DNA of 59,023 nt, from the NCBI GenBank assembly GCA_039630415.1, contig JBCNVB010000012.1:1-59023 (forward strand), read 5' to 3'. The position numbers were made by a program, and so were the translations under genes. Origin of the DNA: a bacterium. GTDB taxonomy: Bacteria > DRYD01. Positions 1 to 59,023 of the stretch are shown here, one piece after another (position 1 is the first letter of the stretch; every line of letters starts with the position of its first letter). Under the pieces are notes generated by a model. It saw only the letters and a program-made list of their open reading frames with translations. It ran no database searches and was not told the origin of the DNA.

Positions 1-838
1 CCGCTTCCTTCATATCTGTTCCGAGAGAAAAAGATATATCTTTTATCAAGTTTTTTAAGCCTCTTTTGATATATACTCTAGTATAAGGCGTACCTTCATA
101 AAATACCACCACTTCTATGGTTGAGTATCCAAAATCTAAAACAGCAAAAGGGGGGTAATCTTTCAAAACTTTATACCCGCCTAAAGCTTTTGAATAGTTA
201 ATTATTGTCGGTAAAAAAGTTATTGTATTTTTTTGATTTATTGATATGTTATCAGCAAATTCGTACGATAATTTTTCAAAAGGCTTAAGAATCGTTTTCT
301 TATAGTCTGTACCTATAGAACATATTAGTAATTCGACTTCTATGGAGTTTTTTGCAGTTAAACCAAAGGGATTGTATGTCCTATCTATGGAGTCAATTAT
401 ATACATTCTTGGTAAGATAGTGATGATATTTTCGTACTCTTCTGGCAAAGCAACAAATTTTTGTGTATCTATCCTACCTATTTTTGATTTACCGGAAATC
501 CAGTTTTGAATAAATTCTCCCGTTATTTCTAGATTGCTAACTTCTTCCTTAAGGGAAGATGTAGTAGTGTATAAATTATATCCACCTACACTCAGGTATA
601 TATTATCTATATACTGAATATTTAGTTCATTCTTAAGCTTTTTTATCAAATGTGCAATAAATTTTTCATACTCATAGTAATCTATTACTCTACCAAGAGC
701 TACTCCCTTTGATTCCTCAAGACCAATTAGTAGAGGTTCTACAAAGTTACTGTCTGTTTTTAGAGCTTCATCATTAAATTTATACAAACCATATTTTGTG
801 TCTTTACTACCTATATCTAAGAAAAGTATAGTCTTCAT
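1..838 (-). CDS. ftsA: FtsA-like actin-fold cell division protein (partial, runs off the left edge; not in the ORF track)
   Basis: Manual translation from ATG at 838: MKTILFLDIGSKDTKYG...ESKGVALGRVID...YLSVGG...YIIDSIDRTYNPFG...AVLDFGYSTIEVVVF. This gives the LDIGS phosphate-1 motif, a divergent LDFG phosphate-2 motif and an FtsA-like SHS2 region. Confidence 0.7.
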   Translation of the reverse strand, partial: MKTILFLDIGSKDTKYGLYKFNDEALKTDSNFVEPLLIGLEESKGVALGRVIDYYEYEKFIAHLIKKLKNELNIQYIDNIYLSVGGYNLYTTTSSLKEEVSNLEITGEFIQNWISGKSKIGRIDTQKFVALPEEYENIITILPRMYIIDSIDRTYNPFGLTAKNSIEVELLICSIGTDYKKTILKPFEKLSYEFADNISINQKNTITFLPTIINYSKALGGYKVLKDYPPFAVLDFGYSTIEVVVFYEGTPYTRVYIKRGLKNLIKDISFSLGTDMKEA

Positions 839-928
839 CCCTAAGAAGCTCCCTAATAGAATTCTATCTTCTATTCACATATCCTCTAAAGAAGGTAATC
901 ATTAGTTGTTAGATAATAGTATTAATAT

Positions 929-2347
929 ATGCTTTTGTTAGAAGAAAAATTACAAAAATCGGACGTATATAAGCAAGAAAAACAACTAAAAATAGGAATA
1001 ATAGGGGCAGGATATGTTGGATTAGTAACCTCAGTAGGACTAGCTTACAAGGGTTTAAAAATACTTCTATACGAGAAAAATTCAGAAAAGCTTAGTTTAC
1101 TCAAAAAAGGTATATCACCATTTTATGAACCAGATCTTCAAAAATTTTTGCAATACTCAATAAATTCAGGAAACTTAGTCTTTATAGATGAAGTATCCCA
1201 ACTTTTGAAAGAATGTAAATACATATACATATGCGTTGGTACACCTATAAAAGAAGATCAAACATATGACATGTATTTTTTAGATTTCGCTGCAAAAGAA
1301 ATAGCCTCCCATCTACAATCTAATCATCAAATAATAATAATAATCAAAAGCACTGTTCCCCCAGGAACAGCTAGATGGTTCAAGAAAATAATCCAAAGAT
1401 ACCGAAGAGGTAAAAGAACAAATATAGAAGTAGCATCAATCCCAGAGTTCCTTAGAGAAGGAAACGCTATATATGACTTTTTTAACCCTAGCAGAATAGT
1501 TATAGGAGTTGATAATCCAGAAATAGTAGATGAACTAACCCAAATATATCATGATTTCCCAGCACCAATAGTTATAGTATCAACAGTAGAAGCCGAAATA
1601 ATAAAACTCGCCTCAAATGCTTTTCTAGCTACCAAAATATCCTTTATAAATTCTATTTCTGATCTATGTGAACAGTTCAATTGTGATATCGAAAATGTTA
1701 GAAGAGGAATTGGGCTTGATAATAGGATAGGGCTTGACTTTCTCAAACCAGGCATAGGATTCGGAGGATCATGCTTACCTAAAGACTTAAATGCTATAAT
1801 ATCCATCTTTAAAGAAAAACAAATAGATCCTATCCTCTTTGAAGCTGTAAAAAAAATAAATAACGAAAGAATAAATTTAGTAGTCAACAAAATAAAAAAA
1901 GCCCTATGGAATATTAAAGGTAAACTAATAACTATTTGGGGTATATCATTCAAAGCGGGAACCGACGATATAAGAGAATCTCCAGTACTTAAACTAATAC
2001 CCATTCTCTTGAAAGAAGGAGCAAATTTAGTACTATACGATCCAAAAGCAACTAACAACTTTAAAAACCAATATCCACAATACTCTGTAAATCCATCAGT
2101 AAAAATAGTAGAAGATATATACGAAAGTACTCTCAATTCAAACTTAATTGTTATTACTAATGATTGGGAAGAATACAAAAAAGTTAATTTTGAAAAAATA
2201 TATGAACTAATGGAAACACCTATAATAGTAGATGCAAGAAATATACTAGATCATGAAAATATAACAGAAAAAGGATTTGAATACTACAGAATAGGGGTTA
2301 ACTATGAAAGCTCACGAGGTATCCAAAGTTTTGAATATCCAATTTAA
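929..2347 (+). CDS. ugd: UDP-glucose/GDP-mannose dehydrogenase family protein
   Basis: GAGYVG Rossmann motif, CVGTP, KSTVPPG, PEFLREG, catalytic GFGGSCLPKD, FKAGTDDIRESP. Confidence 0.93.
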   Translation: MLLLEEKLQKSDVYKQEKQLKIGIIGAGYVGLVTSVGLAYKGLKILLYEKNSEKLSLLKKGISPFYEPDLQKFLQYSINSGNLVFIDEVSQLLKECKYIYICVGTPIKEDQTYDMYFLDFAAKEIASHLQSNHQIIIIIKSTVPPGTARWFKKIIQRYRRGKRTNIEVASIPEFLREGNAIYDFFNPSRIVIGVDNPEIVDELTQIYHDFPAPIVIVSTVEAEIIKLASNAFLATKISFINSISDLCEQFNCDIENVRRGIGLDNRIGLDFLKPGIGFGGSCLPKDLNAIISIFKEKQIDPILFEAVKKINNERINLVVNKIKKALWNIKGKLITIWGISFKAGTDDIRESPVLKLIPILLKEGANLVLYDPKATNNFKNQYPQYSVNPSVKIVEDIYESTLNSNLIVITNDWEEYKKVNFEKIYELMETPIIVDARNILDHENITEKGFEYYRIGVNYESSRGIQSFEYPI

Positions 2348-4265
2348 AGAACTAAAACAACTAGCAGAAAAGCTACAAATAACCATAAAATCACCAAATC
2401 AAAATCTCACCGACGAACAAATATCAATCATAGAAGAAGCACTAAATAAACAAAATACTACGAAAAACATAAATAATACCCAATCAGTACTAACTGTAGA
2501 AGTAATAGAAGAACCAATTATAAAACAGCAAGAAAGCATAAGAGAAATTGAATTATTACCACCAATAAGTGTAGATACCCTTGCTAAGGCTCTCGAAATA
2601 TCTCCTTCCCAAATTATTCACTTACTCTTCTCCAAAGGACATATGGTAAACATAAACACTACACTAGAACCATCATTAGCAGAAGAAATAGCTCTGGAAT
2701 TCAATACACTACTTAAAATAAAAACAAAAGAAGAACCTAGAATAGAAGATGAAGAAGAAGAAATTTGGACTCCTAAACCACCCGTAGTAACTGTCATGGG
2801 CCATGTAGATCATGGTAAAACTACTCTCCTGGATACAATAAGAAAAACCAATATAGCAAATATAGAAGCGGGAGGAATAACACAACATATAGGAGCATAC
2901 CAAATAGAATTCATGGGTAAAAAAATAACCTTCATAGATACTCCTGGCCATGAAGCGTTCACAACTCTAAGAGCAAGAGGAACAATGGTAACTGATATAG
3001 TAGTCCTAGTAGTAGCTGCTGATGATGGTGTTATGCCTCAAACAATAGAGGCTATTAATCATGCTAAAGCTGCAGGTGTACCTATCATAGTAGCCATAAA
3101 CAAAATAGACAAACCTAACGCTAACATAGATAGAGTCAAAAATCAGTTAGTAGCATATGGACTAATACCTGAAGAATGGGGAGGACAAACCCCTTTCGTA
3201 GAAATCTCAGCTAAAACAGGTAAGAACATAAACACTCTTCTTGAAATAATACTTCTTGTTTCTGAGCTAATGGAACTTAAAGCAAATATAGCTGGTAAAC
3301 CAGAAGGAATAGTTATAGAATCAAAACTGGATAAAAATAGAGGACCCACAGCAACTATAATAGTTAAAAAGGGAATAATAAAACCAGGAATGGCTTTCTA
3401 CATCGGTAAAACATGGGGTAAAATAAGAGCAATGTATAACGAGCGAGGACAACAAATAAAAGAAGCTCCTCCATCAACTCCTGTAGAAATAATAGGTATA
3501 GCACAGGTACCTACAGCCGGCGAAAAATTAATAGTAGTTGAAAATGAAAAAATAGCTAAGGAAATAGCTACTGAAAATCAAAAAATAGAAGAATATAACA
3601 AAAAATTCCAGAAAACTTTCTCAATCCAGGATATACTTTCTAAACTTCATAACAGTGAAACCTTCTTGATGAATATTATCCTTAAAACAGATACACAAGG
3701 CAGTTTGGAAGCTATAAAAACAGTACTGGAAAAAATAGGTACAGAAAAAGTTAAACCCAATATTATACACTCAGCTATAGGAAATATATCAGATAGTGAT
3801 GTACTTCTAGCTAAAGCATCCAATGCTATAATTATAGGTTTCAATACAAAGCCTGAAGCAAATGCCAAAAAACTAATAGACAAGGAAAATATACCAGTAT
3901 ACCTTCATAACATCATATATGACCTTCTTGAAAATGTCAAAAAAATAATCGAAGGAAAAACACAACCAGAACAAATAGAAATAGAAATAGGTGAAGCTCA
4001 AGTTAAACAAATATTTAAGGTCAAAAATGGAAAAGTAGCAGGATGCTATGTACTAAATGGTAAAGTAACCAGAGATTCCAAAGTAATTGTCGAGAGAAAT
4101 AGACAAAAAATATTTGAAGGATATATAGAATCTCTCAAAAGATTTCAAGAAGATGTAAAAGAGGTAATCCAAGGATACGAATGTGGAATAAAAATTAAAG
4201 ACTTCAATGAATACCAACCAGGTGATATCATTAGAATTTTCATAAAAACAATAAAGGAAAACTAA
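2304..4265 (+). CDS. infB: Translation initiation factor IF-2
   Basis: [44 protein letters not shown]. Confidence 0.97.
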
Positions 4266-4307
4266 CTTAGCTGAAAAGATAGAATAATTTAGTAAAGAGG
4301 TGAAAAG

Positions 4308-4694
4308 ATGAGTTACAAAATACCTGAAAATCTTCTCTATTCCCAACAACATGAGTGGATATTGATAGAAAATGACACTGCTATTGTTGGAATAACTGAT
4401 TTTGCCCAAAAAGAATTAGGCGATATAGTATATATAGAACCACCACAGCTAAATCAAAAACTTGAGTTTATGAAAAGCTGTGGAACTATAGAATCAGTCA
4501 AAAGTGTTTCAGATATTTACAGCCCAATAGAGGGAATAGTAATTGATGTTAATGAGCAGGTGCTTAACAAGCCAGAACTACTGAATCAAGATCCGTATCA
4601 ATATTGGATCTTTAAAGCAGAAATAAAAAATTTTGAAAAGTACAAGGATAACCTAATGGATGCTTCGAAATACAAAGAGTTTATTGGAGCATAA
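4308..4694 (+). CDS. gcvH: Glycine cleavage system H protein
   Basis: HEW, VGITDFAQKELGDIVY, lipoyl-Lys motif ESVKSVSDIYSP. Confidence 0.95.
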   Translation: MSYKIPENLLYSQQHEWILIENDTAIVGITDFAQKELGDIVYIEPPQLNQKLEFMKSCGTIESVKSVSDIYSPIEGIVIDVNEQVLNKPELLNQDPYQYWIFKAEIKNFEKYKDNLMDASKYKEFIGA

Positions 4695-4699
4695 GAAAT

Positions 4700-4954
4700 A
4701 TGGAAAAACTATATAATTTGCTTAATATAATCTTTATAATTATCTCCATACTTCTTATCATTGGAGTAGCAAGCTATGTAACAGAAAGGTCGGGACTAAG
4801 TGGAATAATGGGACAAACCCCTGAATCTAAATCAACAAAAAAGTTAACCAAAGAAGAGATGATACAAAAATGGACCTCAATTGTAGCCTATATTTTTCTC
4901 TTTCTTTCCTTTCTGCTTAGTATAGTATCTCAGCAAATACATAACAAATTTTGA
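4700..4954 (+). CDS. secG: Preprotein translocase subunit SecG-like
   Basis: 84 aa with two TM helices and a Gly-rich loop (SGLSGIMG); QKWTSIVAYIF resembles SecG TM2. Confidence 0.65.
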   Translation: MEKLYNLLNIIFIIISILLIIGVASYVTERSGLSGIMGQTPESKSTKKLTKEEMIQKWTSIVAYIFLFLSFLLSIVSQQIHNKF

Positions 4955-4965
4955 GTAATTTATAT

Positions 4966-5310
4966 CTAATCTTTCCTCACAACAAAGATAACCAAGCTCA
5001 AAATAATTAAAGAAAGGGAAAGCTTTACTAACTCTATAGAAGAAGGTAAAGGATTTACATAAGGTTGAAAAACAAACTCATTCTCGAAATAAACTAGCTC
5101 TCTAGCTTCTTCCTCATCATGAACATCATGTTGGGAAATTTTTTGATAGTACATTAATGTTGTATCATATAATGATGTTTTGCTAAGAATACTGTAAATT
5201 TGCTTTGAAAACCAAGCATTATACAAACTAAATACGATTAAAAATATCAAAAATGCTATTTTAATAATCTTATAGGTTAATCTTGACTCTTTCATTATTA
5301 CTAGCTTCAT
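4966..5310 (-). CDS. Hypothetical membrane protein (2 TM)
   Basis: ORF with two hydrophobic segments; its start overlaps the end of the upstream gene. Confidence 0.6.
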   Translation of the reverse strand: MKLVIMKESRLTYKIIKIAFLIFLIVFSLYNAWFSKQIYSILSKTSLYDTTLMYYQKISQHDVHDEEEARELVYFENEFVFQPYVNPLPSSIELVKLSLSLIILSLVIFVVRKD

Positions 5311-8300
5311 CTCTTGCTGATATATGTATCTCCTGTTGCTTATCTAGTTCGATTCTTATGCAGTACCTATAAATTCCGGTGTTTGATTTACTTTTTGAAA
5401 GGCTATCTAATCTTAGTGGGACTTTATAGTCCCCTATTTCAATAAATGCTTCTACAAAATTTTCATCCTCTATCTCAACAACCAAGAATCCATTATTATA
5501 AACGTAGTTTTTTATCCTTGGTTTATTATTGTCTATGAATAGCTCAAATACTTGACTCTGAGTAAAGTAATTAGAAGGATTTAACGGTTTATCATCTATT
5601 CTTACTCTAAAAGTATATTTTCCATTTGTCATTATTTGTGAGTTTATATTCAGAGAAGTAACTTTTGAGAAATCAGGTTCATTTAGATCAGTTGTATTTG
5701 TTTCTACTTGTTTTTGATCAAGTATATTCCATTTACCTTTTTCATAATATTCCAGGTATAAGTTTAATTTATCTCCATTGGGGTCCCACACACTGACACT
5801 TATTGAATCACTTGAATTCAAAACTTTTCTATCTAAGTTTAGTATAAAAAACGGTTTATAATTTATCTTTTCGAGTAATCCTATGACCCTGTAAACAATA
5901 GTTTCTGGATATACTAGCAACTTGTACTGAAAGTACCTATATCTATAGTTGTTATTCCTAAAGTCTTTATAATTTATCCAACTAGTCCAGCTTTGATCGA
6001 CTATTGGGTTATTACCAAGTCTGATAAATATATCATATTTACCTGAAGCCTTAACGATTATGTCATATAAATATTTATATTGCCCTGAATCAAATACTTT
6101 CGATATATACTCACCATAACTATTATCTCCCTTATTACTATCTGCGAAATTAACATGGTTAATAACAGTAAAAGTATTTGATATTAATGAAATATAAATT
6201 TTTTCATTATCTTTTGAAAATGGTATAAACCAATAAAAGCTAAGAGGAGAAAATATTTTGTACCAATTGAGATTCAAAGTTTGTTGACTTAGCTGGTTTA
6301 TTTGTCCAATTAGTTCTGATTTGTTTATTAGAAAAACAGCTAGTCTATTACCCTTATAGCTAACGAGTATTTTATCGTTTAGGTGCTTAATATCCTCTAT
6401 GTAACCTGACATATCGAAACCATCATACAGAATTGGTCTAGTAAATCCACTATTAGTTGTATAATTAGGTATAACATAAACAAAGGGTTTGGGATACGTA
6501 CCTATTAATATGTTATCGTCTACTATTTCTAGAGCAGTTACGTTTTCTTGGTAGGTTTGATAGTAAGTTTCACTTTTGGGATTCATTCTTAGCACTACTC
6601 CCCCATAACAAGCAACAAATATATCTTCCTTATTTACTATCAGATTAGATAGATTTATAAACGGAAGTATTCTCTCCCTAATGATTTTGCCATTAGTAGA
6701 TACAAATACAACTGAACAAGGATATTTTATATTCAAAGCAACTATACTATTTTGATAAAAATCTACATTATTAAATATGTAGTGCGTTTTTATTTCACTT
6801 TGTATTGATAGATTTTTGGGGTCAATTAATATAATTCTACCATCATATGTACTTACTATCATTTTATTGCTTGAGATTCTAGCGTCGGAAAAAATACCTT
6901 CAAACTTCTTACTATATTTTATATTCCCATCCTTGTCAATTAGGTGAATTACTGTAGAATTATCAAACTCATAGCACAACCCTAAAAATACACTGTCATA
7001 CAAGTTATTATAATAGTACAATACTTTAAAAAAACTCTTACTAATTTTAATACTTCTAATATGGTTTTTTGAAAAGGTTATATTTGATTGATAGTCTATT
7101 AATACATTATTTTGAATTCCATCAACTAAATCTTCGTATTTTGAGAGATTTACTGTACTGGATATTTCATCTTTCTCTTTCTTTTCAGAATCTTCTGATT
7201 CTTGTAATTGAGAATCATTATTAGTATCATTATCTATATTATTTTTATCTTGCTCATAATTGTACTCCCTCATCATTTCATATAGTTCTTCCTGAACTGA
7301 ATCAGAGTTTGAATTTATATTCCTAATTATGGAGTTCAAAAAAGATACGTATGTTGGTTTAGCTTTATCCTGTTTTTCAACCTTTGATATAGAACCACTA
7401 ACGTTTATCTGAAATATGTCATATCCTAGGGGTATAAAGTTTGTTTTTTGCTTTATTATTATAGGGTAATAAGAAAGATAAATAAATGGTAATGTATACT
7501 GCAGGTAATACTTATAAAATTGAGGTGTAGTTAATGGTATAATCCCTCCATTATATGATATAGCTCCATATAATTTGGTTGAAATTACAACAGACAATGA
7601 TTTAGGATTTGGTTGTGAGAAAAAATTTACAAATGTAATGAATTGATTAAAATCCTTAGGTAAAGTCCAACTTATACCGAGCTCTTCGAAAATTCTGGGT
7701 ATATCATACTCTCCACCCACCCCAAAATATATATCCTCATTAGCGGCTTCAGTTGGAAAAACTACCTTTACACTTTCTGTTTTTGGCCTTTTTAATATCG
7801 GATCAAAATAGTTTATATTAAAAACAATGTTATTATCGTCTCTGTTTGATATTGATATATTGTTTATTATACCTAGCTCCTGAGGTTCAATATTTATTAC
7901 AAAACTTATAAATCTTACATTATTATCCGAACTTACAAATGAAGATAAATATTTAAAGTATTCGTTCAAATTCAACAATATCTGATCTATAGGGGTGTTG
8001 ATAGAAGGTATACTTATTTTTTGTACTCTACCATTACTAAAACCTATCTCAATTAATAATTCATAAGGTATATCAGCCTGAACATATCCACTTACACCTG
8101 AATATAACGTAATTAAACTCAGTAGATACAGAATCTTATTATTATTCACAACATAGCAAGAATAGTCTTTAATTAATTTACCTCTATTGAGTACTCTTAT
8201 ATTCATTGGTATCATTTTAGGTTCCTTTGATAATTTACCCATAATACCATATTTGGTATCAAACACTAAAGAGCCTATTTTCTGATTGGTTATTGATGAC

Positions 8301-9049
8301 AATATAAATGAATCATCATATCTATCAACTACAGTTATTACTTTCGAAATATAAACGGGTGCCTCTATTTTTCCCAAGTTAAACATTTCGTGCCCAAAAC
8401 CCAGAAAATATCCTTCTTTGTCTAGGTAAGTCAAAGTTCCAGTCACGAAAAGTTTTATATCTCCATCGACTAATGCAATACTTATACTACTGCCCTCTTT
8501 TATAGGTAATTTTTGAAAACTTTTTGATGATTCTTCATCATTCTTCTGATTATCAACTACCGATGGTATTGTTGTTATCAAATTTTTTCCAAACAGATTT
8601 TTGAACTCCTGATTCAGTAATGTACTGATATTTTGATTTGGTAGACTAATAATCAAGGGCAGAGAATAATTGGTTTTTGAAGTAATGAGTGATGTAGAAA
8701 AATTTAATTGCTCTGCTTTGATTTTATGCATATATTCAATTGGTATAACAAGTGCTAATGGTTGCTTTTGAAAAGGAAAAGCTGCAAAAAGAGCTCCTAG
8801 AATTTTTCCATTTGAAAATAAAGGACTTCCACTCATTCCTGCAGCAACAGGTAAATCTTTCTTGAATTTTATTAAGTAAACCTTTATATCTAGTGATGCT
8901 TGCTGAAGATATACAGGTTCACGTGTAAGTATATCTACTTCAATTTTTTCTACTCCCCTACCTACATCTGTAAGTATATAATCTTGGCTAAAGCACAAAT
9001 AATTAATAAAACCTAAACATAAAAGTAAAAATAGAATTAGCTTAATCAT
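5270..9049 (-). CDS. Large secreted SpoIVB/peptidase S55-domain protein with a C-terminal beta-propeller-like region
   Basis: Signal peptide; AAGMSGSP nucleophile motif; GTLTY...FLGFGH conserved S55 block; acidic linker; beta-rich repeats; IRLGNNPIVDQSWTSW...RYFQYK motif. Confidence 0.75.
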   Translation of the reverse strand: MIKLILFLLLCLGFINYLCFSQDYILTDVGRGVEKIEVDILTREPVYLQQASLDIKVYLIKFKKDLPVAAGMSGSPLFSNGKILGALFAAFPFQKQPLALVIPIEYMHKIKAEQLNFSTSLITSKTNYSLPLIISLPNQNISTLLNQEFKNLFGKNLITTIPSVVDNQKNDEESSKSFQKLPIKEGSSISIALVDGDIKLFVTGTLTYLDKEGYFLGFGHEMFNLGKIEAPVYISKVITVVDRYDDSFILSSITNQKIGSLVFDTKYGIMGKLSKEPKMIPMNIRVLNRGKLIKDYSCYVVNNNKILYLLSLITLYSGVSGYVQADIPYELLIEIGFSNGRVQKISIPSINTPIDQILLNLNEYFKYLSSFVSSDNNVRFISFVINIEPQELGIINNISISNRDDNNIVFNINYFDPILKRPKTESVKVVFPTEAANEDIYFGVGGEYDIPRIFEELGISWTLPKDFNQFITFVNFFSQPNPKSLSVVISTKLYGAISYNGGIIPLTTPQFYKYYLQYTLPFIYLSYYPIIIKQKTNFIPLGYDIFQINVSGSISKVEKQDKAKPTYVSFLNSIIRNINSNSDSVQEELYEMMREYNYEQDKNNIDNDTNNDSQLQESEDSEKKEKDEISSTVNLSKYEDLVDGIQNNVLIDYQSNITFSKNHIRSIKISKSFFKVLYYYNNLYDSVFLGLCYEFDNSTVIHLIDKDGNIKYSKKFEGIFSDARISSNKMIVSTYDGRIILIDPKNLSIQSEIKTHYIFNNVDFYQNSIVALNIKYPCSVVFVSTNGKIIRERILPFINLSNLIVNKEDIFVACYGGVVLRMNPKSETYYQTYQENVTALEIVDDNILIGTYPKPFVYVIPNYTTNSGFTRPILYDGFDMSGYIEDIKHLNDKILVSYKGNRLAVFLINKSELIGQINQLSQQTLNLNWYKIFSPLSFYWFIPFSKDNEKIYISLISNTFTVINHVNFADSNKGDNSYGEYISKVFDSGQYKYLYDIIVKASGKYDIFIRLGNNPIVDQSWTSWINYKDFRNNNYRYRYFQYKLLVYPETIVYRVIGLLEKINYKPFFILNLDRKVLNSSDSISVSVWDPNGDKLNLYLEYYEKGKWNILDQKQVETNTTDLNEPDFSKVTSLNINSQIMTNGKYTFRVRIDDKPLNPSNYFTQSQVFELFIDNNKPRIKNYVYNNGFLVVEIEDENFVEAFIEIGDYKVPLRLDSLSKSKSNTGIYRYCIRIELDKQQEIHISARDEASNNERVKINL

Positions 9050-9996
9050 TATTCAACTACTCCTTTATTTGCTGCAGAACCTTCCAAATTAGTAGAAAAA
9101 TCTTCTACTTTCCTAATTGAAACACCGTAAGCTTCTTTCGAAATACTTAAAAGATCCTTCTTTAACTCTCTGTATATCCCTTCAAAATCGTTTAATATGA
9201 ATTTGTTGCTATTCCTTACAAGATTAAAATCTAATAAAACAGGGGTTATTGAAACACAATTATTATACACCGCTTCTACATCACTTATCTCATAAGCATC
9301 TTTAAGATACAAATCTATGAGTTTATCAAAGTTATCAGATGTTTGGTATTTATGTCTTTTCCAGTATATCCAGAAGTAAAGGTTTTGTCTAGGATCATGA
9401 CGTGCCTCTAAATACGCTACATGTCTAAAACTACTCTGATAGGTAACGATCGGAAATAAATCTTTTCTCAGAGAATAAAAAGGGGGAATATTTATATTTA
9501 GTAAAATACCTTTATATTTTTCCAAAAAACCCTTATATCTTGAAACAAATTCGTATACAAATATACTTGCAAATGAATAATCGGGATCATCATACTGAAA
9601 TAAGCTAATAGCGATTCCTGGTATGCCATATATGAATCCTTCTACTACTGCAGAAAAAGTACCAGAAACAGTTAGATCCATGCCCATATTAGCCCCTCTA
9701 TTTATACCAGATAAAACTATATCTATATGATTTTCCAAATACCCTTTAGCTATTATTACACAATCTGCTGGAGTTCCGTTACAACTATATATCTCTACCT
9801 TACTATCCCTATATATTTCCTTGATTCTTACAGGTAGTTGATAGGTTATTGAATGCCCACTTACACTTCTTTCTCTGTCAGGAGCAACTACTATCAATCT
9901 GTCTGTTATTTGATTTTCATCTTCAACAAATTGTTGATACAAAGATATAATACCCTCTGCATTATAACCATCATCATTAGTTATCAAAATCTTCAT
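9049..9996 (-). CDS. surE: 5'/3'-nucleotidase SurE
   Basis: LITNDDG, VVAPDRERS, GTPADCV, SGINRGANMG, SGT. Confidence 0.93.
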   Translation of the reverse strand: MKILITNDDGYNAEGIISLYQQFVEDENQITDRLIVVAPDRERSVSGHSITYQLPVRIKEIYRDSKVEIYSCNGTPADCVIIAKGYLENHIDIVLSGINRGANMGMDLTVSGTFSAVVEGFIYGIPGIAISLFQYDDPDYSFASIFVYEFVSRYKGFLEKYKGILLNINIPPFYSLRKDLFPIVTYQSSFRHVAYLEARHDPRQNLYFWIYWKRHKYQTSDNFDKLIDLYLKDAYEISDVEAVYNNCVSITPVLLDFNLVRNSNKFILNDFEGIYRELKKDLLSISKEAYGVSIRKVEDFSTNLEGSAANKGVVE

Positions 9997-10002
9997 ATCA
10001 TA

Positions 10003-10317
10003 TTATAAATCTTTAAGGTCAAATATTGATTGTCTTCTTGTAGCTCTTGTTTCCGTTAAATCCTGATTATTTTCAGAGGTATTTGTTTTCTGTGATGATT
10101 TATGAATTGTAACACTCGAATCCTTTGAACTTTTAGCAAAAGACTCTGAAAGAGATATTTTTTCTTTCTTTGTCCTTTTAGATAAGCTAACTTTTACCTT
10201 CTCAGACATAAAGTAATTCAATATAGCCCAAATTACGGTAATTATACTTATCGAAACTGCACTCATAAATAACATTCTTTGTATACTTAACACTTGATCT
10301 AGTTCAAGTGATTCCAA
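10003..10317 (-). CDS. Hypothetical single-TM protein
   Basis: One TM followed by a basic, Ser-rich tail; GGAGG upstream of the TTG start. Confidence 0.6.
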   Translation of the reverse strand: MESLELDQVLSIQRMLFMSAVSISIITVIWAILNYFMSEKVKVSLSKRTKKEKISLSESFAKSSKDSSVTIHKSSQKTNTSENNQDLTETRATRRQSIFDLKDL

Positions 10318-10337
10318 TTATATTCTACCTCCTTTAC

Positions 10338-10853
10338 TTACTGCTTTTCCTGTTTAAATTTAGCTATTTTAGTTTTTACATCCTCTATTATTTCTTGGGG
10401 TATAAATAATGATAAGTCTCCATCAAAAAAAGCTATTTCTCTAACTAAAGAAGAACTTAAGTAATTGTACTCAGGGCTTGTCATAAAAAATATGGTTTCT
10501 ACATCTAACATTTTTGAATTAACCATGTGTTGCTGAAATTCATACTCAAAGTCAGAAACTGCTCTCAACCCTTTGACTATGAACTTTATGTTCCTTTCTT
10601 TCATGTAATCTACTAGTAACCCAGAATAATTGTCTATCTCAATTTTGGGGTTATTTGACAAACATTTCCTTATTAAATTTATCCTTTCATTTATTGAAAA
10701 AAAGGGTGTCTTTCTGTAGTTTTTCAATACTAGTATTATGAGTTTATCAAATAAATTTATTGCCCTTTTTACTATATCTACGTGTCCTAAAGTTATTGGA
10801 TCAAAACTTCCAGGGTATACCGCTACTTTAGCCTGATATGAAAAATCCTTCAT
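10338..10853 (-). CDS. coaD: Phosphopantetheine adenylyltransferase
   Basis: YPGSFDPITLGHVDI, GLRAVSDFEYE, LSSSLVRE. Confidence 0.96.
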   Translation of the reverse strand: MKDFSYQAKVAVYPGSFDPITLGHVDIVKRAINLFDKLIILVLKNYRKTPFFSINERINLIRKCLSNNPKIEIDNYSGLLVDYMKERNIKFIVKGLRAVSDFEYEFQQHMVNSKMLDVETIFFMTSPEYNYLSSSLVREIAFFDGDLSLFIPQEIIEDVKTKIAKFKQEKQ

Positions 10854-11316
10854 CTTCCTGAGATTTAGTAGTAGCAGACTTTTGAGGTTCTTTTTGAGCT
10901 TCTTGTTGTTGAACAGCAGATAAGAATCTAGCTATTTCTTCAGCTGTAAGTTGTCTTACTATTATAGGATATTCCATAACTTTTTCATCATTTAAAAATA
11001 CCTCAACAGTATAGTCACCAAATTCATTAAACTGAATATCTTTGAAATAGTTTACCATTAGCTGAGGTATGTTTCTTTGTTTTAGTTCAAAATCTTGTTT
11101 TCCAGTAGATACAAATCTCTCACCTGTGGGTGCTTTTATTACTATTTCTTGGCTAAAATTACCTTCCCCATTACTCCATCCATTAGCTATATAGAAAGAT
11201 ATAGGAGCATTTGGGTAAGGTAGTTCGTAAAATACATATGAAAAAACGGGGGGTTTATCTTCTGTATCCAGATCTAAACATGGTATAGAAAACTGTAGAA
11301 CTGGTTTTGTTGCCAT
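10828..11316 (-). CDS. Hypothetical beta-sandwich protein (DUF6941-like)
   Basis: Clean ORF with GGAGG SD; the pattern F..FGDYTVEVFLND recalls DUF6941 (family call tentative). Confidence 0.55.
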   Translation of the reverse strand: MATKPVLQFSIPCLDLDTEDKPPVFSYVFYELPYPNAPISFYIANGWSNGEGNFSQEIVIKAPTGERFVSTGKQDFELKQRNIPQLMVNYFKDIQFNEFGDYTVEVFLNDEKVMEYPIIVRQLTAEEIARFLSAVQQQEAQKEPQKSATTKSQEDEGFFISG

Positions 11317-11338
11317 CTTCTTTACCTCCTTTTATAAG

Positions 11339-11863
11339 TTATTTATCATTTATCACATTATTCTGTAAACTAGGTAATAATGCTAATGTCTGCGTACTGT
11401 TAAAAATCTTCTCAATATTTTCTAGTCTTTCTAACATGGAAACCATATATGCTTTAGTTTCAGATACTAACATACATCGTAGATCAATTAATTTTTTTAT
11501 ATCTTGTACTAGGTTATTTATAACTCTTTCACAATCTTCTTTTATTTTTTCCGCTTGCATCTGAGCTTTACTTATTATATACTTCGCTTCATTATGCGCC
11601 TGATATTTTATATCTTCTGCTAGTTTCTTTGAGGTTATTACTGATTCATTTATTATATTTTCCATTTTCTTGTACGTCTCTAATTCTTTTTTTAAGAAAT
11701 CTAACTGGTTTTTTAGTTCCATATTTTCCTTCCATATTCTGGTATACTCGAATTGAATATGCTCAAGAAATTCATCTACCTCCTGAGTATTATAACCTCT
11801 AAAAGAAATCCTGAACTTTACTCTTGATATATCAGAAGGTGTTAATAGTGGAAAATCTTTCAT
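11339..11863 (-). CDS. divIVA: DivIVA family protein
   Basis: LTPSDI...F...[13 protein letters not shown] followed by a coiled coil. Confidence 0.92.
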
Positions 11864-11997
11864 ACGGATAATCTTTTTCTTCCTTTTAATCTCCTATTTT
11901 TTATTATTCTTCTTCCTGACTTTGTAGACATCCTGGTTAAAAATCCATGTTTCTTTTTTCTCTTTCTATTGTTGGGTTGGTAAGTCCTTTTTGGCAT
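11860..11997 (-). CDS. rpmH: 50S ribosomal protein L34 (not in the ORF track)
   Basis: Manual translation [45 protein letters not shown]; the stop overlaps the divIVA start (ATGA). Confidence 0.96.
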
Positions 11998-12038
11998 TCG
12001 TTTTACCCCCTTCTTGCTTAATACCCCATTGAGTATAA

Positions 12039-13496
12039 CTATTGTCTCGAGAGAATTTCTATCGCTTTCATGTACTGACTATCTTTCTCGGTATATAGTT
12101 GGTTTTGACTAAGATTTTTACTTACAACTTCATAGTCCAAATATACTCTCTCCTTGTATATATCCCTTTCTGATATAGTAAAAAACTTTCCTATAGTTAG
12201 TTTTAATGCACCTCTATCAATTAAGTTATACAATGTTTGAACAGTATTTTTTCCATAAGTTTTTTCTCCTATTATAATTAAATCGTCTTTGAGATAATCC
12301 TTTAGAGACTGAGCTAATATTTCTGAAGCACTGGCTGTATAACCATTAACTAACAAAACAACTTTTGAAAAATTGATTTGTTTTTGATGCTTAGTATAGA
12401 AATACTGTTGCTGATTATTTTTTTGCTTCAATATAACCCCTATTTTATTTGGACCAATAAAATAGGAAAGTATATTTATAGCTTCTTCTAATACCCCACC
12501 ACCATTATTTCTCAGATCTATTATAAATGATGAAGGGTTATTCATCTTTACATAATGATCTAAAAATTCTTTCGACGTATTCTCACTAAAGCTTTTTATC
12601 ACAAAAACTACATATTTATTTTTTTCAAAACTCTTAACACTTTTTATTTGTATTATCTTCCTTATTATCTCTAGCTCTATTATTTGATTTTCTCTTCTGA
12701 GAGTTAGCTTAACTTTTGTATTTTCGGGTCCCCTAATCATTGATTGAACAGTATCTAAAGAAAGATTTGTTATGTCAATATCATCAACTTTTATAATCCT
12801 ATCCCCTGCTTTGATTCCACTCCTTTGAGCAGGTGAATCTTCTATTACTTCAGTTATTATTATTTCCCCTTGATCTTTGTTATCTCTAAACATTACTACT
12901 CCTATTCCACTAAAATTACCTCCTTGTATGTTTTCCTTGAAAATTCTATACTCCCTTGGCCCCATATATGAAGTATACTTATCTAATGCAGAGCAATAAG
13001 ATTGAATAACAAATTTTAAGTACCCCTCCTTAGTCCTTATACTGTTATAAAAATTGGTGTACAACTCTTTATAAGAAGTGCTTATATTTTTCGAATCTAA
13101 CGCTTTTTCAATATCAACTTGCGAATTTATAATTTGGTTAAAAAGTTCATTATAGTAATTTTCAAACTGATTAACTTGTTCTTGAATATTTTGTGAAGAT
13201 ACTTGGTATAGCTTTGTTTTCATTCCAACATACGTAGTAGCACGGTATATCTCTTTTAATGTTTGATTCAATTTATCTTTCAAATTTATGTCTTCAACAA
13301 AGTATTTATACGAATATGCTAATATTTGCCTAAAAAGTTCAAATGATGTTGTACCTATATCCACTTGTTGGTTTTTTGAAGTTTGAATATTATTCGAGCT
13401 TTGAGCAATAGAGTGTTTATTCAATCCAATCCAAATTGTTACTAATATCAAAGTTGTGGTAAATATTATGAAGCTAATCAATCTTCTGTTTTTCAT
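12039..13496 (-). CDS. C-terminal processing peptidase, S41 family, with PDZ domain
   Basis: FSGIG, PDZ ([12 protein letters not shown]), [19 protein letters not shown]. Confidence 0.9.
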
Positions 13497-14389
13497 CTTT
13501 GCAATATCTCGTCAAATTCTTTTATTTTTTGAACTACTTTTTGTATTATCCAGTCAGGTGTTGAAGCACCTGCTGTTATACCTACCTTATCTTCTTTTCT
13601 AAACCACTCTATTTTTAAATCCTTATCGTTCTGAATATGGTAAGTTCTTGGACAATAACTTTTGGCTATTTCATATAGCTTTATTGTATTTGAACTATGT
13701 TTACCACCTATAACAATTACTATATCTACATTTGGAGCAAGTTTATGAATCGCTCTCTGATTCTCGTCCGTTGCATAACATATAGTTTTAAAATATCTTA
13801 CTTCAGGTATAATTTCAATTAGATAATTCAGTATTTCCCTAACCTTTTCTATTTTCTCAGTAGTTTGTGTTACGATTCCTAATTTTTTTATCTTATCAAA
13901 TTTACCTTCCTTCTGAAGTAATTTAACTTCTTCTAGATTCTTTACCACGAAGTAAGGAACATCTCCATAGATATACCCAGTAACTCCTATTATTTCCGGA
14001 TGGTCTTTATTTCCTATTATAAGTATAGGATAACCTTCTTTGGAGAGTTTTTCTACTATTCTATGCACTCTCATAACATAGGGGCACGTACCATCTATAA
14101 CTTCTAGTCCTTTAATTTTAAGCTCCTCAATAATTTTTCTTTGTGCTCCATGAGTTCTTATTATTACTTTTCTAGGTAAATCTTGCTTTGAAGTAAGATC
14201 TATTTCTTGAACATTATTCACATAACTTATACCATTTTCAGAGAGATACTTGGTTAGATCTTCATTATGAATAATTGGCCCATAGGTTATGACATTTTTC
14301 TCTTTATTTTCAATCATTTTCATAGCTATATCAACTGTTCTTTTAACACCAAAGCAAAAACCCATTTTTTCAGCAAGTACTATCTCCAT
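13493..14389 (-). CDS. ispH: 4-hydroxy-3-methylbut-2-enyl diphosphate reductase
   Basis: GFCFGV, IIHN, RTHG, DGTCPYV, HPE, QTT, TIC, SSNT, GITAGASTP. Start placed at ATG 14389 behind GGAGG. Confidence 0.95.
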   Translation of the reverse strand: MEIVLAEKMGFCFGVKRTVDIAMKMIENKEKNVITYGPIIHNEDLTKYLSENGISYVNNVQEIDLTSKQDLPRKVIIRTHGAQRKIIEELKIKGLEVIDGTCPYVMRVHRIVEKLSKEGYPILIIGNKDHPEIIGVTGYIYGDVPYFVVKNLEEVKLLQKEGKFDKIKKLGIVTQTTEKIEKVREILNYLIEIIPEVRYFKTICYATDENQRAIHKLAPNVDIVIVIGGKHSSNTIKLYEIAKSYCPRTYHIQNDKDLKIEWFRKEDKVGITAGASTPDWIIQKVVQKIKEFDEILQR

Positions 14390-15377
14390 TTTTTGCCTCC
14401 AAATAATGTTTTTCTTGTAAAACCTTGCCTTGGGATTTGATTTCATTAATAAGAACTTGTATTAGTGATTTATAATCATAATTTATTTTGAATCCAGCTG
14501 CTTTTTTATGACCCCCTCCTCCAAACTTCCTAGCTATACTTTCCACATCTATACTCCTTGATCTCATACTAACCCTACAAAATGATGGTTCTACTTCGAA
14601 AATTACAAAGAAAGTTTCTCCCTGCGAAACAAAAGAAATATTCTCAATAACATTATTTAGATCCCCTCTTTTAAACCCTAATTTTTCCAACTCCTGTAAA
14701 TCATCAAAACTGAGATAACTATATACAATTTCATCATACCTATCAAGGTTTCGATAGATAGTAGAAAGCATCTTGTAGTATTCAAACGATCTTGATCTTA
14801 TTTTTCTTATTATACTATTCCAATCAACATAGTTTCTTAACTCAGAAAGCATACACAGTGTTTTACTTGTTAGATTATTGTACGATAATACTCCAGTATC
14901 GGATATAACTCCCATAACCAAATAATACGCAATATCAGAATCTATAGGAATACCTGTTTGTTTTATAATATCATACAAAACCTCATTAACAGAGCTAGAA
15001 TCCACATCAACATAGTAGTAGTTACCAAATAAATCATTTGAAAAATGATGATCTATATTGATAATTATTTTTGAGTCAGTATTACCCACAACCTCTTTGA
15101 ATCTATTAAATGAACCTACTTCAACAGCTATTATACAATCAAAATTCTGAACGTCTACAGAATTTACCACATCACAGAATAAATCAGAATATTGACTAGG
15201 AATTGGATCTTTGGAATATAATACAGGCTTCTTAGCAAAATATCTATTCAAAAGAAACTGAATAACCTTCATAGCACATAAACAATCCAAGTCAGGATTA
15301 GGATGAGCTACTAAAAGAACATTTTTTACTCTTATAAACAACTTTCTCAGTTCAAAAAAGTTTATGTTAGTTTTCAT
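14370..15377 (-). CDS. DHH/DHHA1 bifunctional oligoribonuclease/PAP phosphatase NrnA-like
   Basis: HPNPDLD, IDHH, SDTG, SMRS, GGGGHKKAAG; start uncertain (15377 or 15401). Confidence 0.88.
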   Translation of the reverse strand: MKTNINFFELRKLFIRVKNVLLVAHPNPDLDCLCAMKVIQFLLNRYFAKKPVLYSKDPIPSQYSDLFCDVVNSVDVQNFDCIIAVEVGSFNRFKEVVGNTDSKIIINIDHHFSNDLFGNYYYVDVDSSSVNEVLYDIIKQTGIPIDSDIAYYLVMGVISDTGVLSYNNLTSKTLCMLSELRNYVDWNSIIRKIRSRSFEYYKMLSTIYRNLDRYDEIVYSYLSFDDLQELEKLGFKRGDLNNVIENISFVSQGETFFVIFEVEPSFCRVSMRSRSIDVESIARKFGGGGHKKAAGFKINYDYKSLIQVLINEIKSQGKVLQEKHYLEAKNGDSTC

Positions 15378-15669
15378 GTTTTTTCCTGGGCTTGCTTTCA
15401 ATCAATTCGTTAATTTCATAAGAAACAAAGATTCTTATCATACAACTATTGTTGTTTTTATCTTGCACTAGGTTTGCATTAACTACCCTCAAACTATTTT
15501 GCTCCTCCCCCCTCTCAAATTCATAGTATTCCTTATTTACACTGTCAATAAAAATTATTTGGATATTTTTATCACCTAGATCTTCGTTATTTCTTATTTT
15601 ATTTAGAGCTATTGGTAGAGGGAGGGATACCAAACTATCTAGAAAAAGCTGAGTTAGTATAGAACTCAT
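15367..15669 (-). CDS. Hypothetical protein
   Basis: 100-aa ORF at the head of the minus-strand block; no recognised motif. Confidence 0.55.
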   Translation of the reverse strand: MSSILTQLFLDSLVSLPLPIALNKIRNNEDLGDKNIQIIFIDSVNKEYYEFERGEEQNSLRVVNANLVQDKNNNSCMIRIFVSYEINELIESKPRKKHEN

Positions 15670-15785
15670 CTTACATCCTTACTCTAATCAACTTCTACAA
15701 GATTCATACTTCTCCTGCAAAAAATAATTGAAATATTATTTTACACAAGGTTAAACCATTTTAAAAGTAGAATCTCATTATAACG

Positions 15786-16832
15786 ATGTATTTAGAAAAA
15801 CTTCAAAAACTTTCTATCTACCTGTTGTGGACTATACTATTGATTTTGCTTTACAAAACTAGCTTGTTCTTTATCGATATATTATCAATATACTTTATAA
15901 CTTTGTTCCTTTCAATTGTGATCAAACCACAAGTAGATCAAATAACAAATAAAATAGGAATATCAAGAGATTTTGCAACTCTCATCATAATACTCCTTTT
16001 CTTCGGATTTATAATAACTCTTATTCTTATTCTTATCCCAAGTATATACGAATCAATAAAAGATATAGCCAAAACACTTCAAGAAAATATAAACTCAATA
16101 TTCATATCATCTATTAACTTTTTTAACAATTACTTATACTTCTTAGGTACCAAAATTAACTATAGCGAAGTATATCAGAATATACTAAATCAAATTAATC
16201 AAAATATCCCCAAAATACTAGAAAGAATGATAGATATATTTTTAGGCGGATGGAAAATCATATTCAATATACTGCTAGTAGCAGTTTTAACCTTTTACAC
16301 CATAAAAGACTACGAAAAAATAAAAAGCTATAAAGCTAAGCTGGTCAGTAAAATATTTAATATCCCTATAAGCAATCTGGAAAGTATAATTTCTGAATCA
16401 GAAACAATAATTAGAAAATTCATACTTGGACAAATATTTGCTGCAACGTACATATTTCTGTTTACTCTAATATCATTATATCTTTTTAATGTTAAGCAGT
16501 ATTTTATAGCAGCCCTTATAGCAGGAATTTTTGAATTAATACCCTTCATAGGAGCTTTCGTAGCATTCACTATCTCCATTATCTTCTTACTCAATAAGGG
16601 AATTATACCCGTTCTGACCTTCATAATCATTGCTACTATAGCTTATCAAATACTAGCCAAAATAATATATCCTAACATAGTTGGAAAAATTCTTAACCTC
16701 TCTGTTATAACTGTTCTTATTTGTATTTTAGTAGGTTTTAAACTATATGGAATATTTGGAATGTTTATAGCTGTTCCCACTATTTCAATAATTAAAAATA
16801 TCGTAGATAAAAAACTTAATAATGATAAATAA
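15786..16832 (+). CDS. AI-2E family transporter
   Basis: Multi-TM; FILGQ, ELIPFIGAF, YPNIVG, GIFGMFIAVP signature. Confidence 0.88.
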   Translation: MYLEKLQKLSIYLLWTILLILLYKTSLFFIDILSIYFITLFLSIVIKPQVDQITNKIGISRDFATLIIILLFFGFIITLILILIPSIYESIKDIAKTLQENINSIFISSINFFNNYLYFLGTKINYSEVYQNILNQINQNIPKILERMIDIFLGGWKIIFNILLVAVLTFYTIKDYEKIKSYKAKLVSKIFNIPISNLESIISESETIIRKFILGQIFAATYIFLFTLISLYLFNVKQYFIAALIAGIFELIPFIGAFVAFTISIIFLLNKGIIPVLTFIIIATIAYQILAKIIYPNIVGKILNLSVITVLICILVGFKLYGIFGMFIAVPTISIIKNIVDKKLNNDK

Positions 16833-16842
16833 CCTAAAAGTA

Positions 16843-17385
16843 TTAAAAGTAAACACTAATAATTACCGGCAAAACTAAAAAAACATAGTTCTGTTCAGAT
16901 TCGAGAAATTTATGAACAGTTAAGTAGTATTGCTCTTCTACTAAACCTCTAATCTCTTTAGTTACACTACAATAAATTTCATCAACACTATCAACAAGAC
17001 TATAGTGTAATAGCCCTCTTCTCTTTAGCTGTAACAGTTTACCATTAATACTTTCAAAAACTATATTGCCGAAAAATTTACTCAAAGTACCTATAGTTCT
17101 TATTTTCCATACATTATAGAAATTATCGTTAAAATTGTAAGCTAACACTAAAGAATTAAAAGTACTCTTTTTAAGTTTGAATATAACATTGGATTGATGA
17201 ATAAAATCCCACTCTGCTCCCCCCAAAAGAGAAAAACTAACCATGTTGATAATACTAGAACCAATATTTCTAGCAAATCTATTCTTTATGATAATAACTT
17301 TTTCTTTTGTAATAGCATCAATAATTTCGCCTTCTTTATTAAGATTTCTTATCATCACAATAAAATTATTCTTAACTGAAAACAT
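16843..17385 (-). CDS. Hypothetical protein, possibly LURP-one/tubby-C-like fold
   Basis: Beta-rich body ending in one hydrophobic helix; coupled to the upstream gene (TAATG). Confidence 0.45.
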   Translation of the reverse strand: MFSVKNNFIVMIRNLNKEGEIIDAITKEKVIIIKNRFARNIGSSIINMVSFSLLGGAEWDFIHQSNVIFKLKKSTFNSLVLAYNFNDNFYNVWKIRTIGTLSKFFGNIVFESINGKLLQLKRRGLLHYSLVDSVDEIYCSVTKEIRGLVEEQYYLTVHKFLESEQNYVFLVLPVIISVYF

Positions 17386-18461
17386 TAAAACTTTCTGTCT
17401 ACCAGGTAATTCAAAATAACTTTAATAACATTCTTGGATATTTCATCAAAAGTTAGTTTACTAAGTACCATTTCTAATTCTTTTAAATCCATCAATTCTT
17501 TTGCTTTCTTTAACGATAAATCAATAATTTGACTGTTCTTACTGATTGTTTGATTTATCCTTTTTAGAAAATATGATGGATTGCTTATCCATGTTCTCTG
17601 TAATTTTCTTTTGTTACTAGAGTTTTTGAGAATAAGTATTAGTGGGTAAGTTACCCTGCCGCTTAGAATATCATTGTTAGAATCTTTCTTTAAGATACTC
17701 TGGTCTTGTACATAATCAAGAACATCATCTACAATTTGGAAAGAAATTCCATACCTATCAAATAAACTATCTAAATGGTTAGCTAAGTTATAATCGTAAG
17801 ATATTCCTAAAATTTGACATACTAAGTAATATGCACTTTTAGCTATCGCTCCAAAAAGTACACCCGTCTTCAAAGAAAGTATTTTCAAATAATCACTCTC
17901 ATCTAAAAAGATATTAAATCTGTTTTGATATTGCAGTATCTCCCCAAAACACATATTTTCAAGTGCTTGCATTAAAAACCTGGAAAAAACAGGATCTATA
18001 TCATAAGCTCTATTAAGAACTGATATAATTAATACATCTCCGAATATGATTGCCCCATCAACTCCAAACTTAACATGAACAGCTGGTTTACCCCTCCTCT
18101 TTTTAGCATTATCGAGTATATCATCATGAACTAAGGTAGCAGTATGAGCTAATTCAAATATAGCACCCAATCTAAATATTTTATCCCATTCCTCCACCTT
18201 TAACTCGTATCCCCTACCCCTTAACATACCTAATACAAAACAATAAAAAAAGGACGATCTTATCATCTTGCCAGTGTAAATCATATAATCATTGATTCTT
18301 TTCACCAGCCAATTCTTTCTATCAAAATCCGTCAAAATAGATATATACCTACATGTATACGAATTTAAAGAACTTATGAAACCAATTAATTCCTTATCCG
18401 AATTTATAAACCTGTAGCTATTTAAAAATTCAATATCCTCGATTGATTGAATGCTATGCAT
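17385..18461 (-). CDS. Polyprenyl diphosphate synthase
   Basis: FARM motif LVHDDILD..KRRG, LKTG, SARM motif FQIVDDVLD. Confidence 0.92.
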   Translation of the reverse strand: MHSIQSIEDIEFLNSYRFINSDKELIGFISSLNSYTCRYISILTDFDRKNWLVKRINDYMIYTGKMIRSSFFYCFVLGMLRGRGYELKVEEWDKIFRLGAIFELAHTATLVHDDILDNAKKRRGKPAVHVKFGVDGAIIFGDVLIISVLNRAYDIDPVFSRFLMQALENMCFGEILQYQNRFNIFLDESDYLKILSLKTGVLFGAIAKSAYYLVCQILGISYDYNLANHLDSLFDRYGISFQIVDDVLDYVQDQSILKKDSNNDILSGRVTYPLILILKNSSNKRKLQRTWISNPSYFLKRINQTISKNSQIIDLSLKKAKELMDLKELEMVLSKLTFDEISKNVIKVILNYLVDRKF

Positions 18462-20217
18462 TGTAAATATTATCCAGCTTATTTTTGATCTCAGAGATAT
18501 AATTGGTTACTTGTCCTATATCCAAATCTAGAGTAATTTTTTCAAATAGATTAGAGTTACCATTTAAAGTTTTAGGAAATAAGGAATTAACCTTAATTTC
18601 TACTACATTGTCTTTAATTTTGGAACCTACAACTACACAGATTGGTATACCTAGCAGTTCCCAATCTTTGAATTTGGTTCCAGGTGATTCAGACCTATCA
18701 TCCCACAAGACCTCGATTCCTCTCATATTCAATTCCTGATATATTTTCTCAGAAATAGAGTACTGTTTTTGATCATCTACGTTTATAGTCAGGATGTAAA
18801 CTAGGAAAGGAGCTGTATTATAGGTCCAAACCGTCAAATTTTCCGTTGAGTAAGCTTCTAGAATTGCTGATACTAGCCTACTAACACCTATGCCATAACA
18901 GCCCATTATCATTGGTTTTAGTTTCCCATTTTTGTCAGTGAAGTAAGCTTCTAAAGGCTCACTATATTTCGTACCTAGCTTAAAAATATGTCCTAACTCA
19001 AGTGCAGGAAATAAACTATACCTACCACCACATTTACAACACAAATCCCCATCTTCTACACTAGATAAATCAGCGAAATCGTCTATCTTTATATTATCAA
19101 AATCTACCCCCCTATAGTGATAATCTTTCTCATTAGCTCCAATAACAGCATCTTTTATATTTATTATCGAATAATCAGCTATTATTTTTAAACTATTCTT
19201 ATTTTCCAATCCTATGGGTCCAATAAAACCTAATTCACTACCTAGCTCTTTGAAATGTTTCTCTGAGGCCATTTCGGGTTCAAATCCCAAATACATCAAT
19301 AACTTTATTGGATTAATTTCCTTATCACCTCTTACAAGAACCAGAAAATAGTTTCCACTGTATGTGTATAGAATACTCTTTATAAACTTTTCATGCCCAA
19401 CTCCCAAAGAATTAACTAATTCATCCACTGTTCTCAAATTGGGAGTGTGTATTTTTTGTATGTTTTTGTTGGTAGTATAGTTGTATTGTATAGAAGGCAT
19501 TTTTCTCATAGCTATTTCAGTACTTGCAGAGTAACCACAAGAAGTACATTTTACAAACTTATCTTCACCTGCCTTTGTAACAACCATGAATTCGTGTGAT
19601 ACATCTCCACCTATCGGACCTGAGTAAGCTTCCACAACCTCTACAGGTATTCCTAATCTCTTGAATATTCTCATATAAGCATCATAAACATCTTGATAAG
19701 TTTTATCTAAACATTCCCAACTGGTATGGAAACTATACAAATCTTTCATTATGAACTCTCTTGCTCTTATTAATCCCCCCTTGGGACGTATCTCATCTCT
19801 GAATTTAACTTGTATTTGATACAGCAATAAAGGTAAATTTTTATAACTCTTAACGTACTTAGAGACAATATCTGTTACTATCTCTTCATGAGTAGTTCCC
19901 AGTACCATTTTGGTACCCTTCTTATCTTGAAACTTAAACATTACATTATCCATCGTGTTCCATCTGTTAGTCTTTTCCCAAAGTTCAGATGTATGAATTG
20001 CAGGCATTAAAATCTCAAAAGCTCCTATTCTATTCATTTCTTCTTGAACTATTTTCCATATCTTATTCAATACTCTAAATCCTATTGGTAGGAAGTTATA
20101 AATCCCTGCTGCATGTTGGTAAATAAAACCTCCTCTTACTAGAGTTGAGTGGCTTATGTTAATTGCACCCGTAGGTTTTTCTTTTGAAGTAAATAAAAAG
20201 TACTTAGTGTATCTCAT
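18454..20217 (-). CDS. proS: Prolyl-tRNA synthetase (bacterial type with INS editing domain)
   Basis: THEE, QVKFRDEIRP, REFIMKDLYSF, GFIGP, ELGHIFKLGTKYS, MGCYGIG. Confidence 0.97.
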   Translation of the reverse strand: MRYTKYFLFTSKEKPTGAINISHSTLVRGGFIYQHAAGIYNFLPIGFRVLNKIWKIVQEEMNRIGAFEILMPAIHTSELWEKTNRWNTMDNVMFKFQDKKGTKMVLGTTHEEIVTDIVSKYVKSYKNLPLLLYQIQVKFRDEIRPKGGLIRAREFIMKDLYSFHTSWECLDKTYQDVYDAYMRIFKRLGIPVEVVEAYSGPIGGDVSHEFMVVTKAGEDKFVKCTSCGYSASTEIAMRKMPSIQYNYTTNKNIQKIHTPNLRTVDELVNSLGVGHEKFIKSILYTYSGNYFLVLVRGDKEINPIKLLMYLGFEPEMASEKHFKELGSELGFIGPIGLENKNSLKIIADYSIINIKDAVIGANEKDYHYRGVDFDNIKIDDFADLSSVEDGDLCCKCGGRYSLFPALELGHIFKLGTKYSEPLEAYFTDKNGKLKPMIMGCYGIGVSRLVSAILEAYSTENLTVWTYNTAPFLVYILTINVDDQKQYSISEKIYQELNMRGIEVLWDDRSESPGTKFKDWELLGIPICVVVGSKIKDNVVEIKVNSLFPKTLNGNSNLFEKITLDLDIGQVTNYISEIKNKLDNIYNA

Positions 20218-20223
20218 AATAGT

Positions 20224-20958
20224 TTACTGTGCAGTTACAATTGATTCGTATTTCCTAATTCTTTTACCTTTTGATTCTAAGAATTTAGGCATATCAAATC
20301 TTCTAGTTTTTGAAATTTCTTTATTTTTCATGTATAGAGCTCCCGTAGGACAAACCATAACACATTTTCCGCAATTTATGCATGTTTTTGATTCACCCCA
20401 ATTATTATCCAAATCAATCATAATCCTAGCTGTACTTCCCATACCTTTAACATCTAACGTATGCGGACCAGCATATTCATGACATACCCTAATACATCTG
20501 AAACAAAGTATGCATCTGTTATGATCCATAACATACAACTTATGAGTTTCATCTACACCCCAAGTACCTTCAAAGTATTCTATCTCCTTACCCTGGATTT
20601 GAAAAATTTTATACTTCCAATTTTGCAGATCGCAGCATCCATCTGCTAAACATACATAACAAGGATGAGGTCTATCTCCAAATAAAAACTCAGTTAAATA
20701 CTTTCTATATGTCCTTAACCTTGGCGTATTTGTAAATATTTCCATACCTTCTACTGGCTTGGTTATACAGGAAGAAACTGGTCTTTTGTAGCCTTTGACC
20801 TCAACTATACACATTCTGCAAGCTCCTATCGGTGTTAAACCATCTAAATGACAACCAACAGGAATATATATTCCCAAAGAACTGATTATTGTGTATATGG
20901 ACTGACCTTTTTGCTCTTCTGATAATATCAATTCTTTCTCGTCAATAAATATCTTCAT
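20224..20958 (-). CDS. hoxU: HoxU-like Fe-S subunit (bidirectional NiFe hydrogenase diaphorase small subunit / NuoG N-terminal family)
   Basis: 2Fe-2S ligands (CH..GACRMC..C), HxCxxC..C cluster, DHNRCILCFRCIRVC, WGESKTCINCGKCVMVCPTGAL; 244 aa, the size of HoxU. Confidence 0.8.
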   Translation of the reverse strand: MKIFIDEKELILSEEQKGQSIYTIISSLGIYIPVGCHLDGLTPIGACRMCIVEVKGYKRPVSSCITKPVEGMEIFTNTPRLRTYRKYLTEFLFGDRPHPCYVCLADGCCDLQNWKYKIFQIQGKEIEYFEGTWGVDETHKLYVMDHNRCILCFRCIRVCHEYAGPHTLDVKGMGSTARIMIDLDNNWGESKTCINCGKCVMVCPTGALYMKNKEISKTRRFDMPKFLESKGKRIRKYESIVTAQ

Positions 20959-20985
20959 ATTTTCCTCCCTTGGTTTCTTTTATCT

Positions 20986-22689
20986 TTAAATTTCTATTAT
21001 CTGTAGATACTCGATAATTGATTTAGAAAATGAGTTAAGACTAATAATGTTTGGATTAACACTGTATTTTTGGATTATATATTCAAAGGCTTTAGGTATA
21101 TTTTTAATAACTTCAGTTGGAGTAACACTGTATACAGTGCGATCTTTTCTTGATATTTGTGCCGATAAACCATGTATAAAGACGGCTGTTTTGGCAGCTT
21201 CCAGTATTATATCCTCAAACTTATTATTCAGGGTATAAAATGAAGCAGCAGTCAAGGCTGAGATTATTCCCGCCAAAACATCTCCACTACCAGCCTTAGC
21301 CAAACCTATCCCATTTGTTATATTTATATAAACATTGTCTACTTCATCATAGTAGCATATGAAAGTAGGGTTACCCTTGGAAACGATTATACTATTTGGA
21401 ATTAAACTAGCTAGTCTTGATGAATTATTAAGTCTGTCAATATCTTCAACCAATGATACTTTAACCTTGGAAGATACTTTGGTAAAGAAACTACTTAATT
21501 CACCACTATGTGGAGTAAGAATAATTCTTTTCAGATTAGTTTTAAAATCATTTTTGTTCTTAATGAAATAGTCATAGAACATATGTATCCCTGTACCGTC
21601 CACCACCAAAACACCCTTAAAGTTAGAAACTATGTGTTCAAGAATTTGATTATTGATAGAATTATTCTCTATCCCATTACCGAATAGGATAGTGTTAACT
21701 CTTTGATAAAGATTTTCAAGTTGTTGTTTATAGTTAGTTTTGTCATAATATTCAACTATTTCTTCTTGTGTTTTAGAAGCTATTATGTTATGAATTGATT
21801 TATCAACTAGAAGATATACCATACCTGCATTAGTAGCAAAGGCTGCTTTTGAAGCCAAAACTGGAGCTCCTGTATATCTATAACTACCACCTACTATTAA
21901 AACATTACCTAACTTGGTTTTATTATAGTTGGGGGGGAAATAATTTAATGAATCCGCAACTTCAAAAGGAAGTATTACGTTAATATTGGGGTTATCTTTT
22001 TTATCTATGTTATATGGGATTGAGATATTAGCTACAATTAATTTACCAACATAAAGATAGGCAGGATACAAAAATAAACCTGGTTTGGGATAAGCAAATG
22101 TTACAGTACACATAGCTCTAATAGGCTCAGAAGCAAAAAATTTACCCGTATCTACATCTAGACCACTAGGAACATCAACGCTTATAATTCTACTTCCAAA
22201 CCTATTTACATTCTGAATAATCTTATCATAAAATTTACCTACATCTGTTTTTATCCCTATTCCTACTAGGGCATCTATCAAGAGAGAATTGAAACCTAAT
22301 TCAATTGTTAGCCTTTGAATAAATTCTTCCTCTGCTTTTTGTTCATCTTCAGCTTCTTCTAGGTAGTAAATTGGTATTCTTAGATTTTTTATTATATTAA
22401 ACTGTGTAAGTGTATCAGATTTGAGTTTACTTACTTTTGAGGCGACAAATACTTTTACGGGTATATTTCTCAAAAATAAGTGTCTTGCTACAACCATTCC
22501 ATCTCCACCGTTGTTTCCACTACCACAGAGAACTATTACTCCACCTCTGGCTAAATCCATGTAATTATTGTAGATAACTTCTACTACTGCCAGCCCTGCA
22601 TTCTCCATCAAAATAATTGATGGTATTTTTAGCTTTTCTATAGCATATTTATCGGTTTCTTGCATTTGTTTACGTGTTAATATTTTCAT
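20986..22689 (-). CDS. nnr: Bifunctional NAD(P)H-hydrate epimerase/dehydratase
   Basis: LMENAG, GSGNNGGDG, DVPSG, GGSYRYTGA, LTPH.GE, AGSGDVLAG. Confidence 0.92.
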   Translation of the reverse strand: MKILTRKQMQETDKYAIEKLKIPSIILMENAGLAVVEVIYNNYMDLARGGVIVLCGSGNNGGDGMVVARHLFLRNIPVKVFVASKVSKLKSDTLTQFNIIKNLRIPIYYLEEAEDEQKAEEEFIQRLTIELGFNSLLIDALVGIGIKTDVGKFYDKIIQNVNRFGSRIISVDVPSGLDVDTGKFFASEPIRAMCTVTFAYPKPGLFLYPAYLYVGKLIVANISIPYNIDKKDNPNINVILPFEVADSLNYFPPNYNKTKLGNVLIVGGSYRYTGAPVLASKAAFATNAGMVYLLVDKSIHNIIASKTQEEIVEYYDKTNYKQQLENLYQRVNTILFGNGIENNSINNQILEHIVSNFKGVLVVDGTGIHMFYDYFIKNKNDFKTNLKRIILTPHSGELSSFFTKVSSKVKVSLVEDIDRLNNSSRLASLIPNSIIVSKGNPTFICYYDEVDNVYINITNGIGLAKAGSGDVLAGIISALTAASFYTLNNKFEDIILEAAKTAVFIHGLSAQISRKDRTVYSVTPTEVIKNIPKAFEYIIQKYSVNPNIISLNSFSKSIIEYLQIIEI

Positions 22690-22720
22690 CGTTTATAACC
22701 CCCAAATATTTGTTAAGTAA

Positions 22721-23950
22721 TTAATTCTTCGCAAAATTATCACATACCTCCTTAATTACTTTTTCTAGTTTATCGGCAAGAACAGTGATAGAATAATTCT
22801 GCAACACATAATCTCTTGCTCTTTTAGACATTTCTTTAAGCTCATTTTCAGGTAGGGAAATTATATACTCTATTGCCTTGGGAATTTGATCTATGTTCTT
22901 AACGGTTACCCCTGCTTGCGCTTCCTCAACTATGTTATTAGGTACATCCGCAAAAAATATTATGGGTTTACCAACAGCCAGATAGTCAAAAATCTTGTTA
23001 GAACTTATTCCATATTTGAAAACATCAGCAACGTGATACAAAAGTATATCAAACTCTAATAACTTATGATATATCTTGTTTTTAGGTACAGCTTCTTCAA
23101 TTTTTATCATTTCCCTTACTTGAGAATCTTGAGTTGAAAGTTTTTCTATCAAGTCCTTTTTATTATATCCACCACCAATAATATGAATTTTGACATTATC
23201 AAAACTTGACCTAATTTTTTTAGCAATATCAAAAATTACCTGAATGTCATTTCCTCTTCCCATAGCCCCAGCATAAGCTATTTTTATACTGTTTGAGTAG
23301 GTTCTGGCTTCATTTTCCATTATACTTTTTATTCTACTGTCATCTATTCCATTAGGTATCCATATTAACTTATCTTCCACCTTAAAATTCTTCATATACT
23401 GATAACTATTAGGTAAGAGAGTTATAATTTTATGAGCTTTTTTATATAAGAACCTCTCAATTATTGAAAGAATAATGATAAAAGGATGCAAGGGACTTAC
23501 TCCCAAATCAATAAGTGCCTTAGGCCAAAGATCTCTAACCTCAAAAATAAACGGAACTTTAAATTTTTTACTAATAAAATAAGCGATTAACGGAGCAAAA
23601 AGATGTACTGAAGATCCTATAACTACATCAGGCTTTTCCAACTTACCTACTTCCAATGCACTTAGCAAAGAATTGTAACTGTATACAAGCATGTTAATTA
23701 CTCTTTTTAAGTCACTCTTCCGATATGCAGGAGTTTTTATCCATATAAACCTTATGCCTTCAATTTCTTCAACTATAAATCTATTTTTATTATAACTTTT
23801 AGTTTCTGATAGGAGTAGATAATGGAAGCTAGAAGCAAAGATGGTTACCCTGTGACCTTTTTTAACTAACTCTTTGGAAAGATCATAATGTCTGGTTCCA
23901 CCCGGATAATTGGGAGTAGTAGCATAGTGATTGAAAATCCAAATGTTCAT
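22721..23950 (-). CDS. Glycosyltransferase family 4 (WbuB-like)
   Basis: NHYA..PGGTRH, FEVRDLWP, IPNG, KIFDYLAVGKP. Confidence 0.9.
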   Translation of the reverse strand: MNIWIFNHYATTPNYPGGTRHYDLSKELVKKGHRVTIFASSFHYLLLSETKSYNKNRFIVEEIEGIRFIWIKTPAYRKSDLKRVINMLVYSYNSLLSALEVGKLEKPDVVIGSSVHLFAPLIAYFISKKFKVPFIFEVRDLWPKALIDLGVSPLHPFIIILSIIERFLYKKAHKIITLLPNSYQYMKNFKVEDKLIWIPNGIDDSRIKSIMENEARTYSNSIKIAYAGAMGRGNDIQVIFDIAKKIRSSFDNVKIHIIGGGYNKKDLIEKLSTQDSQVREMIKIEEAVPKNKIYHKLLEFDILLYHVADVFKYGISSNKIFDYLAVGKPIIFFADVPNNIVEEAQAGVTVKNIDQIPKAIEYIISLPENELKEMSKRARDYVLQNYSITVLADKLEKVIKEVCDNFAKN

Positions 23951-25230
23951 TATACACTTATTTGTTTCCTCATATATTCGATAAACTCTTGATTATTTTT
24001 GGTTTTTTTAATGTATTCTATTATTTTCTGGGTGGCTTCTTCAGTATCTAACTTACTTATTAGCCTTCTAAGAGTCCAAATTACTTGTAGAGTATTAGGA
24101 TCCAGAAGTAATTCTTCATGTCTAGTACCTGACTTGTTTATATCTAAGGCTGGGAATATTCTTTTTTCACTTAACGTCCTTGACAAATGTAACTCCATAT
24201 TACCAGTACCTTTAAATTCTTCGAATATAACTTCATCCATTTTACTACCTGTTTCAACTAAAACAGTAGCTATTATAGTCAAGCTACCTCCATTTTCTAT
24301 TTTCCTTGCTGCTCCAAAGAACTTTTTGGGTCTGTATATAGCTGAGGTATCGAGTCCTCCAGAAAGAGTTCTACCAGTAGGAGGTAAAACTAGGTTACAA
24401 GCTCTAGTTAACCTTGTTAGACTATCCATTATAATAAGAACATCTTTACCTAGTTCAACCATACTCTTAGCTTTCTCAACAGCTAACTCAGTGACTTTGA
24501 GATGCTTCTCTGGTACTTCGTCAAAAGTTGATTTAACAATTTCAGCTTTAATAGATCTAGACATGTCAGTTACTTCTTCTGGTCTTTCATCCACAAGCAA
24601 GGCTATAACATAAACTTCCGGATGATTCTTGTTTACAGCTTGAGCTATTTTCTTTAGAAGAGTAGTTTTACCAGCCCTTGGAGGAGCAACAATCAAAGCT
24701 CTCTGACCCTTCCCTATTGGAGTAAATAAGTCTATTATTCTCAAGGATACATCTCCTGGTATTTCTAGATTAAGTTTCTGATGAGGGAAGATGGGGACAA
24801 GTTTTTCAAAATGCTGTCTTTTTTGAATCTCATCAGGAGTCAAATCAGAAATCTTATATATTATCTGTAAATTTCTATACTTTTCATTTTCTTTAGGAGG
24901 TCTAGCCCATCCAATAACGTAGTCTCCCGTTCTTAAATTATATCTCTTAATCAGATTCATAGAAACATAAACATCTTCGGCTGAAGGATTATAAAACTCT
25001 TTTCTAAGAAATCCATAATTCTCTAGTATCTCCAAAGTTCCCTCAACTTTATCGAATCCATTTGACTTTGCTTCAAATTCTAATATACCTTTTATTAACT
25101 CTTCCCGAGAAGTTTTAGAATTAACTTTCAAGCCTATCGTCCTAGCTATATCTATCAGATCTTCTTTTTGAAATAAAAACAGATTAAGAAATAAATCCTT
25201 ATCGTTTTGTATTTCCCTGGAATCTTTCAT
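23950..25230 (-). CDS. rho: Transcription termination factor Rho
   Basis: YGFLR, PIGKGQR, PPRAGKT, DERPEEVT, DSLTRL, FKGTGNMEL, SGTRHEELL; start placed at the ATGA overlap. Confidence 0.97.
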   Translation of the reverse strand: MKDSREIQNDKDLFLNLFLFQKEDLIDIARTIGLKVNSKTSREELIKGILEFEAKSNGFDKVEGTLEILENYGFLRKEFYNPSAEDVYVSMNLIKRYNLRTGDYVIGWARPPKENEKYRNLQIIYKISDLTPDEIQKRQHFEKLVPIFPHQKLNLEIPGDVSLRIIDLFTPIGKGQRALIVAPPRAGKTTLLKKIAQAVNKNHPEVYVIALLVDERPEEVTDMSRSIKAEIVKSTFDEVPEKHLKVTELAVEKAKSMVELGKDVLIIMDSLTRLTRACNLVLPPTGRTLSGGLDTSAIYRPKKFFGAARKIENGGSLTIIATVLVETGSKMDEVIFEEFKGTGNMELHLSRTLSEKRIFPALDINKSGTRHEELLLDPNTLQVIWTLRRLISKLDTEEATQKIIEYIKKTKNNQEFIEYMRKQISV

Positions 25231-26090
25231 ACATCCCACACTACCTTTTGTAGTTGTTTATTTTTTAAGTTAACAATAATCCATAGTGCAAAAAGTGTAC
25301 AAAGGCTTAACATAATATGCAAAAAACTAATTTGAATTTGTAAACCCAGCATAGGTGCAAATATAACGATTACTCCTACTAACAAATTCAGTACATATGT
25401 GGTGTAGTTGTTTTTTATAATCCAATTAATTAAACCATACAAATAAGTGCAGAAAATGAAAATAGCTAAATAATTAAAAATTTCTACTAAACCTAAATGC
25501 TTAAAAACAAAAAAGTTATACACAAGAAGAATCACTAAAAAGCAAAAACTACAAATAATCGTTTTGGACATTATAAATAAGTTAACATTTTGAACTATTA
25601 TAGCTGTTTTTTTCAATTTTTCTTTATATATGTCCGATGATATGTACGATAGTAATCCCCATATCGACATATTTAAAAGGGAGTAATATAATAGGTCCAA
25701 GTTAAAATTTGCAATTACATTGACCTTTATGGGGTCTACCAGATTGTTATGAGAAAAGTAATATTTGTAGGCTAGAAGATTTAGAATCGGCACAGTTTTA
25801 AGATAATTAAACGAAACCGGTTGTATGTTTATAACCCAGTAATTTTCTTGTGGATCTATAGTTAAAATAACGGAAGGATTATTCTCTACAACTTTTATAG
25901 AATTAGTCTCAAGAAAATCAGTCAAATTTTGCTTAATATTATCAGGTGCATTTATTTTTACTCTTATATCAATCTCTTTCAATGCTTGGTATAAAAAGAA
26001 AAAAATCACATTGCTTAAGATTATTAAGAACAGTGTTTTAGATCTAACAGCAATGAGAAAATCCTTATAGAGTAAATGTAAAAAATTCAT
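25227..26090 (-). CDS. Putative ABC-2 type permease / membrane protein
   Basis: N-terminal KDF..R.K plus one TM, an extracytoplasmic loop, EKLKKT motif, five further TMs. Confidence 0.6.
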   Translation of the reverse strand: MNFLHLLYKDFLIAVRSKTLFLIILSNVIFFFLYQALKEIDIRVKINAPDNIKQNLTDFLETNSIKVVENNPSVILTIDPQENYWVINIQPVSFNYLKTVPILNLLAYKYYFSHNNLVDPIKVNVIANFNLDLLYYSLLNMSIWGLLSYISSDIYKEKLKKTAIIVQNVNLFIMSKTIICSFCFLVILLVYNFFVFKHLGLVEIFNYLAIFIFCTYLYGLINWIIKNNYTTYVLNLLVGVIVIFAPMLGLQIQISFLHIMLSLCTLFALWIIVNLKNKQLQKVVWDV

Positions 26091-26347
26091 GGTATGTATT
26101 GATCTGCTATCAGTTTTAAAATATTCTCTTTCTTAGTATCACCCTCGAAAACAATTTTTATTTTCGAATGGTAAATTTCTTCAAGAGCTCTTTCAAAAGG
26201 CTTGTTAAGCCTATAGTTCATTGTAATTAGTACCTTGTTTTCTATTATTTTTTTAGTTCTAATAGCTGCTGCATTTATAAGAATAAATCTCGAGTTGTTT
26301 GGGGTTTTTGCTATCAATTCGTCATTGGAGGGATAAAATCCATTCAT
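26087..26347 (-). CDS. rpoZ: RNA polymerase omega subunit
   Basis: SRFILINAAAIRTK, KPFERALEEI; follows gmk. Confidence 0.85.
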   Translation of the reverse strand: MNGFYPSNDELIAKTPNNSRFILINAAAIRTKKIIENKVLITMNYRLNKPFERALEEIYHSKIKIVFEGDTKKENILKLIADQYIP

Positions 26348-26380
26348 GATTCTTTCATTTAGTTTTGCGCAAGGATTTTT

Positions 26381-27037
26381 CTATTCCGCTTCCTTGCTAG
26401 CGGATATGCTTAAAAACTGAACTTTAGAACTCATTTTCTGTACTTTTATTATCATTTCTACCTCACTTATACACTTATCCAAATCATCATTAACTACTAT
26501 ATAATCGTAAGCATTTATGTAGTTTATCTCAACCAAGGAAGTAGTTACTCTTTTTAGAATTTCATCGTAGTTTTCTGTATTTCTTTTGTAAAGTCTATTC
26601 AGCAATTCTTTTCCGCTTGGAGGGATTATGTAGATCAGGGTAGTTAAGTTGGGTAACTTACTTTTGACTTGTATAGCACCCTTAACATCTATATCCAGTA
26701 TTACATCTATATTTTTTTCAAGTTTAGATATAGTTTGAGCTTTTGGAGTACCATAGAAATTATCATTAACAATTGCCCACTCTAGGAATTCATCTTTTAG
26801 AATCATTTGTTTAAATGTTTCCTGGTCTACAAAGTAATAGTCTCTGCCCTCTACTTCATTAGGTCTTTTCTTCCTTGTGGTGTAAGATACAGAGAAGTAC
26901 ATATTTTGGTTTCTTTGAAGTAGTTGTTGTATAATAGTTCCTTTACCTACACCTGAGAATCCTGATATGACGAATATATGTCCTTTTGTTGTTATATTAA
27001 ATTTAAATGTTTCGAAGAAGGTTATTAGATCATGCAT
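26381..27037 (-). CDS. gmk: Guanylate kinase
   Basis: SGFSGVGKGT, SVSYTTRKKRPNEVEGRDYYF, YGT, LDIDVKG. Confidence 0.96.
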   Translation of the reverse strand: MHDLITFFETFKFNITTKGHIFVISGFSGVGKGTIIQQLLQRNQNMYFSVSYTTRKKRPNEVEGRDYYFVDQETFKQMILKDEFLEWAIVNDNFYGTPKAQTISKLEKNIDVILDIDVKGAIQVKSKLPNLTTLIYIIPPSGKELLNRLYKRNTENYDEILKRVTTSLVEINYINAYDYIVVNDDLDKCISEVEMIIKVQKMSSKVQFLSISASKEAE

Positions 27038-27058
27038 GGGGTTATGGGTATTGGGAAG

Positions 27059-27131
27059 CTCCAGCGGCAGGACTCGAACCTGCGACCCGGTGCTTAACAG
27101 GCACCTGCTCTACCACCTGAGCTACGCTGGA
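27059..27131 (-). tRNA. tRNA-Asn(GTT), CCA not encoded
   Basis: Reverse complement TCCAGCG TAGCTCAGGTGGTAGAGC AGGTGC CTGTTAA GCACC GGGTC GCAGG TTCGAGT CCTGC CGCTGGA G forms a full cloverleaf. Confidence 0.95.
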
Positions 27132-27153
27132 TCACTTATATATTTCTATCTTA

Positions 27154-27759
27154 TCATGAATTTTCCTTTCTATAGTTACCTGCTCTTATTTTTTCCTGCA
27201 GAACCATACATCCGTGTAAAAGAGCTTCTGGCCTTGGAGGACAACCCGGAACATACACATCTACAGGTACTATTACATCAGCCCCAGGCAATACAGAATA
27301 ACATTGGTAAACATAAGGTCCTCCTCTTATGGTACATGTTCCCATTGCTATGACATACTTAGGATGAGGCATTTGTTCATAGAGAACTCTAACCCTTGGT
27401 GCCATTTTCCATGTAATAGTTCCTGCTAGAATCATTAGATCAGCTTGTCTAGGTGAGGCTCTAAATGGCATACCTAACCTTTCAAAATCAAATCTTGATG
27501 CTCCAGTAGCCATCATCTCTATAGCACAACAGGCTAAACCAAATAATAAATACCATAATGAGCTTGCTCTTGACCACCTTAAAATATCATCCACTTTTGT
27601 TATTATTAACTGACCACCAGGTAGACTCTCTAGGTAAATCGGTATCTTGTCCTTTATTGAAAACTCTTTCAAAGCAGATAATCTTGATAGAGTGGGTATT
27701 ACTTCTGTTCTACTAGAAGGTATCGGAAGTTCCGATCTATTGTTTATTTCAAAATTCAT
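27154..27759 (-). CDS. nuoB: NADH-quinone oxidoreductase subunit B
   Basis: [39 protein letters not shown]; start at ATG 27759 behind GGAGGTG. Confidence 0.95.
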
Positions 27760-27764
27760 AAAAT

Positions 27765-28163
27765 TCACCTCCACCTTAAGCCATCACTAGATATAGCATA
27801 ATATAATCCAACTAACAATATCGCTATAAATATGACCATCTCCAAAAGTGTAATCCATCCTATTGCTTGTAAAGTTATAACCCAAGGAATAAAGAATAAA
27901 ACCTCTATGTCAAATATTACAAATAGTAGTGCATACATGTAGTAATGAATATTATATTGAAATCTTGCTGGAATGGGGTTTATTTCTCCCGATTCATACG
28001 GTGCATTTCTCCATTGCTTGAATATCTTTAATTTCTCATCTTTTTCTTCCCAATCCCTGGGAGAAAGTATTAGGGGTATTATTATGTTAAATATGGAAAA
28101 TATTAGTGCTAACGCGGTTATAAAAAATATGAAGAAATACGCAAAATTCATCTGTATTAGCAT
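27765..28163 (-). CDS. nuoA: NADH-quinone oxidoreductase subunit A
   Basis: [19 protein letters not shown], 3 TM, GLRW. Confidence 0.93.
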
Positions 28164-28197
28164 ACCTTACCTCCGATTTACTTTTGGATTATTTTGA

Positions 28198-29211
28198 TCA
28201 CCTACTTCTAGGTTCTAATTTTACATTAACTACTTTCATGACATTGTTTGAGTAGTAAGTTACTTTAACGGATTCTCCTGGTTTTTTAGATTCAATTATG
28301 GTATTAAATTTAGCTATGCTATCAACTACTTTATCGTCTAGTTTTATTATTATGTCGCCTGGCATTATACCGTGTTTTTCTGCTGGTCCATCTGGGACTA
28401 CAGATTTAACATATATTCCGTAGTTTACTGGTAATGCATACCTTTCCGCTATTTGTGGAGTTACTTCGATTGCTTGTATTCCTAGCCAAGCTCTTTGAGG
28501 AAGAAGTACTCTTCCCTTTAGTATATCATTGGCTACAGCTCTTGCTTTATTTGAAGTAATTGCAAATCCAACTCCTTCAACTCCACTTTTTCCCCTGTAT
28601 ACTAATGTATTTATACCTATTACTTGTCCTGAAGTATTAATTAATGGTCCTCCTGAGTTACCTTTGTTTATTGCTGCATCAGTTTGAATTAGTCCCTCGT
28701 ATATTCTGTTATCAGCTTTTATATTTCTACCTAGTCCACTAACAATTCCTATTGTACAAGTCCATCCAAAATTAAGAGGGTTACCCACTGCTATTACAGT
28801 TTGTCCCAATTTTAGCTTAGTGGCATCTCCGAATTCTGCTGGAACTATATCTAGTCCTACCGGATCAACCTTTAAAACTGCTATGTCATTTTGATCAGAG
28901 TAATCAATTAGTACTCCTACTTTCTTTTTTCCGTCGTAGAAGGTTATGTTTATTGTTTCTGTGTCTTTGATAACATGTGCATTGGTTAAGATATGTCCTT
29001 CTTTGCTAAATACAATTCCGGAGCCCAACTCTTTAGGTTTTCCTTCTTCAGACCATGCATCTATTCTGACAACAGATCTTTTAACCTTTTCTATAGCATT
29101 AATTATTCTTTGTTCATGGTCTGAGTATGCTTTTTCTGATAGGGTAATTATAGTTATTTGTTGTAGGATAATGATTACTAGCAGTATGGAAATTAAGATT
29201 TTATGTACCAT
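28198..29211 (-). CDS. HtrA/DegP-family serine protease with one PDZ domain
   Basis: LTNAHV, DIAVLK, QTDAAINKGNSGGPL, C-terminal PDZ, signal peptide. Confidence 0.93.
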   Translation of the reverse strand: MVHKILISILLVIIILQQITIITLSEKAYSDHEQRIINAIEKVKRSVVRIDAWSEEGKPKELGSGIVFSKEGHILTNAHVIKDTETINITFYDGKKKVGVLIDYSDQNDIAVLKVDPVGLDIVPAEFGDATKLKLGQTVIAVGNPLNFGWTCTIGIVSGLGRNIKADNRIYEGLIQTDAAINKGNSGGPLINTSGQVIGINTLVYRGKSGVEGVGFAITSNKARAVANDILKGRVLLPQRAWLGIQAIEVTPQIAERYALPVNYGIYVKSVVPDGPAEKHGIMPGDIIIKLDDKVVDSIAKFNTIIESKKPGESVKVTYYSNNVMKVVNVKLEPRSR

Positions 29212-29222
29212 TAAGTGATATT

Positions 29223-29294
29223 AGGCGACGCCGGGATTCGAACCCGGGAATGGAGGCTTTGCAGGCCCCTGCCTTGCCACTTGGCTACGTCGCC
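29223..29294 (-). tRNA. tRNA-Cys(GCA), CCA not encoded
   Basis: Reverse complement GGCGACG TAGCCAAGTGGCAAGGCA GGGGC CTGCAAA GCCTC CATT CCCGGG TTCGAAT CCCGG CGTCGCC T; U discriminator typical of Cys. Confidence 0.95.
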
Positions 29295-29333
29295 TCAAAT
29301 ATAAAATTCCCCACTACCCCACTTTCCCCTTTC

Positions 29334-30575
29334 CTACATTCTTTCAACTCCACCTATTATACTTGCTACAGGTAAAAATACCGCTAGCACTATTAAACCA
29401 ACTGCCAAACCCATAAATATGATTAATGCAGGCTCAAATAACGATAGTAAACTGGAAATCTTTGACCTTATTTCAAACTCTAAATTATAGCACATTTTTT
29501 CTATCATTCTAACTAATTCTCCTGTTTCCTCACCTGTCTTGATCATATCTATAAAAAATGATGAGAAAAACTTAGTTTTGTATAATGCGGTAGATAAGTA
29601 TTCTCCTTCCTTAAGATATTTTTGGATTGTAATTGCTACTTCTTTCATTATTCCACTATCAAAAGATTGTTCTAGATTTCTCAATCCCTCTAGAAAAGAC
29701 ATTCCACTTTTCAAAATTAGGAGCAAAGAGGTAGCAAATCTCAGTTCGTATGTTCTGTGTAGTATAGATCCCAGATAGGGTATTGATATAAGAATTTTTT
29801 CTACAAATATTTTTATGCCTGGAGATATAGATGTAAATAGTTTGAAAAATAACGCTATGGATAATAGAGTACTAAAACCAACTGTCATAACAAATGGATT
29901 GGATAAGAAACTAGAAATTGATATAAGAACCATAGTTATAAATGGCATAGAGATTTCAAATCCTTGCATTATCTCAACCAACTTAGGAAAAACAAAAACT
30001 ATCAATCCCCATAGTATTAGTAATGTTAGAGCAAGAACAAAAAATGGATATACTAATGAAGATACTAGTTTACTTCTTATTCTATATTCTTCTTCCTGAT
30101 ATTTAGCTAATTGGTCTACTATATCAAACAGTTGTCCTGTTTTTTCACCTATTTTGATAAGAGAAATATATACAGGGCTAAAGACTTTTGTATATCTTTG
30201 AAGGGCAGAACTTATTGCGTTACCAGATTTTAAATTTTCCTTTATTACTAAGCATATTAGAGCTAGCTTTTTATTAGAAGTAGATAAAGCTATTACGTCG
30301 AATAGCCTTACTATAGGAAATCCTACCTTAAGCATTTCTGCAACTTGCCTAGTAAATAACATTACTTCCTGTTTTGATAAGGATACAAAATTTGATATTA
30401 TAAAATGTTGCCATTTTGTTAGTTCTTTTACCTTTATGTTTTTGTAACCTCCTCCTTTTAGGATTTTTGCAGCTTCTTTTTCAGAAAGTGCTTCTATCAA
30501 GCCAGCATGTTTTATACCCGCTTCATCATAAGCAACATAATTATATATCCTTACTTTACTTTTACTATCCGTCAT
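29334..30575 (-). CDS. Type IV pilus PilC / T2SS GspF family platform protein
   Basis: FTRQ, GEKTG, SSLVYP, GEETG, LFEP; duplicated T2SSF domains. Confidence 0.9.
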   Translation of the reverse strand: MTDSKSKVRIYNYVAYDEAGIKHAGLIEALSEKEAAKILKGGGYKNIKVKELTKWQHFIISNFVSLSKQEVMLFTRQVAEMLKVGFPIVRLFDVIALSTSNKKLALICLVIKENLKSGNAISSALQRYTKVFSPVYISLIKIGEKTGQLFDIVDQLAKYQEEEYRIRSKLVSSLVYPFFVLALTLLILWGLIVFVFPKLVEIMQGFEISMPFITMVLISISSFLSNPFVMTVGFSTLLSIALFFKLFTSISPGIKIFVEKILISIPYLGSILHRTYELRFATSLLLILKSGMSFLEGLRNLEQSFDSGIMKEVAITIQKYLKEGEYLSTALYKTKFFSSFFIDMIKTGEETGELVRMIEKMCYNLEFEIRSKISSLLSLFEPALIIFMGLAVGLIVLAVFLPVASIIGGVERM

Positions 30576-30643
30576 AACCCACTATAACCCATTATATTAT
30601 TTGCAATTCTAGATAAACTACCTTTTGAATAGATAAGGCTTAA

Positions 30644-32767
30644 CTACTGTCTTATATCAATTATATTAGGTATTTTTTTTAATAGTAAAACTTTAAGCTT
30701 CTCTACGTTTATGTTTTTTGGTATTTCTATTGCTAAGTTGATAAATGCTATATTATTTTTAGCCTCTGCATTTATACTAATTATATTTACAGTTTTGGAG
30801 GATAGGATACTTAGTATTTCTTGAAGTAGTCCTTTTTTATCTGAAGCTATTATTTCAAATGATAGTGGTTTTTTATCTTTTATATCTTCCCAGGATAAAT
30901 TTATTAGTTTGCCTTCTAAATTTAGATCTGAATTTAAATTTTGTATGTTTTTGCAGTTTAAGTTATGTATTGATATTCCATTTCCCCTGGTTATATACCC
31001 TATTATTGGTTCAGGATAGACAGGATTACAGCATTTTGCAAACCTGTAAAGTACGCTACTACCTAGTCTTACCCTATGTATGTTCTTTATAGCTCTTTGA
31101 TTTTTCTGATTTTTCTTTTCGCTAAGTATATGTTTTACTTTTGATTCTATAGATTCATATTTTATGTTACCTGAACCGATTGATAGGACGAAGTCTTCCA
31201 TTTCCTTGTAGGCATTTTTATAATATCTTTCAAATATCTCATTTAGCAAATTTTGAATATCTGTAGTATTTTCTTTTATTGACTTTAGTATATCAGATAG
31301 TATTTCATAGGCTTTCTGAATATATTGTTTTTTATTCTTCTGTTTTAGGAATTGCTTTATTCTACTTCTTGCATAGCTTGTTTTTGCTATCTTTAACCAT
31401 TCAATAGTGGGTGATGAATTTTTCGAAGTAATTATTTCTACAATATCTCCATTTTGTAGTTTATAGTCCAAAGGAACTATTCTACCGTTTACTTTACATC
31501 CAGCACATTTATTTCCTACTTCAGTATGTATTTTGTAAGCAAAATCAATTGGTGTGGAATCTACAGGCAGGTCTATACAATCTCCCTTTGGAGTAAAGAC
31601 AAAAACATTTTCATTTAGAACTTCATCGGCTATATTTTCTATGTTTTCCAGACCTTCTAGTTCCTTTTTCCAGTTGTTTATTATTTTTTCAACATCTCCC
31701 CAAGAAGAAATACCCTTATATCTCCAGTGAGATGCTATACCGTATTCTGCAGAATAGTGCATATCCCATGTTCTTATTTGAAATTCTATTGGATACTTGT
31801 CATATACTACTGTATGCAAAGATTGATATCCATTAGGTTTAGGCTTGGCTATATAATCTTTTATTCTATCTGTGATAGGCATCCACATGTTGTGGATTAT
31901 ACCCAAAACCAAATAGCATTCCGCTACAGAATTGAGTATAACCCTTATCGCTCCTATGTCCATTATCTGATCGATCGGTACTCCCCTTTTGTGTATCTTG
32001 TTGTATACACTGTAAACCGTTTTTATTCTACTTTGAATGGTAGATTTTATGCTATTTTCATCTAACTTTTGTTGGAGTAAATCTACAATTCTTTGGTAAT
32101 CTTGTTCTATTTGCGTTCTTATTTGATCTATATGGGATTTTATTAGGTTATAGTTTTGGGGATCATAAACTTGGAAAGCTATGTCCTCCATCTCAGATTT
32201 TATTTTCCAAATGCCCAGCTTTTGAGCTATAGGTACATAAAACTCCAGTGTTTCCAATGCCATTCTTTTTTGCTTTTCCTGATCTAGGTATTGTATTGTC
32301 CTTAAGTTATGTAATCTATCTGCCAGTTTTATTATTATTACTCTAATATCTTTACATGTACTTACAAATAATCTCTTCAGGTTCAGTAGTGTTATTTCTC
32401 TGTTTGTACCACTATATATATTCTTATCGATAAATGGTGTTATTTTTTGTAATTTAGTTAAACTCTCTACGATAAATCCGATCTCTTTGCCAAAGTTTTG
32501 ATATATATCAGAAATTTTTACGCTGGTATCTTCAACTACGTCATGCAACAAAGCTGAGGCTATTGCTACACTATCCATGTTAAAATCAGTTAGTATTATT
32601 GCTACTTCTAAGGGATGAATTACATATGGTTCTCCAGAAATTCTTTTTTGTGCTCTGTGATGGTATTCTGCAAATTTAAAAGCTTTCTCGATTATTTGAA
32701 TATCAGAAATGTATTTTTTTAGTTTATTGACCAATGTTTGGTATAAAATTTCTATTTTGCTAATCAC
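30644..32767 (-). CDS. Bifunctional (p)ppGpp synthetase/hydrolase (long RSH)
   Basis: SGEPYVIHP, intact HDVVED hydrolase motif, KLADRLHN, GYQSLHT, EFQIRT, TGS, CC and ACT domains. Confidence 0.95.
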   Translation of the reverse strand: MISKIEILYQTLVNKLKKYISDIQIIEKAFKFAEYHHRAQKRISGEPYVIHPLEVAIILTDFNMDSVAIASALLHDVVEDTSVKISDIYQNFGKEIGFIVESLTKLQKITPFIDKNIYSGTNREITLLNLKRLFVSTCKDIRVIIIKLADRLHNLRTIQYLDQEKQKRMALETLEFYVPIAQKLGIWKIKSEMEDIAFQVYDPQNYNLIKSHIDQIRTQIEQDYQRIVDLLQQKLDENSIKSTIQSRIKTVYSVYNKIHKRGVPIDQIMDIGAIRVILNSVAECYLVLGIIHNMWMPITDRIKDYIAKPKPNGYQSLHTVVYDKYPIEFQIRTWDMHYSAEYGIASHWRYKGISSWGDVEKIINNWKKELEGLENIENIADEVLNENVFVFTPKGDCIDLPVDSTPIDFAYKIHTEVGNKCAGCKVNGRIVPLDYKLQNGDIVEIITSKNSSPTIEWLKIAKTSYARSRIKQFLKQKNKKQYIQKAYEILSDILKSIKENTTDIQNLLNEIFERYYKNAYKEMEDFVLSIGSGNIKYESIESKVKHILSEKKNQKNQRAIKNIHRVRLGSSVLYRFAKCCNPVYPEPIIGYITRGNGISIHNLNCKNIQNLNSDLNLEGKLINLSWEDIKDKKPLSFEIIASDKKGLLQEILSILSSKTVNIISINAEAKNNIAFINLAIEIPKNINVEKLKVLLLKKIPNIIDIRQ

Positions 32768-32807
32768 TTTGTCCCACTTTTTGATTTGTACAATTTTATA
32801 CTATTTC

Positions 32808-33581
32808 CTACCCTGTGTTGAAATATTTTTGAAAAAGTACGAATATGATAATCGGTATTAGAATAGATATTGTAAGTGCTGAGGCAAAATATCCCGGTTC
32901 GAAAATTAGGGCTTTAGATATGTAATTTATACCTACCTGAACAGTGTATTTGTTTTCGCTCTGTATGACCATTAAAGGCCATAAAAAATCATTCCATAGA
33001 TTTAAAAAATTCGTCATAAATGCTGTTAAACAATAATTCTTCAGAACTGGTATCTGTATCAGAATTATTCTTTGTAAAACACTAAACCCTTCTATTTCAC
33101 AATAATCCTCTATATCAGAAGAGTAGAATCTAAAGGCTTGTACAAATAGCAAAAGTGTAAAAAGGTTAGATATGAAAGGCAAAAATACAGCTAATAAATT
33201 ATCGAGTAAATTTAGATGTTTTATAACTAGAAAATTGAATATAATTTTAGCTTCCTGAGGGAATAAGAATGAAACCATTATTATGGTAGCTATAATCTTA
33301 GTTATTTTTGATTTTGATTTATAAATATAGTACGCTGCAAGAAGACATACAAAAACAGACATAGTTGCACCCAGTATTGATACAATCAAACTGTTCACTA
33401 TAAACACGAAGAAATCATAATTTTTGAGAATTATTGAATAGTTTTGCAGAGAATTACCCTTTAAAGATAAAACAAAAACAAACACGAGGGGATAAAGAAA
33501 TAGAGTTGATAGTATTAGAAGTGTTATTTTAGTGGGTGTTAGGTAGAGTTGTTTTTGAATGGTTGGTTGGTGGGCCGCCAA
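32808..33581 (-). CDS. Carbohydrate ABC transporter permease (MalG-like); start uncertain because the TTG lies inside tRNA-Lys
   Basis: NSLIVS, degenerate EAA loop (EDYCEIEG), WNDFLWPL, FVLFQKYF. Confidence 0.82.
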   Translation of the reverse strand: MAAHQPTIQKQLYLTPTKITLLILSTLFLYPLVFVFVLSLKGNSLQNYSIILKNYDFFVFIVNSLIVSILGATMSVFVCLLAAYYIYKSKSKITKIIATIIMVSFLFPQEAKIIFNFLVIKHLNLLDNLLAVFLPFISNLFTLLLFVQAFRFYSSDIEDYCEIEGFSVLQRIILIQIPVLKNYCLTAFMTNFLNLWNDFLWPLMVIQSENKYTVQVGINYISKALIFEPGYFASALTISILIPIIIFVLFQKYFNTG

Positions 33582-33642
33582 GGAATCGAACCTAGGACCC
33601 CTTGCTTAAAAGGCAAGTGCTCTTCCACTGAGCTAGCGGCCC
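33568..33642 (-). tRNA. tRNA-Lys(TTT), CCA encoded
   Basis: Reverse complement GGGCCGC TAGCTCAGTGGAAGAGCA CTTGC CTTTTAA GCAAG GGGTC CTAGG TTCGATT CCTTG GCGGCCC A CCA; one mismatch in the T-stem. Confidence 0.93.
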
Positions 33643-33687
33643 ATTCCCTACGTTGTTATATTTCTTCCTAAAGAATTTTCATCCTTC

Positions 33688-34485
33688 TCAATAACCTAAA
33701 TTTCGAATAATACCATACACCTCATTTATATACTCTTTGATTTTATCAGTACTCACAGGGAAAAGAGCATTAAAAATATAGGGATTCTTGTAAGGTATAA
33801 ATGAGAAATTATCGATATCATAAAACATTTCTGGATGTGAAAAAGGGTCTACCTTATCGCTTTTACAAATTAGTAAGCCCTGTCTATAAACAACAGGAAA
33901 AAATAAGAATAAAAAGCATACACTAAGTTGTGTTCCTACAATCCAGTACCTCCCTTTCTTTATGTAAAAAAACATTCTTTCCCTATAAAAATTAGTAAAT
34001 GGAATCTTTCTAAATCCCCACAGTTTAAAGATAATAAAGCCATATATCCTTGAGAAATTTTTGGATGCCCCTGGTTGAAAATGTAATAACTCCCACTCAT
34101 AGTTTGAAGATATAAAATTCTGAAAAATTATCTCCGTGACCGTTTCAGAATAATCCAAGACTTTAGAAGAAAAAACAGAGTTTTTAAAATATGTATTATA
34201 TAAACCAAACAAAATGATAAGAATAAAAAGGCCTAAACAGGAAAAACTACACAAATACCCCAAAATTATTGAAATTATAGGATAATTTTCATTCTGAAGC
34301 TGATTGATTCCTTGAATACCGTAAACATTGATAAAAATACAACAAATCAATCCAAGTAGGATACATACAACAATACCCATCACGGCGTGTATGTTTGAAA
34401 TTACATGAATAGTCTTATCAACACTTGCTCTGTATTTTTCTATTTGATTAGCAATTTGATTAACGATCAAATTTATTTGATGCAT
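33688..34485 (-). CDS. Hypothetical membrane protein
   Basis: 265-aa ORF with 2-3 TM segments; no recognised family. Confidence 0.6.
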   Translation of the reverse strand: MHQINLIVNQIANQIEKYRASVDKTIHVISNIHAVMGIVVCILLGLICCIFINVYGIQGINQLQNENYPIISIILGYLCSFSCLGLFILIILFGLYNTYFKNSVFSSKVLDYSETVTEIIFQNFISSNYEWELLHFQPGASKNFSRIYGFIIFKLWGFRKIPFTNFYRERMFFYIKKGRYWIVGTQLSVCFLFLFFPVVYRQGLLICKSDKVDPFSHPEMFYDIDNFSFIPYKNPYIFNALFPVSTDKIKEYINEVYGIIRNLGY

Positions 34486-34594
34486 GTTTATATAATTCTA
34501 CCTAACCTAAAAATTCTCCTAATTTTTGTAACATTATTTTAACAATTTTAGTAAATATCCATAACAAAAATAAAACTAGGGAGGTGATTAAAAT

Positions 34595-35572
34595 ATGAAT
34601 TGGTTGAAACTATTAATTGCCACCATAATTATAGTAAGCATATCGATAGCAGGAATTAAACAGGGAGAAATAAGAGAGGATAATCTCAGCATAAATCAGA
34701 CAATTAATCAACAAATAGATAATACAAGAGTACATAGAGTGGTAGCCGGAATGGCAGCAGTAGAATTAGGCCCAACGTTCTATCGAAATGATTGGGATGA
34801 GTTCTATGTTGGGTCTTTCGCTAATCTAACACAGGAAGAAATAGCATATCTCGATACATTAAGAGGTCTACGAGCTGGTGTATGGCATTATATAGATGTA
34901 ACCGCAAGAGTTCATATAGGAAACCAAATGCCTACAGATAGAATAACTACTAGATTCGAAAGAATCTTTATAGATGATGGCGAGATAAGAACTACTATAA
35001 ATAGAGAAATAAAGGAAGGAATAAAATATCAATTAGTTTTACAAGTATATGACTATTCTCCTATTATACTGGATTTAGATAACAACAGAAAAGTAGATGT
35101 AGCATATAATTATTGGTTACCTCATGCTCCAAAATTCTTCCAACAAAATATAGTAAGTTTTGATATTACTGGTGATCAAATAGAAGATCTGGTAGAGTGG
35201 GTTGTTGGTCCTAATGATGGATTACTAGTGGCTCCAGAAAGTAAAACAGTAAAATCTGCACTCGATCTATTTGGTACTGCAGGAGGATTCTCAGATGGTT
35301 ATGAAAAACTAAAACTATACGACAAAGACAAAAATGGATTTGTTGATGGGAAAGAACTAGAAGGATTTAAGGTATGGATAGATAAGAATATGAATGCAAA
35401 AGTAGAGGAAGGAGAATTGGTTAGCATAAAAGAGTATAAGATTTCAAAAATATCAGTAAACCACAATGGTAAATATGTGTCTTTCTACGAAACAGAGGAT
35501 GGCAAAAGGAGACTAATGTGGGACTGGTGGCCAGCTGCTATACAAGTTAAATCCATCAAAAGTAATAAGTAA
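34595..35572 (+). CDS. Secreted Ca-binding protein with an FrpC-type self-processing-module-like C-terminal domain
   Basis: GGAGGTG SD; signal peptide; ordered motifs SPIILDLD, FDITGD, W..PNDGLLV, LFG, GYEKL..YDKDKNGFVDGKE, VWIDKNMNAKVEEGEL. Confidence 0.7.
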   Translation: MNWLKLLIATIIIVSISIAGIKQGEIREDNLSINQTINQQIDNTRVHRVVAGMAAVELGPTFYRNDWDEFYVGSFANLTQEEIAYLDTLRGLRAGVWHYIDVTARVHIGNQMPTDRITTRFERIFIDDGEIRTTINREIKEGIKYQLVLQVYDYSPIILDLDNNRKVDVAYNYWLPHAPKFFQQNIVSFDITGDQIEDLVEWVVGPNDGLLVAPESKTVKSALDLFGTAGGFSDGYEKLKLYDKDKNGFVDGKELEGFKVWIDKNMNAKVEEGELVSIKEYKISKISVNHNGKYVSFYETEDGKRRLMWDWWPAAIQVKSIKSNK

Positions 35573-35604
35573 AAGAAACCTAAGAAATACAAGAAATAAT
35601 AACA

Positions 35605-35630
35605 AGGGGGTGGACATTTTCCCACCCCCT
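35605..35630. terminator. GC-rich hairpin between the two secreted-protein genes
   Basis: AGGGGGTGG-ACATTTTC-CCACCCCCT forms a perfect 9-bp stem; there is no U-tract directly after it on +. Confidence 0.55.
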
Positions 35631-35649
35631 AAAACTTTAGGAGGTAAAA

Positions 35650-36744
35650 ATGAAAAAAATAGTTTATACAACGATTATACTAACCATTATAATGATATCC
35701 ATTATTTCCCAATCAATAGCGACAAATTTTAAAATACATAAAATCAACTTAGAAAAAGACATATACAAAATAATCCCAACAAATGATTTTATACTACATG
35801 AAATAAAAGTTATACCAAATCGCAAACTAGTAATTTTCTACCAAGATAAATCTGAAGCTAACCTAAATAAAAACTTTGCTCTTGTTTTCAACTACGAAAA
35901 TAAAAAAGTTTTGAAAAATCTAGCTCTACCTATTACTAGATATAAACAGAGTGTGGTAGATAAAAGTGGTAACATATATATTCTCTCTTGGAAACCCGTA
36001 GATCTTTATTTTCTTGACACTCAAAACCTATCTATATCAAAAGCATATGATAATACATTCATAGAAAATCAACCAAAATATTTATTCAATCTAGATAGCA
36101 GATTATTAAAATCTTTCAATGGGGAAGTTTTGGTAACAATGGACCTAAGAAAACAAAAAGAGTATATTGACGACGTAGTAATATGTAAAATAGAATATGT
36201 AAACAATGAACTAAAAATAATCCCCTACTTCTCATCAATTTCTATCTCCGAATACTTTGGGAATGAACCACACTACATGATAATAAACTATCCTCTAAAT
36301 ATATTTGTAAACAAAATAAATAGCAATAGGGTATATGATATAAAAACTTCTCAGGAATACACCGAAAAGGTCGATATACAATCTATTTGTAAAGAATTTA
36401 ATTTCATATGTAAAAGACTTTTTGACGCTAGTAATAGGTATCTATTAGTTTCGTTGTATGAAGAAAATAAGCATAAACTTACATTAGTTGATTACACTAA
36501 ACAAGAACAAAAAGTCTATATTAATAATGAAAAATTTATTGAAGCTAGATTTTTATCTGACAAACAAGTTATTTTCTGTGCTTTTGAGAACAAAAAAATC
36601 AATTACTATCTTTTCACAATAGATGGGGCTAAAATAGAAAAAATACCTTTGGAAAATGTTAAAAACACCGTAATTGAAATTATAGATAAAAGAACTTTCC
36701 TTTCTTTTGATAAACAAAATATCTATATTGTTTCATTAGAATAA
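35650..36744 (+). CDS. Hypothetical secreted protein, beta-rich (possible propeller)
   Basis: AGGAGG SD, MKK signal peptide, VDKSGNIYI-type blade segments. Confidence 0.65.
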   Translation: MKKIVYTTIILTIIMISIISQSIATNFKIHKINLEKDIYKIIPTNDFILHEIKVIPNRKLVIFYQDKSEANLNKNFALVFNYENKKVLKNLALPITRYKQSVVDKSGNIYILSWKPVDLYFLDTQNLSISKAYDNTFIENQPKYLFNLDSRLLKSFNGEVLVTMDLRKQKEYIDDVVICKIEYVNNELKIIPYFSSISISEYFGNEPHYMIINYPLNIFVNKINSNRVYDIKTSQEYTEKVDIQSICKEFNFICKRLFDASNRYLLVSLYEENKHKLTLVDYTKQEQKVYINNEKFIEARFLSDKQVIFCAFENKKINYYLFTIDGAKIEKIPLENVKNTVIEIIDKRTFLSFDKQNIYIVSLE

Positions 36745-36755
36745 AATTTAGTAAC

Positions 36756-38072
36756 TTAGCTGTATGCTTGTTTTATTTTCTCTATTCTCTCATGATGATT
36801 AACTATAGGTGGATAGTAATTCAATTTATTTGACAAAGGATCATGAAGTTTATGAGGTTCCATATTAGACAGTTGTGGTAAGTATTTCTTTATGAATTTT
36901 GAAAAGGGGTCAAATTTTTGTGCTTGAAGGATTGGATTAAAAATCCTTAATGGTTTAGGATCAGGCCCTACTGAAGAGATCCATTGCCAATTACCTAAAT
37001 TTACTACTTCATCATAATCAATAAGATACTTAGAAAATATCTTTTCCCCAATCCTCCAATCTGTAAGCAGATCTTTGGTTAAAAAGGAACCAAATATTAA
37101 TCTAGCTCTGTTATGCATCCAATTTTCCCTTTTTAACTGAATAATACAGGCATCTATTATTGGATAACCAGTTTGTGCTTTTTCTATACTGTCTATATAT
37201 TTTTCATTATTTTCCCAGGCTATGTTTCTTCTTCTTTCTTGAAACTCTAAATTAGGTAGTTCAGGAAAGTAGTGTGCTATATGATACCAAAATTCTCTCC
37301 AAGCTAGCTCTTTTATAAAACCTATACTCTTGTCTTTAGCAAGGTTATATACTTTACGAATAGAAAGTACCCCAAATCTTATGTATGGTGAAAGTTTTGA
37401 AGAATAATCTATTCCTAGATCATTTCTTAATTCTTCATATTTACTAAAATCATATTCCTTTATCCTATTTATTCCAAATTCGTAAGTCCAGATAGTTGTA
37501 TTTTTTATTTTACTTTTAACCTGTTGTATGGAAATTCTAGTTAAATCTTCTAGAAATTCGTCATGAATGATTTTTGTATTATAATCTACGTCTTTTACCA
37601 TTTCCAAATCAAGGTAATTTTTCCACTCGTTATAAAAATAAGTATATACTTTCCTATAGGGTATCTTTGTATAGTCACAAAGTACATTATCTAATACTTC
37701 AATCATTTGAATTCCTCTATACTTTAGAAACTCTTTAATTTTTTGATTTCTATGTTTTCCTGAAAAGGTAAGAGGTTTGGAAGTATACAATGCTTTAATA
37801 TCATATCTTTCGATAATTCTCGAAATGGCTTCCTGATCATTTCCTACGAAAACATATAACTTTATCTGCTTTCTTAAGTTTTCAATTATATCTAAAAGAA
37901 AAGACAATCTATGATCGCTTAGTTCTTCAATTCCCACTGATTTAAGAACATCTTTGTCAAATACAAATATAGGCAAAATTTTCTCAGAATTCATATAGCA
38001 TTGGTAAAGAGTCCTATTATCCTCTACTCTTAAGTCTCTTTTTAGCAAACAAATATTCGCTTTAGGTTTCAT
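36756..38072 (-). CDS. phrB: Deoxyribodipyrimidine photolyase
   Basis: RDLRVEDN, SKLSPYIRFG, ELAWREF, TGYPIIDA, WMHNRAR, NLGNWQW, RIFNP. Confidence 0.93.
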   Translation of the reverse strand: MKPKANICLLKRDLRVEDNRTLYQCYMNSEKILPIFVFDKDVLKSVGIEELSDHRLSFLLDIIENLRKQIKLYVFVGNDQEAISRIIERYDIKALYTSKPLTFSGKHRNQKIKEFLKYRGIQMIEVLDNVLCDYTKIPYRKVYTYFYNEWKNYLDLEMVKDVDYNTKIIHDEFLEDLTRISIQQVKSKIKNTTIWTYEFGINRIKEYDFSKYEELRNDLGIDYSSKLSPYIRFGVLSIRKVYNLAKDKSIGFIKELAWREFWYHIAHYFPELPNLEFQERRRNIAWENNEKYIDSIEKAQTGYPIIDACIIQLKRENWMHNRARLIFGSFLTKDLLTDWRIGEKIFSKYLIDYDEVVNLGNWQWISSVGPDPKPLRIFNPILQAQKFDPFSKFIKKYLPQLSNMEPHKLHDPLSNKLNYYPPIVNHHERIEKIKQAYS

Positions 38073-38074
38073 AT

Positions 38075-39532
38075 TTATACATCTACTACCCTTATCTTCC
38101 TCTCCTTTATGTTATTTATTCCTGTTATTTTAGTTCCAAGTTCTATTTCACAGAGGATATAATCAGCAATTTGCTTTGTAATAACTTCGCCTGGTATAAG
38201 GATAGGTATACCTGGTGGATAAGTCGTTACTATTTCGGCAGATATTTTTCCTATACTTTGATTTATAGGTATCTCTCTAGTTCTAGAAATATAAGCTTGT
38301 CTTGGAGAAATAGCCAAGGAAGGCCAATCAGGATATTCACTAATTTTTCTAATTACACTGTTGGGCTTTATTGTACCCATCTTTAGTTCGTGCACAATTT
38401 CCCTTATAGCATTTATAAAAAATTTGACTTGTTTATACCTATCACCTACTGTTAGCAGAATAAGAATGTTAAATAAGTCAGACATTTCAACCTGTATTCT
38501 ATACTTACTTACAAGTATCTGCTCTAATTCGTACCCAGACAGACCATATTTAGATAAGTTTAAAACAATCTTTGTTTTGTCATCATTTGGGAATATAATT
38601 TCCTCATCAATTTGTTTTATTTTTTTTATTGTATAATTTGTGATTTCGACCAATCTTTCGAAAACGTTAACATGATTATTTAACATGTATTGAGTATAAT
38701 CTAAGGAAGCAAATAAAAGAGGAGAAGGACTAGTAGAATTCAACATTAAAACAGTTTGATTTATTTTAGGAACCAAATATTCAAAGTTATTTAGAATAGA
38801 GTGATTAAGATGTAGTATAGAACTCTGTGTAAATGCAAACAAAGTCTTATGTGGACTCATAACTATGATATGAGCAGGAGTTTGGGTAGAACAGGTAGGA
38901 AAAAAAGGATGAAATCTGAAATGAGACCCCCATGCTTGATCAACTATTAACAAAACGCTTTTTTTATGTAAGTATTCAGCTATTTTTTGAATATCTGCCG
39001 ATAAACCATAATACGTAGGGTGTGTAATAACTACAGCAGAAACATCATTCTTTTCAACTACCTCTTTTATTTTTTCAAACTCAATATTCTTATCTATGTT
39101 AAACTCGTAATCGTAATTTGGATATACAAAAATAGGGTTTGCACCAGATAATATTAGACCAGAAAAAATCGATTTATGAGAATTTCTTGGAATAACAATT
39201 TTATCCTTTTCACAAACAGAACTTATTATACTTATATGATTGGAAATAGTTGATCCTCCAACAATGTAGTAACACTTATAAGTGTTATAAGCTTTTGACA
39301 TTAAATCCTGAGAAATTTTTAGTGATTTTTGAGGATTTTGAAAAGTATCTATCAAAGGTATCTCATTGGTCTCTATTTCGAATAAGTTTTTCCGAAGGAT
39401 AGATTTATATGTTTTATGATATGCTTTTCCAGCTTTATGGCCTGGACATTGAAAAGGTATTATCTTCTCTTTGGCATACTTTATTAAGTCCTTTATGTAT
39501 GGGGTTTCATTAAGAAATTCATTCATATCCAA
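38075..39532 (-). CDS. PLP-dependent Arg/Lys/Orn decarboxylase (Bacillus SpeA-like)
   Basis: PGHK, RNSHKS, PTYYG, DQAWGSH, SPHKT, STSPS, YPPGIP..PGE. Confidence 0.9.
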   Translation of the reverse strand: MDMNEFLNETPYIKDLIKYAKEKIIPFQCPGHKAGKAYHKTYKSILRKNLFEIETNEIPLIDTFQNPQKSLKISQDLMSKAYNTYKCYYIVGGSTISNHISIISSVCEKDKIVIPRNSHKSIFSGLILSGANPIFVYPNYDYEFNIDKNIEFEKIKEVVEKNDVSAVVITHPTYYGLSADIQKIAEYLHKKSVLLIVDQAWGSHFRFHPFFPTCSTQTPAHIIVMSPHKTLFAFTQSSILHLNHSILNNFEYLVPKINQTVLMLNSTSPSPLLFASLDYTQYMLNNHVNVFERLVEITNYTIKKIKQIDEEIIFPNDDKTKIVLNLSKYGLSGYELEQILVSKYRIQVEMSDLFNILILLTVGDRYKQVKFFINAIREIVHELKMGTIKPNSVIRKISEYPDWPSLAISPRQAYISRTREIPINQSIGKISAEIVTTYPPGIPILIPGEVITKQIADYILCEIELGTKITGINNIKERKIRVVDV

Positions 39533-40598
39533 TCTGACCTAGTATCTCAAGAGCTTTTGTATTATATTCCTCAAAGTTTGATATACGTAGTTTTTTATCT
39601 TTGTACCAAATTCCCCACCTAGTTCTTAAACCTAACATTATCCTCTCTTTAACCTGTTCATTGATATCTATATACTCTATCTCATAACTTAAACCATCAA
39701 AATTATTTTGAATTCTTATTGCTTTACTATCAATAGTTACTTTAGATACTGCTGAAGGTCCAAATCCAATATAATCGTAGTAGTACCAATATTTTAAATT
39801 ATGCTTACAATAAAAATTCTTAATCGCAAAATTTGATATTTCGTATTGATCATATATTTTGCTTAGTTTATCAACTATTATCCTATAGTATAACCCAGCT
39901 TTGGCGTAATTCTGTACTACCTTTTGTTTTAAAATATCAGGATAGTCTTCACTTTTATCAACACACATAAGATAATAGGATAAATGCGGAGAACCAATAG
40001 ATAACAAACTATCAATATCTTTTTTGAGAGACTCAAATGTTTGATAAGGATAAAGAGCTATCATGTCAAGATTGTAGTTATCAAAATATCTTTCAACATT
40101 TCTTATGGCTTGATATATTTCGCTTATATTATGTGTCCTACCCATCACTCTAAGTCCAAATATATTCAAACTCTGAACACCAATACTTATCCTATTTATT
40201 CCTAAACTTCTAAGTTCTCTTATGTATTTTTCACTGATAAACTCAGGATTGATTTCAAAACTTATTTCCACATTACTAGAGAAATTAAAATATTTTTTTA
40301 GAGTATCAATTATTTCTTCGAGATATTTCAATGACATTAAATTTGGTGTACCACCACCAAAATATACAGTATCTACTATACCCAATTTATAATCCCACTC
40401 TTGTAAAATCTTAATCTTAAACTCTATTTCTTGGATTAAGGTTTGATAGAAACCGTATTTAAAGTTTGTTTCTTTAAAAAAATCACAATAAAAACATTTT
40501 TTTATACAAAAGGGATAGTGTATATATATGCCTAAATTATTACGGGGATTTAGTATGCCGTATACTTCATTAGGTACCCTAACAAAAATCGTTTCCAT
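39519..40598 (-). CDS. hemW: Radical SAM heme chaperone HemW (HemN-like)
   Basis: YIHYPFCIKKCFYCDF, GGGTP, RISIGVQS, YEISNF, HNLKYW; short C-terminus. Confidence 0.88.
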   Translation of the reverse strand: METIFVRVPNEVYGILNPRNNLGIYIHYPFCIKKCFYCDFFKETNFKYGFYQTLIQEIEFKIKILQEWDYKLGIVDTVYFGGGTPNLMSLKYLEEIIDTLKKYFNFSSNVEISFEINPEFISEKYIRELRSLGINRISIGVQSLNIFGLRVMGRTHNISEIYQAIRNVERYFDNYNLDMIALYPYQTFESLKKDIDSLLSIGSPHLSYYLMCVDKSEDYPDILKQKVVQNYAKAGLYYRIIVDKLSKIYDQYEISNFAIKNFYCKHNLKYWYYYDYIGFGPSAVSKVTIDSKAIRIQNNFDGLSYEIEYIDINEQVKERIMLGLRTRWGIWYKDKKLRISNFEEYNTKALEILGQIGYE

Positions 40599-41088
40599 TG
40601 TTTTTTTCTTTTTATTAATTCTTTTTACTTTAATTTTTCCCTATTCAAGCTTTTGTTATGCTGGAATAGCGATTCCACCCAAAGATTTAATGTACAAACA
40701 TGATCCTGAGTATAAAACCCCAGATCTAGATCCAGATGATCCAGACTCACAAAAAGAACCACCACCAAAAATATATTACTACAACGAAAATATCTTCCAA
40801 CAATACTATAACAGCGGAGTATATATAAAAAAAGACACTAACCAAACAGATAACCAATTTCAGAATACAAATCAGTCAGATTCACAAACATATCAACCTG
40901 AAAAAACTAGACAAGTAACCAATATTTATCCAATTTTCATTGGTATAACTATAATACTATTAATTACTTTAAGTTTACTATTATACATTTCTAAGTCTCA
41001 AGGGCAGCCCCCCCCACCAGTATACGAGAAATACTCAACTAAACCTAAGAAAACAAAAAGAGAAACAATATTCGATAAAGTAAAATAA
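40528..41088 (+). CDS. Hypothetical membrane-anchored protein (start uncertain)
   Basis: N-terminal hydrophobic segment, Pro/Asp/Gln-rich ectodomain, C-terminal TM and a basic tail. Confidence 0.6.
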   Translation: MPKLLRGFSMPYTSLGTLTKIVSIVFFFLLILFTLIFPYSSFCYAGIAIPPKDLMYKHDPEYKTPDLDPDDPDSQKEPPPKIYYYNENIFQQYYNSGVYIKKDTNQTDNQFQNTNQSDSQTYQPEKTRQVTNIYPIFIGITIILLITLSLLLYISKSQGQPPPPVYEKYSTKPKKTKRETIFDKVK

Positions 41089-41112
41089 TCAAAATAATCA
41101 AAATAATCAAAA
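41082..41112 (+). repeat. Tandem 9-mer AAAATAATC x3
   Basis: AAAATAATC AAAATAATC AAAATAATC AAAA, spanning the stop codon of the upstream ORF. Confidence 0.85.
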
Positions 41113-41136
41113 AAGAAATATGCGGAGGTAAAAAAT

Positions 41137-41364
41137 ATGGAAGATTATACCTACACAATTGATACCAAACAAGAAACAATTGAAAATAAGTCTATAAAGT
41201 ACTCAAAAAAAAAGTTAGTCTTAGCAGGAATAATAGGAGCTGTAGTAGGAATGATAAGTTACATAATATATGAAAATCTAGATCAAGAAACCAAAGATAA
41301 CTTTTCTAAACAAATAATACACAACTTGAAAAATTTAATAAATAACATCCTACCAGGTACCTGA
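41137..41364 (+). CDS. Small single-TM protein (YtxH-like architecture)
   Basis: GGAGG SD; GIIGAVVG TM segment followed by a helix. Confidence 0.6.
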   Translation: MEDYTYTIDTKQETIENKSIKYSKKKLVLAGIIGAVVGMISYIIYENLDQETKDNFSKQIIHNLKNLINNILPGT

Positions 41365-41365
41365 A

Positions 41366-42481
41366 TTGCTAACAGTATCATATAAAATAGCTAAAAGTAA
41401 TATACTCCACAAAAAAGAAAGAACTTTACTTACAATGTTTTCAATTGCTCTATCGATATTCATTTCCTTCATTCTACTTTCCTTAGTACAAGGGTTTTTA
41501 TCAATAGTGGAAAAATCACTAAAAAACAAAAATATAGAAATGATAATAACTACCAAAGACTTACCAATAGAAATAGGTCCAATAATAATAAATCCATCAA
41601 TACATTCTATCCCCTATCAGCTATATAGCACACTTGAATTATACCAAGACCAAATTAGAATAACCCCAGTGTATAAAAACATGATAACTATTGATGATAA
41701 ACTTATACCCATAATATCACTTGATTTCGAAAAAATCAAGGAATTTTACCCAAATATAAACATTACATCTACACCAAGATACTACGCTCTAGTTGGTAAA
41801 AAATTATCTAAAATCTTACAAAAAGATAAAATACAGATAAATAATGTGGAATTTCCAATACAAGTAATCGATAAAGAGCTTAATGGGTATGAAGATTATT
41901 CAATATTTATTGACTTTAGAGTCTATACTTCCGTAGCAAAAAGACTTAATCCAGATCAAATATGGATTAACAATATACCAAATCTTAAAACTCTAATAGA
42001 TATAGTAAATCAATACCCTGATCTTAGACTAATTGAATCAAAAAAAGTTAGTTATATACAGGAGACCATAATAACTACTCTAAAAATCTTGCAAGTCATA
42101 ATGGTAATAGCGTCCATATCAATAGCATTAATTGCTTCTACTAATACTATTTTGATAACTACCTTTGAAAGAATACCCGAATTTACAATACTTTTAGCCA
42201 TAGGTTCCCCTAGAGGAGTTGTATTCTTATCAATAATGATAGAAAGTTTGATAATATCAATTATATCAAGTTTATTTGGAATGGTTTTAGGGATAATAGT
42301 TATGCTATTTGTAGGAGGAGCTATTCAAAAAGCAATAAACATTTCCATTCCATTAATAGCTAATACACAAATAGTAATTCAACAAATTATCGTGATATCT
42401 TTCACTATAGGCATAATATCATCTATCCTACCTGCCTATATAGCATCTACAATAGAAGTACAATCTAACATAAGGATCTAG
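41366..42481 (+). CDS. ABC transporter permease, MacB/FtsX family
   Basis: RTLLT..I, large periplasmic domain, ERIPEF.IL.AIG, LPAY.A. Confidence 0.88.
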   Translation: MLTVSYKIAKSNILHKKERTLLTMFSIALSIFISFILLSLVQGFLSIVEKSLKNKNIEMIITTKDLPIEIGPIIINPSIHSIPYQLYSTLELYQDQIRITPVYKNMITIDDKLIPIISLDFEKIKEFYPNINITSTPRYYALVGKKLSKILQKDKIQINNVEFPIQVIDKELNGYEDYSIFIDFRVYTSVAKRLNPDQIWINNIPNLKTLIDIVNQYPDLRLIESKKVSYIQETIITTLKILQVIMVIASISIALIASTNTILITTFERIPEFTILLAIGSPRGVVFLSIMIESLIISIISSLFGMVLGIIVMLFVGGAIQKAINISIPLIANTQIVIQQIIVISFTIGIISSILPAYIASTIEVQSNIRI

Positions 42482-43431
42482 AGGTTAACATTATATCTTA
42501 ACAAAGAGAAACTTTTTACTTTAAGCTGATTATCATAAAATGGTTCAGAAAATGGAACTCCATGGTTATCAACGTTTATTATTCTTCCATCGAGATATTC
42601 ATAAGGGAAAGGATCCAAACTTAACCTAGTATGACCAATAACATATCTGCGTATGTTGTTCTTATCTAATGCTTTAATAATTTCTTGCTGATCAGTAGGC
42701 TCTGTTCTAACACCATTAAACGCATCTATACCCCATATCTTTCTACTCCACAATATAATTTGTACATCTTCTTCTCTTATATTGTTATTAACTATTCTGT
42801 CTATACATTCAAGATCATCTGGGAAAGAGTGACTAATCACTATTTTTGTGTTATCTTCTAATTCAAACCAAACATAAACTAATAGCTCTTTAAAAATAAT
42901 CTGATTTGAAATGCATTCAAGTAAACTATCTATATTGCTATCAAAAGATCTAATCGTATTCATACCACCTTGTGTATACCAGTTATAGAAATTCAAATAA
43001 TCCTCTAATATACCGTCTTCTGACAATTCTCTAACAAGTGAATAAGGATTAGAATATGTTCTTTGAAGAATGTCAGCAAATCTTTGTCTACCTATTTTAT
43101 TGACTATCTTCAGAGCGTTAAACATCATGTCTTCATGATTTCCCACTAACGGAAATATATTTTTCCTTTTTTGGATTAAATAGGAAACAAGGTGTATTAT
43201 TTTGGAAGTTCCAAAAACTAGTTGGTTCTGTGAAAGATTTAGAGGATTTTCTAATTTCTCTCCTCTCCAGTCTATATAATCACCGATAAAAATTATATAC
43301 GTTTCGTAATCTATTATTTGTATTTGTTTCTCTATATCTTTCTCTTGGTCATTATATACTATAATGTTTTTTTGTTGCAATATCCTAAGCAATTTATAAT
43401 AATCTCCATGTAAATCGCCTATTATCAACAT
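42478..43431 (-). CDS. Metallophosphoesterase (PPP/Shewanella-like phosphatase type)
   Basis: GDLHG, GDYID, GNHE, SH, GHT motifs. Confidence 0.85.
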   Translation of the reverse strand: MLIIGDLHGDYYKLLRILQQKNIIVYNDQEKDIEKQIQIIDYETYIIFIGDYIDWRGEKLENPLNLSQNQLVFGTSKIIHLVSYLIQKRKNIFPLVGNHEDMMFNALKIVNKIGRQRFADILQRTYSNPYSLVRELSEDGILEDYLNFYNWYTQGGMNTIRSFDSNIDSLLECISNQIIFKELLVYVWFELEDNTKIVISHSFPDDLECIDRIVNNNIREEDVQIILWSRKIWGIDAFNGVRTEPTDQQEIIKALDKNNIRRYVIGHTRLSLDPFPYEYLDGRIINVDNHGVPFSEPFYDNQLKVKSFSLLRYNVNL

Positions 43432-44894
43432 AGTTCTTCCTCTCCATTCTCATTTTTACCATCAATTACTTTTTGAATTATAAATGCAAGATTAATAACC
43501 TTGGCATCATTGTAGTAGTTTGAGATAATTTGTATCCCTACGGGCATAGAGCTTATATAGTAGGGTATGTTTAGAGATGGTAGACCTGCTAGATTTACAG
43601 CTACAGTATATACGTCACTTAGGTACATTTGTATAGGATCCTTTAATTTTTCGCCTATTTTCCAAGGAAGAGTTGGGGAAGTAGGCATTATAACAAAATC
43701 CACCTGTTCAAATATTTTCTGGAAATCCTTTTTTATAATATTCCTTACTTGCAAGGCTTTTTTGTAATAAGCATCATAGTATCCACTTGAAAGACAAAAC
43801 GTTCCAGCTAGTATCCTTCTCTTTACTTCTATACCAAATCCTTCACCCCTACTTTTTTTCATCATTGTTCGTAAATCTTGAGATTCAATATCTCTATAAC
43901 CATATCTAACCCCATCGTACCTAGCCAAATTTGAACTAGCTTCACTAGTCGCTATTATGTAGTAACAAGGTATAGAATACTCGAGATAAGGGAATTCCAC
44001 CTCTATAATTATTGCTCCCTCCATCTCCAATTTAGCAATTAAGTCCTTTATCGAGTTTTTAACTATCGGATCAACGGCAGGATCTTCTACTATTTTTATA
44101 GGAAAACCTACTCTTATACCTTTCAAGTCATTAAAAAACAGCTTAACATTATAGTTATCATCGATGAATTCTGGAATAAATTCTTTGGAGCTAGTACTAT
44201 CATATGGATCATAACCAGATATAACCTGCATAATTAAGGAAAGATCCTCTATATACTTAGAGAATGGACCAATTTGGTCTAATGAGGAAGCATAAGCAAC
44301 TAATCCATAACGTGATACGACTCCATAAGTAGGCTTTAAGCCATATATTCCACAAAAAGCTGCCGGAAGTCTAATTGATCCACCAGTATCTGATCCCAAA
44401 GAAACAGGTACCATATTAGCAGCGACAGCTACAGCACTCCCACCACTAGATCCACCTGCAACCAAACTAGTATCCAATGGATTCTTTACTACACCATAAA
44501 AAGAGTTCTCATTCGTTGAACCCATTGCAAATTCATCCAAGTTTGTCTTCCCAACTATTATAGCCCCAGCAGTATATAACTTGTCAACAACAGTAGCGTT
44601 GTATGGGGATATATAATTACTTAAAATTTTTGATGCACAAGTTGTTGGATAACCCTTTACATTTATATTATCCTTTATTGCAACGGGAATTCCTATTAAA
44701 GGTGTATAAATGCCTCTATTGACCATTTCCTGGGCTCTCTCAACCTGTTGATATATATAATCCCTATCAAAAATAGTGATAAAAGCATTATACATCGGGT
44801 CATATTTTTCTATTTTTTCAATAAAATTGTCCACTACTTCCCTTATACTAACCTGCTTTTTTATGATCTTGCTTAGTATATTTCTAGCACTCAA
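43425..44894 (-). CDS. gatA: Glu/Asp-tRNA amidotransferase subunit A
   Basis: KDNI, GKTNLDEFAMGS, GGSSGGS, GSDTGGSIR, SSNLARYDG, EVKRRI, YYDAYY. Confidence 0.96.
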   Translation of the reverse strand: MSARNILSKIIKKQVSIREVVDNFIEKIEKYDPMYNAFITIFDRDYIYQQVERAQEMVNRGIYTPLIGIPVAIKDNINVKGYPTTCASKILSNYISPYNATVVDKLYTAGAIIVGKTNLDEFAMGSTNENSFYGVVKNPLDTSLVAGGSSGGSAVAVAANMVPVSLGSDTGGSIRLPAAFCGIYGLKPTYGVVSRYGLVAYASSLDQIGPFSKYIEDLSLIMQVISGYDPYDSTSSKEFIPEFIDDNYNVKLFFNDLKGIRVGFPIKIVEDPAVDPIVKNSIKDLIAKLEMEGAIIIEVEFPYLEYSIPCYYIIATSEASSNLARYDGVRYGYRDIESQDLRTMMKKSRGEGFGIEVKRRILAGTFCLSSGYYDAYYKKALQVRNIIKKDFQKIFEQVDFVIMPTSPTLPWKIGEKLKDPIQMYLSDVYTVAVNLAGLPSLNIPYYISSMPVGIQIISNYYNDAKVINLAFIIQKVIDGKNENGEEELC

Positions 44895-46123
44895 TCAAAA
44901 CACCCCCTAACGTAACAATTCAATAGATACCAATTACCACTGTAAACAAAGTAGCCCATAATTCTAACTATATCCCAAGAACTTGATAAATTGGATACTA
45001 ACTCTAAATACATCCTCTCATACACTTTTTTGTATTCTCCATAACCTATTTTCCTTAGCTGATCTAATAGAAATTCTTTGATTTTCTTTACGACTTCATC
45101 TGACAGAGTTGTTTGCTTCAATTCAATTTCTATAACTAGAGCTTTCTCTTCTTCTTGAACATAACTAAATATGTCAAAATTTTGTATATCAAAATTCTCT
45201 AGAAAGGTTAGTCTAAACTTGAAATCTTTTTCATACTTATCTTTCAAATAATTGGATATAAGATCATCAAAGAAAATTTCTTGATTTTGAATAGTAGCTC
45301 GATTGTTGTATAAATATAGCTTATTTGTACTAATTCTGTAACTCAGGTTTAATTTATTCAGGTACCCTTTGTAAGATAAGAATGATTGATAAAGGTATTG
45401 ATTTGTTTGTAATGATATGTTAAAAGATCTTACTTTACTGGGCTGATCCGTATAGTAGTTACTAAATATTTTCAAGACATTTGAGTCTAGGTTTTGTGGA
45501 GAGACTATAAAGAAGCAAATATCTTCTCGTCGAATATTCTGCATATATTCAAACATAACTTTGTAAGATATAGATTGAACTGTTTTTATAGTTCCACCAG
45601 TAGGATTGGTATATCTAGTAAAAACAGGTGCATGCTGGAATTTAGCTGAAAGCTCAGCCAAAACAACACCTTTCTCCTTATCAAGAGAATCTTGATCAAA
45701 ATTTGGATTAAACAAAGCTTCTAAAAAAACAGGTATAATTATATAAATGTCACCAACAGCATAAAAAGATACGTAATCATTATAAGTGGTTGCATTATAC
45801 TGAGTATTTACAAGTAATTCCTTTATGCTTTTATTTTTTATTTTATTTCTGAAAAACATATGTTCCCATAGGTGAGCTATACCGTAATATTGAGGGGGAT
45901 CATACTTGGCTCCTCTTCTAACCACAATTCCAAAACCAGATAAAACTATTCCATTGTTTTGAATAAAATACATTCTACTTTTACCAATCTGATACTCATC
46001 TACCCTAATTCTGGAAAACTTTACATTTAATTCTGTACTATTGGTATACTTGAAACTAAAAATTATTACAGCAGTAGCTATAATCCATAATTTAGTTAAT
46101 TGAATAAATATCTTACCTAACAT
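44891..46123 (-). CDS. M16 (insulinase) family metallopeptidase, divergent and probably exported
   Basis: GIAHLWEHMFF (HxxEH), NATT, EKGVVLAE; N-terminal hydrophobic segment. Confidence 0.8.
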   Translation of the reverse strand: MLGKIFIQLTKLWIIATAVIIFSFKYTNSTELNVKFSRIRVDEYQIGKSRMYFIQNNGIVLSGFGIVVRRGAKYDPPQYYGIAHLWEHMFFRNKIKNKSIKELLVNTQYNATTYNDYVSFYAVGDIYIIIPVFLEALFNPNFDQDSLDKEKGVVLAELSAKFQHAPVFTRYTNPTGGTIKTVQSISYKVMFEYMQNIRREDICFFIVSPQNLDSNVLKIFSNYYTDQPSKVRSFNISLQTNQYLYQSFLSYKGYLNKLNLSYRISTNKLYLYNNRATIQNQEIFFDDLISNYLKDKYEKDFKFRLTFLENFDIQNFDIFSYVQEEEKALVIEIELKQTTLSDEVVKKIKEFLLDQLRKIGYGEYKKVYERMYLELVSNLSSSWDIVRIMGYFVYSGNWYLLNCYVRGCFD

Positions 46124-46128
46124 TAATC

Positions 46129-47304
46129 CTAGTAATATATAGTTACTGTTCTATGATGATTAGGTAGATCAGGTGTAGATTTAGCTAGATTCCAAAGAAT
46201 ATTATCTACTAATGCTGGATAGGTTTTTGTTCTTTCAGCGATTAGTTCAACTGCATAAACAGTAGCTGATCTAATTTCTACTTCCTTTATATCCTTTGGA
46301 TTTATTATTTTACCTGTATTTATCTCATTCTGAAGATCTTCCGAATAAGAAATAATTCCCTTGTAGGATAAATACTGTGGCAGTTTATAGTCAGCAAATG
46401 CCGTTAATTTACTTATATTTTTGAAATTCAAATATTCTAAAAATTGATATTTCTGCAGTATTTCTGGATTGTTATTCTTATAATGTTGGTAAAGAAGATA
46501 TAGATCATGAGCTAAGATTTGAGCTCTTTTATAAAACCCAACCTTTATAACTTTACCATCGTTAAGCTGATAAGTTGCTACATCATTAAAACCATTGAAA
46601 GTTTCCACAACCATAGAAACGAACTTATTAACATCCCTATTTGCTTGAACTAGAATATCCACTATCTTGTGAGGATTATTGTTATTAGTTAAAGATAGCC
46701 TATAAGGATCTTCCTGCTCTTCTTTCACTTTACCCTGCACATTTCTCTCTTTTATCCCTTCCCAAAATATCATTTTGTACATCTCAGATATCGGTTTCTG
46801 AAAAATATTCTCTCCTAACTCTCTCAAGTTAGTTACCCTCTCCTCTATAAGTTTTAACTCTCCATATGCATAGTGTAGGTCTTCATAAGTAGGGTACAAC
46901 ATCCTCATCAATTCATTCTTAAATATTTTAGCCCAATAGTAAGGGTAAACAAACAATTCTGAATTTGAGCATTCTCTCTTCAAACATAAAGCTAAAGCAT
47001 TATATCCACTAACATACTCTTGATTGTATTTTATCGTCCATTTAGAAGTTTTTTTATCTGCCCAAAAACAAAAGTTAATTGTATCTAATACGAAAAAAAA
47101 CCATATGGCTTTTAAGGGATGCTCAGTGTAGTGTATATCTGAATTAAGCAATTTCTGATTCCATGTCTTTATTTGATTTGCAAATTCAGAAATAAATCTA
47201 TTTATAGCTTCAGTATTTACTTTAACGTATTTCGAGTTTTCTACTACCAATCTGCATGATTCTCTAACCTGATCGGTTATTGGTTTATAGTTTACACCCA
47301 GCAT
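46129..47304 (-). CDS. Queuosine salvage protein (DUF2419/QNG1 family nucleotide N-glycosylase)
   Basis: FVLDTINFCFW, GYNAL, FND, FYKRAQI, LTAFADYKLPQ, EVEIR, DNILW, HHRTVTIYY. Confidence 0.9.
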   Translation of the reverse strand: MLGVNYKPITDQVRESCRLVVENSKYVKVNTEAINRFISEFANQIKTWNQKLLNSDIHYTEHPLKAIWFFFVLDTINFCFWADKKTSKWTIKYNQEYVSGYNALALCLKRECSNSELFVYPYYWAKIFKNELMRMLYPTYEDLHYAYGELKLIEERVTNLRELGENIFQKPISEMYKMIFWEGIKERNVQGKVKEEQEDPYRLSLTNNNNPHKIVDILVQANRDVNKFVSMVVETFNGFNDVATYQLNDGKVIKVGFYKRAQILAHDLYLLYQHYKNNNPEILQKYQFLEYLNFKNISKLTAFADYKLPQYLSYKGIISYSEDLQNEINTGKIINPKDIKEVEIRSATVYAVELIAERTKTYPALVDNILWNLAKSTPDLPNHHRTVTIYY

Positions 47305-47310
47305 TGTAAT

Positions 47311-47838
47311 CTATTCCTCCTGTATTGAGTATATATCCGGCTTGTTTCTATATTTCTCATCCAAATCTAAACCGTATCCTACTACGAATTCTTCAGGTAT
47401 TATGAAACCAACAAAATCTACTTTAACATCAACTATTCTTTTAGATGGTTTATCTAGTAAAGTACAAATTTTTATATCCCTCGGATTCCTTTCTTTTAAG
47501 AGGGAAATTATTTTGCTTAAAGTTATACCCGTATCTACTATATCTTCTATTACGAAGACAATTCTATCAGTTATATCAATAGACAGGTCTTTGAGTATCT
47601 TAACATTTTGAGTACTTACTTTTCCTTTATAGCTTGAAACCTTAATATAGTCAGTTACCACATCATGTTTTATGTTTCTGATTAGTTCTGAGAAAAAGAA
47701 CACACTACCTGTAAGAACACATACAAAAACAGGTAGATCATCCCGCTCTGTTTTAATTTGTTTCAAATAATTGTCTATCTCTGTTGATAATTCAATAATT
47801 CTTCTTTGTATTTTAGCGGAAGGAATAAATACTTTCAT
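47311..47838 (-). CDS. hpt: Hypoxanthine phosphoribosyltransferase
   Basis: VLTGS, VSSY, IEDIVDTGITL, LLDK, FVVGYGLD. Confidence 0.95.
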   Translation of the reverse strand: MKVFIPSAKIQRRIIELSTEIDNYLKQIKTERDDLPVFVCVLTGSVFFFSELIRNIKHDVVTDYIKVSSYKGKVSTQNVKILKDLSIDITDRIVFVIEDIVDTGITLSKIISLLKERNPRDIKICTLLDKPSKRIVDVKVDFVGFIIPEEFVVGYGLDLDEKYRNKPDIYSIQEE

Positions 47839-49610
47839 GCTACAATGGAGTTGAATTCCTCTTCTGTAATGACTTCCTTCTGAAGTAAAGTTTCAGCCAC
47901 AGTTATTAGTTTTTCTTTATAGTTAAGAATGAGGTTTTTGACTTCATTATAGCATTCATTTATAATCTTTGATACTTCTAGATCAATCAATCTAGCTGTT
48001 CCTTCACTATATTTTTTTTCTCTAACAAAATCTCTGCCGAGGAACACTTCTCTAGAGGCTTCAAATGAGATAAGCCCTAGTGAAGACATTCCGAATTGGG
48101 TTACCATGCTTCTGGCTATTCTAGTTGCTTTTTCTAGATCATTTTCTGCTCCTGTTGTGCATACATTAAGTATTAGTTCTTCTGCTGCCCTACCACCTAG
48201 TAACACCTTTATTTGAGCTAATAATTCTTCTTTTCGGTAATTGTATTTATCTTTTTCTGGTGCTTGCCAAGTTTGTCCTAAACTAGGACCGCGAGGTACA
48301 ATCGATATCTTTTTAACAGGATCGGAGTAAGGCGTATATTTAGCAACGATAGCATGCCCTGCTTCGTGGTATGCTGTTATTTTTCTTTCTTCTTCCGACA
48401 TTACAATACTTTTTCTTGCCGGTCCCATTAAAACTTTTTCTATTGCTTCTTCACAGTCTTGCAATTCTATTACTTGTTTTCCTTTTCTTACTGCGATAAG
48501 AGCAGCCTCATTTAACATATTCTCTAAATCTGCACCTGTAAAACCTGGTGTTCTTCTTGCTAACTCTTGTAAACTCAAGTCTGGACTTATCTTTTTGTTT
48601 CTAGCATGGATTTTAAGTATTTCTTCTCTTCCTTTAAGGTCAGGAGGTCCAACATAGATTTGTCTGTCAAACCTACCAGGTCTTTGTAAAGCTGAATCTA
48701 GTATATCTGGTCTATTGGTAGCGGCTAGAACTATTACTCCGGAATTAACCTCAAAACCATCCATTTCTACTAGTAATTGATTAAGTGTTTGTTCTCGTTC
48801 GTCATGTCCTCCACCTAAGCCAGCTCCTCTTTGTCTTCCGACTGCATCTATTTCGTCGATAAATATTATACAAGGAGAATTTCTTTTGGCTTGTTCAAAT
48901 AAATCTCTAACTCTTGCTGCACCAACTCCCACAAACATTTCGACAAATTCAGAACCGCTAACATAAAAGAAGGGTACACCTGCTTCTCCAGCTATAGCTC
49001 TACCTAGTAATGTTTTACCAGTTCCAGGAGGGCCTATAAGTAAAATTCCTTTAGGTATTCTTGCTCCCATATCTATGAATTTTTGTCTATCTTTAAGAAA
49101 ACCAACTATTTCTTTTAGTTCTTCTTTAACTTCTTCAATACCTGCTACATCTGCGAAAGTTACTTTAGGCATGTCTTGAGTAAACATTCTTGCTCTACTC
49201 TTAGTAAAAGAAAAAGCTTGACTACTACCACTTTGAGCTTGTCTAAAGAAAGCTAACAGGATTAAAATAAACAAGATAAAGGGAACTATATTTAGAATTA
49301 TAAACCACAAGGTATTATCAGAAGGAGGTATATATCTAAAATTTATTCCCTTTTCTTTGAGAGTTTTAACCAGTTCATAGTCTTGAGGATAAAAAGCTCT
49401 TATTTTGTAATATTTCTTGTCGATTGGCTGGTATAGTTCTAGAGTTATCTCTTTATCTTTTATTACTGCTTCCCTTGCGTTATTCTTTTCTATCTGCTGC
49501 CATAAATCATAGTAAGAAGTCTCCTTTATATTCAATGATTTTTCTGTTAAAAGCATAGAAAGGTATATAGCCAACAGTATTATAGCTAGCCAGACTAAAA
49601 AGGTTTTCAT
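47835..49610 (-). CDS. ftsH: ATP-dependent zinc metalloprotease FtsH
   Basis: 2 [19 protein letters not shown] motif ATNRPD..RPGRFDR, HEAGH. Confidence 0.97.
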
Positions 49611-49686
49611 ATATTTGAGTCCTTTCCTAATTATTATAATTTTATCTACACTATCTTCTATCCTTTTCTTGTTGTACCCGGTTTTA

Positions 49687-49715
49687 TTGAAGGATTGTAG
49701 GTGGAATTATATAAG
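49687..49715 (+). promoter_or_regulatory. Possible sigma70 promoter for the glgC block
   Basis: TTGAAG-17 nt-TATAAG upstream of a GAGGGG SD; the AT-rich background makes this weak. Confidence 0.3.
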
Positions 49716-49739
49716 TAAAAATAGAGGGGCAAATACACG

Positions 49740-50990
49740 ATGAGAAGTAGTTTTCTTACTAATGTTCTGGCAATGGTTTTGGCAGGAGGAGAAGGTACAA
49801 GACTATTCCCTCTAACTAAAGAAAGATGTAAGCCAGCAGTACCATTTGGGTCAAGATACAGAATAATAGATTTTGTACTCAGCAATCTAATAAATAGTGG
49901 AATAATGAAAATAAACGTACTTACTCAATATAAAGCACATTCCCTTATAAGGCATATACAGACCAACTGGAGTTTGAATTACAAATTTGGTTTTTATGTT
50001 AATATAGTTCCTCCACAAATGAGGATAGGTAAAATATGGTTTAGGGGAACAGCGGATGCAATATATCAAAACTTAAACCTAATATTTGATGAACAACCAG
50101 ACTACGTTATAATCTTGTCTTCAGATCACATATACACGATGGACATAAAACATATGATAGATTACCACATAAGTAAAGATGCAGATATAACGGTAGCAAC
50201 CTTTCCAGTAGATCCTCAAGAAGCACCTAGATTTGGAATAATGAAAATAGATTCCGACTCAAGAATAGTAAGTTTCCTAGAAAAACCAAAAATAGAAGAA
50301 ATAGAAGGATATATAGTAAACAATAAAGTTCTAGCTTCCATGGGAAATTATGTCTTTAATAGAGACGTATTAATAAAAATACTAGAACATGATGCACTTA
50401 AAGATACTAGCCATGATTTTGGTAAAAATATAATCCCTGAAAGTATAAAAAGGCATAAAGTATACAGTTATAGCTTTGAGAAAACTAATATTCCTGGTTC
50501 AAATAAGCCACCTTATTGGAGAGATGTAGGAACGGTTAAATCGTATTTTGACGCAAATATGGAATTACTTGAAGAAAATCCACCTATAGATCTATACAAT
50601 CCTTATTGGCCTATATACTCTGCCTATACAGCTTTACCAGCTGCCAAAATAATTGGAGAAAATGTAAATATAAAAAACTCTATTATTGCGGAAGGATGCA
50701 TAATAGAAAACAATACCGTAATCAAAAACTCTATTATCTTTACCAAATGCCATATAAAAAGTAACTCCTATATAGAGAATTCTATCATCCTCGATGGATG
50801 TACAATATCGAGCAATTCTATAATTACCAATTCCATTCTTGACAAAGGGGTAATAGTTGATTCTAACGTAGAACTATCAGATAGAACTAAAGATAAATTC
50901 TTTACAAGCGATGGAATAATCGTAGTGCCTAAAGGGCAAAAAGTAGAAAAAGATAGTATCCAAAAAGAAAAGCAACTAAATATAATATGA
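49740..50990 (+). CDS. glgC: Glucose-1-phosphate adenylyltransferase
   Basis: LAGGEGTRLFPLT..R.KPAVPFG, GTADA, DHIY, EKP, ASMGNY, HDFG, YWRDVG. Confidence 0.95.
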   Translation: MRSSFLTNVLAMVLAGGEGTRLFPLTKERCKPAVPFGSRYRIIDFVLSNLINSGIMKINVLTQYKAHSLIRHIQTNWSLNYKFGFYVNIVPPQMRIGKIWFRGTADAIYQNLNLIFDEQPDYVIILSSDHIYTMDIKHMIDYHISKDADITVATFPVDPQEAPRFGIMKIDSDSRIVSFLEKPKIEEIEGYIVNNKVLASMGNYVFNRDVLIKILEHDALKDTSHDFGKNIIPESIKRHKVYSYSFEKTNIPGSNKPPYWRDVGTVKSYFDANMELLEENPPIDLYNPYWPIYSAYTALPAAKIIGENVNIKNSIIAEGCIIENNTVIKNSIIFTKCHIKSNSYIENSIILDGCTISSNSIITNSILDKGVIVDSNVELSDRTKDKFFTSDGIIVVPKGQKVEKDSIQKEKQLNII

Positions 50991-52123
50991 AGAACATAAT
51001 ATATGATTTGAAAAATAGACTTAACTTAAGTATATGGCTTGATTATCTGGATAGAGAAGTTTTAGAACTCCTACCAAATTTAGTTAAAGAAGAAAAAATC
51101 TACGGAATAACTACTAACCCAACTATTTTCAATAATGCTATCAATAAATACTCCTCAGCGTATCTTAAACATTATGATTTTGGAGCTAATATTTTCGATA
51201 TAATAGAAAGCATAATGATAGAAGACGTAAAAAAAGCATGTGAAATATTACTACCTTTATACGAAAAAACAAATCATCAAGATGGTTTAGTTAGTATAGA
51301 ACTACCACCTTACATAGCTTACGATGAGCATCAAACAATCCATAAAGCAAAACAAATATGGGAAAAAATACAAATGCCTAATGTTATGATAAAAGTACCT
51401 GCCACTAATGAAGGTATAAATGCTATAAAGAAATTATTCGAAGAAAATATAAATGTAAACATAACGCTTCTATTTTCCGTTTCCAAATATATCCAAGTAG
51501 TAGAGTCGTATAAGCAATCAAAGACACAGTATTCAAGTAAATCTATAACTGTAGCTTCCTTTTTCGTTAGTAGAGTAGATACAGCCATAGACAATATATT
51601 ACATAAAATGTTGCATAGTAAAATAATTAGTCAAAGTGATTTTGAATTGCTGATAGGTAATGTAGCGGTAGCAAATTGTATGTTAGCGTATAAACACTAT
51701 CTTAAATCATTCAACGAGTCAGATATAGCTAAGGGAGAATATCAAAGAATATTATGGGCAAGTACAAGTACAAAGAATCCTTCTTACCACCAACTGAAAT
51801 ATGTTATAGAATTGTTGACACCAAATTCAATAAATACAATACCTTACAACACTTACCAGCTACTGATGCAATCGGATATAGATATAGACCAAATTAAATC
51901 AAATTATACTCAAAAAATGGAAACATCAGAAAAGTTAGTAGAACTTTTGAATAAATACATAAATTTAGAGTATATCTTAGAAGACTTACTTTACAGAGGT
52001 GTTACGCTTTTCAGTGATTCATATAATTCGATTTTGTATACGGTAATAGAGAAAGTTGTAGATAACCGCTTCCCTGAAGCGGAATATAAAAATCAGGGAT
52101 TCTCAGAAAGGAATGAAGTATGA
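50987..52123 (+). CDS. tal: Transaldolase (long, mycobacterial/plant-like type)
   Basis: IWLD, GITTNPTIF, VSIE, IKVPAT, NITLLFS, ASFFVSRVD, QRILWASTSTKNP. Confidence 0.93.
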   Translation: MKNIIYDLKNRLNLSIWLDYLDREVLELLPNLVKEEKIYGITTNPTIFNNAINKYSSAYLKHYDFGANIFDIIESIMIEDVKKACEILLPLYEKTNHQDGLVSIELPPYIAYDEHQTIHKAKQIWEKIQMPNVMIKVPATNEGINAIKKLFEENINVNITLLFSVSKYIQVVESYKQSKTQYSSKSITVASFFVSRVDTAIDNILHKMLHSKIISQSDFELLIGNVAVANCMLAYKHYLKSFNESDIAKGEYQRILWASTSTKNPSYHQLKYVIELLTPNSINTIPYNTYQLLMQSDIDIDQIKSNYTQKMETSEKLVELLNKYINLEYILEDLLYRGVTLFSDSYNSILYTVIEKVVDNRFPEAEYKNQGFSERNEV

Positions 52124-53001
52124 AAGTTTTTATAAACGGTACTTTATATGATAAGCATGAAGCTAAGATATCGGTATGGGATCACGGTTTTCTATACGGT
52201 GATGGTGTATTTGAAGGAATAAGAGTATACAATAATGCTATATTCAAACTTGATCCTCATCTAATAAGGTTGTATAGCTCAGCAAGAGTAATTCAGTTAA
52301 AAATCCCATATTCGTATGAAGAGATGAAGCAGCATGTAATAAATACAGTTAGAGTTAATCTGGAAGAACAAAAAATACAGGATGCATATATAAGACTAGT
52401 AGTTAGCAGAGGAGAAGGAGATCTGGGCCTAGATCCTAGAAAATGTAAATCACCTACTACGGTTATAATTGTTGATAAAATACAACTATATCCAAAAGAG
52501 TTCTATGAAAAAGGACTAAGATTAATATTTTCCTCTTTTCGAAGACCCTCAGCGGATATCTTATCACCAAGAATAAAATCACTAAATTACCTAAATAATA
52601 TACTCGCCAAAATGGAAGCAAACAATTCAAATGCTCAAGAAGCAATAATGTTAAATTCAAATGGATATGTTACTGAATGCACTGCAGACAATATTTTTAT
52701 AGTAAAAGATGGTATAGTAAAAACTCCCCCTCCATTCGTAGGTATACTAGAAGGTATAACAAGACAAAGTGTATTAGAAATGTGCCAAGAATTGAATATT
52801 CAAACAGAAGAATCAATCATTGATATCAAAGACCTATTGAATGCGGATGAAGTATTTATTACTGGTACTGGAGCTGAGATAGTACCTGTCAGAGAAATAA
52901 ATAATGTAGAATTCCCAATAGGAAAGATAACCCTAAAACTGATGAATTACTTTAGAGAATTCATTAAAAAGCATTCAACCCCAGTTTTTGCAAACGTATA
53001 A
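52120..53001 (+). CDS. ilvE: Branched-chain amino acid aminotransferase
   Basis: DHGFLYGDGVFEGIR, YIRLVVSRG, KSLNY, LEGITR, GTGAE. Confidence 0.93.
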   Translation: MKVFINGTLYDKHEAKISVWDHGFLYGDGVFEGIRVYNNAIFKLDPHLIRLYSSARVIQLKIPYSYEEMKQHVINTVRVNLEEQKIQDAYIRLVVSRGEGDLGLDPRKCKSPTTVIIVDKIQLYPKEFYEKGLRLIFSSFRRPSADILSPRIKSLNYLNNILAKMEANNSNAQEAIMLNSNGYVTECTADNIFIVKDGIVKTPPPFVGILEGITRQSVLEMCQELNIQTEESIIDIKDLLNADEVFITGTGAEIVPVREINNVEFPIGKITLKLMNYFREFIKKHSTPVFANV

Positions 53002-53022
53002 CTCTACTATAGGAGGTATATT

Positions 53023-53388
53023 ATGAATACTTCTCTAGGATTACAAGAAAATATTGCTGCAGCCTTGTCATACATACCTATAATTTGTATAGTCTTCTTG
53101 TTAATAGAAAGAGAAAACAATTTCGTAAGATTTCATGCAATACAATCAGCTCTTATTTTTTCGATTGCAATGGTGTTTATAGTAATTTCATCAGTTGTAT
53201 CTTGCTTTGCTAGTTTTATACCAGCAATAGGACAAATCCTTTCGTGTGTATGTACTCTTGCAATAATACCTTTCTCCATAGCATACTCTGTACTCATAAT
53301 ATTCCTTGCTATAAAAGCTTATCAACGAGAACATTTTAAACTACCTATAATAGGAGATTATGCTGAGAAAGTCGTATATAAACCATAG
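53023..53388 (+). CDS. DUF4870/Tic20-like membrane protein
   Basis: GLQENIAAALSY, FVRFHAIQS, KAYQ...KLPIIG. Confidence 0.85.
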   Translation: MNTSLGLQENIAAALSYIPIICIVFLLIERENNFVRFHAIQSALIFSIAMVFIVISSVVSCFASFIPAIGQILSCVCTLAIIPFSIAYSVLIIFLAIKAYQREHFKLPIIGDYAEKVVYKP

Positions 53389-53389
53389 A

Positions 53390-54964
53390 ATGCAATCTGG
53401 TATTATTATTTTGGATAGGTTTATAAGGATTGTTTTTACCGTTTTAATTCTTCTTATATTAATGCATATCTATGCCAATAGTACAGTAGATAGTATAAAG
53501 TTCCCTTCTAAAAAATTTGAAGGAAACTTTAAAGATGTTAGTCTAAAAAATTTGCTAAGCATTATAGTATCCGAAATTCCATATAACTTTGTCATAGATG
53601 TAAATCCAGAAACAAAAATATCAATAAGTTTCAAAAGATCAACTATAAAAGAAGCATTCAAATCTATAGTAACATATGGAAATCTAGAAGTTATCAAGAT
53701 AGATGATAGAACTTTTTTAATTATAGATAAAGAAAAAGCTAAGCAGTATATAAAGAGGGATCAATTTGTTGTAAGGCTAATCTACTGTCCAGCTGACTAT
53801 GTTAAAAATATACTCTACACTAGTTATAAGGATGTCAATTTTCTAGTTGACAACTTCTCTAATTCACTAATAATAGAATGCAGTTCTGATAAAGCTGATT
53901 ATATAACTAAACTGGTGAAACTTTTTGATACCCCAGAATCAGAACTAAAAACCAAAGTATTTAAACTTAGTAATGCTAAAGCTAAAGAAATACAAGGTAT
54001 ACTATCAAATTCAGTGTATGATTTCCAAAATCCAGTTATAAAACATCAGGTTAAAATCGATGCGGATGAAAGGACAAATAGTATAGTTGTTACTGCCCCA
54101 AAATATGTTCTTAATAACATACAGCAAATACTTTATGATATAGTAGATAAAAAACTACCACAAGTATTAATAGACATACAAGTTGTTGAAATAAACAGAG
54201 ACAGGATGAAAGATTTAGGTATATATCCTGGTGAAAATTCTAATATAACTGTATTGTTAGAAAGATCACCGACGCAGCAGCAACAACAACCTATTAATCC
54301 ACTTGATGCAGTAGTTTTTGTGCAATCTGATAAAATCGCATTCCCTGTTAGAACAGGTATTAATTTAAGAGTTTTAATGCTTGAGAAAAAAGGTGTAGCG
54401 AGAATATTAGCTAACCCTAAATTATTAGCTTCTGACGGAAAAGTAGCTAAGGTATTTCTTGGAGATAGAATCCCCTACTTGGCACCTCAATTAGTGCCTA
54501 TAGGTCAAACAACATCAATCCAACAGAATATCCTCTTTACTGACGTAGGAATAAATCTAGAGTTCCAACCAATGGTAACTAAGGATAAACATATAAATCT
54601 AAAAATAAATCCCAAACTGAGTTATTTAGTAAAACTCGACCCAGCACCATGGACAGCTACCAGAGAAGTATTAACCGAGCTAACAGTTAAATCAGAAGAC
54701 ACCATAGTAATTGCAGGATTAATCAGAGAAGAAGAAAGAAAAACTTATTTTAAAATACCATTAATAGGTGATATACCTATTATTGGTAGTTTATTTAGAG
54801 CGGAGAAAAAATCAATTCAGAATAGCGAAGTCGTATTTATCATAACTCCTAAAATTATCAACCTGGCTAATGATACCATTTCAAATCCAAATGAAAATCC
54901 TAAGAATGAAAACCCCAAGAATGAAAATGTTAATCAAGAGTCTTCTGAAAAGCAGTCACCTTAA
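53390..54964 (+). CDS. Secretin (PilQ/GspD family)
   Basis: N-domains (ADERTNSIVV), PQVLIDIQVVE, ILANP, DVGINL..P, IAGLI, KIPLIGDIPIIGSLF, IFIITP; start 53360 or 53390. Confidence 0.9.
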   Translation: MQSGIIILDRFIRIVFTVLILLILMHIYANSTVDSIKFPSKKFEGNFKDVSLKNLLSIIVSEIPYNFVIDVNPETKISISFKRSTIKEAFKSIVTYGNLEVIKIDDRTFLIIDKEKAKQYIKRDQFVVRLIYCPADYVKNILYTSYKDVNFLVDNFSNSLIIECSSDKADYITKLVKLFDTPESELKTKVFKLSNAKAKEIQGILSNSVYDFQNPVIKHQVKIDADERTNSIVVTAPKYVLNNIQQILYDIVDKKLPQVLIDIQVVEINRDRMKDLGIYPGENSNITVLLERSPTQQQQQPINPLDAVVFVQSDKIAFPVRTGINLRVLMLEKKGVARILANPKLLASDGKVAKVFLGDRIPYLAPQLVPIGQTTSIQQNILFTDVGINLEFQPMVTKDKHINLKINPKLSYLVKLDPAPWTATREVLTELTVKSEDTIVIAGLIREEERKTYFKIPLIGDIPIIGSLFRAEKKSIQNSEVVFIITPKIINLANDTISNPNENPKNENPKNENVNQESSEKQSP

Positions 54965-55563
54965 TACTCAGATTTCCTAAGAAAGTCAAATAATTTCCTG
55001 AATGCGATGTACCTATGGCTAATTGAGCATTTAAGAGACATGTCCATTTGGGCAAAAGTCATTCCCAAATCAGGATAGTAGAATATAGGATCAAATCCAA
55101 AACCATTTTCTCCCATAGGTTTTTCTGCTAGATATCCTTCAACGATCCCTTCAAAAGAAAAATATCTAGAAAAATCAAATAGTATAACTACAGTACAAAC
55201 ATATCTACATTTGGTATATGACTTATCTAAAGTACTAGCCATTTGGGAGATAGCAATATTTTTTTGGTGTTGGTTAAGACCAGGAAAGATTTTGCTTGTT
55301 TTGGTACCGGGGAACCCAAGTAAACATTCTATTTCTAATCCACTATCTTCTGCTATTACAGGCCTAAAAACTTGATGATATACATACTGCGCCTTTTTTA
55401 GTGCATTTTCGTAATAGGTATTGAAATTTTCAATATCCTCTGGTATATCTTTATCTATTTTTTTCAAATCCAACCTAAAATCTGGGTATTCCTGTTTGTA
55501 CTTATTGAGTATATGAATTATTTCTCTATATTTACTTTCGTTTTTTGTTGCTAGGTAAAACAT
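54961..55563 (-). CDS. rdgB: Non-canonical purine NTP pyrophosphatase (RdgB/HAM1)
   Basis: ATKNESK, ENA..KA, EDSGL, GFGFDPIF, K..ISHR. Confidence 0.92.
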   Translation of the reverse strand: MFYLATKNESKYREIIHILNKYKQEYPDFRLDLKKIDKDIPEDIENFNTYYENALKKAQYVYHQVFRPVIAEDSGLEIECLLGFPGTKTSKIFPGLNQHQKNIAISQMASTLDKSYTKCRYVCTVVILFDFSRYFSFEGIVEGYLAEKPMGENGFGFDPIFYYPDLGMTFAQMDMSLKCSISHRYIAFRKLFDFLRKSEY

Positions 55564-56381
55564 TGCTCAATATCCTCATGCATTTTTAGTTTTGGATTAT
55601 TTTCATCCAACTCGCTAAAATCCATGCTATCAAATACCTTACCATATTTGCCAAATATCAGGTAAATCAAACTTTTAGTAATAAATGGATTCAGTTGTAC
55701 GTATTCTCTGTAGATATTTTGTTTGAACATTTTTTCAATAAGGAAATTTACAAATAAATTGAAGCTTGTAATGTAAAAGAGATTAATTACTTCGCTTTGT
55801 TTATAATGGTTTATTTTGTGTATTAATACTTCCATAAATTTTTTGACACTTATGTAGGGGAATAGGAAGTTATCAGGAAAAACTGGTTTTATTCCTAGTT
55901 TCAAAATTCTATGGAAAATTTTAGTCCATAGACTATCTTGATTTAACACTATGCCAAGTCTAAATATAATGTGATCTCTGTTTTTAACTGTATTTTCCCA
56001 TCTTTCAAACTCTTTTCTTAAATACTGTGAATATATCCATACTGCTGAAGGTATTATAAATACAAATTTTTTTTTGACTATTGAAGATAATGTTTGAGTA
56101 AATCTTATTCTTGTATTCCAAATAAGGTAGTCTCTAAGAGGCTGAGGGAAAAGAAAAGCTTTAAAAATATTGTACCCTGCAAAGTTGATTATAAAGCCTT
56201 CACCCAGATTATTAGTTACCTTTTCTATTTCAGAATAGGGAAATATATTGAGGTCTTTATCCAAATTGTTTTTACTTGTGGTAAATATGTATATTTTGAA
56301 GCTATGTTGAATTTGATGTAGATAGGTGAGTAATTTCTGTGTTAAAAAGGAGTTTAGAGATAGTATGATTAGGTTAGTCAA
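55551..56381 (-). CDS. Degenerate NAD-dependent epimerase/SDR (TIGR01777-like)
   Basis: INFAG, WNTRIRFT, PSAVWIY, WE, FRLGIVL; likely TTG start at 56381 behind GAAGGAG. Confidence 0.55.
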   Translation of the reverse strand: MTNLIILSLNSFLTQKLLTYLHQIQHSFKIYIFTTSKNNLDKDLNIFPYSEIEKVTNNLGEGFIINFAGYNIFKAFLFPQPLRDYLIWNTRIRFTQTLSSIVKKKFVFIIPSAVWIYSQYLRKEFERWENTVKNRDHIIFRLGIVLNQDSLWTKIFHRILKLGIKPVFPDNFLFPYISVKKFMEVLIHKINHYKQSEVINLFYITSFNLFVNFLIEKMFKQNIYREYVQLNPFITKSLIYLIFGKYGKVFDSMDFSELDENNPKLKMHEDIEQCFT

Positions 56382-57702
56382 GTATGATTTCTCCTTCAAG
56401 TCCCCAAAGATAAGCATTAGATATTTTTACCTTATAGAATTGGCCCGATATATCTGACTTAGGTTTGTCAAAAACCACTATTTTGTTGGTTTCGGTTCTT
56501 CCTTCCCATTTATCTGGGTTTTTATCGGTTGGACCTTCCACCAATATTTCTACTGTTTTACCTATGTATTCTTTATTTTTCTCTTCGGTTATTTTATTTT
56601 GTTCTTCTATTAGCTTATAAAGTCTTTTCAGTCTTTCTCTATATGGGATGGAATTGGGATAAGTAGCTGCTTTAGTACCCTCTCTTTCACTATAAGCAAA
56701 CATAAAAGCTTGATCAAATCTAACTTTTCTAATTACTTCCAATGTATCGTTAAATTGTTCTTCAGTTTCGCCAGGAAAACCAACTATTATATCAGTTGAT
56801 ATTGAAATATACTTGTTTCTTGATCTAAATTGATTAACTATATCAAGGAATTGTTCTACCGTATATCTTCTTGCCATTTTTCTGAGAACTTCATTATTTC
56901 CGCTTTGCAATGGTAAGTGAATATGTTTTGCTATTTTAGGACTACTTGAAATAACTTCTATTTGCTTGGAATTGAAATTAGTTGGGTAAGGAGATGTAAA
57001 TCTTATCCATTTTATGTTTCTAACTATCTGAGTTGTTTCATATAAAAGGTCAGCAAAATCGTATTCAAATTTTTTATCTATTCCGTAGGCATTAACAGTT
57101 TGCCCAAGATATATTATTTCCTTGTAACCTTTTTCATCTAGTTGTTTAACTTCATTAAGAATTTCTTGTTTATCTCTAGACTGCATTTTTCCACGAGTGA
57201 AAGGAACTATACAAAATGTACAATAGTAATCACAACCGAACATTATGGGTATGTAAGCGGAGTATTTAGATAGCCTTCTTGGTGGTATATCTGGTTCTAC
57301 TCTACCGGTGAAATCTACATCTACTACTTTTTTTCTTGAGTACTTAATTTCTTGAAGTATTTGTGGTAAAGCAGAGATTCTATGGGTTCCTAGAACTATA
57401 TCTACATGATCTATTGAAGATATTTTGAGATAATCTTTTTGAGCAAGACAGCCTGCTACTATTACTATCATATCCTTTTTTTGATTTTTGATTCTTTTAA
57501 GAGCTCCGAGTCTACCATAGAATTTATTCTCAGCATTTTTTCTGACTGCACATGTATTAAATACTACTATGTCTGCGTCTTGCTCATTATCTACATTTTT
57601 TGCTCCTAGTTTTTCTAAAATAGATCCTATTAGTTCACTATCATATTCGTTGGCCTGACATCCATATGTTTTTATGTAATATTTATACCCTTGTAAGCTC
57701 AT
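56374..57702 (-). CDS. miaB: tRNA ms2i6A37 methylthiotransferase MiaB
   Basis: TYGCQAN, NTCAVRKNAE, GCDYYCTFCIVP, RFTSP, HLPLQSG, TDIIVGFPGET, TRAM domain. Confidence 0.95.
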   Translation of the reverse strand: MSLQGYKYYIKTYGCQANEYDSELIGSILEKLGAKNVDNEQDADIVVFNTCAVRKNAENKFYGRLGALKRIKNQKKDMIVIVAGCLAQKDYLKISSIDHVDIVLGTHRISALPQILQEIKYSRKKVVDVDFTGRVEPDIPPRRLSKYSAYIPIMFGCDYYCTFCIVPFTRGKMQSRDKQEILNEVKQLDEKGYKEIIYLGQTVNAYGIDKKFEYDFADLLYETTQIVRNIKWIRFTSPYPTNFNSKQIEVISSSPKIAKHIHLPLQSGNNEVLRKMARRYTVEQFLDIVNQFRSRNKYISISTDIIVGFPGETEEQFNDTLEVIRKVRFDQAFMFAYSEREGTKAATYPNSIPYRERLKRLYKLIEEQNKITEEKNKEYIGKTVEILVEGPTDKNPDKWEGRTETNKIVVFDKPKSDISGQFYKVKISNAYLWGLEGEIILD

Positions 57703-58057
57703 CAATATAATATTTTTATACTCTATATCATTTACCCTGTTTTATTAAACTTCATTTAACATCATATAAGAGACACATCTTATGATGAAAATTGTAGATC
57801 AGGGTAGCTACTATTTTTCACCTGAACTTGCAAACCTAGATAAATATCAAATCTATAGTGTAGTGGTTATACATAGCAAGAATCGGAATATATTATGGTA
57901 CAACAGTTATTCATTATTCATGAAACAGAGAAACTGTTTATAATTTACTTGAGTATCTTTCAATATTTAACAAAAGGAAAATCCCTTTTCTAAATTTAAC
58001 GAAGCATATAGTAGGATATTAAGAATTAGATTCACAACTTATATAGAGGGGGGGTAA

Positions 58058-58579
58058 ATGAGAGTATACTTTATTCAATTGTTAACTATAAGTATATTAT
58101 ATACAATAATTTTCATTTATTCTTGTAAATCAAAAGGTATCAAATTCTTTGGGTTCAACAATTTTTCTTATACACCTGCAATTGGAAAGGTTTCCAACAC
58201 TTTTGGAAATCCATTAGGCAGAGACATAGATTCAGATGGAGATAATGATTCTGCTGTTGTTCTTCATAATATCGCTGGCGGGAATGGAAATGATTATAGT
58301 GCTTCAATATATGTAGATCAAAACGGTAAAATCTATATCACTGGAATTAGTTGGAATGGTCCGAATTATGATCTAATAGTAACAAGACTAAACAGTGATG
58401 GTAGTTTAGATGCCACGTTTGATACTGATGGAAAGGTTGTTCTTCATAACATTGCTGGTGGGAATACAGATGATAGAGGTCATTCAATCTATGTAGATCA
58501 AAGCGGTAAAGTTTATGTTACTGGTTATAGCAATGGAAGTGGAACAAGTATTGGTCTTATAGTAGTGAAGATAGAATAA
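58058..58579 (+). CDS. Putative lipoprotein with two delta-60/SBBP-like beta-propeller repeats
   Basis: Lipobox-like IYSC after a hydrophobic stretch; two 60-aa-period repeats VLHNIAGGN..D...SIYVDQ.GK.Y.TG.S; RLNSDGSLDATF linker. Confidence 0.75.
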   Translation: MRVYFIQLLTISILYTIIFIYSCKSKGIKFFGFNNFSYTPAIGKVSNTFGNPLGRDIDSDGDNDSAVVLHNIAGGNGNDYSASIYVDQNGKIYITGISWNGPNYDLIVTRLNSDGSLDATFDTDGKVVLHNIAGGNTDDRGHSIYVDQSGKVYVTGYSNGSGTSIGLIVVKIE

Positions 58580-58581
58580 AG

Positions 58582-58785
58582 TATGCTGTTGGTTACGGCT
58601 TGAATAGAGCAGATTATAATTTAATATTTGATTCTGGGGCTACATTATTCTTCATAACATAGCTGGAGGTAACGGGATTGATAGAAACTATTCAATATAC
58701 GTAGATCAAACTGGTAAAGTTTATGTTACAGGATATAGTTGGGGAAATGGAACTTCCTGGGATCTAATAATTACAACCCTTAAAA
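58582..58785 (+). pseudogene. Frameshifted relic of further propeller repeats
   Basis: YAVGYGLNRADYNLIFDSG, a frameshift at GGGG 58636-58639, then GYIILHNIAGGNGIDRNYSIYVDQTGKVYVTGYSWGNGTSWDLII; the second frame has no ATG/GTG/TTG start. Confidence 0.75.
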
Positions 58786-58817
58786 TAACTCGATATTGTT
58801 TTCAAATCTCTGTACAC

Positions 58818-58911
58818 GTTTAAATTCTTCTTTGGCACATTTAAACTCTGCATCTTTACCTGCAGAAGCTAGACCCTGGGTAGTTTAAATTCCTCTTTGG
58901 CACATTTAAAC
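58818..58911 (-). CRISPR. Mini CRISPR array: two 29-bp repeats and one 36-bp spacer
   Basis: GTTTAAATTCTTCTTTGGCACATTTAAAC (58818-58846) and GTTTAAATTCCTCTTTGGCACATTTAAAC (58883-58911) differ by one base. The reverse complement ends GGAATTTAAAC, like the ATTGAAAC-ending type I/III repeats. Orientation is inferred. Confidence 0.75.
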
Positions 58912-58970
58912 CCGTGCTGCCTCAAACCTCTAGCTAGGATTTTTTACCCTCCATAACATATTCTATTAGT

Positions 58971-59023
58971 GTGAATAAAAAGCTTCCGATTGGTGTCAGC
59001 TCTTTTGAAAAAATCAGATCTGA
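58971..59023 (+). CDS. Start of an AAA-ATPase-like domain protein (PF09820 type, commonly fused to a PD-(D/E)XK nuclease); truncated by the window edge
   Basis: GTG start, MNKKLPIGVSSFEKIRS, matching the characteristic KKLPIGxxxFxxIR N-terminus; only 17 codons are visible. Confidence 0.65.
   Translation, partial: MNKKLPIGVSSFEKIRS

Follow-up and report, generated by a model that had tools for sequence, protein, structure and literature searches.

The 94-nt array at positions 58818-58911 of the window (the whole stretch of 59,023 nt that was analysed, an entire contig referred to below as C4) is a genuine CRISPR mini-array and not a chance repeat. The reading that we favour, at a probability of roughly 60%, is that this isolated one-spacer array forms part of the type I-B system found on a different contig (C9) of the same genome, that it would be read on the minus strand, that it was dispersed together with the 5' flanks of genes of the DUF1703 type, and that it survives, with a truncated leader, as a weak or decaying relic. 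The genome is represented by a 1.40-Mb assembly of 31 contigs that is 89% complete, with a GC content of about 31-32%.

The array consists of two 29-nt repeats separated by a 36-nt spacer, an organisation already described in an earlier note on this DNA, where the one-base mismatch between the repeats had gone unmentioned. Repeat 1 (58818..58846, minus strand, GTTTAAATTCTTCTTTGGCACATTTAAAC) is leader-distal and thus the older one, and carries a T at position 11 in plus-strand numbering. It is followed by the single spacer (58847..58882, minus strand), whose crRNA sense is its reverse complement, and by the leader-proximal repeat 2 (58883..58911, minus strand, GTTTAAATTCCTCTTTGGCACATTTAAAC), which is identical to a solo repeat found at C24:4811-4839. 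Position 11 (T/C) is the sole difference between both repeats, which are 97% identical with a spacing of 65, and the T variant of repeat 1 also occurs in leader-distal or solo repeats of contigs C24 and C26. Allowing up to three mismatches, the repeat had exactly two matches in the window where 100 shuffles gave an expectation of 0.00, and relatives of the repeat were found elsewhere in the genome, so that the claim of a real CRISPR mini-array was borne out. The absence of a third repeat was likewise verified over the whole of contig C4, even at up to six mismatches; the contig ends 112 nt past repeat 2. The sequence does contain the 8-nt inverted repeat ends (GTTTAAAT/ATTTAAAC) and, within the spacer, the 6-bp hairpin TCTGCA/TGCAGA, to both of which attention had also been drawn. 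Yet the folding of the 94-nt minus-strand RNA was not better than that of shuffled sequence (z = -0.37) and the terminal stem of the repeat is absent from related repeat variants, so that neither feature can be taken as evidence of function. A scan of positions 57000-59023 against Rfam (E ≤ 10) found no CRISPR-DR family, its sole match being a chance snoRNA.

The stretch is contained, as contigs, in one public DNA run. A first public contig spans positions 58700-58910, that is the unique flank, repeat 1, the spacer and repeat 2, and a second one spans positions 58887-58980, from repeat 2 into the unique short leader; both are reproduced with 0 differences. None of the listed public contigs bridges the spacer to the leader, and the link between spacer, repeat 2 and short leader therefore rests on the assembly. 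These observations bear on the possibility of an assembly artefact, either a longer array collapsed into a shorter one, as the earlier note had allowed for, or a chimeric join through the 29-nt repeat at the contig end. The close proximity of the contig end, the location of the array inside multi-copy sequence (repeat, leader and DUF1703 gene) and the many contigs of the run carrying the repeat with other spacers (87 aligned; joints from 58914/58915 back to 58883) are all compatible with such an accident. It is nevertheless considered very unlikely: although no piece spans the whole stretch, the two partial ones are exact and repeat 1, spacer and repeat 2 are reproduced within one of them, the one-base difference means that repeats 1 and 2 cannot have been merged with each other, and the same architecture was found on three other contigs.

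A whole-genome search for the repeat at up to six mismatches produced 17 matches on five contigs. Besides the window, the repeat is present at five other places of the genome, one being a nine-repeat array (C9:15-565, beginning 14 nt from the contig end) and the remainder being solo repeats or arrays of one or two spacers. They comprise solo repeats at C12:1607, at C24:4811 and at C24:3051, the last with a decayed repeat one spacer-length upstream, and three repeats at C26:56395-56553, the outermost of which has six mismatches. On C24, a 16-nt partial copy of the 5' half of the repeat (CGTTTAAATTTCTTTC, positions 4840-4855) adjoins the solo repeat at 4811-4839.

The nine-repeat array of C9 is followed by four open reading frames in the order cas6-cas8b-cas7-cas5, which is of type I-B, and the contig ends inside cas5. 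The assignments of Cas6 (TIGR01877, 87 bits), of the I-B Cas7 (TIGR02585, 179 bits) and of Cas5b (TIGR01895, 103.5 bits) are based on profile scores; the position of cas8b, between Cas6 and Cas7, is occupied by a 498-aa protein with a weak Cas_CXXC_CXXC match only. In the 89%-complete assembly, cas1 and cas2 had no significant match and cas3 had only weak matches below the family cut-off. Since 11% of the genome is unassembled, this non-detection does not show that the three genes are absent. The earlier note had proposed that a type I/III system encoded elsewhere uses the array. The existence of a cognate type I system was supported, since an array of nine repeats with type I-B cas genes was found on C9 when the genome was searched as that note had suggested, and use of the window's array in trans is putative. 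For type III effectors, the whole-genome search gave only weak csm1 matches below the cut-off and no match for cmr2. Its statement that the window is devoid of cas genes was not contradicted either: the six open reading frames scanned with Pfam between 53360 and 58579 contain no Cas family, and cas1, cas3, csm1 and cmr2 had no match on contig C4 in the whole-genome searches. The dispersed repeats differ from those of C9 at 2 of 29 positions and share with them the last 20 transcribed nt, and on this basis the array of the window appears to belong to the C9 type I-B system. The two differences may also mean that a closer parent array lies in the unassembled 11%.

Being almost symmetric, the repeat gives no firm indication of the strand by itself. 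The orientation was instead deduced from the flanks. At all sites of this genome, the region to the right of the last repeat shows a common flank, CCGTG ... TGCGTCAAACCTCC / TTTTGCGTCAAACCTCC, and the same right flank was found in all eight arrays with at least 100 nt of flanking sequence from Omnitrophota, Pacearchaeota, Ratteibacteria, Hydrothermales and other metagenome-assembled genomes (MAGs); the leader alignment (A1) comprises 18 sequences. A Cas2 homologue (PF09827, E = 4e-16) is located on the side of this flank, directed toward the array, in 14 of 14 loci, three from the same genus and 11 from other genomes, and in none on the opposite side. As the flank is located between cas2 and the array in each of these loci, it corresponds to the leader, and with the leader on the right the array of the window should be read on the minus strand. 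In a separate examination of 14 loci, degenerate repeats were found opposite the leader in six, the other eight being cut by a contig end or having none that could be seen, and those of C26 and C24 in this genome are likewise opposite the leader. A plus-strand reading was considered from the commonest repeat variant of other genomes, which in the plus orientation of the window ends in ATTGAAAC, and was ruled out by the evidence from cas2, leader and degenerate repeats. AUUUAAAC is the only repeat end that is invariant across all variants seen, in agreement with the 8-nt handle predicted in the earlier note, whose assumption of minus-strand transcription is upheld by the same three lines of evidence. 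We thus predict a minus-strand reading of the array and a crRNA with the handle AUUUAAAC.

The leader of the window's array is homologous to the cas-adjacent leader and has kept both its first five nucleotides and the conserved box. The former (CCGTG, 58912..58916, minus strand) are conserved in related arrays too, as CCGYR adjoining the first repeat; the latter persists as a remnant (CTGCCTCAAACCTCTAGCTAGG, canonical form TTTTGCGTCAAACCTCCAG; 58917..58938, minus strand). Between positions 58916 and 58917, about 48 nt are missing that are present in the full-length leaders of C9, C12, C26 and other phyla. In the full leaders of this genome (C9, C12 and C26), CCGTG and the box are separated by about 49-54 AT-rich nucleotides, and repeat plus leader of C26 are 76% identical over 99 nt to C9:537-635. 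C4 and the two C24 copies (C24a and C24b) retain only one base at this place, while the deletion on C18 spans from the middle of the repeat into the box. In the full leaders of other genomes, TATAAT-like and TTGACA-like elements could be recognised by eye immediately upstream of the first repeat. When the window end, C9 and C26 were scanned with promoter and terminator consensus sequences, the counts did not exceed those of shuffles, in long and short leaders alike. Judging from its position and AT-richness, the segment lost from the window's copy would be the promoter-proximal part of the leader, and this loss points to a relic that is weakly expressed or in decay, not to an array in active growth.

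A pattern for the short-leader form gave six matches in other GTDB genomes, none of which (0/6) had the 5' half of the repeat, and these were discarded as chance; the 27-nt junction of repeat 2 and short leader had no match in metagenome contigs. Beyond the leader box that follows each of the two repeats on C24, a 16-nt unit (GTTTGTAAAAACTTTC) is repeated in tandem about 2.5 times; a similar unit occurs on C12 (1704-1760), and the cas-adjacent leader of C9 has a single copy of it.

The spacer has a GC content of 0.50 for a genome mean of 0.32, a value reached by only 2.1% of the 36-mers of the genome, and six of the eight complete spacers of C9 are similarly rich (0.47-0.57). This foreign-like composition, common to the window's spacer and those of C9, suggests a true acquisition from a GC-richer foreign pool. 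No exact protospacer was found in IMG/VR or in JGI metagenome contigs, and a pattern in which every third base was left free did not match in IMG/VR. By blastn, phage records gave four matches at chance level (best E 0.03) and plasmid records none; exact searches with three C9 spacers in IMG/VR were equally negative. Within the genome, there was no self-target of 16 nt or more above chance. The searches of the host genome and of viral databases that the earlier note had proposed thus revealed no target. A contig from the same DNA run carries the repeat with a spacer closely resembling, without being identical to, spacer 4 of C9, which suggests that the population has another spacer directed at a variant form of that target.

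Two of the functions put forward in the earlier note depend on these results and on the surroundings of the array. The first is that of a regulatory cr-like RNA (CreA/CreR, Shmakov 2023 type), with which Cascade would bind to, and silence without cutting, a partly complementary promoter (of cas6, of cas8 or of a DUF1703 gene). Mini-arrays of two repeats whose spacer is regulatory are reported to be common in type I loci, those of type I-B being near cas6 (PMC10120712), and the module discussed here adjoins a gene start at six places. However, no seed of at least 11 nt to the spacer occurs genome-wide, both seeds of 10 nt fail to extend (13-14 identical positions out of 36), and exact matches in the regions preceding cas6, cas8 and the DUF1703 genes reach 8 nt at most. 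The array is neither in nor next to the cas locus, its repeats are not degenerate, its position is not kept in relatives, and the spacers differ from module to module, implying no common target. The regulatory role, which gained no support from these searches, is considered very unlikely. The second function, that of an element-borne array, was not supported either: no phage or plasmid family was found among the six flanking open reading frames scanned, which are of housekeeping type according to Pfam.

The last 5.7 kb of the window encode MiaB-like, Ham1 and secretin proteins in addition to the start of a DUF1703 gene. Between the Ham1-family and MiaB-like genes, a 288-aa open reading frame (55551-56417, minus strand) had no Pfam match at E ≤ 0.01. 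To the left of the array, the open reading frame at 58058-58579 encodes a beta-propeller-repeat protein (DUF5122/SBBP matches). After it comes another copy of its 109-nt repeat, the third, in which the frame is broken. The left flank itself (58645..58817, plus strand) is made up of this decayed third copy of a beta-propeller ('delta-60'-like) repeat and of 34 nt unrelated to it. This flank resembles neither a leader nor a degenerate CRISPR repeat. The open frame of the third copy enters CRISPR repeat 1 and stops at its TAA, and the beta-propeller gene looks truncated by whatever placed the module there.

On the right, the contig ends within the first 53 nt of a DUF1703-type gene (58971..59023, plus strand), which has a GTG start, belongs to the PF09820 (AAA-ATPase_like) family and points away from the array. 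Proteins of this type combine PF09820 with a PF08011 (PD-(D/E)XK) domain. From the leader box to the gene start (58918-59009), the sequence shares 96% identity with the corresponding region of a paralog on C26, named Y. In the whole genome, 15 PF09820 matches were counted and tblastn yielded 17 segments on 11 contigs, many copies being located at contig ends, which indicates that this family breaks the assembly. Exact overlaps of 133-141 nt between contig ends were observed for C18/C12 (141), C24/C21 (133), C24/C31 and C27/C29, whereas the end of C4 overlaps nothing; the joining of C24 to C21 brings five DUF1703 genes in tandem. Once contigs were joined, a CRISPR module was found upstream of six of the 12 visible DUF1703 gene starts, namely those on C4, C12 (P and Q), C24 (A and B) and C26 (Y). 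The module of C12-P is reduced to a half repeat fused to the box, as seen on C18. All six non-cas modules are situated 55-171 nt upstream of the DUF1703 start and in one orientation, gene and array diverging, and two of the four assessable neighbouring genes are broken by stop codons. Every module has its own spacers, and those of C4, C24b and C26 share the T-variant distal repeat, which could mean that spacers were taken up after dispersal and that the arrays were once active.

DUF1703 families are reported to expand and recombine (PMC6387759), and the module most likely spread along with the upstream ends of these genes as paralogs were duplicated and recombined with one another. Duplication and recombination of the family is the most likely mode of dispersal, and paralog recombination was probably the vehicle on which the upstream module travelled.

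The lineage comparison covered ten genomes of the family, this one and nine others. Expansions of PF09820, with 5-33 matches each, were found in eight of the ten, among them seven of the nine others. The leader box (at up to two mismatches) occurs five times in this genome, once each in three of the nine others and not at all in the remaining six; cas2 is on the same contig in two of the three box-bearing relatives, and the contig of the third ends inside the leader. None of the nine other genomes has the module at its DUF1703 genes, and none of the relatives searched has it at the syntenic site. In one relative (G003), a DUF1703 gene comes after the same propeller-gene remnant, and no CRISPR module separates the two. 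Dispersal of the module before DUF1703 genes is thus specific to this genome among the ten searched. In other genomes, the repeat family was found in 54 stretches, 11 with cas2 alongside; the closest repeat variants were in records named Candidatus Calescibacterium, and none of these 54 arrays is adjacent to a DUF1703 homologue. One MAG (L038, L048, L053, L054, L055, L063 and L074) has at least seven small arrays of one to seven repeats with a near-identical leader of about 120 nt, next to genes unrelated to one another, which indicates that such modules can disperse without DUF1703 genes. The same MAG shows, on L056, a further solo repeat that has kept only 11 nt of leader.

The regular association in this genome raises the question of a functional link, in which the module would have been recruited as a control element or insulator of DUF1703 genes, or the genes themselves would be CRISPR accessories; its retention before these genes would thereby be explained. 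The location of six of six dispersed modules upstream of a DUF1703 start, in one orientation, argues for it. In the relative G005, a different array, with a 30-nt repeat in five copies, ends some 150 nt before the start of a DUF1703 gene, and PF09820 ATPase domains are named among the domains of phage-defence systems (PMC10952713). Conversely, neither the nine family genomes, seven of them with numerous PF09820 matches of their own, nor the 54 arrays of other genomes repeat the association; distances and leader forms vary, two of the neighbouring genes are pseudogenes, and recombination among paralogs accounts for the pattern without any function. Such a link is therefore improbable. Equally doubtful is a broader version, in which the leader-repeat module would have been recruited before DUF1703 ATPase-nuclease genes as a CRISPR-linked control element in a hot-spring lineage, or would spread by itself through integrase-type ectopic insertion. 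If either were true, DUF1703 genes would be accessories or target sites of a CRISPR-associated class not described before. The G005 array (C36 (L080), 9-331) is unrelated to the one studied here: its repeat has 0 matches in this genome, and its two gene-nearest repeats are degenerate.

If the array is or was expressed, its minus-strand transcript would be cut in the repeats by Cas6 to release one crRNA, in which the AUUUAAAC handle would precede the 36-nt spacer and the 5' portion of the following repeat. Cascade loaded with this crRNA would target a foreign element of higher GC content than the host. The main rival to our reading is that this pathway is still at work, the array being an active immune guide in trans whose transcript starts in what is left of the leader or at a promoter nearby and is processed by the C9 Cas6, and which is maintained by selection as a memory and perhaps still able to take up spacers. 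The nearly intact repeats, with the same last 20 transcribed nt as those of C9, and the foreign-like GC content of the spacer are consistent with it, as are the particular spacers of each module and the T-variant distal repeat of C4, C24b and C26, which would be expected from turnover after dispersal. Isolated arrays with copied leaders are functional in P. aeruginosa, and leader plus one repeat are said to be enough for acquisition (PMC13142298). On the other hand, the leader has lost its 48 nt or so both here and in two other copies, cas1, cas2 and cas3 were not found in the incomplete assembly, the broken genes among the assessable DUF1703 neighbours suggest a decaying region, and no protospacer was found in IMG/VR, in JGI metagenome contigs or in phage and plasmid records. 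An active guide is accordingly regarded as rather unlikely, and the leader-truncated relic as the preferred interpretation.

Beyond the individual array, the repeat family, which has been widely transferred, has a leader box (TTTTGCGTCAAACCTCCAG) that is shared by bacteria as different as the Calescibacterium type and Omnitrophota and by a Pacearchaeota MAG, and this box fixes the orientation of arrays where the repeat itself is near-symmetric and misleading. Recombination in an expanded gene family can scatter minimal leader plus repeat units around a small genome, and any of these units could give rise to a new array. The natural series of long, short and fused leaders could serve to map the leader parts on which transcription and the uptake of spacers depend in this I-B system.

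Several known systems resemble the one described here. Bult et al. (1996) reportedly described 'long repeat / short repeat' elements in Methanocaldococcus jannaschii that are dispersed leader plus short-repeat modules. In these elements, as in the L038-L074 MAG, whose repeat family and leader box are the same as those of the window, many scattered small arrays, some with one to four repeats, share the same conserved leader. In both of these cases the flanking genes are unrelated, whereas every copy of the present module adjoins a DUF1703 paralog and the leader is shortened in half of the copies. Regulatory mini-arrays of type I-B and CreA/CreR (PMC10120712) have in common with the window's array two repeats, one spacer and a type I-B affiliation; it differs from them by its distance from the cas locus, its non-degenerate repeats, the lack of any promoter complementarity found and a position that is not conserved.

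The expansion of DUF1703 genes in Cardinium cCpun (PMC6387759) provides a parallel for the host region, with many tandem and dispersed paralogs, many of them truncated at contig ends, and frequent recombination. The passages on that expansion mention no CRISPR sequence, and the leader and repeat carried along appear to be specific to this genome among those searched. For the array itself, the closest documented counterparts are isolated arrays with a copied cas-adjacent leader such as the type I-F CR3 of Pseudomonas aeruginosa, for which an origin has been proposed (PMC13142298) by duplication or recombination of a minimal leader plus repeat unit and the subsequent acquisition of independent spacers. 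Like CR3 as described there, the array of the window is far from cas genes, with a near-identical repeat and a leader homologous to cas-adjacent ones. Unlike CR3, it has one spacer and an internally truncated leader, it exists in at least six copies rather than one, and these copies are tied to the upstream regions of paralogs and not to mobile elements. The window's array is thus an isolated mini-array of a known kind, the less common feature of which is that six or more copies are carried upstream of genes from an expanded ATPase-nuclease family.
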